Positions 1 through 42,340 of a stretch of DNA of 42,340 nucleotides are shown piece by piece. Source of the DNA: Pseudohongiellaceae bacterium (GTDB taxonomy: Bacteria > Planctomycetota > B15-G4); assembly GCA_047638635.1 (NCBI GenBank), contig JBLIMM010000003.1, positions 1 to 42,340 on the forward strand, read 5' to 3'. Position numbers and translations under genes: made by a program. The first letter of the stretch is position 1; each line of letters begins with the position of its first letter. A model generated the notes under the pieces. That model was given only the letters and a program-made list of their open reading frames with translations. It ran no database searches and had not been told where the DNA came from.

Positions 1-105
1 ATTCGCCACCCGGCGACCAACGAAGAATGCACCTTCGAAGCGCCGATGCCCGACGATATCCAAGCCTTGCTGAAGGTGCTGTCCATCGTGGCCAGTGAAG
101 GCTAA
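1..105 (+). CDS. 3' end of an RluA/RluD-family pseudouridine synthase (partial, runs in from the left edge)
   Basis: Frame 1 reads IRHPATNEECTFEAPMPDDIQALLKVLSIVASEG*, matching the typical RluA-family C-terminus HP.T.E...F.AP.P.D...LL..L. Only 34 codons are visible. Confidence 0.65.
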   Translation: MRHPATNEECTFEAPMPDDIQALLKVLSIVASEG

Positions 106-144
106 GCCGCCACTGTCACCCTTCCTTCGACGATCACAACCTGG

Positions 145-174
145 CACGAGCAACCACGAGCAACCACGAGCAAC
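145..174. repeat. 10-bp tandem repeat CACGAGCAAC x3 directly before the mutase start codon
   Basis: Three exact copies (145-154, 155-164, 165-174), then a degenerate fourth (CATGAGCGAC) that contains the ATG at 176. Confidence 0.9.
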
Positions 175-175
175 C

Positions 176-1813
176 ATGAGCGACTCGCTGAACGCGTGGC
201 TGAACGGCCGCTTCACCCCGGCCCTTCCCACAGGATCTCCCACCGAACGCAAGACCCCCTCGGGCTTGGAGATCGACCCGCTCTACGAAGCTGGGGAGGA
301 GGCCGACCCCGCTCTGGGGCGCCCGGGCGAAGCACCCTTTACCCGTGGTCCCTATCCGAGCATGTACCGCGGTCGCCCGTGGACCATGCGCCAGTACGCC
401 GGGTTCTCCACCGCTGAAGAGACCAACACTCGCTATCGCTTCTTGCTGGAGCGTGGGCAGAGCGGGCTTTCTGTGGCCTTCGACCTGCCCACGCAAATGG
501 GCTACGACCCCGACGCCCCACTGGCGGCTGGGGAGGTGGGCAAGGTGGGTGTGTCCATCGCTTGTCTGGCTGACGTCGAGCGCCTGTTCGAGGGCATCCC
601 CCTGGATAAGGTCTCGATCTCCATGACCATCAACTCCACGGCGCCGGTGCTGCTGGCCTTCTTGGTGGTTGCGGCTAAGCGCCAGGGCACGGACCCGAAG
701 TCCCTGCGGGGCACCTTGCAGAACGATCTGCTCAAGGAGTACATCGCCCGGGGCACCTACCGCTTTCCCCCATCCCCTTCGTTGCGTTTGGTGACGGACG
801 TGATTGCGTGGTGCCACGAGGAACTGCCCCGCTTCAACCCGATTTCGATCAGCGGCTACCACATGCGCGAGGCGGGCTGCACGGCCCCCCAAGAGCTGGC
901 TTTCACCCTGAGCAACGGCCTGGAGTATGTGCGCGGAGCTGTGGAGCGCGGTCTCGACGTGAATGACTTCGCCGGTCAGCTCTCGTTCTTCTTCAACGCG
1001 CACAACGACTTCTTCGAAGAGATCGCCAAATTTCGGGCGGCCCGGCGCATGTGGGCACGATTGTTGGCCGAGCGCTTTGGGGCCACCTCTGAAAAGGCCA
1101 TGCGCCTGCGTTTTCATACCCAGACTGCTGGCTCGACCCTGACCAGTCAGCAGCCGGATGTGAACGTGGTGAGGGTCACGCTGCAAGCGTTGGCCGCGGT
1201 GATGGGCGGCACCCAATCTCTGCACACGAACAGTCGAGACGAAGCTCTGGGGCTGCCTACGGCCGAGGCTGCGCTGCTGGCCCTGCGTACGCAGCAGGTG
1301 ATTGCCGAAGAGAGTGGTGTGACCGCGACCATAGATCCGTTGGGCGGCTCGCCGTTTGTTGAGGCGTTGACTGACCGCGTGGAGGCCGAGGCGCTAGAGC
1401 TGATTGCCGAGATTGACCGCCGTGGCGGCGCTCTCGCTGCCGTGGAGCAGGGTTTCCAGCAGCGGGAGATTCACCACGCGGCCTACGAACATCAGCTCGC
1501 CGTGGATGCCGGTAGCCGGCGCATCGTGGGAGTGAACTGCCACGAAGAGGGTGAGCAGGTGCGGCCACCGATTCTGCAGATCGACGATGCCCTGGGAGTT
1601 CAGCGGTCTGAGGCGTTGAAGGACTGGCGGGCGCAGCGTGACGATGCTCGTTGGTCCGCTGCAATGAACGAGCTGGTGGCAGCTGCTAAGGACGACTCCA
1701 CGAACGTGATGCCGGCGCTGGTGAAGGCCGTCGAGGCTGGCGCCACCGTGGGTGAGGTTTGCTCCCGACTGGAACAGCTGTTCGGTCGCTATGAGCCGAC
1801 CATCACGATTTGA
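176..1813 (+). CDS. Methylmalonyl-CoA mutase, catalytic (substrate-binding, N-terminal domain) subunit
   Basis: Motifs [80 protein letters not shown]. Tyr in RQYAG and Arg in IARG are the methylmalonyl-type specificity residues. No DxHxxG B12-binding domain. ATG 176 preferred over GTG 95, which overlaps the upstream gene. Confidence 0.92.
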
Positions 1814-1968
1814 TCAGCGGCGCCTGAAACAACGAAAAACACTACAGCTGGCCCGTGACGATCGTGGTTCCTTATCGGTACGATAGGCGGTTGCCCGGAG
1901 GCGCAAATTTACAGTGCCCGGGACAACTCTCAAGACCCCCCAAGTGGGGTGAATTAAGGAACCCAACC

Positions 1969-3075
1969 ATGTTGTCCGTGAACGAACTGATGAACCCTGA
2001 GCCGCGCACTGTGCGGCCCGAAGACTCCCTGACCAAAGCTGCCCAAGCCCTTTGGGACGGTGACTGCGGCGGCCTAGCCGTTGTGGACGATGAGCTGCAT
2101 CCTGTGGGCTTTCTCACTGACCGGGACATCGCCATGTCCGGGGCCATTCAGGGTCTACCCCTGCATGATTTGACGGTCTCGTCTTCGATGACGGGGCGCT
2201 GTGTCACGGTGACGGCTGGCGCCAGCATGCAGCAGCTGCACGGGCTCCTGCGCGAGCACAAGATGCGTCGTCTGCCTGTGGTCGATGAAAGCGGCGTGCT
2301 GGTAGGCGTGGTGGGTGTGTCCGACCTCGTCAGCTACGTGGCCAGCAAGCCCCGGGCCACGAAGGAAGCTGCAGAACTCCGCAGCACATTGGGTGAGTTG
2401 TCCCACTCGGGTTTGGCTGAGCGCCTGGCAGCCCCGAAGGCCAAGACCGCAGGCAAGACCGCAGGCAAGACCGCAGGCAAGACCGCAGGCAAGGCCAAGA
2501 AGAAGGCCAAGGCTGTGAGCCAGCAGATGACTCTGAACATGGGCCAGACGACCACAGCCACCAAGAAGCCCGCGAGTCGTCGCAAGGCTGCAGCCAAGCC
2601 TGCCGTGAAGTCGGCCGCGAAGCCTGCCTCGAAGACGGCCGTGAAAGCTGCCGTGAAGTCGGCCGTGAAGTCGGCACCGAAGAGAGTCGTGAAGGCTAGC
2701 GCGAAGAAAGCGGTGAAGGCCGTCGCGACAGTTAGCGCGAAGGCAGCGGGGAAGGCCGCGGGGAAGGCCGCGGGGAAGACCACCCAGAAGGCCACCAAGA
2801 AGACCGTACTGAAAGCGTCCGGTAAGGCAGTGGCCAAGAAAACCGCAGTGAAGGCCGCAGTAAAGACCGCAGTAAAGACCGCAGTGAAGGCCGCACCGAG
2901 AGCTTCCGGCAAGGGACTGGCCAAGAAGACCGCGGTGAAGGCTGGCGCCAAGACTGCCTCGAAGCCAGTGGTCAAGTCAGCAGTCAAGACGGTGATGAAG
3001 GCGAAGCCCAACACCCGCCGTGGCAGCAAGGGCGCAGCTAAGGCTCAGGACAAGGGCCGCAGCGCCGGCGCCTGA
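1969..3075 (+). CDS. CBS-pair protein fused to a ~210-aa Lys/Ala-rich histone-H1-like tail
   Basis: AAGGA SD at 1956-1960 before ATG 1969. Two CBS repeats (VNELM...GLAVVD...VGFLTDRDI; VSSSMT...RRLPVVDESGVLVGVVGVSDL), then KTAG/KAAG/AVKx repeats to the stop. Confidence 0.85.
   Translation: MLSVNELMNPEPRTVRPEDSLTKAAQALWDGDCGGLAVVDDELHPVGFLTDRDIAMSGAIQGLPLHDLTVSSSMTGRCVTVTAGASMQQLHGLLREHKMRRLPVVDESGVLVGVVGVSDLVSYVASKPRATKEAAELRSTLGELSHSGLAERLAAPKAKTAGKTAGKTAGKTAGKAKKKAKAVSQQMTLNMGQTTTATKKPASRRKAAAKPAVKSAAKPASKTAVKAAVKSAVKSAPKRVVKASAKKAVKAVATVSAKAAGKAAGKAAGKTTQKATKKTVLKASGKAVAKKTAVKAAVKTAVKTAVKAAPRASGKGLAKKTAVKAGAKTASKPVVKSAVKTVMKAKPNTRRGSKGAAKAQDKGRSAGA
2443..2490 (+). repeat. In-frame 12-bp tandem repeat AAGACCGCAGGC x4 (KTAG x4)
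   Basis: Four exact copies at the start of the basic tail. Confidence 0.9.
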
Positions 3076-3156
3076 TCTACCTCTGATCTGCCTCTGAACT
3101 GAGAAGTCCCCCGGGGTGCTTGTGGGTTGGCCGGGGGACTTCTGTGTATCCGGGGC

Positions 3157-3231
3157 CCTGCCTTGGAACCCTGTGCCTGCCTTGGAACCCTGTGCCTGCC
3201 TTGGAGCCCTGTGCCTGCGTCGGAGCCCTGT
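3157..3231. repeat. 19-bp tandem repeat CCTGCCTTGGAACCCTGTG x4 (progressively degenerate) between convergent genes
   Basis: Copies start at 3157 and 3176 (identical), 3195 (1 mismatch) and 3214 (more diverged). No spacers. Confidence 0.9.
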
Positions 3232-3380
3232 AGCGGCCTGTTGGTTCGGAGCCAGTCGGGCCTTGTTGCGGCCTGTTCGAGCCTTCAGGCGTGGCCTTGG
3301 GGCCCGCTGCAGCCCTTGTCACACCCGGTGTCTTCAGCTGTGCTGCCACCGGTGCCGAGCCAACCAGCGGTGTCTCTGCC

Positions 3381-4187
3381 CTACTCCAGGTCGAGCGGGC
3401 GCACCCAGATGTTGCGGTAGCGCACCGGGTTTCCGTGGTCTTGCAGGCGAATCGGCCCTGTGTCGTCGTGGGGCTCGTAGCTGGCCACGCGCTTGTGGGC
3501 TGTCTGTCCGATGAACTGCCGGTCGTGGTGCACGACCACACCGTTGTGGATCACCGTGACCGCTGCGGGGGACAGCAGCGTATCGCCGTCGAAGCGCGGC
3601 GCCCGAAAGACGATGTCGTAGGTCTGCCACTCGCCAGGACCGCGGCTGGCATTGACGGCGGGTGGATACTGCCCGTACATCGCTGCGGCCTGTCCATCGG
3701 AGTAGGTGCGATTCTCGAAGCTGTCGAGCACCTGAATCTCGTAGCGGCCCATGAAGAACACGCCGCTATTGCCGCGTCCTTGGCTCTCGCTGGCCCCGTC
3801 GCTGGGGGAGGCCCATTCGATATGCAGCTGCACATCCCCAAATTGCTCTCGAGTTTGGATGTCGCCGGTGCTGTTCACTTGCGCGGCGCCACCGACGATG
3901 TCCCATCCGGCTGGGCCCGTGCCATTCTCCCAAGCTGCCAGGTCGGTGCCGTCGAACAGCACCAGAGCATCGCTTGGTGCCGCGCCCCGCTCTCCGGGGT
4001 CAACGATCGCAGGGGCGGGCCGGGCAGAATCGTGGACGCGCCACAGGCCTCCGGGCAAGAACGGCGTGTCGTCATAGCCCGGTGACTCGTCCGCAGCGGC
4101 GACTGCAGGGGGATCGGGGGCAAAGGACGAAGCTACCGCCATGATGGCGAGGGAGCAGACCAAAACGATACGCAAGGGGCGGGACAT
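3381..4187 (-). CDS. DUF1080 / 3-keto-disaccharide hydrolase family exported protein
   Basis: Signal peptide MSRPLRIVLVCSLAIMAVASS with GGAG SD. Motifs LFDGTDL..W, FGDVQLHIEW, GNSGVF...YEIQVLD, GEWQTYDI, GPIRLQDHGNPVRYRNIW. Confidence 0.9.
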   Translation of the reverse strand: MSRPLRIVLVCSLAIMAVASSFAPDPPAVAAADESPGYDDTPFLPGGLWRVHDSARPAPAIVDPGERGAAPSDALVLFDGTDLAAWENGTGPAGWDIVGGAAQVNSTGDIQTREQFGDVQLHIEWASPSDGASESQGRGNSGVFFMGRYEIQVLDSFENRTYSDGQAAAMYGQYPPAVNASRGPGEWQTYDIVFRAPRFDGDTLLSPAAVTVIHNGVVVHHDRQFIGQTAHKRVASYEPHDDTGPIRLQDHGNPVRYRNIWVRPLDLE

Positions 4188-4362
4188 AGGTGCGGACTCC
4201 GCTGATCCTGATAATCCGGGGGCTGCCAGCATGGCCCTTGGCCGCCGCCATGACTAGACCGGAGTTCTCCTGAGCGCGGTTTGGAGACGGTCGGTGAGGC
4301 GTGCCAGCTGGGAGAACAGCAGGGATGACAAAAAGGATGGCCGAGGGGTTGGCAGCAGGCAG

Positions 4363-4391
4363 CAGACTCAGCGGCTCCTCGTTCCTATAAT
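4363..4391 (+). promoter_or_regulatory. Putative sigma70-type promoter for the carboxylase operon
   Basis: Perfect TATAAT at 4386-4391 in a GC-rich intergenic region, 65 nt before ATG 4457. Weak -35 (CAGACT) at 17-nt spacing. Confidence 0.45.
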
Positions 4392-4456
4392 CTCGCTCCA
4401 CCTATCGACCTGACAGTCATGTCGGTGGGCCTTGAGACCCAGGCTCCGGAGCCAAG

Positions 4457-5995
4457 ATGTCCGACCGCGTTGAAGACATGCGCCGCCGCAATGAAGCGGC
4501 CCTCGAAGGTGGGGGCAAGCGTCGCGTCGAGGCCCAGCACGAGCGGGGCAAGCTGACTGCCCGAGAGCGCATCGACTTGCTCCTGGACGAAGGCTCGTTT
4601 CAAGAGTACGGCCGCCTGATTCGGGGGCGCATTGACTCCTTCGGCTACAAGCCCGTGCCGACCGATGGCGTGGTGACGGGTTTCGGCACCATCGATGGTC
4701 GTCCCGTGGCGGTCTTTAGCCAAGACTTCACCATTAGTGGTGGCTCGCTCGGGGAGGCGCATGCCGCCAAGATCGTGGCCTTGATGGAGAAGGCTCTCAA
4801 GGTGGGTGTTCCGGTGGTGGGGCTCAACGATAGCGGCGGTGCGCGCATTCAAGAGGGTGTGGCTTCGCTCGGTGGCTACGCGGACATCTTCCTGCGCAAC
4901 ACCAAGGCCAGTGGCGTGATCCCCCAGCTGTCGGCGGTCATGGGACCCTGTGCCGGCGGTGCGGTTTACAGCCCGGCGATCACCGACTTCATCGTCATGG
5001 TCGAGAAGACCTCGTACATGTTCGTGACGGGGCCGAACGTGGTGAAGACGGTCACCCACGAAGAGGTCACCAGCGAAGAGTTGGGCGGGGCCATGACCCA
5101 CGCAGCCAAGAGCGGTGTGGCGCACTTTCGTACGGGGAACGACGCCGAGTGCCTGTCGCTCATGCGCAAGCTGATCAGCTACCTGCCTCTGAATAATCGC
5201 GAAGACCCTCCGCGGGTCGCTTGCCTCGACGATGCAGCGCGGGCTGACACAGCACTCGACACCTTGGTGCCGGACAACCCCAACAAGCCTTACGACATTC
5301 GCGAAGTGATCACTCGAGTCATGGACGACGGCGAGTTTCTTGAGGTGCACGCCGACTTCGCCGGAAACATCGTGGTGGGCTTTGCTCGGCTTGATGGACG
5401 CACAGTGGGCGTGATCGGCAACCAACCTATGGTGCTGGCGGGCGTGCTCGATATCGACAGCAGCGACAAGGGTGCACGCTTCGTTCGCTTCTGCGACGCG
5501 TTCAATATCCCCTTAGTGACCTTCGAAGATGTGCCTGGGTTCTTGCCGGGCACAGCTCAAGAGTACGGCGGCATTATTCGCCACGGCGCCAAGTTGCTCT
5601 ACGCGTACTGCGAGGCGACGGTGCCGAAGATCACCGTGATTTGTCGCAAGGCTTACGGCGGCGCTTACGACGTGATGAGCAGCAAGCATATTGGAGCCGA
5701 CCTCAACCTCGCTTGGCCTACTGCAGAGATTGCTGTGATGGGCGCGAAGGGTGCGGTGGAGATCATCTTCCGCCGAGATATCGCCGAGGCCGAAGACAAG
5801 GATGCGCGCCTCGAGGAGTTGGTGAGCGACTACGAAGAGAAGTTCGCGAACCCCTACGCTGCCGCTGAGCGGGGCTACGTTGACGCCGTGATCGAGCCTC
5901 ACGAAACGCGGCCGCGATTGATCGCGGCGCTGCGGTTGCTCGAGACCAAACGGGACAAGAATCCGCCGAAGAAGCACGGGAACATCCCGCTTTAA
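4457..5995 (+). CDS. pccB: Acyl-CoA (propionyl-CoA) carboxylase carboxyltransferase beta subunit
   Basis: [59 protein letters not shown]-terminal KKHGNIPL. Confidence 0.92.
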
Positions 5996-6006
5996 GGGGG
6001 CCGGTT

Positions 6007-7557
6007 ATGACGACGACGAACGCAGGACGACCTATCCAGAAGATCCTCGTGGCGAACCGGGGCGAGATCGCCTTTCGGGTGATGCGCACGTGTCGCGAAA
6101 TGGGCATTCGGTCCGTGGCCGTGTATTCCGATGCGGACCGATCGGCGCTCCATGTGCGGGCGGCCTACCAGGCCGTGCGCATTGGGCCGGCGCCCAGTGC
6201 TGAGAGCTACTTGCGCCCCGAGGCGATTCTCAAGGCGGCGAAAGAGACCGGCGCCGATGCCATTCACCCGGGTTTCGGCTTCCTTTCTGAGAACGCCGCA
6301 TTCGTTCGTGAAGTGCGTGCGGCAGGGCTGATCTTTGTGGGCCCGTCAGCCGAAGCCATGGAGGCCATGGGTGACAAGATCGAAGCTCGCCGGCGGATGA
6401 TTGCTGCGGGAGTTCCCGTGGTCCCCGGAACTTCCGATCCCGCTGAGAGCGACGAGCAACTCATCGAAGAAGCGCGGGATATCGGCTACCCGGTGATGAT
6501 CAAGGCCAGTGCCGGCGGCGGTGGCAAGGGCATTCGCATTGTCCGCGAAGAGGGCGAGTTGTTGTCTTTGGCCAAGCGCGCATCGAGCGAGGCTGCGACG
6601 GCTTTTGGCAACGGGGCCATCTATATCGAGAAGTTCTTAGAAGAGCCCAGGCACATCGAGGTGCAGGTCTTTGGGGACAGCCACGGCAACGTGGTGCACC
6701 TTGGTGAGCGGGAGTGTTCTATTCAGCGTCGGCACCAGAAAGTGATCGAAGAGCGTCCGTCTGTGATCGTCGACGACGACTTGCGCGCGGCCATGGGCGC
6801 CTCGGCTGTACGCGCCGCAAAGTCCATTGGCTATGAAGGGGCGGGGACCCTCGAGTTCTTGGTGGACAAGCACAAGAAGCACTACATGCTGGAGATGAAC
6901 ACCCGGCTGCAAGTGGAGCACCCGATTACCGAGATGACAAGTGGCATCGATTTGGTGCGCTGGCAGATCTTGGTGGCTCAGGGGGAGCCGCTGCCCCTCG
7001 CTCAAGATCAGATCGAGCTTCAGGGTCATTCGATCGAGTGCCGCATCTACGCTGAAGATGCCGACAACGGTTTCTTGCCAGCGACTGGCCGCGTAGATCG
7101 CCTGGAGATGCCTTCAGGGCCGGGGGTGCGCGTTGACTCTGCCTTGTACGACGGCATGGAGGTCGGTCTGTACTACGACCCGATGTTGGCCAAGGTGTCT
7201 GTGCACGGTGCCGATCGCGAGGAAGCCATGGGGCGCATGGCTCGGGCGCTCACTGAAGTGACCATCACTGGTGTGACAACCAACCTGCCTTTCTTGCGCA
7301 GGGTGCTGGCCAGCGACCCGTTCCGCAGCGGCCGCTATGACACCAGCACGATCGAGTCTCAGCCCGAACTTTTCGCGCCGAAGCTCTCAGAACGCCGTGA
7401 ACGCTCAGTGGCCATGATGGCCGGGTTGATGGCCCATGTTCTCCGGCGTCGGCGAGGCTTCGTTGATCGCAACGGTGGCTCGCCTTCTGCTGAGGCGCCC
7501 CGGTCAGGTTCTCGAGGCAGTTGGGTCGATGCTTTTCGCCCCGGAGGTGACTCATGA
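6007..7557 (+). CDS. Biotin carboxylase subunit of the acyl-CoA carboxylase
   Basis: KILVANRGEIA, IHPGFGFLSEN, KASAGGGGKG, ERECSIQRRHQK, EMNTRLQVEHP, YYDPMLAK. Confidence 0.93.
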   Translation: MTTTNAGRPIQKILVANRGEIAFRVMRTCREMGIRSVAVYSDADRSALHVRAAYQAVRIGPAPSAESYLRPEAILKAAKETGADAIHPGFGFLSENAAFVREVRAAGLIFVGPSAEAMEAMGDKIEARRRMIAAGVPVVPGTSDPAESDEQLIEEARDIGYPVMIKASAGGGGKGIRIVREEGELLSLAKRASSEAATAFGNGAIYIEKFLEEPRHIEVQVFGDSHGNVVHLGERECSIQRRHQKVIEERPSVIVDDDLRAAMGASAVRAAKSIGYEGAGTLEFLVDKHKKHYMLEMNTRLQVEHPITEMTSGIDLVRWQILVAQGEPLPLAQDQIELQGHSIECRIYAEDADNGFLPATGRVDRLEMPSGPGVRVDSALYDGMEVGLYYDPMLAKVSVHGADREEAMGRMARALTEVTITGVTTNLPFLRRVLASDPFRSGRYDTSTIESQPELFAPKLSERRERSVAMMAGLMAHVLRRRRGFVDRNGGSPSAEAPRSGSRGSWVDAFRPGGDS

Positions 7558-8054
7558 AATACCACGTGCTGATCGGCGATCACCATCACGAAGTCGAGGT
7601 GATGTCTCACCGTGGGCAATGGCGGGTCACTCTCGATGGAGAGACCCTAGAGGTCGATCTCTGCGACCTGGTCGATGGGCGGGCCTACTCCATGCTCCTC
7701 GACGACCGTTCCGTGGATGTAGGCGTGGAAGAATCCGGGAACAACGTGGCCTTGCTCATTGCCGGGCGACGCTACACCACCGAAGTTCTCGGTGAACGTG
7801 AGTGGCTGGCGCGCTCGATTGAGCAAGCCTCTGGGGGCGGCGAGAAGGTCGTCCGCGCCGTGATGACCGGCATCGTTCGCGAAGTCATGGTGAAGCCTGG
7901 GGACACCGTCGAAGCCGGCCAGGTCGTGTTCATCCTCGAAGCGATGAAGATGGAGAACGAGGTGAAGTGCGCCGTGTCCGGCACCGTGACGAGTGTCACG
8001 GTGGAGCCGGGGCTGACGGTCGAACTGGGCCAGGTGGTCGTCGAGATCGAGTAA
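7554..8054 (+). CDS. Biotin carboxyl carrier protein subunit
   Basis: EAMKMENE biotinylation motif. ATGA overlap with the biotin carboxylase gene. Confidence 0.92.
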   Translation: MKYHVLIGDHHHEVEVMSHRGQWRVTLDGETLEVDLCDLVDGRAYSMLLDDRSVDVGVEESGNNVALLIAGRRYTTEVLGEREWLARSIEQASGGGEKVVRAVMTGIVREVMVKPGDTVEAGQVVFILEAMKMENEVKCAVSGTVTSVTVEPGLTVELGQVVVEIE

Positions 8055-8065
8055 GGCTGTCTCGG

Positions 8066-11000
8066 TTAGAGCTGACCGGCGATGCGTTCCATGCTCTGAG
8101 GAGCACCGGGGTCTTCGGCCTGCGCGGTGAAGGCACGCATGGTGATCGCCGCTCCCGCGCGATCGCCGCTGGTCGCTTGCTCAAGGGCTTCGAGCAACAC
8201 CGGGTAGTGCTTGAGGCCGAAGAGCAGTGCGGCGGCTTCGTTGGTCCGGTCGATGGCCAGGGACAGGTCGTTCAGAGCGACGAGGGCTTCGATTTCCAGG
8301 TCGAAGAGCCGCGCCCGGTTGCGGCCAGTGACATCCAGGCCTTCGTTGGTGGCGGCCAGGGCCAGCGTGGCGTTGAAGACTGCCGTGTCACGCTCAAGCA
8401 GGTACTCGGCCTGCCGTTGCAAGATGCTGGCGCGGAGGCTGTTCTGTAGCCCGGGACGATCGTCGTACTGGGCCAACTTGGCGCTGGTCAGGTCGAGGGC
8501 GGACAAAGCCTGGGCCCACTGTCCAAGGCAGGCGTAGGCCCGAGCGCGGTTCACGTCGACGAAGGGGTCAACCTTGCCCGACTCACTCATGAGCTGAGCT
8601 TGGGCTTGGGCTTCGAAGTTCGCCAGAGCTTCGTCGCAGCGGCCCATGCGGAAGAGCAGCAGACCGTAGGTGCGCAACACCTCCGGGCTGGCGGCGTTCT
8701 CAGGATCGATGAGCAGCTGCTCCATGATCTCAAGGCCACGCTCTGGTTGGTTGGCCTTGCCGAAACTCACCGCACGGTTGATGGTCATTTGCACGGGAGC
8801 TTTGCCCAGTTCTTCGAGCTTGGCATTGACCTCTTCCTGCTTCTCCACGTCACCGAGCTTAAAGTAAACCTCAGCCATCAGGGCGTAGCAGGACACGTTG
8901 GGCCGGACGGTAGTCAAGGTCTCAAGAGAGGCCAACGCACCGTCGAGATCATTCAGCTCCATGTAGGCCAGAGCCTTGTAGAACAGAGCCATGGGATGGT
9001 CTGGATCTCGGGCGATGGCCTTGTCGTATTCGACGATGGCGTCCCTGAAGGCGCGCTGCTTCTCGCCCAGGTACCGACCGCGATAGTAGAACGGCGTGGC
9101 CAAGCGATCGTTGAGGTCGATGACCTCTTCGAAGAGCGACATGGCTTCGTCGCGGAGTGCATGGTCTCGACGAGCAGCGGACTGCTCGTACATCACCTCA
9201 GCCTCCATGGCCATGGCGAGCGGACGACCAGCCTTGGTGTTCTTGAGTTTGACCAGAGCGTCTTCGTAGGCCTCGCGATCCTGTGTGCTGACCGAAGCGC
9301 GGGCGTAGGCGGTGAGCAGAGCTACGTGCTCGGGGAACTCGACCAGGGTCTGTTCGAGCAGCGGAACCGTCTCGGCCCAGTTGTCGTTGTTCTGCTGGAT
9401 GCGTACCCAGGCGAGTACGGCGTCCGGGGTATCGGACATGCCCAGGTTCATAGCTTCCTGAAGGTCGGCGAGAGCGCCGTCGATGTCACCGGAAGAGCGC
9501 TTGGACGCCGCCCGCTTACGGAGCACCATCGACTGTACGGCCTTGGCCTGCTCGTTGATCGAACGGGTCATGTCGATGTTGTTGTAAACGTCGGTGTAGG
9601 TGAGGATGGCACGCTCGAAGTTGCGATCGGCGTTGTGCACATCGCCCAGGCGAATAGCGGCCTGGATGAACGAGCCGTCGTCGTCGAGGGCTGACTCAAA
9701 CTGCTTCACGGCTGAGTCGATGCGCCCTTCTGTGGCATAGAGCGACCCCAGCTGGTAGTGCACGCGGGCACTATCGGGGACCACCTTCTCGGCCGACCTG
9801 AACAGGTCCACCGAGTTCTTGAAGTCTTTGTTGCGCTCAAACGTGCGCCAGCCCAAGCAACTCAAGGCGATGACCAGGACAAACAACCCGATGGGGTTGG
9901 TGCCCTTGCCGCCTTCGCCGGAGGCCATCAGGCGGTCGAACACGAAGCCCAAGGCCAAGGCGGCGCCAAGGGTCGGCAGGTACATCAGGCGTTCGGCGAA
10001 GATGGTGCCGATGGGCACGATCATGTTCGAGGTGAAGATGGCGGTGCCGGTGAAGAAGATCAGTCCCCAGCCAAAGGCCGGGCTGCGGCGCAGGGAGACG
10101 AGACCCACGATGAGCAGAGCGCCCACCAAAATCATCCCGGCAAGGGGTTCGGGGTCGCTCCACTGGTTTGAGAGCTTGATGGCGTTGAAGGAGTAGTCGA
10201 CGGACAGGTCCTTCGGCCACAACGTGAGCCAGACGTACTTCGCCAGGAGCTTGAACGAGTTCAGGATGCGCAGATCGGTATCGAGCTTGATCAGCGGGTT
10301 GTCCAGCATGCCGATGGCGTTTTCATCGGGCTGCAGCTTCCCACCGAGCACTCGGTAGCGCAGAGCCACGTGACAGGCCAAGGCCACCATCGAGCCGCCG
10401 TAGACCATGGCGCGATGGGCCAAAGCCAGTCCCCGCCCGCGCAGCGTCCACATGACATCGGTGAGGGCGATGGCTGCGATGACCAGCACAGCGCTCTCTT
10501 TGGCCAGCAGGCCCACGAAGAGAGTGACGATCAGCCCGAAGAGGGCGCCCAATCCCAAAGATCCGTCAGGGCGAATGGCCCGCAGGAAGAACAGCATGCC
10601 CACAAGAACTGTGAGCGTGGCCAGCTGATCTGATAGGCCAGCTACGTATGCCACCGCCTCGCTGTGGAGGGGGTGCAGCGCGTAGATCGCCGCCGCCAGG
10701 AAGGCGACGCGATTCGATTCGAAGAGCTTGGCCACCAGCAAGAAGAACAGCAGCACCACCAACCCGTTCACCAAAATGCTCACCCAGTGATAGGGCACGG
10801 CTTTGGCCAGATTGAACGGCTGGGGCGCCTGATTGAGGATCACAGCCCAAATGAACAGGGTCAGAGGCCGGTAGAGGGCCTGACCGCGCATGGACAGCTC
10901 AGGGGTCTTCTCTGGGTTGACGCCGTTCCAGTACTCCTGATTGAAGAGCTGCAGGCTCGCGCCCAGGTCGTCGACCACGGGAATCATCGACGAGTTCAGC

Positions 11001-11185
11001 TCCGGAGAGATCAAAAAGAGGTCGTCGTAGACCAAATTATGATCGACCGTGGGCAGGTAAAGCGCCACGGACAGGAGAAACAGCACCAGCCCGGCTAGGC
11101 CCTTGCCGCCCTTTGCGGGGGAGGCTGAGGTAGCTGGGGACATGTCGGCGTTGGGGGCGCCTTCGGGAGTGCCAGTGGGGGTCAT
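8066..11185 (-). CDS. TMTC-like (GT-C, DUF1736-type) polytopic membrane glycosyltransferase with C-terminal TPR array
   Basis: First-loop YDD, YRPL, HPLHSEAVAYVAG, LLAKESA, LSVDYS and GTIFAERLMYLP motifs across many hydrophobic helices, followed by ~580 aa of TPR-like repeats. Confidence 0.8.
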   Translation of the reverse strand: MTPTGTPEGAPNADMSPATSASPAKGGKGLAGLVLFLLSVALYLPTVDHNLVYDDLFLISPELNSSMIPVVDDLGASLQLFNQEYWNGVNPEKTPELSMRGQALYRPLTLFIWAVILNQAPQPFNLAKAVPYHWVSILVNGLVVLLFFLLVAKLFESNRVAFLAAAIYALHPLHSEAVAYVAGLSDQLATLTVLVGMLFFLRAIRPDGSLGLGALFGLIVTLFVGLLAKESAVLVIAAIALTDVMWTLRGRGLALAHRAMVYGGSMVALACHVALRYRVLGGKLQPDENAIGMLDNPLIKLDTDLRILNSFKLLAKYVWLTLWPKDLSVDYSFNAIKLSNQWSDPEPLAGMILVGALLIVGLVSLRRSPAFGWGLIFFTGTAIFTSNMIVPIGTIFAERLMYLPTLGAALALGFVFDRLMASGEGGKGTNPIGLFVLVIALSCLGWRTFERNKDFKNSVDLFRSAEKVVPDSARVHYQLGSLYATEGRIDSAVKQFESALDDDGSFIQAAIRLGDVHNADRNFERAILTYTDVYNNIDMTRSINEQAKAVQSMVLRKRAASKRSSGDIDGALADLQEAMNLGMSDTPDAVLAWVRIQQNNDNWAETVPLLEQTLVEFPEHVALLTAYARASVSTQDREAYEDALVKLKNTKAGRPLAMAMEAEVMYEQSAARRDHALRDEAMSLFEEVIDLNDRLATPFYYRGRYLGEKQRAFRDAIVEYDKAIARDPDHPMALFYKALAYMELNDLDGALASLETLTTVRPNVSCYALMAEVYFKLGDVEKQEEVNAKLEELGKAPVQMTINRAVSFGKANQPERGLEIMEQLLIDPENAASPEVLRTYGLLLFRMGRCDEALANFEAQAQAQLMSESGKVDPFVDVNRARAYACLGQWAQALSALDLTSAKLAQYDDRPGLQNSLRASILQRQAEYLLERDTAVFNATLALAATNEGLDVTGRNRARLFDLEIEALVALNDLSLAIDRTNEAAALLFGLKHYPVLLEALEQATSGDRAGAAITMRAFTAQAEDPGAPQSMERIAGQL

Positions 11186-11841
11186 CGGGAGTAGACCTTC
11201 CGTTCGATGCGATCTAGAGCTTGGGCGATGACGGGGCGAGCCCGGTGGTCGGCCAGGACGTTGCAGGTGTGGAGAGTATCCTGTACAGCCCCAGGCGGAA
11301 CACCGTTGAGAAGCGCGCCACGAATATGAGAGCCGAGGGGAGCCGCCAGAGCCGCCAAACCCAGGGCAGCTACGGCCAGCAACTCTCGCTCCCCCAGGGG
11401 GATTTGAGGACGAGCGAGAAGGCGTCCGTAGGCCGATTCGAGGACCAAGGGCGCGAAGCCGGGGAGTAGCTGGTCGAGTCCAGCGAGGACCTTTTCGGCA
11501 TTGTCGCCGTAAACCTGGACGAAGACGGTCCGGCCGGCCGCAAGAGTCTCAGAGATCTTGCCGGGAGCCTCGGCCTCGGTCACAGCGGGGGTCGGGCGCC
11601 GCTCAGCAATCAATGTGAGCAGCTCAATGGCCCGGGGAAAGCCCCCATAGGCGACCAATTGCAGGGCGGTTTCCTCCATCTCGGCGAAGGTGACGTCCCG
11701 CTCGAGACCTAGGCCTATGAGCTCACTTGCGGCGTCGAATCGACTGATCATGGCTGCTCCGTGCAGCAAGGAGAGGCAGCGCAGGCGCAGATCCCCTCCC
11801 GGTCGGTCGAGCGTGCTGGCAAGAGAGGCTAAGTCGGTCAT
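11182..11841 (-). CDS. Carboxymuconolactone decarboxylase (CMD/AhpD-like) family protein, two-repeat type
   Basis: EETALQLVAYGGFPRA and ESAYG...RP...ERELLAVAAL...HIRGALLNG. No CxxC. Overlaps the downstream start (ATGA). Confidence 0.75.
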   Translation of the reverse strand: MTDLASLASTLDRPGGDLRLRCLSLLHGAAMISRFDAASELIGLGLERDVTFAEMEETALQLVAYGGFPRAIELLTLIAERRPTPAVTEAEAPGKISETLAAGRTVFVQVYGDNAEKVLAGLDQLLPGFAPLVLESAYGRLLARPQIPLGERELLAVAALGLAALAAPLGSHIRGALLNGVPPGAVQDTLHTCNVLADHRARPVIAQALDRIERKVYSR

Positions 11842-12044
11842 GGCCGGCGGACCCTAGCGACGGGGGCTTCACTGATCAACGAAGGGATAGCGCTGATGGC
11901 GTCTTGACAGCTCGCTTACACCTTCATTTCATGGTGAGCTATGAGTGCGAAGACGAATTGGTCGACAAGCGATCCCAACGGGCCTCATTGGCCCAGCGTA
12001 CTGCCACGTCCTCGCGTCCACGTCCCGGCACCGGATTCAGCTCG

Positions 12045-14207
12045 ATGAAGCTCCTGATCCCCGTTCTTTCTTTCGTTCTCTTGGCGCCCATCGCCTTGTC
12101 TGCTCCTTTTCAGGATGCACAAGGCTCTGGTCCTTCGCCCAAGGTCCCCATTAACCCCGCTGGCAGCCAGCTCTCTGGCGTGCCCGTCGAAGATATCTCG
12201 TCTCACCGGGTGGAATCTCTGCCGTATGTGCGACGGATGGACGACATCGTGTCTCTGGCCGACTTGCTCGCAGAGGTCGACCTGACTGCTGACCCGGTCC
12301 TGACCATTGGGCAGCGCGCCCTGTCTCAGGCGAAGTTCCGGCGCCGGGCGCTGATGTACCTGGGTATGGCTGAGGTCGAGCAGACCATCACCACGCTGAT
12401 CACCTTGGCCGAAATCGATCGCCGGGTCGCTCAGGGCGATAGCGCCGATAACTACCTCCCCTCGGGGGAAGACGTCGATCGCAAGATCGAAGAGATCAAG
12501 GAACTCGTACGGATGAACGCCGAGCAGCAGGTTGCTCAGCGTACCGACGGCACCGGTCCCGCCCCTGCTGAAGACGTGGGCGACATCGCTGTTCAAGAGT
12601 TCCTGAAGTCGATCGATAGCTCCGTGGGCCAGCAGAAGTACCGGGACATGTTGGGTGCCGAGGCTGCCTTCGAGAAGGTGTTCTTGCCCTTCCCGGCTAT
12701 GCCGACCAACGAACCGGTTCATGACCAAGCGATTGGCCCCGTCCCCGAGGACGATCCCAAGCCAGATTGGCTGCCTGAGATCACCTGGAATGCTCTGGCC
12801 ATTGACGACAGTGGCAAGACCCTGCGGCAGTTCGTGAAAGGCGCCGGCTCCCGGGGCGACACGATCCCGGCCTTCTTCAAGGGACAGGTGTTGACCCGCA
12901 TTCGCGCCGGGGTGGTGAGCCATCTTGGTGTGGAATATTTCTTCGATCACAGCGACTTGCCTGCTGGCGTCTTTATGCGCCTGGGAGGCAAGGGAGTGGC
13001 CCACGCCGAAGCGGATGTGGTTGCCGCGACGGATTGGATCGAGGGAAGCAAGGTCGCTCTCCAAGCGTCTGCAGCGGCTTTGGCCGATGCTCAGGTCGCT
13101 CTCTCCGAAGCCCAGATCGTGGCCGCAGCCAAGTCGATGGACGCTGTGTCTAGTAAGGACAGCGCTCTGGAGGCCGCTGAGGTTGCTGTGGAGTCGGCCA
13201 TGAAGGCCTACGACATGGCCGTCATGGCAGCAAAGAGTGCTCCCTCCGATCTCGAAGCTGCTGTGGCAGCGGTGCCTGCCTCTCGCGCAGCGGTCAAAGA
13301 TGTGACCACGGATGAGTTGTGGCACTTGGTGGCAGGGACGCTGTCCGACGCTGACTACGACATCATTCTTCGTGAGGCCCTGACCCTGGAGGCCATGGAG
13401 CGCACGCTCAAGCAGGCTGGTCGCTGGTTGGGTGACGAGGAGTTCGAGGTGGTCTACCAGGAGCACGAGGACGTCTACAAAGGCACCCTCTTCCCCTTGT
13501 CGGCCATCATCATGTTCCGGGGCTACAGCTCCCTGGACCGCTACCGGGAGCACTACCGCTACCGCGAGGCCTACCGCCGCTGGCGCAAGGACACGATGAA
13601 CGAGGACGACCTCGAGAATCACTACCGTGAAGGTGGTCGGTTGTTCTTCGAGCGTGGCAGCGTCCACGTGGACATGGCTTTCAAGGGTGTGTCCAACGTG
13701 CCCTTCACCGAGGCCTCCCTGGATAACGCTCTTGCTGAGCTGACCATGGGATTCGGCGAGCTGGGTTCTCCCATGGGCGAAGGCGAAGAGGTTCACCCCA
13801 TGAGCTTTGAAGAGCTGCTCTTGGAGTATCCGAAGCCCGTGGTGCAAAACCCCCAAGGGGCCGACCGTGCCTTCCAGCGCAACCCCTTGCGTCTGCGTAT
13901 GACCGAGTCTGATCTGTCGATCTTCCTGACCGGTTACAGCCTGGCCGACGACCTCTTCTATCACGGGTCGGCGGGTGAGTTCTTTGGCCCCTACCTGCAG
14001 AAGTGCCGTCGGCACGCCTGGGGTGCTGAGCTGAACGCGGGCGCTTGGATCGTTCGGGTGGACAAGTTCACTCGCAGTCGTCCCCTGGCTCCCCTCGAGG
14101 GCACCAACCGCGACCAGGCTGAAGATGACTTCCTCGACCTGAACTACCTGTACTGGTCCCAGGAATGTCTGGAGTCTCTGCTCGAGCGGGTCACCGTCGG
14201 CGGCTGA
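12045..14207 (+). CDS. Exported hypothetical protein, possibly a degenerate SurA/PrsA-like foldase, with an Ala-rich coiled-coil insert
   Basis: Signal peptide MKLLIPVLSFVLLAPIALSA and strong coding-strand codon bias. DDLENHYRE...F...VHV and GAWIVRVDK weakly recall parvulin-foldase segments. Confidence 0.55.
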   Translation: MKLLIPVLSFVLLAPIALSAPFQDAQGSGPSPKVPINPAGSQLSGVPVEDISSHRVESLPYVRRMDDIVSLADLLAEVDLTADPVLTIGQRALSQAKFRRRALMYLGMAEVEQTITTLITLAEIDRRVAQGDSADNYLPSGEDVDRKIEEIKELVRMNAEQQVAQRTDGTGPAPAEDVGDIAVQEFLKSIDSSVGQQKYRDMLGAEAAFEKVFLPFPAMPTNEPVHDQAIGPVPEDDPKPDWLPEITWNALAIDDSGKTLRQFVKGAGSRGDTIPAFFKGQVLTRIRAGVVSHLGVEYFFDHSDLPAGVFMRLGGKGVAHAEADVVAATDWIEGSKVALQASAAALADAQVALSEAQIVAAAKSMDAVSSKDSALEAAEVAVESAMKAYDMAVMAAKSAPSDLEAAVAAVPASRAAVKDVTTDELWHLVAGTLSDADYDIILREALTLEAMERTLKQAGRWLGDEEFEVVYQEHEDVYKGTLFPLSAIIMFRGYSSLDRYREHYRYREAYRRWRKDTMNEDDLENHYREGGRLFFERGSVHVDMAFKGVSNVPFTEASLDNALAELTMGFGELGSPMGEGEEVHPMSFEELLLEYPKPVVQNPQGADRAFQRNPLRLRMTESDLSIFLTGYSLADDLFYHGSAGEFFGPYLQKCRRHAWGAELNAGAWIVRVDKFTRSRPLAPLEGTNRDQAEDDFLDLNYLYWSQECLESLLERVTVGG

Positions 14208-14211
14208 TTTC

Positions 14212-14973
14212 ATGACCACTGCGAGCTGGCGCCTGATGCGTTCGGGCGCCAGCTCGCCGTCCTGGAACATGGGCTGCGACCAGTCTCTGCTCAGTGCAGC
14301 AGACCCTCGCCCGGTTCTGAGGCTTTACTCCTGGGCGCCCCCAGCTCTTTCGCTGGGTTGGTTTCAGCCCATGGAGCCCTTCGTAGAGCTGGCTCGCCGA
14401 GAAGGGCTGACGTTGGTGCGGCGTCCCACGGGGGGCGGCGCCATTCACCACGATCGCGAAGTGACTTTCTGCATCGTGGCGAGGCCCGGCTGTGACGGCT
14501 ACCCGGCCGAGGTCGTTGAGGCCTACGAATGGGTCCACGGGGTTGTCCGCGGAGCCCTCGCTGAGCTGGGCGCCGAACTCTCGTTTCGCGGTGCCGGCGC
14601 GCCGCTCTCAGTGCGACCTCAAGGTGCGACCCTCTGCTTTGAGGACACCACGGCCCTCGACCTGGTGGATGACCAAGGGCGCAAAGTCGTGGGCTCGGCT
14701 CAGCGCCGCCGGGGTGGGCGGGTCTTGCACCACGGTTCGATCCCCCTGGCTACGCCGAGTCTTTCTCCCCATGCGGGCTCACTGGAGCTTGCTTGCGGGA
14801 GGTCGGTCACCTGGGATGTGGTAGCCGATACTTTGACGGAGCATTTCTCCGCGGCCCTAGGGGATGGAGTGCTGGAGCCCAGCATGTTGACCTCTGTTGA
14901 GGTCGCCGCAGCTGATGAGTTGGCTGCTGCGCACGACCCTGCTCTTGGCCGTCGTGGCGCCCGGGCCCGCTGA
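14212..14973 (+). CDS. Lipoate-protein ligase / octanoyltransferase (LipM-like, single domain)
   Basis: NMGCD, LRLYSW....LSLG.FQ, VRRPTGGGAIHH, LCF, GRKVVGSAQRR...VLHHGSI. No LplA C-terminal accessory domain. Confidence 0.85.
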   Translation: MTTASWRLMRSGASSPSWNMGCDQSLLSAADPRPVLRLYSWAPPALSLGWFQPMEPFVELARREGLTLVRRPTGGGAIHHDREVTFCIVARPGCDGYPAEVVEAYEWVHGVVRGALAELGAELSFRGAGAPLSVRPQGATLCFEDTTALDLVDDQGRKVVGSAQRRRGGRVLHHGSIPLATPSLSPHAGSLELACGRSVTWDVVADTLTEHFSAALGDGVLEPSMLTSVEVAAADELAAAHDPALGRRGARAR

Positions 14974-15088
14974 CTGACAGGCTCTACTCCGACGACTTGG
15001 CAGTGAGCCGTCAGCGAGTTTTCTCCTGGCACCCTCGGTGGTAGGTAGACTGGCGCGAGCTCGGTGCGTCGCCGAAGAGAAGCCAACC

Positions 15089-17242
15089 ATGGAGAACAAG
15101 CGCGTGGGATCGGGTGACAACACCGTGGGTGCCTTATTTGGGGCCACCCAGGGTTCGCGAAGGGACTTAGAACACGGGCTGCGGCTGTTTCGCAGCTACC
15201 TGACAGCCAGTCTGGTGATGATGTTGACGGTGGCTTGCACCGTCCATTCGTTCCTCGACGATCCCCGCCCGTTCTGGGTGGTCGACGGGATTGTCATCAC
15301 TCTGATCCTGTTCTGCTTGGCCATCTTGCCGGCCCGTGGATTCAGAACCACGGCGATGGTTTGTGTGGTGGGCTTCTGGCTCATCGAAGCCACTGTGCTG
15401 CTGTTCTCTGGTGGTGCTGCCGGGCCAGCCTTGCTGCTCTTCCCATTTATCGTCTTGTCAGCTGCGTGCTTCTGGTCGGTGCGGGCAGCCAAAGCTTTGG
15501 CGCTGGCTACTGTGGCCTGGACCGTTGCTGTCGCCTGGGCTGATACAGCCGAGTTCTTGCCAGAGGTCGTGTTCGAAGAATCTTCTGTGCGCGGTTGGGC
15601 CGCCATGGTGGGTTGCCTCGGGGTGATCGTGGCCTTGGTGAGAGCTGCAGAAGGGGCCTTGGCCAGCTTGCGCAAGGACACAGACACCAGCGGTCAGCGT
15701 CTCTCTGACCTCATTGCCGAATCGGCCGATGGCGTCATTCTGATTGACGCTGCCGGTCGCCTGCTGAGCTGCAATCGCGTGGCCGAATCATTGTCGGGGC
15801 TCGCTGCCGCCAATGTAGAAGGCCGCTTGCTCGACGAGACGGGGCTCTTTTCCGACGAGGATCTCGCGCTCATTCAGCCCGAGCTAGCCGCTGTGATCGA
15901 TGGCCAGAGCCGGGCGCCCCTCGATCTCACGTTGCGCGATGGGGAGGGTGAGGCCGTCCATGTGGAGTGCAGCCTCAGGCGCTTTTTGCTGGATGATGGT
16001 GAGCCCGCCGCCTTTACCACGCTGCGCAATGTCACCTTGCGCAAGCGAGCCGAGCGGCGCCGGGCCGAGCTCGAACGGCAGTTGTCCCGCTCGCAGCGGC
16101 TCGACTCGATTGGGCGCTTGGCCGCGGGTATTGCCCACGACTTCAACAACCTGCTCACGGTGATCATGGCTTCGTCTGAGCTGCTCATCGAAACAGCCAA
16201 CGACAAGAGTGATTGCGAGTGGCGCGAGGATGCCAACAGCATCCGCGCTGCGGCCATGCGCGCCGCCACGTTAACCAACCAACTGCTCACCTTCGGGCGG
16301 CGCCAGCCCTTGGCTCCCGAGGTGCTCGACTTGGGCACTGTGGTGTGCGAAGTGAGCGAGATGCTCAGTCGTCTGCTGGGCGAAACCATCGAGTTGGTGA
16401 TCGAGCTGCAGCCCGGGGTGGGCCCCGTGCGAGTGGACCGCTCCCAGGTGGAACAGGTCGTGGTGAACATGGCTTTGAACGCGCGTGACGCCATGCCCGA
16501 GGGAGGCACGTTGACCCTCGGCGTGTCTGAGCGGCGGGTGCCCCGAGATGCCAGCGGTGGCGTCCCCGAAGGGCATTGGGTCTCGCTCACCGTCAGAGAC
16601 ACAGGCATCGGCATGGACAGAGCAACCCAGGCCCGAGTCTTCGACCCGTTCTTCAGTACGAAAGAAGTGGGCGAGGGCACCGGCCTCGGCTTGGCCACGG
16701 TGCATGGCTTTGTCACCCAGAGCGGCGGCCACGTCATGGTCGAAAGTGCTCCTGGAGCGGGTTGTCACTTCGACGTGATGCTCCCACGCATCGAGGGCGT
16801 TCCGGCAATGATGCGGCGCACTCGCCTTCCCGCAGCTCCCCGACAAGAACAGCAGGGCCGCGTGCTCGTGGTCGAGGACGAAAGCCGCGTGCGCCACATC
16901 GTGCGGCGCATTCTCGAGAGCGCCGGCTACACCGTGGACGAGGCGCCCGATGGCTTGCAGGGTTTCGCCTGTTTTCAAGAGCAGCCTGAGGTGTACGACC
17001 TGCTGATCTCCGACGTGATCATGCCTGGGATCGGCGGCCCCGAGTTGGCTCGCCGAGCCCACGAGTTGGTTCCTGACTTGCCGGTGCTGTTCGTGTCTGG
17101 CTACGCGGGCAAAGAGCTAGGCGCCCTCGGTGATCCCGAGGACGAGGGCGTGTTGTTGCGCAAGCCGTTCACCGCCGAAGAACTCCTAGACGCTGCGGGG
17201 ACGGCATGCGCCACGGGGACCTCCGCAGCCGCGAGTTCATGA
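15089..17242 (+). CDS. Membrane-bound hybrid sensor histidine kinase (TM region - PAS - HisKA - HATPase - REC)
   Basis: About six N-terminal TM helices, a PAS domain, H-box AHDFNNLL, NARDAM, DTGIGMD, FDPFFSTK, GTGLGL, and receiver motifs VLVVEDE / ISDVIMP / KPF. Confidence 0.93.
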   Translation: MENKRVGSGDNTVGALFGATQGSRRDLEHGLRLFRSYLTASLVMMLTVACTVHSFLDDPRPFWVVDGIVITLILFCLAILPARGFRTTAMVCVVGFWLIEATVLLFSGGAAGPALLLFPFIVLSAACFWSVRAAKALALATVAWTVAVAWADTAEFLPEVVFEESSVRGWAAMVGCLGVIVALVRAAEGALASLRKDTDTSGQRLSDLIAESADGVILIDAAGRLLSCNRVAESLSGLAAANVEGRLLDETGLFSDEDLALIQPELAAVIDGQSRAPLDLTLRDGEGEAVHVECSLRRFLLDDGEPAAFTTLRNVTLRKRAERRRAELERQLSRSQRLDSIGRLAAGIAHDFNNLLTVIMASSELLIETANDKSDCEWREDANSIRAAAMRAATLTNQLLTFGRRQPLAPEVLDLGTVVCEVSEMLSRLLGETIELVIELQPGVGPVRVDRSQVEQVVVNMALNARDAMPEGGTLTLGVSERRVPRDASGGVPEGHWVSLTVRDTGIGMDRATQARVFDPFFSTKEVGEGTGLGLATVHGFVTQSGGHVMVESAPGAGCHFDVMLPRIEGVPAMMRRTRLPAAPRQEQQGRVLVVEDESRVRHIVRRILESAGYTVDEAPDGLQGFACFQEQPEVYDLLISDVIMPGIGGPELARRAHELVPDLPVLFVSGYAGKELGALGDPEDEGVLLRKPFTAEELLDAAGTACATGTSAAASS

Positions 17243-18168
17243 TGGCGTCTTGGGGCGGGAAGATCATTCTCGCTCTGCTGCTCTTGGCGACTGTCGCTTG
17301 TCATGCGCCCGGGCATGGCCCGATGTGGGACTCCTTCGTTCAGCGGGGGCGCATCGCCGGTGAAGTTTCCGCAGAGGACGGGCTGGCCTTGTCGTTTCGG
17401 GGTGAGCTTCCTGCTCCCGGAGAGATCGCCGACGGTCCCGTACTGCTCTTGATTCACGGTTGGTGCGGCGAGTCGCAGGTCTGGGGCCCACTTGATGAGT
17501 TGCCTTGGTCCGGGCACAACGTGGTCAGCCTCGACTTGGCCCATCACGGAGCATCTGCCACAGGGCGGGCCGATCTTTCGGTGAACGCTTTCGCGCTGGA
17601 CATTGTCCAGTTGATTGATCATCTCGGTTTAGATGAGACCGTTCTTGTGGGACACGGATGGGGTGCGCAGGTAGCATTGGAGGCAGCTGCGTTGCGTCCA
17701 AAGGTGGTGCGCGGTGTGCTAGCTGTAGAGGCGCTGCACGACCTGAGCCAGGAGTTCACCGTGGAGCAGGTCACGCTCATGGAGCAGGCCTTTACTAGCG
17801 ACTTCGCCGGCACTATGGAGCACTATTTGCAGTGGCTCGTGGGGCCGTCTGCTGGGCCGGAGGTGAGCTTGCGTTTGCTGCAGGCGATGACTTCGGTGCC
17901 GCGAGACACGGCGCTGGCGACTTTGCACGGCGCGTTTCTCCACGATGTGCGGGCGTCCCTTGTCACTCTGCCCGCACCGCTGGTTCTGTTGAACGGTGAC
18001 CAGCGGGGGACGAACTTGGCAGCGCTGCGGGAGCTCGTGCCGTTTGCATGTGTTGAGCTTGTCCCTGGCGCAGGGCACTTTCCGCAGTGGGAGCAACCGC
18101 TGAAGTTTGGCGCCGCTCTGGATCGTGCTTTGGCAACGATCGCTGCGCTGTGGGAGATGCGTTCGTGA
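17239..18168 (+). CDS. Alpha/beta-hydrolase-fold protein, probable lipoprotein, nucleophile position is Gly
   Basis: ATGA overlap with the kinase stop. LLLLATVAC lipobox-like sequence, LLIHGW, DLAHHGAS, LVGHGWG, GAGHFPQWEQP. Confidence 0.82.
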   Translation: MMASWGGKIILALLLLATVACHAPGHGPMWDSFVQRGRIAGEVSAEDGLALSFRGELPAPGEIADGPVLLLIHGWCGESQVWGPLDELPWSGHNVVSLDLAHHGASATGRADLSVNAFALDIVQLIDHLGLDETVLVGHGWGAQVALEAAALRPKVVRGVLAVEALHDLSQEFTVEQVTLMEQAFTSDFAGTMEHYLQWLVGPSAGPEVSLRLLQAMTSVPRDTALATLHGAFLHDVRASLVTLPAPLVLLNGDQRGTNLAALRELVPFACVELVPGAGHFPQWEQPLKFGAALDRALATIAALWEMRS

Positions 18169-18548
18169 GTCAGTTGCTGTTCGCCACAGGGGCGAAGTTC
18201 AGCGACGGTGAAGCGCTAGGCCGGGCTCGGCGAGTACGGCTGCGCATCTTCGATGACGGGATCGAAGTGGACCATCGACGGATTGCCTACGCTGAGATCG
18301 AAGAGGTCGTACTGATCTCCATTCGTCAGCTGTTCGTGCGCAGCTTCGTGTTGCGAGTTGAGAGCGCCGGCAAGACGTTGAAGTTCGGTGTGAGCAGTCA
18401 CTCGTTTTGGCGCGGCGAGCTGCCTTTTGCAGCGCGCCGAGTGCGGGGGCGAGTCCGTTTGCATCCTGTGGTTCGGGTGTTGCGGCTGTGTCTGTCGGTG
18501 CTACTCGTGGCCGCGGTGGTCTGGCTCGTTTGGTCGAGCCTCGCGTGA
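18165..18548 (+). CDS. Small hypothetical protein with C-terminal transmembrane helix (possible PH-like domain)
   Basis: GTGA overlap upstream and TGATG overlap downstream. Beta-rich body and a hydrophobic C-terminus (LCLSVLLVAAVVWLVW). Confidence 0.6.
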   Translation: MSQLLFATGAKFSDGEALGRARRVRLRIFDDGIEVDHRRIAYAEIEEVVLISIRQLFVRSFVLRVESAGKTLKFGVSSHSFWRGELPFAARRVRGRVRLHPVVRVLRLCLSVLLVAAVVWLVWSSLA

Positions 18549-19336
18549 TGGAGACGGTGCGCGACTATGCCTTGGCCGTGGTGACGGGCAGCGAGTTGAC
18601 TGACAAGCTGATACCGCCGCCAAAAGGGCTTGTGGATGAGCCTCGGGGGCCGAGTCTTTTGCTAGAGGCTCCCGGTCGTCCCGAGTTCTTGCGCCCACAG
18701 CCCGGTGCCCCGATGAAAGTCCCGGCGCCCCAGGGCATGGCCGACCCGGAGCAGTTACGGCGCGTGCTCCATGCCTTCGCGAACCACGAGCTACAGGCTG
18801 TCGAGTTGTTCGCTTGGGGACTGCTGGCCTTCCCTGACGCTCCCGCTGAGTTTCGCCGGGGACTGCTCTCGACCCTGGGAGATGAACAGCGACATCTGCA
18901 GCTCTACTTACAGCGGCTCGACGATCTCGATGTGTCCTTCGGGCGTTGGCCCGTGAGTGGCTACTTCTGGAACAAGCTCGAGCACTTCGCCACGCCGCTG
19001 AAGTTCGTTTGTTCCATGTGCCTGACTTTCGAGAACGCGAACCTCGACCACACCCTCGATTACGCCCGAGCCGCCGACTCTGCGGGTGATGAGGCGACAG
19101 CGGCGGCCTTGCGTCAGGTGCACCACGAAGAGCGGGCTCACGTGGCTTTCGGTCTGCGCTGGTTGGAGTCGTTCAAAGATCCTGGCGACTCGCTGATGGA
19201 GGCGTGGCTCAGCGGGCTGTCCTGGCCTCTCCGACCGGCTCTGGCTCGGGGGAGATCGTTCTCGCCCGAAGTGCGCCAAGGCCTGGGCTTCGATGCCGAG
19301 TGGATCGCCTTGCTTGCGGGCGCTCAGCGGCGATGA
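18548..19336 (+). CDS. DUF455-family ferritin-like (di-iron) protein
   Basis: LHAFANHELQAVEL, DEQRH, FENANLD, EERAHVAFGLRW: paired ExxH ligands of a four-helix bundle. Confidence 0.85.
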   Translation: METVRDYALAVVTGSELTDKLIPPPKGLVDEPRGPSLLLEAPGRPEFLRPQPGAPMKVPAPQGMADPEQLRRVLHAFANHELQAVELFAWGLLAFPDAPAEFRRGLLSTLGDEQRHLQLYLQRLDDLDVSFGRWPVSGYFWNKLEHFATPLKFVCSMCLTFENANLDHTLDYARAADSAGDEATAAALRQVHHEERAHVAFGLRWLESFKDPGDSLMEAWLSGLSWPLRPALARGRSFSPEVRQGLGFDAEWIALLAGAQRR

Positions 19337-19373
19337 CCGTGGCCGGGCGCAATGCTCACCCCAAGGGCGCCCT

Positions 19374-20579
19374 GTGTTAGTCCTGGCGAACTTGCACGGC
19401 GAGGCGGTCCTGGCTGGAATGTCAGCAGGGCGCGGGGCCACCCTGCCCCGGGTGCTACTGCAACGGCTCTCAGCCACGGGCACCTTGCTCCGTGTGTTCT
19501 GTACCTCGTCCGATCGCCTGTGGACACCGCAAGCTGTAGATCCTCGTTGTTTGCCTGAGGTGCCGAGTTTCTCTGACTCGGGAGACACGGGTGCACCCAC
19601 GCTCATCCATGGCGAGCCGCCTGCTCTCGCACCCGGTGAACAGCTCCGCCCCTGGATGTCCAGCCCTGTGGGGCATTGCGTTGCAGCGTCTCAGGTGGCC
19701 GTGGCTCAACGGGTGTGCCATCGGCGTTTCGGCCTCGAATTGAGCGAAATTCTGGGATTGGGGCTGCCAGGAGCCCGCATGGTGTCCTCCGTGGAAGAGT
19801 TGCAGCGGCACCTCGCTGATGAGGGCGCTGGCGCCGCGCCGGACGGCCGCTGGGTGCTCAAGCCACCGATGTCCGCTGCGGGGCGTGGGCAGCTGCTGTC
19901 ACCGAATGGCGCCGCCTTGGGCGATCCCTCGTGGCGTGGGCGCGTGGTTGCAGCCTTCGAGCTTCACGGGGAGATGCTCTTCGAGCCCTGGCTGGATCGG
20001 GTTCACGACCTGGGTTGCCGGGGAGAGGTGCTGCAGGGCTCGGTGAAGGTCCTGGGCATGCACGGCCTCGTTGTGGGCCCTACGGGGCACTTTGCGGGAG
20101 TGCTGGTGGCACCAGCCGGCTGTGACGACGAGCGCCTGTCTCAGTCGGTTCGGGGCTTCACTCCAGCTGTGGCAGCCGCCCTGAGCGCAGTCACGGAGCA
20201 GGTGGGCCAGGCCCTCGTTGTGGCGGGGTATGAGGGCCCTTTTGGCGTCGATGCCTTCACCCATCGACTCGCCAGCGGCGAGCTGGTCTTTCGGGGTCTG
20301 TGCGAGATCAACGCCCGGCTGACGTTCGGAAGGGTCGCCGCCGAGTGGTTGCAGCGCGCGGCCCCCGAGGCAGAAGAGCCCGCCCGGCTGTTGTTCGCCC
20401 GTGGCCCACTGGATGCTGCTGTGGAGCAATCACAGCAACGGCGAAGTGCGCTCGACGAAGGGGGACAAAGCCTGGGGGCTGCGGCGTCCCGGTCACGACG
20501 AGTGGTGCCCTTGCTGACGCCTGACGGGAGCCACAGTCGCGCTGGCACGTCGGCCTGGCTTGAGCTCGGCTGTGACTAG
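19374..20579 (+). CDS. ATP-grasp-like ligase of unknown substrate (start uncertain: GTG 19374, or ATG 19333 with a 1-nt frameshift)
   Basis: WVLKPPMSAAGRGQ, FEPWLDR, GYEGPFGVDAF and CEINARLTFG match ATP-grasp Lys, Gly-loop and ExNxR motifs. Confidence 0.72.
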   Translation: MLVLANLHGEAVLAGMSAGRGATLPRVLLQRLSATGTLLRVFCTSSDRLWTPQAVDPRCLPEVPSFSDSGDTGAPTLIHGEPPALAPGEQLRPWMSSPVGHCVAASQVAVAQRVCHRRFGLELSEILGLGLPGARMVSSVEELQRHLADEGAGAAPDGRWVLKPPMSAAGRGQLLSPNGAALGDPSWRGRVVAAFELHGEMLFEPWLDRVHDLGCRGEVLQGSVKVLGMHGLVVGPTGHFAGVLVAPAGCDDERLSQSVRGFTPAVAAALSAVTEQVGQALVVAGYEGPFGVDAFTHRLASGELVFRGLCEINARLTFGRVAAEWLQRAAPEAEEPARLLFARGPLDAAVEQSQQRRSALDEGGQSLGAAASRSRRVVPLLTPDGSHSRAGTSAWLELGCD

Positions 20580-20660
20580 CCGGCATGTCTCACCAGATTC
20601 GTGGTGAAGGTGCGTCGCCTGACGCTGCACGAGGAAACCGAAGAGCCGGAAGAACGGTCA

Positions 20661-20833
20661 GGTCAGAGCCCCGGCCAACGATAGCTGCTGCCCTGAGCCG
20701 TCCTTCCGGACATCATTCGGTTGATCCGTTGGCTGACCGCGCAGCTTGTGAGCTGGGCGATCAACGGGTGGACCAACAAGAGAACCTCGGCAAAATCTTG
20801 GTGGAGCAGCAGTTGCCCCCGTGAGGGTCTGCC
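20661..20833 (+). ncRNA. ssrS: Probable 6S RNA
   Basis: ~173-nt rod with central bubble. CAAC 20676-79/GTTG 20812-15; GCTGCT 20684-89/AGCAGC 20805-10; GCCG 20697-700/CGGC 20788-91; bubble 20701-18/20775-87; 20719-32 pairs with 20761-74 using three G-U pairs (favouring + strand); terminal CAGCT-TGTG-AGCTG. Carries CCCTGAGCCG just 5' of the bubble as in E. coli 6S. Confidence 0.6.
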
Positions 20834-21014
20834 GTGGGTCTCAGCTGGTATCACCGCGGGATGACAGTCGCGGTGTGTCGAAGTCGGGAGAGGCCGCGTG
20901 AGCGACTTGGGTGGTCGCCCCACTTCTGAGCGGATTTACACGGGGGCCTACAGCGGGTAACCCACAAAAAAGACTTGGGAGCTGCGAAGTGTTGTGAGCT
21001 TGTGTACGCGGGGC

Positions 21015-21953
21015 TCAGTCTGCGGTGAAACTGAACTGCTTCTCGAGCTGCGTGTGGGCTACGCCGGCGACCTCGACGTAGGGGTAGATCAGGTAGTTCA
21101 GGGGCGCTGCGGCCTGGGGCGGGTCGAGGGTCAGATCTCGTCCGACGGTGAAGGCGAGGCGGTCGGGAGTCAGGTGGCCGAAGTAGTACTCCTTCAGCTC
21201 GGGGTGCTTATCCGCCTCAGAAATGTCACAGGCTGACCAGCGGCCGTCGGCCTCAAACCAAGCCCAGCAGTGGTAGCCCCCGATGGAGCCGGCGTTGCTG
21301 TCCCGGGGCAGGGGAAAGCCCATCTCGAAGCGGGCTGGGATCTTGTTGCCGCGGCACAGGGCGATGAAGAGGCTGTGAAAGTCGGTGCAGTTGCCGTGGC
21401 CGCTGTCGCAGACCCAGAGGGCGTCGCCCCGTCCCCAATCGCCACCGGCGGGCTTGTTGTAGGTGACCTGCTCATCCACGAGATCGTAGAGCTGCCGGGG
21501 GGCGACGGCCTCGGGAGCAGCCTTCACGAGCTGGGTCACTGCCGCAGCGCCCACGGGCACCATGGCATTGGATTGCAAGAAGAGCTGCCGCTGTCCAGGG
21601 CTGAGCTGAGCTCCCGACTGGGGCTTCACCTCGCTGCGATGCACCGAGTACACCACCTTCAAGGGGATCCGGCCGGAGGAGTCGGCGCGAGCTTCGGTGT
21701 AGAGCAGGCGGTTGCCATAGCGCTCTTCGGTGGTGAAACGCGAGTCTCCCGGGACGTCCACGGTCTCGATCTCGATCTGCTGGTGCGCGCCATTCTGGGC
21801 CACAGGCAGCCAGATGCGCGCCACGGCCCCAGGGGCCAAGTCGGTGATCGTTGCCCCGTAGGTGAAGCTGAACGACCGTCCCGCAGGCTCGTCAAGGGAA
21901 GCGCAGCTCGTGAGCATCAGCGCCAAGACGAAGAGCAAACGTAGGCTGGGCAT
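21015..21953 (-). CDS. Transglutaminase-like (Cys-His-Asp) domain lipoprotein
   Basis: MPSLRLLFVLALMLTSC lipobox. GNCTDFHSLF, GYHCWAWF and W...D catalytic triad motifs. Confidence 0.87.
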   Translation of the reverse strand: MPSLRLLFVLALMLTSCASLDEPAGRSFSFTYGATITDLAPGAVARIWLPVAQNGAHQQIEIETVDVPGDSRFTTEERYGNRLLYTEARADSSGRIPLKVVYSVHRSEVKPQSGAQLSPGQRQLFLQSNAMVPVGAAAVTQLVKAAPEAVAPRQLYDLVDEQVTYNKPAGGDWGRGDALWVCDSGHGNCTDFHSLFIALCRGNKIPARFEMGFPLPRDSNAGSIGGYHCWAWFEADGRWSACDISEADKHPELKEYYFGHLTPDRLAFTVGRDLTLDPPQAAAPLNYLIYPYVEVAGVAHTQLEKQFSFTAD

Positions 21954-22091
21954 GGTCGGTCTCAGAAGGGTGGGCAGGCGGATCATGGCGAGGCCAAAGA
22001 GACGGGTCAAGGTCGCTCCAACCCCATGCTGCGGCCCTGTGTCTGGTAGTGTCTGCTGCCTGCTGATTGCCACCTTGTTGAGGATGTTCAT

Positions 22092-22658
22092 TTGAAGCGT
22101 GTTTGCGTTTATTGCGGCTCAAACCCCGGAACCGACCCGATCTTCGCCGAGAGTGCCCGTGCCTTGGGGCGAGAGATTCTGGCTCGCGGTTGGGGCATGG
22201 TCTTCGGCGGTGGCAGCGTGGGCCTCATGGGCATCGTCGCTGACACAGTGCTGGAGGGTGGAGGCGAGGTGCTCGGTGTCATTCCCCGAGAGTTAAAGGA
22301 ACGGGAGCTGGGCCATCGAGGATGCACGAAGCTCCATGTGGTTGAGTCCATGCACGAGCGCAAGTTCTTGATGGCTAGCCTGGCTGACGGCTTCGTGGCC
22401 TTGCCTGGCGGTGTGGGGACGCTCGAAGAGATCACCGAGGCCCTCACCTGGACCCAGCTGGGCGTGCACGCGAAGCCTTGCGGCTTGCTCAACATCGCTG
22501 GCTACTGGAACCCGCTTACCGAAATGTTCGATCGCTTTGTGGCGTCGGGGTTCATGAAGCCGTCCCACCGTGAGCTCTTGCAGCAGGGGGAGACACCAGC
22601 CGAGATTCTCGATGCCTTGGCCGCTTGGGAGCCCAGGGAACACCGCCCCTGGAACTGA
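22092..22658 (+). CDS. LOG-family nucleotide phosphoribohydrolase (TIGR00730 type)
   Basis: VCVYCGS, GGGSVGLMG, MHERK, PGGVGTLEE. TTG start with GAGGA SD. Confidence 0.92.
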   Translation: MKRVCVYCGSNPGTDPIFAESARALGREILARGWGMVFGGGSVGLMGIVADTVLEGGGEVLGVIPRELKERELGHRGCTKLHVVESMHERKFLMASLADGFVALPGGVGTLEEITEALTWTQLGVHAKPCGLLNIAGYWNPLTEMFDRFVASGFMKPSHRELLQQGETPAEILDALAAWEPREHRPWN

Positions 22659-22805
22659 ACAGCCATCCTTAGGTTGGAGGCTTTGCTTGTGAGCGGGCAG
22701 AGGGCTTTGCTACGTCGCGTCTTAGAACTCTTGGGGTGCTCCCCGAAAGAGCAGGGGATACGATCCCATCAAGCGCGGCCAATCGAGGCGCTTAGGAGGC
22801 AGGCG

Positions 22806-23300
22806 ATGACGACGCAGGGAGACTACGACCACGTGCAGCGAGGCCGCATACATTGGCTGATCTACGCCGTGGCTACCATCTGCACTTGGGCGGGTATCGC
22901 TGTTCTTGATGGAACCGTGGAGCCCGAGGCCGACTTTCGGGAGCCCGGTCTATGGCTCTTCTTCTCGGTGGCTGCTGTGTCGGTACTGTTGGCCATGAAC
23001 TTTCAGTACATGCGTGTGCGCGATGGGGGCGATGTGCTGCAGATCAACTTCGGCCCCCTCCCGTTGCTGAGCAGAGAAGTGAGCTACGGCGACATCGAGA
23101 GCGTGACCCAGGGGCGCACGTCGGTGATCGATGGCTGGGGTGTCCACGTGATGCCCGGGCGCGGTTGGACATGGAACATCTGGGGGCGTGACTGCGCCGA
23201 GCTCCGTGTGGACGGGGCCAAACTACGGGTGGGGACGAACGACCCGGCGGGCTTGGTGGCGCTGATCCAAAAGCGCATGGCTGAGTCGGTGAAGGCGTAG
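22806..23300 (+). CDS. Two-TM membrane protein with PH-like C-terminal domain
   Basis: AGGAGG SD before ATG 22806. Two TM helices, then GWG..., WNIWG and LRVGTNDP..L motifs. Confidence 0.75.
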   Translation: MTTQGDYDHVQRGRIHWLIYAVATICTWAGIAVLDGTVEPEADFREPGLWLFFSVAAVSVLLAMNFQYMRVRDGGDVLQINFGPLPLLSREVSYGDIESVTQGRTSVIDGWGVHVMPGRGWTWNIWGRDCAELRVDGAKLRVGTNDPAGLVALIQKRMAESVKA

Positions 23301-23368
23301 AAGCTTGGGCGTAGGCTGCGGCGCGGCGAAGACAGCCGCGTGAGCGCCAGTACGTCCCGAGTTTCGCC

Positions 23369-23404
23369 GAATCGGCCAGGGGTGAATCGGCCAGGGGTGA
23401 ATCG
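23369..23404. repeat. 15-bp tandem repeat GAATCGGCCAGGGGT x2.4 between convergent genes
   Basis: Exact copies at 23369-23383 and 23384-23398, plus GAATCG, ending next to the recQ stop. Confidence 0.8.
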
Positions 23405-23405
23405 C

Positions 23406-24851
<1,446 letters not shown>

Positions 24852-24953
24852 GGCGGGAGCTTAACCTGCATGTCTCACCAGGCTCCGCGGCGGCTCTCAT
24901 GGAGCCTTTGGGCTTGCTGGGCGAGAGGGGCTGACGAGGCCGTTTTTGGGTCC

Positions 24954-24992
24954 ACAGAAAAGCGCAGGCCGTGCGAAGCACGACCTGCGCTT
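24954..24992 (-). terminator. Intrinsic terminator on the minus strand
   Basis: Minus strand reads GCGCAGGUCGUGC-UUC-GCACGGCCUGCGC-UUUUCUGU: a 13-bp GC-rich stem with one U-G pair (an A-C mismatch on the + strand) followed by a U-tract. Confidence 0.75.
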
Positions 24993-25552
24993 GCCGCGCG
25001 GACAACGTCCGTGTGGCTAAATGGATAACTCTGTACTGATTGCCGAAGGCGCTACGGAGAGGGGGAGACGCGGTTTGTACCGGGTCGCTGCAGGTCGTTC
25101 ATCCCGCAGCCCCGTGAGGGGTCCTGGCAACTCTGTGGTCGCCGGCCTTGCTGCGAGATCTAACCCCGTCGGGCTCACCTCGCGGCCGAGTCGGTTCCCG
25201 GGCCTTCATTCAGTGATGTGCGTCGTGTTGTCAGGGATTCTTGGACGTGGGTGGCCGTCGTTTGAAGCCCCGGAGAAGCATGTCGCGAACGGTGGACGTT
25301 GCCCGCCGCACTCCGCCCCTCAAGAGGGGCTCTGACATGTTTCACACCTAGAAGAATACGGGATCGAATGTCCCGAACATAGTGGCAGCTTGGTGTGCTC
25401 TTGTCTGTCGCCGTTGCGTAACGGTTGTCACTTATGAGCGGCGCCCTCATGCCCGCAGTGACGGACACGGCTTGATCACAAGCCATCCTCTGGGCTGCGG
25501 GGCTGAGCGGGTCCTGAAAAGACCGCGACAAATCAAATGGGCGGGCTGCCAT
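24954..25552 (-). ncRNA. Candidate large structured RNA (unassigned family)
   Basis: Nested multi-branch helices across an intergenic region with no convincing ORF, most G-U pairs favouring the minus strand, ending in the terminator above (see findings). Confidence 0.45.
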
Positions 25553-25689
25553 GAACGGCCCAGTGTGATCGTCACAAGGGGCCTAGCGAGTTTTGGGTTG
25601 GTCACCCTCCGCCCCCGTCGGGCGTCGTCCTGCCGGTGTCGACCGGAGAAGACGGAGTGGTGACGAACCTTTTCTCTCGTGCCGCAGGG

Positions 25690-27225
25690 TCAGACGATCA
25701 CCTTGGGTTGCTTCACGGCTCGGACCTCGTCGGGCCGGCCGATGCTGCGGGAGTAGGGGGCGTGCTTGACGTACTCCGCACCCTCCTCGGTGGCGCACTC
25801 ATCGACAATGGCCCGCATGACCTCGATAAAGCGATCGAGGGTCCCTTTCGACTCGGTCTCTGTGGGCTCGATCATCATGGCTTCGGGCACGATCAGCGGG
25901 AAGTAGACCGTGGGCGGGTGAATGCCGTAGTCGATCAGCCGCTTGGCGACATCAGTGGCCTTGATGCCGTTGGGTAGCCCCTTGGCTGTGACCACGAACT
26001 CGTGCATGCAGGGCTCGTCGACCCACACCCGGTACACATCCCGCAGCTTCACTCGCAGGTAGTTGGCGTTGAGCACCGCGTTGTCGGCGATGGCCAACAT
26101 GCCCTCGGGACCATTGGCGCGCATGTAGGTGTAGCTGCGCACCATCACCCCAGCGCTGGTGAGGTATCCACGGGTTCGTCCGATGGACTTCTCTGACTCT
26201 TCGACGATTTCGAACCGGGGACCGCTCGCCTCTTCGTGCCGGGCAATCTTGGGCACGGGCAGGTAGGGGGCCAGGTTCGCGCCCACCGCGATGGGCCCAG
26301 CGCCAGGCCCACCGCCGCCATGGGGCTGGCTGAAGGTCTTGTGCAGGTTGAAGTGCATCACATCCACGCCGAAGTCGCCGGGGCGAGTGCGGCCCAGGAT
26401 GGCGTTCATGTTGGCGCCGTCCATGTAGACCAGACCGCCGGCTTCACGAATGGCGTCGCAGACGTTCTTGATGTTGGGCTCGAACAGACCCAGGGTCGAC
26501 GGGTTGGTGATCATCAGCCCAGCGATCGAATCGCCGCTGCCGATCTTGGCCGCCAGGTCGTCCATGTCGACCCGACCCCTAGGATCACTTTTGAGCTCTC
26601 GGGTGATGAAGCCAGCCATGGAGCAGCTGGCGGGGTTCGTGCCGTGGGCACTATCGGGGATCAAGATGACGTTGCGGTTCTGGCCGCCATTGTCATCGAG
26701 ATACGCGCGCATGACCATCAGCGCGGTGAGCTCGCCGTGGGCACCAGCAGCCGGGTGCAGGCTCACCGAGTGCAAGCCGGACACGGCCTTCAAGATCTCT
26801 TCGACCCGCCAGCAGATCTCAAGCTGTCCCTGCATCTGATCTTCTGTTTGCAGCGGATGCATGGACGCCAAGCCGGGCAGCCCGCTGACCCGCTCGTTGA
26901 TCAGCGGGTTGTACTTCATGGTGCACGAGCCCAACGGGTAGAAGGCGTTGGCGATGGAGAAGTTGAGCGAGCTGAGCCGGGTGTAGTGGCGCTGAGTGTC
27001 GAGCTCGCCTACCTCGGGCAGCTCGGCGGGCTCGGCGCGCAGGGCGAAGTCGGGCAGCACCGACCCGGGGTCCATGTCGTCGTAGCCAGCGGGGGGCGGG
27101 CGCACGCCGCGCCGGTCGGCCACCGAGACGTCGAAGATGGTCAGGGGCGGGTTGTCGATCTTCAGCTTCGGCGCCTGTCGCGTCGCGTTGGGTGCTGCTG
27201 CTGGGGTGTCGGTGGCGTTGCTCAT
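25690..27225 (-). CDS. gcvPB: Glycine dehydrogenase (decarboxylating) subunit 2
   Basis: YPLGSCTMKYNP, PAAGAHGE, PDSAHGTNPAS, YMDGANMNA, HFNLHKTFSQPHGGGGPG (PLP Lys), IEPTETES. Confidence 0.95.
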   Translation of the reverse strand: MSNATDTPAAAPNATRQAPKLKIDNPPLTIFDVSVADRRGVRPPPAGYDDMDPGSVLPDFALRAEPAELPEVGELDTQRHYTRLSSLNFSIANAFYPLGSCTMKYNPLINERVSGLPGLASMHPLQTEDQMQGQLEICWRVEEILKAVSGLHSVSLHPAAGAHGELTALMVMRAYLDDNGGQNRNVILIPDSAHGTNPASCSMAGFITRELKSDPRGRVDMDDLAAKIGSGDSIAGLMITNPSTLGLFEPNIKNVCDAIREAGGLVYMDGANMNAILGRTRPGDFGVDVMHFNLHKTFSQPHGGGGPGAGPIAVGANLAPYLPVPKIARHEEASGPRFEIVEESEKSIGRTRGYLTSAGVMVRSYTYMRANGPEGMLAIADNAVLNANYLRVKLRDVYRVWVDEPCMHEFVVTAKGLPNGIKATDVAKRLIDYGIHPPTVYFPLIVPEAMMIEPTETESKGTLDRFIEVMRAIVDECATEEGAEYVKHAPYSRSIGRPDEVRAVKQPKVIV

Positions 27226-28577
27226 CGAATTGTCTCCAAGGCGGCGACCAGTGCGTCGATTTGCTCTTTCGGGTTCATGTCAGTGACGGCGATGAGCAGC
27301 TCGTGGCTGCGGGTGCCTTCCCAGCGGGCCAGGTCGTAGCCGCCGATGATGCCGTGGTCGTCGATCAGGCGTCGGTTGACTTCCGCAGCTGGGAGTGGCG
27401 TGCGCACCACGAACTCGTTGAAGAAGGGACGGTTGGGGTGGACTAGCTCGTAGCCGTCGATGGCTGCAATGGCGTGGGCGGCACGGTGTGCCCGGGTGAG
27501 GTTCACTCGGCCCAGCTCGACGAAGCCTTGCTTGCCCATGAGCGTCATCCAGATCGTGGCGCGCAGGGCCATGAGCTGCTGGCTGGTGCAGATGTTGCTG
27601 GTGGCCTTGGCCCGGCGGATGTGTTGCTCGCGGGTTTGAAAAGTCAGCACCACCGCGCGGTTGCCGTCGTCGTCGACAGTTTCGCCAGCGATGCGGGCGG
27701 GTACTTGGCGGACGTTCTCCATACGCGTGCAGAGGTAGCCCACGCCGGGGCCGCCTCCCCAGGGCTGGTTGCCCATACCCGTGGCGTCGCCGCAGACGAT
27801 GTCCGCGCCCTTGTTGCCTGGGGCTTCGAGCACGGCGAGGGACACCGGGTCGGCGGAGACGACGGAGAGCGCCCCGCCAGCCTTGGCAGCTTCGGTCAGC
27901 GCTCCAACCTTCTCGACCACGCCCAAGAAGTTGGGGCTTTGGATGACCACGGCGGCCACGTCTTGGGTCGCGCCGATGGCTGAGGTCACGGTGGCCCAGT
28001 CGGTGGCCCCGTCGGTCAGCGGCACGGTGACCAGCTCGATGTCGATGTTCTTGAGGTAGGTGCGCAGGCAGCCGATGGAATCGGGGTGTACGCCTTCGCT
28101 CACCACGATGCGCTTGGCCTTGCGCTTGAGCCGCAGCGTCATCAGCACCGACTCGACCACGGAGGTGGCGCCGTCGTACAGGCTGGCGTTGCTCACTTCC
28201 ATGCCCGTGAGCCGGCACATCATGGTCTGCCACTCAAGGATGGTCGTCAGAGTGCCTTGGCTGGCCTCGGGTTGGTACGGGGTGTAGGCCGTCCAAAACT
28301 CGGTGCGCTGTTGCAGGCTGTCCACCAGCGCGGGGCAGAAGTGGTGGTAGCTGCCGGCGCCGAGAAAGCTGGGGTGGTCATCTGCTGAGACATTCTTGGC
28401 TGCCAGCTCTTTAAGGTGCCGAAACAGCTCGTCTTCGGTGAGCGCCGGGTCTATGGGCAACTCCCCTTCGAAACGACAGTTCTCGGGGATGACGGCCATC
28501 AGCTCGTCGATGCTGGCGACGCCCACAGCGGCCAGCATGGCTGCCCGATCGGCATCTGTATTCTGAACGTAGTTCAC
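27222..28577 (-). CDS. gcvPA: Glycine dehydrogenase (decarboxylating) subunit 1
   Basis: FLGAGSY.H, TAYTPYQPEASQG, NASLYDGAT, TREQHIRRAKATSNICT. Confidence 0.95.
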   Translation of the reverse strand: MNYVQNTDADRAAMLAAVGVASIDELMAVIPENCRFEGELPIDPALTEDELFRHLKELAAKNVSADDHPSFLGAGSYHHFCPALVDSLQQRTEFWTAYTPYQPEASQGTLTTILEWQTMMCRLTGMEVSNASLYDGATSVVESVLMTLRLKRKAKRIVVSEGVHPDSIGCLRTYLKNIDIELVTVPLTDGATDWATVTSAIGATQDVAAVVIQSPNFLGVVEKVGALTEAAKAGGALSVVSADPVSLAVLEAPGNKGADIVCGDATGMGNQPWGGGPGVGYLCTRMENVRQVPARIAGETVDDDGNRAVVLTFQTREQHIRRAKATSNICTSQQLMALRATIWMTLMGKQGFVELGRVNLTRAHRAAHAIAAIDGYELVHPNRPFFNEFVVRTPLPAAEVNRRLIDDHGIIGGYDLARWEGTRSHELLIAVTDMNPKEQIDALVAALETIR

Positions 28578-28664
28578 AGGCTCTCTCAGTCAGGCACCAG
28601 CTGGCGCGAGACGGCAAGCGGTGCGGCTACGGCCTTGGGGGCGACAAGTGCCCCGTGGCTGGGA

Positions 28665-28692
28665 GTCGGGAGCGCAGGGGTGCGCTCCCGAC
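28665..28692. other. Perfect 12-bp hairpin in the gcvH-gcvPA spacer
   Basis: GTCGGGAGCGCA-GGGG-TGCGCTCCCGAC, with no U-tract on either side. Confidence 0.7.
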
Positions 28693-28735
28693 ATGTGGTG
28701 CAGTGTGCGAGTTGAGCGGCAGAAGCTCTGCCGGA

Positions 28736-29116
28736 TCAGCTCGAGGCCTCGATGAAAGCCTCGTAGGCGGCGGCATCCAGCAGTCCTTCGGGTGGCGCTG
28801 ACATGGTGATCTTGATCATCCAGCCCTTGCCGTAAGGATCAGTGCCAATGTCGCCCAAGTTGTCTTCGAGGGTGCCGTTCACTTCGGCCACCGCGCCGTT
28901 GACGGGAGCGTTGAGGTCGGAAACGGCTTTCACCGATTCAATCTCGCCGAAACTCTCGCCAGCGGTGACGTCGTCGCCCACTTCGGGAAGATCGATGAAG
29001 ACCAAGTCAGAGAGGGTCTCTGTGGCGTGGGCGGTGATGCCGATCGTGGCGATGTCGCCCTCGATGCGGACCCACTCGTGATCTTCGGTGTACTGCAGGT
29101 CAGTCGGGTTGCTCAT
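28736..29116 (-). CDS. gcvH: Glycine cleavage system H protein
   Basis: YTEDHEWV, GITAHA...L.D.VF.DLP, IESVKAVSD (lipoyl Lys), DPYGKGW. GGAG SD before ATG 29116. Confidence 0.95.
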   Translation of the reverse strand: MSNPTDLQYTEDHEWVRIEGDIATIGITAHATETLSDLVFIDLPEVGDDVTAGESFGEIESVKAVSDLNAPVNGAVAEVNGTLEDNLGDIGTDPYGKGWMIKITMSAPPEGLLDAAAYEAFIEASS

Positions 29117-29157
29117 CCCGGGCAAAGCTCCTGTTTGGTCTGATTGTCGGTGCGGGC

Positions 29158-30264
29158 TTAGCGCTCGCGCTTGTAGAACGGCAATGCGTGCAATTTGATC
29201 GGGTGCCTCACGCCGCGGATCTCCATGGCTAGCTCGGCGGTCGGGCTGTCATGGGGAACGGTGACGTAGGCCGTGCCGATATTTGTGCCCATGGCGGGCG
29301 AAGGGGATCCAGAGCAGACCCGGCCCACCACGGTGTGGTCGACTGACACAAGGTCGTAGCCCTGGCGGGGGACACGCTTTGAGTCGGTGGTGAAGCCCAC
29401 CAACGTGCGCTCCGGGCCATCACCTAGCATCTGCTCGATGGCTGCGCGACCACTGAAATCTTTGGTGTGCTTGATCGGCTTGACGATGATCCCAGCCTCG
29501 ACCGGGTTGGTGGTGTCGTCGAGCTCATGGCCGTAGAGGGCCATGCCCGCTTCGAGGCGCAGGGTGTCCCGGGCGGCCAGGCCGATGGGCGTGACGCCGT
29601 GGGGCTTGCCGGATGCGAGCAAGGCTTCCCAGATGCGCGGGGCTTCGTTGGCGGGGAAGTACAGCTCGTAGCCATCTTCGCCGGTGTAGCCTGTGCGAGA
29701 GATCATTGCTGGCACGTCGCAGACGGTGCCTCGGTAGAATCCGTAGTACTTCAGCTCGCCCGGGTTCCCGCTGCAATGCGGGGTGACCGTATCGACCGAG
29801 CGAGGGCCCTGGACGGCGATCATGGCCAGCTCTTCGGATTGATCTTCGAGGGTGCAGCCGAAGCGGTCGGCCACGGTTTGCATCCACTCGAGGTCCCGCT
29901 CGCGGTTGCCGGCGTTGATGCAGAAGAAGATCTCGTCTACGTCGCGGTAGACCAACACGTCGTCCATCGTGGTGCCGTCTTCGCGGGCGAAGAACGAGTA
30001 GCGAATGGCGCCGAGCTTCATCTTCTCGATGTTGATGTGCACCAGGTACTGAGCGGCTTCATGGCGCTTCTCGCCCACGAGCCGAGCCCGTCCCATGTGG
30101 CACAGATCGAAGAGGCCTGCCTGGGTACGCACACGCTTCACTTCGTCGAGGATGCCGTCGTATTGCACGGGCATGGCATAGCCTGCGAAGTCGACCAAGC
30201 GGGCGTTGGCGGCCCGGTGGGATTCAGTGAGCGGAGTGTCGCGAAGTTTGGTGGGTGTGGCCAT
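29158..30264 (-). CDS. gcvT: Glycine cleavage system aminomethyltransferase T
   Basis: TPL...H, FAGYAMPVQY, GLFDLCHMG, AVQGP, SRTGYTGEDGYE, GLAARDTLRLEAG..LYG. Confidence 0.95.
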   Translation of the reverse strand: MATPTKLRDTPLTESHRAANARLVDFAGYAMPVQYDGILDEVKRVRTQAGLFDLCHMGRARLVGEKRHEAAQYLVHINIEKMKLGAIRYSFFAREDGTTMDDVLVYRDVDEIFFCINAGNRERDLEWMQTVADRFGCTLEDQSEELAMIAVQGPRSVDTVTPHCSGNPGELKYYGFYRGTVCDVPAMISRTGYTGEDGYELYFPANEAPRIWEALLASGKPHGVTPIGLAARDTLRLEAGMALYGHELDDTTNPVEAGIIVKPIKHTKDFSGRAAIEQMLGDGPERTLVGFTTDSKRVPRQGYDLVSVDHTVVGRVCSGSPSPAMGTNIGTAYVTVPHDSPTAELAMEIRGVRHPIKLHALPFYKRER

Positions 30265-30420
30265 GGCTCCGATGCTCCCGAGGGGGCTTTGTGGAGGGAA
30301 TGCGTGAGCCGTGGATTATCGCTGAAACGTCCCGCTGAGACCAGAGCCCGGGAGTGCGGGGAGAGACCGGAGCGAGCGATCGGCGAACTCGGGGCGAGCG
30401 GGGACGAGCCCCAGCTCAGC

Positions 30421-30948
30421 TCAGGCCTCGAACAACTGATCTGCGGCGGCATCCCAGTCGACATCTGCGCCTTCGCCGGGCTGGATGGTGGGCTGGTCTC
30501 GGTGCCGGGCCAGCTCAGACTTGGAGGAGAAGTCGCCCATGACCGAGCGGGGGTGCTTTGGAGCGCGGCTGGCGGGCTCTGCGGCACTGGTGCGCAGGGA
30601 CGTGGCTTCGATCACGATGCGGAAGCGCAGCCTGGGCGCCTTGCCAGCAGGGAGCTCGCGCAATCCCGAGATGAAGTCTTCGGGGTAGCCCTCGAGGGCG
30701 TAGCGGGCTGGATCTGCCAGGCGGGCACGGCTGAAGCATTCTGCGGCCCGGCCGTGATCCCGCTCTCTGAAGGCGATTTTGCCTAGGAGCAAGAATGCCG
30801 CGAAGGACTCATGCCCCTGAGAGACCGCTTCGTCGAGGTGCCTCCCCGCTTCGTCGAGCTTGCCAATGCGATAGGCACGACGCCCGCTCCACACGTGGTA
30901 GCGAGCGCGCAGTCCGGAGACAAGCCGTCGGATAGAGAGGGAGGACAT
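30421..30948 (-). CDS. Small TPR-like repeat protein
   Basis: Helical repeat GRRAYRIG.LDEA..HL..A / AFLLLGKIAFRE.D...AAECF.RA...DP, then an acidic DVDWD tail. Same strand as gcv. Confidence 0.65.
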   Translation of the reverse strand: MSSLSIRRLVSGLRARYHVWSGRRAYRIGKLDEAGRHLDEAVSQGHESFAAFLLLGKIAFRERDHGRAAECFSRARLADPARYALEGYPEDFISGLRELPAGKAPRLRFRIVIEATSLRTSAAEPASRAPKHPRSVMGDFSSKSELARHRDQPTIQPGEGADVDWDAAADQLFEA

Positions 30949-31160
30949 CGGTGGGCGGCCTCGTTGAGAGGTCGGTCGGGGCTGATCGAGAAGGCCAAGC
31001 CTAACACGGGATTTAGTAGCAGGCTGTTGGGGTCGCTGCTCGGCTTTGGCAGGGCGAGCGGGCTCACCGTGCCATGGCGTTGGAAGACTGACGTTCTTCG
31101 GGGCTCTAATGTGCTTGGAATGTGTATTTATTTAGCCTTTTACTGGGTCGTGAGTTCGAC

Positions 31161-34100
31161 CTAGTCGTTGCCCTCCTCCAGGCTCACGGTGACTTCGCTG
31201 CCACCGGCTTTGAGGCGAACTGTGTCCGTGAAGACCGACTTGCCGTCCTCAAAGACCGCTACGGAGTAGTTGCCCGTGGGAAGGCGCCCCAGACGCCGGC
31301 GATTGGGCTGGGTGTTCGATCCGCTCATTAGGGTAGAGATGGACGTGAGCTGGGTAGGCACGGCCCCTTGAGGACCAGCGAGCTGGATCGTGAGCTGACG
31401 ACCCAGGAAGGGGCCCAGTTCGGCGAAGATTTCGACGCCCCGTTCGATGTGGACGTCGCGCTCATCCACCTCGCCTTGGCGCACGCTGAGATCGTCGAGG
31501 AGGGTCAGGGCCCAGTTGTCTCCACCAAAAGCCAAGGTCCAGGAGCCCGACTCGAGGCTGTTCACGGTGTAGTGCCCGCCGGCATCACTGGTCACTTCTG
31601 AGAGGGTACTGAGCCAGCGTCCGGTGGTGTTGTTGCGAGCCCAAATCGGCACGTCGGCCACGGGTTTGCCTTCCGGACCCAGGACGATGCCGCTCACGGC
31701 GCCGCCCTCGTCCAGCTCGATCACCTGCTTGAAGCCCTCGCTGCCCTCGCGCACGGCAATGTCTGAGACCCTGGTGATGGCCCAACCTTTCTTGCCCATA
31801 CCCATCATGTTCGTGCCACCAGCCTGCAGCGTGTAGGTCCCGGCGGGGAGGTGCTCGAAGCTGAATATGCCGTCCTTGTCCGAGTAAGCCTCGCCCACTC
31901 GGCCACCCATGCTCTCGATGAAGCGGCTGCGCGGGCGGCCGTCGTCGCTGCGTTCCAGGAGGACGCGAATACCGCTGAGGCGCTCACCGGTTTGGGAACG
32001 GGTCTCGCCCCGGAGGACTGCACCAGGAATATCGATGTCGTGTTGGCGCCGGGCTTCGTCCCCGATGGTCACGGTCGAGAAGGTGGGCGTAGAAGGCTGG
32101 CTGCCACCGCCCACGGTGGTTCCCGAGGGGATGACCTGGACAAGGTAGTCCCCAGGTTTGATGCCCTTGATGGAGTAGTGCCCATTCTCGTCGGTGCCTG
32201 AGAACTTGGTCCCCGGAGGGCCGTCTTCTCGAACGACGACGACCATGGCGTCTTCTTCAGGGCCGCCGCTGCTCATGACGACGCCTTCGAGGAGGCAGCC
32301 CGTCTCATGGGGTGCGCCCAGGTCGACTTTCTGCACCGCATCTAGCTCGAGTTCGACCGTTTCGATGGTGAGATCGTTGACCATGTTGGCCGGATTGTCA
32401 GAGCCGAGGCTCAAGGAGAAGTCCAAGCGGATGACGTTGAAAGTGCCGGCGTTGAGACCGGAGACCACGTAGGTACCGTCGTTCTCGGTTTTGGTTCGTT
32501 TCATCTGCTTGCCCAGAACGTCGGAGACCATCACGGGCACGCCGCTTTCGGGCCGGGCGTCCGGGCCATAGACCGTGCCGTGAATGGTGCCCCCGGGTGG
32601 CAAGGTCACCAGCCCGATGTCGTAGGTCTGACCAGGGCGCAAGGCCAGGTTGGGGATGACCACCTCGCGGTGATCTTGGTCTTGAATGGTCAAGGTCACT
32701 GGGTCATCACCCAGACCGCCCAACTCAAAGAGACCGTCGCCAAGAGTGGTCGTCTCTTGAACGGGTCCGGAGAACATCTGTTTCCAGGCGTTCATGGCGT
32801 CGGTCTTGCCTGTGGTCACTTTCGCTCCGGGGATGCCTTGGCCCGTTCTCCCTGACACCACTTGACCGGTCACCGAGGACTCTTCGGAAACCATGATGAT
32901 CACTCCGCTGGCTCCGCTGCCTTCTGTGACCTCAACGGTGGGCAAGAGAGTTTGGGCGTAACCGTCTGCCATGAGCATCAAGCTAAACAGGCCGGGGGTG
33001 ACGTCCTCCATGGTGAAGCGGCCTTCGTCGTCGGAGACTTCCAAGGGCGCGGGGAGGCTGCTGAGTTTATCGCCGATTTCCATCATGGCCGACATGTCCA
33101 TGCTCGCCTCAGCGGGGAGCAGTCGCAGCTGGTAGTCAGTGAGCGGATCGCCGCTTGAGAGGTCGATGGCAATACCGGTGATGGCTCTCTTGGGCTTGAT
33201 CGTGATGACGAAGTCACTGGCTCCGGCGGCCACGTCGAGAGAGTTGCTCACGTAGCCTGATGCACTGGCTTCTACGCGTATCTCGCCTTCTTCGTAGCCC
33301 CAGAGGGTGAAGTGCCCTTGGTCATCGACGTCTTCTTTGGCTCTGAGGCCCTTGTCCTTCATGGAGCGCATGCTGAACATGGCGGGGGGCAGGAATCCCT
33401 TGACCATTGCGCCGTTCACGGGTTCTCCGTCGGTCCCTAGCACCCGGCCGGCCACGGACAGCCCCCGGTCGGCGACCAAGATCACTTCAGAGACCACCTG
33501 GCCAGGGAGAACTTCGATCGTCTCGGTGGCTGTGGGACGGAAGCCTCCCTTGTACAGGGCCAGTCGATAGCCACCGTTCTTGAGAGATGTGAACGCGAAT
33601 CGCCCTGCGTCGTCTGTACTCACGATTCTGTCTGGGCTGGTTTCCCCTTGAGAGCCCATGTCGCTGATTGAGATGGACGTGGCTTGGATCTGCACCCTGG
33701 TCTGAGCCACGGGCTGCTCTTTGTCGTCGAGCACGAGACCTTCGATGGTGCCCCCTCGAAGGACCACAAGGATCTCTTCGGCGACTTGGCCAGGGGAGAG
33801 CCCGGCCACCTGTCGGTCCGTAGATTGGTAACCAAGGTCTGCGGAAGTCTTCAGAATGAGTGGGACGTTGCTAGGGGCTGGGGCGATCTCGAAGCGGCCA
33901 TCTTGGTCGCTGGTCACCGGGTCGACTGTGGCGAAGAGGCTGGTGCCTTCGAGAATCGCGTAGGGGTCGACTTTCGATCCCCCGGTGATGGTGACCCCTT
34001 GCACGGGTTGGCCCTCCGCGTCCTGGATGGTCCCGCGAAGGATGGCGCCCCGGGTAGCCTCGACCACGAACTCGGCGCCTTCAGCATCTTCGTTACTGGG

Positions 34101-34730
34101 GATCTCGTAGAGCTGCGAGGTGGCCTGATACCACTGAGGGTGCTCCAGCTCCAGCCAGGCCGCGCTATCCAGCGGGAAGTCGGGCATCTCGAAGCGGCCG
34201 TCCTTTTGGACGGGCACCCGGGTGCGAGTGCCGAGAGATGAGTCTTCGATGGAGAGGAAGTCTGCGCGGGGCTCCTCGTCGCGAATCATGCTGATGTTCA
34301 AAGTGTCCACGTGGGGTTTCGGCTTCCAAAGGGACGCCTTGATGGTCATGTCGCTGGGCATGTCTCCCGGGCCGAGGAGGACCACCCGGCCTTGGATTGT
34401 GGTGCGCGGGTAATCCAGGGTGAGTTCGTCTGACAGGGCGTCGGAGAGCTGAGCCAAGCTGCTGTTGAGCCCATCGCTCTCGAGGGATGGGTCCACGGCG
34501 AGGTCTTCGGCGGCTCCAGCAAGCAAGCCTGGGACCGCTGCGCCTGCCCCGTTTGAGCTCGATGCGGCCACCACTGCGCTCGCTCCGCCAGCCTCGCTGG
34601 CAGAGTCGCTGGAGATCCAGCCGTAGGTCAAGGCGATGCCGATCACCGTGATGACCAAGATCGCGACGAGCAGCGAAACGGCGCTGGAGCCTTGGGGCTG
34701 CCGTGGGGGCTGGTGGGTCTGGTCTCTCAC
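31161..34730 (-). CDS. Large membrane-anchored protein with many carboxypeptidase-regulatory-like beta-sandwich repeats
   Basis: N-terminal TM helix, then roughly ten repeats of G.I.G.V.D..G.PV.G..V...TD..G.F....L..G.Y.L. GTG 34730 chosen (GAGAG upstream). Confidence 0.8.
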   Translation of the reverse strand: MRDQTHQPPRQPQGSSAVSLLVAILVITVIGIALTYGWISSDSASEAGGASAVVAASSSNGAGAAVPGLLAGAAEDLAVDPSLESDGLNSSLAQLSDALSDELTLDYPRTTIQGRVVLLGPGDMPSDMTIKASLWKPKPHVDTLNISMIRDEEPRADFLSIEDSSLGTRTRVPVQKDGRFEMPDFPLDSAAWLELEHPQWYQATSQLYEIPSNEDAEGAEFVVEATRGAILRGTIQDAEGQPVQGVTITGGSKVDPYAILEGTSLFATVDPVTSDQDGRFEIAPAPSNVPLILKTSADLGYQSTDRQVAGLSPGQVAEEILVVLRGGTIEGLVLDDKEQPVAQTRVQIQATSISISDMGSQGETSPDRIVSTDDAGRFAFTSLKNGGYRLALYKGGFRPTATETIEVLPGQVVSEVILVADRGLSVAGRVLGTDGEPVNGAMVKGFLPPAMFSMRSMKDKGLRAKEDVDDQGHFTLWGYEEGEIRVEASASGYVSNSLDVAAGASDFVITIKPKRAITGIAIDLSSGDPLTDYQLRLLPAEASMDMSAMMEIGDKLSSLPAPLEVSDDEGRFTMEDVTPGLFSLMLMADGYAQTLLPTVEVTEGSGASGVIIMVSEESSVTGQVVSGRTGQGIPGAKVTTGKTDAMNAWKQMFSGPVQETTTLGDGLFELGGLGDDPVTLTIQDQDHREVVIPNLALRPGQTYDIGLVTLPPGGTIHGTVYGPDARPESGVPVMVSDVLGKQMKRTKTENDGTYVVSGLNAGTFNVIRLDFSLSLGSDNPANMVNDLTIETVELELDAVQKVDLGAPHETGCLLEGVVMSSGGPEEDAMVVVVREDGPPGTKFSGTDENGHYSIKGIKPGDYLVQVIPSGTTVGGGSQPSTPTFSTVTIGDEARRQHDIDIPGAVLRGETRSQTGERLSGIRVLLERSDDGRPRSRFIESMGGRVGEAYSDKDGIFSFEHLPAGTYTLQAGGTNMMGMGKKGWAITRVSDIAVREGSEGFKQVIELDEGGAVSGIVLGPEGKPVADVPIWARNNTTGRWLSTLSEVTSDAGGHYTVNSLESGSWTLAFGGDNWALTLLDDLSVRQGEVDERDVHIERGVEIFAELGPFLGRQLTIQLAGPQGAVPTQLTSISTLMSGSNTQPNRRRLGRLPTGNYSVAVFEDGKSVFTDTVRLKAGGSEVTVSLEEGND

Positions 34731-34925
34731 GGTTGTCTCTCGCTGGGGTCGCTGGTTCGACCGGCACACTCTGGGGGTGTCTCTCCCAGTAATGGGAGGC
34801 GTCTCTGATCGGGGTGCTGGCCGGCGGAGCTATTGTCTGCCTCACAGTGTGTGTCAGGCATGTCAGAAGAGTGGCCGGATTGTCGTGGCCGATCCCGCCA
34901 CCCCGGATCGGCCAAAAGCACTACA

Positions 34926-34955
34926 GTTGGAGATTCGCCCGTTGGAACCTCGCCC
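34926..34955. repeat. Imperfect 15-bp direct repeat GTTGGAnnnTCGCCC x2 abutting the ATG at 34956
   Basis: GTTGGAGATTCGCCC (34926-40) and GTTGGAACCTCGCCC (34941-55), in a divergent intergenic region. Confidence 0.6.
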
Positions 34956-37706
34956 ATGACTGCTCGGACCCCTTTGGTTGCCCTGCTCTTCATCGTCGCC
35001 CTGCTCGGGGCGGTGGTGCTGATCCTCGATGAGCCAGCTGGGCGGGCACAGAACGGCCCGGCGGCCGTGCAGGTCTCTGAGGCAGGCGTGGAGCCGCAGG
35101 GCAGTGTGGCGCCGAGGGGGGGCTCCGCTAGCGTCGACGGGCCTACGGTCCAGCGGCTGGCCACAGAGACACTGCAGTTTGCGGACTGGGCCCAGCCCCC
35201 CTTGCCACTCTTGGCAACGGGCAGGGTCACTGGCCGTCTGGTCGATGTGCGCGGCCAAGCGATCGCGGGAGAGCCGGTCGAACTGCTGGTGCCCGACGAC
35301 CCCTGGAGGGTGCTGCTGCGCGACGACGAGAAGGTCGAGCTGGTAGACCGCGGTGTTTCCGACGAGGCGGGCCGTTTTGATCTTGCGGCCCGGGCCGGGG
35401 CGCGCCAGCACTTACGTGGGGGCGGGCTGCGCTGGGCCCGAACCGGCGGCGTGGTCGTGTCCGCAGGTGACGATGTTGAACTCGAGTTGGCCGAAGGCCT
35501 GGCCCTGACGGGTTACGTGTTAGAGCAAGAGAGCGGCCTGCCTGTCCCCGGGGCCTGGGTCGGTTCGTTCTCCGGGACGGACAAGCTGCTCACCCGCGCC
35601 GACCAACGGGGCTTCTTCTCGCTCACGCCCCTGCCTGACGAAGGGGTGTTGATCGGTGCGTTTCTTGAAGGCTACGACATTGGTTATCACGAATCGGTTG
35701 TCCCTGGCTGGGGCCCGCTGACCATCGAACTTCCGCCCGGTCGCCCGGTCCATGGCAGGGTCATTGACCGTCAGAGTGATCAGGGCGTGCCAGGCGCTGC
35801 GGTTGCGCTGGAGCTGAAAAGCGCTGCGCGCGAAGTGGGTAAGCCAGACCCCTTCACTGGACAGCGAACCATCGTCGAATGGACAGCGGTGACGGGGGTC
35901 GATGGGCGCTTCTCCCTCGAAGGCTGTCCGTCGGGGCAGTTTCGCATCTCGGTGACCGCTGACGGCTACGTGCCGGGGGGCTCAGACCGCTATGCGGACA
36001 GAGTGCTCGGCCCGGATCAACAGGTCACCGTGGCGCTGAATCCGGCGGCATTGATCACGGGACAGGTTGTTGTGGAAGGCGGGGCTGCTGCGGTCGGCGC
36101 CCAAGTGGTCCTGCTCAGCACGTCGGGGCCCGTGGCCGAATCTGCAGCAGATGACCAGGGCAGCTTCCTACTCGATCTGTCCACTTGGGATGGCAAGGGC
36201 GCGTTGGTGATCTCTGCCCGGGATGCCGCAGGTCGCAGGGCGAGCCATCGGTTGCGCAAGCGGACGCGCCCCGTGGAGCTGTCGCTGGTGGAGCCGTTGG
36301 TGCTCGGCGTGATGGTCTCGGGGGCCACTGGCCCGCAGGCTGGTGCGCAGGTGGTGATCACGTCAGACGAGGCCGAGCCGACCTTAGGAACCACTGACGC
36401 CGGTGGGCGCGTGCACCTGGTGCATCCGTTGGCGGGGCTCGACATTCGCAGGGCCACGGTGCAAGCGCGCTACGGTGCCGCTGAGTCTCTGCCCCAGACG
36501 ATTATCTTATCGGAGCCTCGCCCCAGTGACCCGCTGATCCTCGATCTCACCGAGGGGGATTGGTTCACCGGTGTTGTGCAGGACATCTACGGCACGCCGA
36601 TTTCCCAGGCCACCGTGACAGTGGGCCATGGTGGTTTTGGGCGCGCCGACAGCTCGGGGTATTTCTCTGTGGGGCCCGTGATCTACGATCCGGCCAAGAC
36701 AGTGGGGCTGCGCGCAGAGGCCCCCGGTTATCACAGGGCGAAGTTGGCGGAGGTCACGCCACAGCAGTCGCTGGTGATCACCCTCGAGCCGGTCGTGTTG
36801 TGGAAGGGGAAGGTCAGCGATGCTGTGACAGGCGAACCTCTCGATGTGTTCCGAGGTCGTGTCTTCGTCGAGAAGTTCGAAGACGGGAAGTCGGTTTGGA
36901 AGCCCGGGGAGCGGGCAGAGGTCACCGGGGTCCCTGGGGAGTTCGCCATTGAGTTGGGCGAGGCTGGCACATTGAAGCTGCAGTTGCGCGCGCCGGAGTA
37001 CATGACCGGCGAGTCACAGCCCGTGCCGTTCGACGGTGTGAACTCGCCCCCTTGGACAGATCTGTTCCTCAATCGTGCAGCCCTACTCGATGTGTTTGTC
37101 AGTGACTCTGCGGGCCGCCCCGTGTCGGGTTACTCGCTTTCGGTGGTCCCAGAGGCACGGGCGCAGAAGAGTGCCTTGCCAGGAGGAAGCGTGCGCAAGA
37201 AGTCGAAGTCGTCCCGCACGGAGCGCGACGGCAAAGTGCGTTTCAATCTGGGAGAGGGCGGCAGCTATCGCCTCGCTTCGGGCCCAGGTGAATGGCTCGA
37301 CGAGAGAGCCTTTACCGTGCGCCCCGGTCCGCCCACCGAACGTTTCATGAACGTTGGCGGGACAGGCTCTGTGTCGGTGGTGGTGCTTGGCGAAGACGGT
37401 GAGATCATGACCCGTCCCAAGGCGTCTGTGCGGTCACTGGGTGCTGATCACAAACACTCAGTAAAGCGTCGCCTTGGCCAGCTGGTCGACGGCGACGAGC
37501 TGGTGGCTAGCGGCCTTCCCGAAGGGCGTTATGAACTCGAAGTACACCAGCGGGGCTACGTCACAGTCAGCCGCGAGATCTGGATCTCTGTCGGTGGCGT
37601 GAGTCGCGAAAGCGTTGAACTTGAACTGGAGCCGCCGCTGGAAGCCGGCCAGCTCAATCAGCAAATGATTGAGCAGCTCAAGGCCCTGGGATACATAGGC
37701 GGCTGA
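34956..37706 (+). CDS. Large exported/membrane-anchored carboxypeptidase-regulatory-like repeat protein with C-terminal LxxLGY motif
   Basis: N-terminal hydrophobic helix. Repeats such as VTGRLVDVRGQAIAG, GRVIDRQSDQGVPGA, GVVQDIYGTPISQA. Ends EQLKALGYIGG. Confidence 0.8.
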   Translation: MTARTPLVALLFIVALLGAVVLILDEPAGRAQNGPAAVQVSEAGVEPQGSVAPRGGSASVDGPTVQRLATETLQFADWAQPPLPLLATGRVTGRLVDVRGQAIAGEPVELLVPDDPWRVLLRDDEKVELVDRGVSDEAGRFDLAARAGARQHLRGGGLRWARTGGVVVSAGDDVELELAEGLALTGYVLEQESGLPVPGAWVGSFSGTDKLLTRADQRGFFSLTPLPDEGVLIGAFLEGYDIGYHESVVPGWGPLTIELPPGRPVHGRVIDRQSDQGVPGAAVALELKSAAREVGKPDPFTGQRTIVEWTAVTGVDGRFSLEGCPSGQFRISVTADGYVPGGSDRYADRVLGPDQQVTVALNPAALITGQVVVEGGAAAVGAQVVLLSTSGPVAESAADDQGSFLLDLSTWDGKGALVISARDAAGRRASHRLRKRTRPVELSLVEPLVLGVMVSGATGPQAGAQVVITSDEAEPTLGTTDAGGRVHLVHPLAGLDIRRATVQARYGAAESLPQTIILSEPRPSDPLILDLTEGDWFTGVVQDIYGTPISQATVTVGHGGFGRADSSGYFSVGPVIYDPAKTVGLRAEAPGYHRAKLAEVTPQQSLVITLEPVVLWKGKVSDAVTGEPLDVFRGRVFVEKFEDGKSVWKPGERAEVTGVPGEFAIELGEAGTLKLQLRAPEYMTGESQPVPFDGVNSPPWTDLFLNRAALLDVFVSDSAGRPVSGYSLSVVPEARAQKSALPGGSVRKKSKSSRTERDGKVRFNLGEGGSYRLASGPGEWLDERAFTVRPGPPTERFMNVGGTGSVSVVVLGEDGEIMTRPKASVRSLGADHKHSVKRRLGQLVDGDELVASGLPEGRYELEVHQRGYVTVSREIWISVGGVSRESVELELEPPLEAGQLNQQMIEQLKALGYIGG

Positions 37707-37722
37707 GCTGCGAGGGCAGGCC

Positions 37723-40221
37723 TCAGTGCTTCGGCTGCTCGATGCGCAACACGCCGGGTTCTTCAGCGAAGTGTGTGGAGTGGCTGCCGTCCGGCCAGTC
37801 CACATTGAGGGACAGCACGTTGGCTTCGCCGAGGTTGAAGCGCAGGCCCCGCTCGTTTTGTCCCAGGTAGCCGGAGTTGCTGTGAACCACCGCCCGCTGG
37901 GTGCGGCCGTCGGAGAGTTGCACTGTGACAGCCGCGCCGATGGCGTCGCGGTTGCTCTGGGGTGGGCGGCCCTCGGGCACCACGAGCAAGGAGCGTTGTT
38001 GCGCATTGTTTCGTAGCAACCTCAACGGCCCGTTGTTCGATGTGACGACAAGATCGAGATCGCCGTCACCGTCTACGTCTGCGGTGGCTGTGGATCGCGA
38101 GGCCAGCGCGTCGCTGAACGGTAGGCCCGCCGTGGCTACATCGAGCAGCTTCCAGCGGGGAGTGTCTCTGTGGTTGACGAAGGGACCAGGGCCGCTGGTA
38201 TTTTCGAAGAGCTGGTTGACCTGGCCCACGCACGTCATGGTGGTTTCGTAATCGGGGCTGGTGTATCCGTTGGCCACGAAGACGTCGTCGTCTCCGTCCC
38301 CATCGAAGTCGGCGAGTACGCAGCCCCAGCCCACGTAGCCCACGGAGGCTTGGGCGAGTTGTGTGGGGACGGCAATGTCCTCGAAGGCGGGCATGAACTT
38401 GCGCGCTGTTTCGCCGTGGAGATGGTTGTTGCGGTAGAGCCCGTTGGGCTCCAGTTGCCAGTTGGTCAGGGCGATGTCTTCGTCGCCGTCGCTGTCTATG
38501 TCGCTGAGGGCCAGGCCCATGCCACCGCGAGGGTCATCAAGCCCGACGAAGAGTGAGAGCTCTTCAAAGGTGCCGTCGCCCAGGTTGCTGTAGAAGGTGT
38601 TGGGCGTGGTGTCGTTGGCGACGTAGAGGTCGGGCCAGCCATCGTGATCGTGGTCGAAGAAAGCTGCGCCGAGACTCTTGCCATGGGGGTTCAGCAGCCC
38701 GGCGTCTTCGGTGATGTTCGCGAAGCGCAGTTGCTCATCGTTGCGGTAGAGCGCGTTGCCTTGCCCGGCGAAGATGTAGGGCAGCATGGCGATCGGGTCT
38801 TCGCGCCGCTGGGCTGGGTCGTTCGATTCTGGAGGGATCGCTGAGAGGTCGAACTCGAGGTAGTTGGTCACGAAGAGATCCAGGTCTCCGTCGAGGTCTG
38901 TGTCGGCGCAGGCGGCGCTGGCACCCCAACGGGCATCGCCAGTCCCGGAGTCTTTGGTGATGTTGGTGAAGCGTTCGCCGTCGTGGCGCCAGAACACGTT
39001 GGGTCCTTGGGAAGTCATGTAGAGGTCTGGGTCGCCGTCGTTATCGAAGTCGGCGAAGAGTGCTCCCATACCTGCCCGGCGAAGGCCCGCGAGCCCCCAG
39101 GCTGCGGTGGCGTCGCTGAAATGCCCGTCACCATCGTTGATGAACAAGCGGCTGTCCTGCTCGGCGCCGCCCACCACAAAGAGATCGCTGTCACCGTCGT
39201 TGTCGATGTCGGCGAAGGCTGCGCCCGGGCCCATCGTGGGCCGAATGTCCCATTGGTCGCCGCCCTCTTTGTGGACGAAGTCGAGACCTGACTCGGCGGT
39301 GCCGTCGCTAAACCAAGGGCGCGACGTGGTGCTGGCCGGAGCCGCAGGGGCAGCCACGTGGGACACAGGAGTGAGCGCTTGCGCCACGGTGCTCGTGGGA
39401 ACGGATCCGCCGTTGTTCAGCAAGGCAAAGAGCCGGCCGGCGACCAGCAGTAAGTCGAGGTCTCCGTCTCCTTCGAGATCGACGGCGTGAAGGCGGGTGC
39501 TAGCGGCGGTCAAGGCCAGTGCGTCTGTGCCCGTGACGTGCGAGACGTCGTGGAATGTTCCCGTGTCGTCGCCCAGAGCCAGGTGCACAGAACGCTGAGC
39601 GATCCAGGCTTTGTCGTTGATGCCGTCGCCATTCAGATCGGCGAAGAGCGTCGGAGGCTTGTCCATTGAGCTGACGATGCCAGGGACTGGCGCGCCACGG
39701 GGCTCGCTGGCTCCGCCGCCCTGCTCCTCCCAGCTGCCGATGCCCGAGTAGACCAAGCGGGTGAGCTGGCCGTCGCGCTGCAGCACGAAGTCGTTGCCCT
39801 CTCGGAGCAAACTCTCTGCAGGTGCGATGCCAGGAAGCCCCGTTCCCGCTGACTCGTCGATCCAGCGCAGCCGTTCGTGGCGCAAGTAGCGCAGGTCATT
39901 CTCTGTGGCGACGACCAAGTCCATGCCGCCGTCGTGGTCGAGATCAACGGGGTGGGCATCCATGACAGCGAAACCATCATGGGCCACCTTGATGTGCACG
40001 GCCTTGAAGCCCAGCGGCGTCTCGCTGCAAGCAGTGGTCAGCAGCAGCGCAACTAGCAGCCAGAGTCGTTGAGTGCCGCGAAGAGCACAGGGCGGGGCTG
40101 TGGGCGGTGAGCTGGTGATGTCGCTGGCCGAGGCTCTTCTCTGCCAGGGATGCTGGAGGGATGGGTTGAGGGATGCGTCGGAGCGGCAAGATGTGGTGGA
40201 GCAGAGAGCGGCGGTGATCAT
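37723..40221 (-). CDS. CRTAC1-family FG-GAP repeat / ASPIC-UnbV protein, probable lipoprotein (start uncertain)
   Basis: Many DxDxDGDxDL Ca-binding repeats, FSDGT..SGLDFVH, C-terminal NRDAIGA.V...GYLGQ...FNLG...V.WPDG (ASPIC-UnbV), and an LLLTTAC lipobox ~60 aa after ATG 40221. Confidence 0.85.
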   Translation of the reverse strand: MITAALCSTTSCRSDASLNPSLQHPWQRRASASDITSSPPTAPPCALRGTQRLWLLVALLLTTACSETPLGFKAVHIKVAHDGFAVMDAHPVDLDHDGGMDLVVATENDLRYLRHERLRWIDESAGTGLPGIAPAESLLREGNDFVLQRDGQLTRLVYSGIGSWEEQGGGASEPRGAPVPGIVSSMDKPPTLFADLNGDGINDKAWIAQRSVHLALGDDTGTFHDVSHVTGTDALALTAASTRLHAVDLEGDGDLDLLLVAGRLFALLNNGGSVPTSTVAQALTPVSHVAAPAAPASTTSRPWFSDGTAESGLDFVHKEGGDQWDIRPTMGPGAAFADIDNDGDSDLFVVGGAEQDSRLFINDGDGHFSDATAAWGLAGLRRAGMGALFADFDNDGDPDLYMTSQGPNVFWRHDGERFTNITKDSGTGDARWGASAACADTDLDGDLDLFVTNYLEFDLSAIPPESNDPAQRREDPIAMLPYIFAGQGNALYRNDEQLRFANITEDAGLLNPHGKSLGAAFFDHDHDGWPDLYVANDTTPNTFYSNLGDGTFEELSLFVGLDDPRGGMGLALSDIDSDGDEDIALTNWQLEPNGLYRNNHLHGETARKFMPAFEDIAVPTQLAQASVGYVGWGCVLADFDGDGDDDVFVANGYTSPDYETTMTCVGQVNQLFENTSGPGPFVNHRDTPRWKLLDVATAGLPFSDALASRSTATADVDGDGDLDLVVTSNNGPLRLLRNNAQQRSLLVVPEGRPPQSNRDAIGAAVTVQLSDGRTQRAVVHSNSGYLGQNERGLRFNLGEANVLSLNVDWPDGSHSTHFAEEPGVLRIEQPKH

Positions 40222-40296
40222 GGAAGCAAGGTTGGCTGGGTGGCGTGGAGAGTTCAACACTCTCCACGGAGCAGCCTCTTAGCGTGTGGGCAAAAG

Positions 40297-42340
40297 TCAG
40301 CGCACTTCGAGCAGCGGCGTGAAGTAGCGGTAGTAAACCTCGAGGGTCAGCACGCACATGGCGGTCGTGTAGCTGCGGTCCCGGCCATGGTCGCCAGCGT
40401 AGTCGGCGTAGAGCGAGATGGGGTTCCATGATCCGTCAGCCCGCTGGTTGGGCAGCAGCGTGTCTTGCAGGTGCTGGTTCCAGGCATCCCAGGGCTCGCC
40501 GCCGTGGCGAAAGAGCGCCAGCGAGGCGTAGTACCAAAAGTAGAGATTGCCCTCAGCCTGTTGCACGAAGCGTGCGCTGCTAGCTTTTCTGAAGCGGGTG
40601 GGCGCCCGGTCAAGCAGGAAGCTCACGTTGGGGGCGTAGGTCTCCGAGCGGATGTCTTCGCCGAGCAGCGAGAGAGCGAACAGGCCCGCGGGAGTGGAAC
40701 CCGGCAAGTAGGGGTAGGCCCCGTTGAGACGACCGGGGTCCCGGCTGTAGTAGAACTCTTGGCGGCCGCTGTCCTGAGCGTTGAGTAAGAACGTGCGCGC
40801 GTCGGCGAAGACTCGCGAGGGCACTTCGAGCCCGGCGAGCTGGGCCGACTCCAGGGCCATGACTTGCCACGAGGTGACTGAGGTCCGGGGCCACGAGTCG
40901 AAGACCCGTCCGTCCGGGTAGTAGTAGCCCCAACCTCCCAGTCGTTTGCGATTGGTTCGGCGATCTTGCTGGGACACGATCCAGGCCACGGCGCGTTCGA
41001 GAGGTTGGCGCAGCTTGTCGTTGGAGGTGAGCGCGTAGCACTCGCTCAACGCATAGGTCGCAATGGCGTGGGAGTACGAGGACGAGTAGCCGAAGTGTCC
41101 CGTGGCCTCGTCTTGCACGCTCAGCAAGAAGTCTCGGGCGAGAGCGCTGACTTGGGCGTGCTCGCGGCTGGTGTTGGGCGAGTGGCCCGCCCCCAAGAAC
41201 GCCAGCATCGCGAGGCCCGTCTTGCCCACAGAAACGTGACCATACTTCTCGTCGTAGTCGTCGGTGCTACCCCAGAAGCCATCGCTGTTTTGCAGCCGTG
41301 CGAGGTAGGCCAGCCCTGCAGCCACAGCTTGCTCGGTTTCGACGCTGCCCCCGTGCTCGGCGAGCGCGGCGACTTTCGCATCGCCGAAGCGTGTGCGGTA
41401 CGGCGTGTGTTCGTACTCGCTGGCGTCTGCTTCGGGGAGCGAGGCCGCCAATGCGATCACGGCGGCCAGGGGGCGGATTGCCGGTTGGGCTGGGGCGGAC
41501 GCGACGGAGCCTGTGGTCCATCGGCCAGGGCGCGAGGGTCGTTGGCCCCGTTGGGACGTTGTGCGGCTGGGCCCGGCGGCCAGGACGCTCACGTCGAGGG
41601 ACAAACTGGGAGCGGCCTCGGCAGCAAGGTTTTCGTCGAGGTTCCCGGGCATGGCAGCCTCGATCGTTGGCACCTCGTCGGCCAGGGCAATGCTCGGCAG
41701 CGATGCCCGCTGGGGTTCAACGAAGCCGCTGTTTCCTTGGCGGGAGGCGACCACGGCGGGCTGTTCGGTTGCGCTGGAGGAAAGCTGCGGCAAGCTGGCC
41801 GGGCGGGCGGCGCCAAGGTCTTGTGCTTGGCTGACGGCAGCGCCCAAGTTTCGTCCAGGACGTGTGGCATCCCGGCTGGGTTGCGCTGCAAGAGCAATCG
41901 CGCTGAGACCTAACCCGTCGAGGGAAAGCGCCGGCGCTTCCGCTTGTTGTTGTGACCCTTGTTGCCCTGTGGAAGCGTCCACGTCGATAGCGGGCTGGGC
42001 GCTGCCCCCAGAGGCACGGGAGATCAAGTCGACAGGGGTGGCGGGGCCTGGCAACCCAGGGCCGCTGGTGACCACGGGGACGGTGAGGCTGCGGCGCCCG
42101 GCGATCACTGCGCGGGATGCCGAGGGGCTCTCTTGAGCTTGCGAGGACTGAGCGAACGATGCACGAAGGGGGGGCGCGACCTGGCTCGGGCTTGCCGGCC
42201 CACGGGCCGCGAGCTGAGCTGGGGCTAGGTTGAGTTGCGCTGCTTCGGCAGACATGCCCGGGGCCACTTCGACCGCGTCCCGATAAGTCACGTCCCGCGG
42301 GGCCTGCACTTCTGCTCGGGCGGCTTCTGTGTCGCCTTGG
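40297..42340 (-). CDS. Prenyltransferase/squalene-oxidase-repeat (alpha-alpha barrel) protein with long low-complexity N-terminal region; 5'-partial
   Basis: QW-like repeats LARLQNSDGFW, LLSVQDEATGHF, IVSQQ...GGWGY, LLPNQRADGSW; SVTSWQVMAL; C-terminal YTTAMCVLTLEVYYRY. The frame stays open to the window edge. Confidence 0.8.
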   Translation of the reverse strand, partial: QGDTEAARAEVQAPRDVTYRDAVEVAPGMSAEAAQLNLAPAQLAARGPASPSQVAPPLRASFAQSSQAQESPSASRAVIAGRRSLTVPVVTSGPGLPGPATPVDLISRASGGSAQPAIDVDASTGQQGSQQQAEAPALSLDGLGLSAIALAAQPSRDATRPGRNLGAAVSQAQDLGAARPASLPQLSSSATEQPAVVASRQGNSGFVEPQRASLPSIALADEVPTIEAAMPGNLDENLAAEAAPSLSLDVSVLAAGPSRTTSQRGQRPSRPGRWTTGSVASAPAQPAIRPLAAVIALAASLPEADASEYEHTPYRTRFGDAKVAALAEHGGSVETEQAVAAGLAYLARLQNSDGFWGSTDDYDEKYGHVSVGKTGLAMLAFLGAGHSPNTSREHAQVSALARDFLLSVQDEATGHFGYSSSYSHAIATYALSECYALTSNDKLRQPLERAVAWIVSQQDRRTNRKRLGGWGYYYPDGRVFDSWPRTSVTSWQVMALESAQLAGLEVPSRVFADARTFLLNAQDSGRQEFYYSRDPGRLNGAYPYLPGSTPAGLFALSLLGEDIRSETYAPNVSFLLDRAPTRFRKASSARFVQQAEGNLYFWYYASLALFRHGGEPWDAWNQHLQDTLLPNQRADGSWNPISLYADYAGDHGRDRSYTTAMCVLTLEVYYRYFTPLLEVR

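Follow-up and report, generated by a model that had tools for sequence, protein, structure and literature searches.

Comparison of two related genomes showed that a non-coding block of about 320 nt, located directly upstream of a gene for a RecQ-family helicase, is under purifying selection, and that it has a conserved capacity to fold that is specific to one strand. The block was found in a 42,340-nt stretch of DNA (hereafter, the window) on contig C3 of G000, a 73% complete Phycisphaerales metagenome-assembled genome, and was compared with its counterpart in G001, which is 88% complete and the sole congener in our comparison set. We tentatively interpret the block (positions 24952-25275, minus strand) as a lineage-restricted structured non-coding RNA of ~300-320 nt, either standing alone or derived from the 3′-end of a longer transcript, and we give this interpretation somewhat less than an even chance. 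The transcription of the block, its start site, and its function are what we infer. An initial annotation, made from the letters of the window, had proposed a single RNA of ~600 nt at this place; the candidate is now trimmed from 600 nt to about 320 nt, and its strand is fixed as minus.

The gap between gcvPB and recQ

The initial annotation had described the 838 bp between gcvPB and recQ as lacking a convincing open reading frame, and our analysis agrees. GC content at codon positions 1/2/3 is flat (~0.6/0.6/0.6) in all five gap ORFs tested, in contrast to 0.63-0.68/0.44-0.45/0.82-0.85 in recQ, gcvPB, and gcvPA, and two gap ORFs (125 aa and 104 aa) had no match in Pfam. The alignment of the block with G001 contains five one-base indels, and a translated comparison gave short matches in all six frames, as conservation at the nucleotide level predicts. 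A conserved small protein, one of the possibilities raised at the outset, is therefore excluded, and a small protein gene or leader peptide in the block was ruled out by the indels, the flat GC3, the six-frame matches, and the lack of a Pfam match. We also rejected a decayed gene as the origin of the gap: translated comparison with the gcvPB-recQ gaps of other genera, and with an extra 8.3 kb found in G001, gave no similarity.

The window and G001 are syntenic; the gene next upstream of the gap is gcvPB in the window, whereas it is a gene for a BNR-repeat protein in G001. The 8.3 kb that lie between the gap and gcvPB in G001 (contig C14:21335-29690, set against window 25274-25689) are absent from the window. 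Their products are the BNR-repeat protein of 762 aa, a DUF7948/beta-propeller protein of 855 aa, and, from the opposite strand, a 678-aa ClC chloride channel carrying CBS and TrkA-C domains; the stretch showed no mobile-element genes. The helicase encoded downstream of the block scores under the cut-off of the RecQ equivalog model, and its Pfam domains are DEAD and Helicase_C only. Contig C319 of G000 (3390-4439) encodes a second RecQ paralogue that is longer (ORF of ~692-718 aa) and 42% identical over the helicase core; G001 has it too, and most of the family genomes searched gave matches of that level. The positions of all features discussed below are collected in Table 1.

Table 1 Features of the gcvPB-recQ region, in window coordinates; features of the candidate RNA are given from 5′ to 3′ on the minus strand
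Feature	Position	Strand	Basis or remark
gcvPB, upstream of the gap	25690-27225	minus	NCBIfam GcvPB, 647.8 bits (cut-off 441)
Gap between gcvPB and the RecQ-family helicase gene	24852-25689		838 bp
RecQ-family helicase gene (recQ), downstream of the element	23406-24851	minus	481 aa; TIGR00614, 338.9 bits (cut-off 219.8)
Upstream half of the gap (annotated domains 1 and 2)	25276-25689	minus	Homologous to G001 yet decayed; outside the conserved element
Conserved non-coding block, candidate RNA (annotated domain 3 and terminator)	24952-25275	minus	Alignment with G001
5′ hairpin, 7 + 4 bp, invariant loop region GACGGCCACCCACGUC	25232-25272	minus	Consensus fold
Invariant unpaired 11-mer CACGACGCACA	25217-25227	minus	Alignment with G001
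Long-range helix, 5′ strand UGAAGGC, closing the multi-branch core	25202-25208	minus	RNAalifold
Hairpin inside the stem annotated at 25143-88	25153-25183	minus	Only 3 + 5 bp common to both species
Longest invariant run, 19 nt, GAGUUGCCAGGACCCCUCA	25115-25133	minus	Alignment with G001
Hairpin, 7 bp (annotated helix 25087-94/25103-10)	25087-25110	minus	Consensus fold
Invariant C/U-rich 15-mer GUCUCCCCCUCUCCG, mostly unpaired	25055-25069	minus	Alignment with G001
Long-range helix, 3′ strand GCCUUCG, including the annotated cUUCGg	25044-25050	minus	RNAalifold
Small hairpin directly 5′ of the terminator	24993-25017	minus	Only outer 3 bp and inner 4 bp common to both species
Terminator hairpin, 15 bp, loop UUC	24960-24992	minus	-30 kcal/mol in both species
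U-tract after the terminator hairpin, UUUUCUGU	24952-24959	minus	G001 counterpart UUUUCUAU
Spacer from terminator to recQ start	24852-24951	minus	Poorly conserved, ~50% with large gaps; last ~17 nt common to both species

Constraint is confined to the recQ-proximal part of the gap

A blastn search of 40 relatives returned a single real match, to the congener G001, which covers window positions 24952-25273 at 78% identity (E 1.5e-61). Over the whole block, 247 of the 322 alignment columns (77%) are identical. At four-fold degenerate sites the two genomes are 57% identical in recQ and 69% identical in gcvPB. Conservation within the block is patchy, with invariant runs of 11-19 nt, and is lower than that of the 6S RNA of the genus (~93% in the body).

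The upstream half of the gap behaved differently from the block. Its global alignment with G001 scored 14.0, versus 3.0 ± 1.5 for shuffled sequences (z 7.2; none of 300 reached the score), with 168 of 467 columns identical and 124 gap columns. Its local similarity to G001 was not significant (23 of 200 shuffles reached it), and blastn could not align it. Since both the block and the upstream half are collinear and homologous with G001, the whole gap was present in the common ancestor; and since the upstream half has decayed while the block has been kept, only the recQ-proximal 320 nt are under constraint.

A second conserved non-coding stretch lies elsewhere in the window, in the gap between two convergent ORFs (20580-21014, flanked by 19293-20579 on the plus strand and 21015-22091 on the minus strand). 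Its two blocks (~20645-20735 and ~20865-20975) are 84% and 77% identical to G001, contain hairpin-like repeats, and had no Rfam or tRNA match; they are split by ~120 nt that are absent from G001, which has an extra ~1.5 kb after them. From this stretch (20630-20980) it follows that conserved non-coding blocks are not rare between the two genomes.

The consensus fold is specific to the minus strand

We folded the two-sequence alignment of G000 and G001 with RNAalifold and compared the consensus energies with those of column-shuffled alignments (60 per strand). On the minus strand, the consensus energy of the block is -104.3 kcal/mol versus -71.6 ± 5.2 for the shuffled alignments (z -6.3; 0/60 reach it), whereas on the plus strand it is -86.2 versus -85.9 (z -0.05; 26/60 reach it). 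The asymmetry holds for each sub-block, with z values for the minus and plus strands, respectively, of -3.25 and +1.19 for the body without the terminator, -2.96 and +1.62 for the body without both the terminator and the last hairpin, -2.99 and +0.56 for the core, and -3.44 and +1.01 for the 5′ hairpin.

The consensus fold comprises 77 pairs, 61 of which never vary, while 14 changed on one side and 2 on both; after every one of the 14 one-sided changes, the minus strand still pairs there, as G.U or A-U. RNAalifold picks the consensus structure so as to avoid broken pairs, and this count is therefore partly circular. Covariation, which the initial annotation had put forward as a check, was not significant with the two sequences (116/500 shuffles reached the observed score). 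When the pairs predicted for one species were transferred to the other, the changed pairs that were kept numbered 13/27 (window as reference) and 9/32 (G001 as reference) on the minus strand and 8/36 and 6/26, respectively, on the plus strand; the changed pairs broken on the minus strand were 14/27 and 23/32. The minus strand fares better in this transfer, yet much of each single-sequence fold is not common to both species.

Folding of single sequences gave less contrast between strands. The 599 nt of the originally proposed RNA do fold better than dinucleotide shuffles, but equally so on the two strands (z -3.05 minus, -3.08 plus), and this measure consequently shows no strand preference. The single-sequence z of the block is -3.6, which by a small margin lies beyond all 40 control values (20 segments of 330 nt across the window, both strands; mean z ~-0.4). 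As the control segments never fell below -2.73, the excess folding is real but modest. The best-folding controls were 32501-32830 (z -2.48 and -2.73 on the two strands) and 36701-37030 (z -2.64, minus strand).

Predicted architecture of the candidate RNA

Read from 5′ to 3′ on the minus strand, the RNA would begin with the 5′ hairpin and pass through an invariant single-stranded stretch into the long-range helix, which would close a core of several short hairpins; the core would also hold the invariant C/U-rich 15-mer, and the small hairpin and the terminator would follow it. Every helix named in the initial annotation does pair as described there, and the minimum free energy (MFE) fold of the 599 nt contains them all. 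Likewise, the motif ACAGAGTT does occur twice on the minus strand (starts at 25136 and 25034).

The 5′ hairpin carries three one-sided changes, all to G.U or A-U on the minus strand, and its most conserved run has a short GACG...CGUC symmetry. All 7 pairs of the long-range helix are invariant, and hence it offers no covariation. One of its strands accounts for the bases that had been read as a cUUCGg loop near 25045: this loop does not form a real hairpin (-2.8 kcal/mol), and the long-range helix is the more plausible pairing for them. Within the core, the hairpin at 25153-25183 shows a compensatory change of one pair (A-U to C-G) plus three one-sided changes; in the 7-bp hairpin, a single pair differs on both sides (G-C to U.G) and another on one side. 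The 19-nt invariant run covers the 3′ arm of a hairpin at 25126-25143 together with a small CCC/GGG hairpin. The 15-mer is possibly a site of base pairing or protein binding. The small hairpin before the terminator had been said to favor the plus strand; this is so in the window (-19.2 kcal/mol versus -12.6 on the minus strand), but the preference is not kept in G001.

The terminator and the start of recQ

The annotated stem and U-tract at 24954-24992 withstood comparison, with a minus-strand folding energy of -28 to -30 kcal/mol. A 15-bp GC-rich stem followed by a U-tract (UUUUCU), as in an intrinsic terminator, is present in both species and on the minus strand only. Thirteen of the 15 pairs are invariant, and two changed on one side to G.U; for one of these changes (T>C on the plus strand), the minus-strand pair becomes G.U, whereas the plus strand would have a C-A mismatch there. 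The conserved block ends immediately beyond the U-tract. A simple terminator scan did not flag the hairpin at 24954-24992 and gave only a weak 5-bp candidate at 25375-25359. The latter site, on the minus strand in the unconserved half of the gap, consists of the 5-bp stem followed by UAUUCUUCUA; its hairpin is not kept in G001, though the flanking CGATC.CGTA.TCTT letters are.

The terminator lies 60-100 nt from the start codon of recQ. The conserved last ~17 nt before the ATG (24852-24870) contain a TANNNT box (TAAGCT/TAGACT) 6-7 nt upstream of this codon, which suggests that recQ may have its own promoter downstream of the terminator. These ~17 nt contain no purine-rich ribosome-binding site before the recQ start, and the recQ mRNA may be leaderless or carry a very short leader.

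Distribution of the element

The initial annotation could not match the region to known RNA families, and likewise neither the whole window nor four related loci had an Rfam 15 match at the gathering score; to that extent the claim of novelty holds. Between 24700 and 25800, with E values up to 10 admitted, Rfam returned three matches at chance level (E 1.6-7.6), to a microRNA, a lncRNA, and a snoRNA. The search for homologues succeeded for 24952-25275 in the congener alone: beyond G001, blastn in the 40 relatives gave only two chance-level matches of 26-50 nt, and an nhmmer search of the sequence preceding recQ orthologues in seven further genomes of the family was negative. The element is present in a single copy in G000. 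A covariance model of the block body (R1, 285 positions) was run on 16 genomes of the family and 42 of the order and returned nothing beyond G000, G001, and one match at E 0.5.

A pattern scan of species-representative genomes recovered G001 alone, and a scan of the JGI metagenomes recovered one contig, which appears identical to G001 in the element where we compared the two by eye. A looser pattern yielded 24 loci, 23 of which R1 identified as chance matches. A 151-nt contig from one ice-metagenome run (three DNA runs were examined) represents a third, G001-like variant over 25051-25144 (94 nt). It equals the G001 state at seven of the eight listed differences (read by eye from the G001 sequence), and it carries the G001 state at the hairpin at 25087-25110. 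It is not independent evidence.

gcvPB and recQ are adjacent in four genera, with a spacing that ranges from ~10-40 nt (G004) to 1.1-1.3 kb (G009 and G008). The gap of G008 contains a histidine-kinase-like ORF on the opposite strand, and the 1.1-kb gap of G009 has no Pfam match and no terminator-like site. As no recognizable element was found in the other genera searched, it is either an innovation of this genus or has diverged too fast to be recognized. The candidate RNA is thus known from two species of one genus of uncultured organisms.

Promoter, chaperone, targets, and antiterminator

No sigma-70-like promoter with at least 9/12 matches was found on either strand between 24700 and 25800, a looser promoter scan found nothing common to both species, and inspection by eye for sigma-54 and ECF-type motifs found none convincing. 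The 6S RNA genes of the two genomes (G000 contig C311:4424-4614, 46.9 bits; G001 contig C62:20192-20361, 50.8 bits; cut-off 46.4) share ~93% identity and have a conserved TTGACC-N17-TATGAT promoter in front of them, which indicates that the genus does use canonical sigma-70 promoters. Hfq (PF17209) was not found in G000 or G001, whose incompleteness leaves its absence unproven; many sRNAs need no Hfq. The invariant stretches were no better than shuffled motifs at pairing with the start regions of 3202 genes from a crude gene call, and the element paired with the recQ start region no better than shuffles did. One suggestive match, to the 5′ region of the second recQ paralogue, is not conserved in G001.

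When the 3′ arm of the terminator was left out, the consensus fold paired the terminator 5′ arm with the 11-mer CACGACGCACA (in the window, six pairs have p 0.92-0.97), and either species could form such a pairing of 6-8 bp. The 5′ arm has a further complement in the window, of 10 bp, at 25086-25099. The energy of the antiterminator duplex did not exceed that of shuffled bodies, as 37/500 reached it in the window and 321/500 in G001, and the best partners of the terminator arm differ between the species and are not conserved in register.

What kind of element is the block?

Regarding the choice between a large non-coding RNA and an attenuator-like leader that the initial annotation had offered, the structured minus-strand RNA ending at a terminator is supported for ~320 nt, and the lack of a conserved antiterminator leans against a leader. 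A cis-acting 5′ leader of recQ, being a large structured sensor that is riboswitch-like or bound by a protein, in which the terminator would conditionally stop transcription into the gene, is in our estimate a serious but rather doubtful explanation. It would account for the fact that in both species the element and terminator immediately precede recQ and share its strand, although the next gene upstream is not the same; however, the gap is ancestral and collinear, so that this adjacency is inherited synteny and not independent evidence. The pairing of the terminator 5′ arm with CACGACGCACA would enclose the whole core, as in ON-type switches, and the 10-bp complement offers the arm a further partner, but the best partner is not conserved, the duplexes are not above shuffles, and none of the alternative pairings found comes near the terminator in strength (-30 kcal/mol). 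The short spacing in G004, a member of another genus, suggests that recQ may originally have depended on upstream transcription, whereas the conserved ~17 nt before its start suggest that it may now have its own promoter downstream of the terminator. There was also no match to an Rfam riboswitch or leader, and the literature that our search reached contained no recQ leader or riboswitch, though one may still exist in print. More specifically, an ON-type sensing leader (~280 nt, multi-branch), in which a ligand or protein would stabilize the helix between CACGACGCACA and the terminator 5′ arm, block the terminator, and allow transcription of recQ, strikes us as improbable; if true, a recombination or repair helicase would here be governed by a structured-RNA switch for the first time. 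A very strong terminator combined with no conserved antiterminator fits the end of a transcript better than a switch, which is why we prefer a stand-alone or 3′-end-derived RNA over a recQ leader.

The block might instead be conserved as DNA, holding a promoter and binding sites for recQ or for an unseen transcript, or it might simply diverge slowly, with the folds being by-products of a GC-rich sequence. We regard this as unlikely. It would explain the patchiness of the invariant runs, the GACG...CGUC symmetry in the 5′ hairpin, the statistically unsupported covariation, the equal single-sequence folding of both strands, and the presence of another conserved non-coding stretch at 20630-20980. 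Selection on DNA does not, however, predict a consensus fold that is strand-asymmetric in the whole block and in each sub-block; in addition, nearly all substitutions in stems are of the kind that G.U tolerates on the minus strand, the block ends exactly at the hairpin and U-tract, and 320 nt is long for an operator region. The initially proposed RNA of ~600 nt (24954-25552), with three nested domains, is to our mind highly improbable at its full length. The ~320 nt of its third domain and terminator are supported on the minus strand, but domains 1 and 2 (25279-25552) are not. The helices of these domains exist in the window, on the minus strand the upstream half has a single-sequence z of -2.86, and the consensus of its alignment folds slightly better there than shuffles do (z -2.4; 1/60 reach it). 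Against this, the upstream half folds equally well on the plus strand (z -3.05), its structure conservation index is low (0.32 minus, 0.25 plus), and its G001 counterpart, with the poor alignment described above, does not keep the helices of domains 1 and 2 in the consensus, so that the two domains are species-specific sequence with no conserved fold.

Under the preferred interpretation, the 3′ end of the RNA would be made by the strong intrinsic terminator (15-bp hairpin followed by UUUUCU), and the RNA would either stand alone or be released from the 3′ end of a transcript entering from upstream. Its invariant unpaired stretches would let it act in trans, either by pairing with other RNAs or by binding protein, and the terminator would also shield recQ from upstream transcription.

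Relation to known systems and significance

The block resembles the general class of terminator-ended bacterial regulatory RNAs and, judged from its sequence, belongs to no Rfam family. Terminator-ended trans-acting sRNAs, including those derived from 3′-UTRs, share with it a one-strand intergenic non-coding block of narrow taxonomic range, conserved unpaired stretches alongside stem-loops, and an end formed by a strong hairpin and a U-tract. At ~300-320 nt, however, the block is at the long end of this class, and no promoter, target, or chaperone gene was found for it. Attenuating leaders and ON-type riboswitches, of which the pbuE adenine riboswitch is an example, are alike in having a structured region, a terminator 60-100 nt before a co-directional gene, and a possible closing helix that involves the terminator 5′ arm. 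The block differs from them in that its alternative pairing does not exceed chance, lacks a conserved register, and is much weaker than the terminator, and no known aptamer matches. It therefore appears more likely to be a stand-alone or 3′-end-derived RNA than a recQ attenuator.

We used 6S RNA (RF00013), a mid-size structured regulatory RNA of the same genomes, as a yardstick. Unlike 6S, with its ~93% identity and canonical promoter, the block is 77% identical and has no such promoter. That the block itself is a 6S RNA was rejected, as the only RF00013 matches in G000 and G001 are on other contigs. The ends of the block also do not pair to form a rod.

To our knowledge, the regulatory RNAs of Planctomycetota, and those of Phycisphaerae in particular, are almost uncharted. 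Our literature search turned up no dedicated study of small RNAs in Planctomycetota within the sources it reached, though one may still exist in print. A conserved, terminator-ended structured RNA beside a repair helicase gene would be a concrete entry to the RNA biology of the Planctomycetota.
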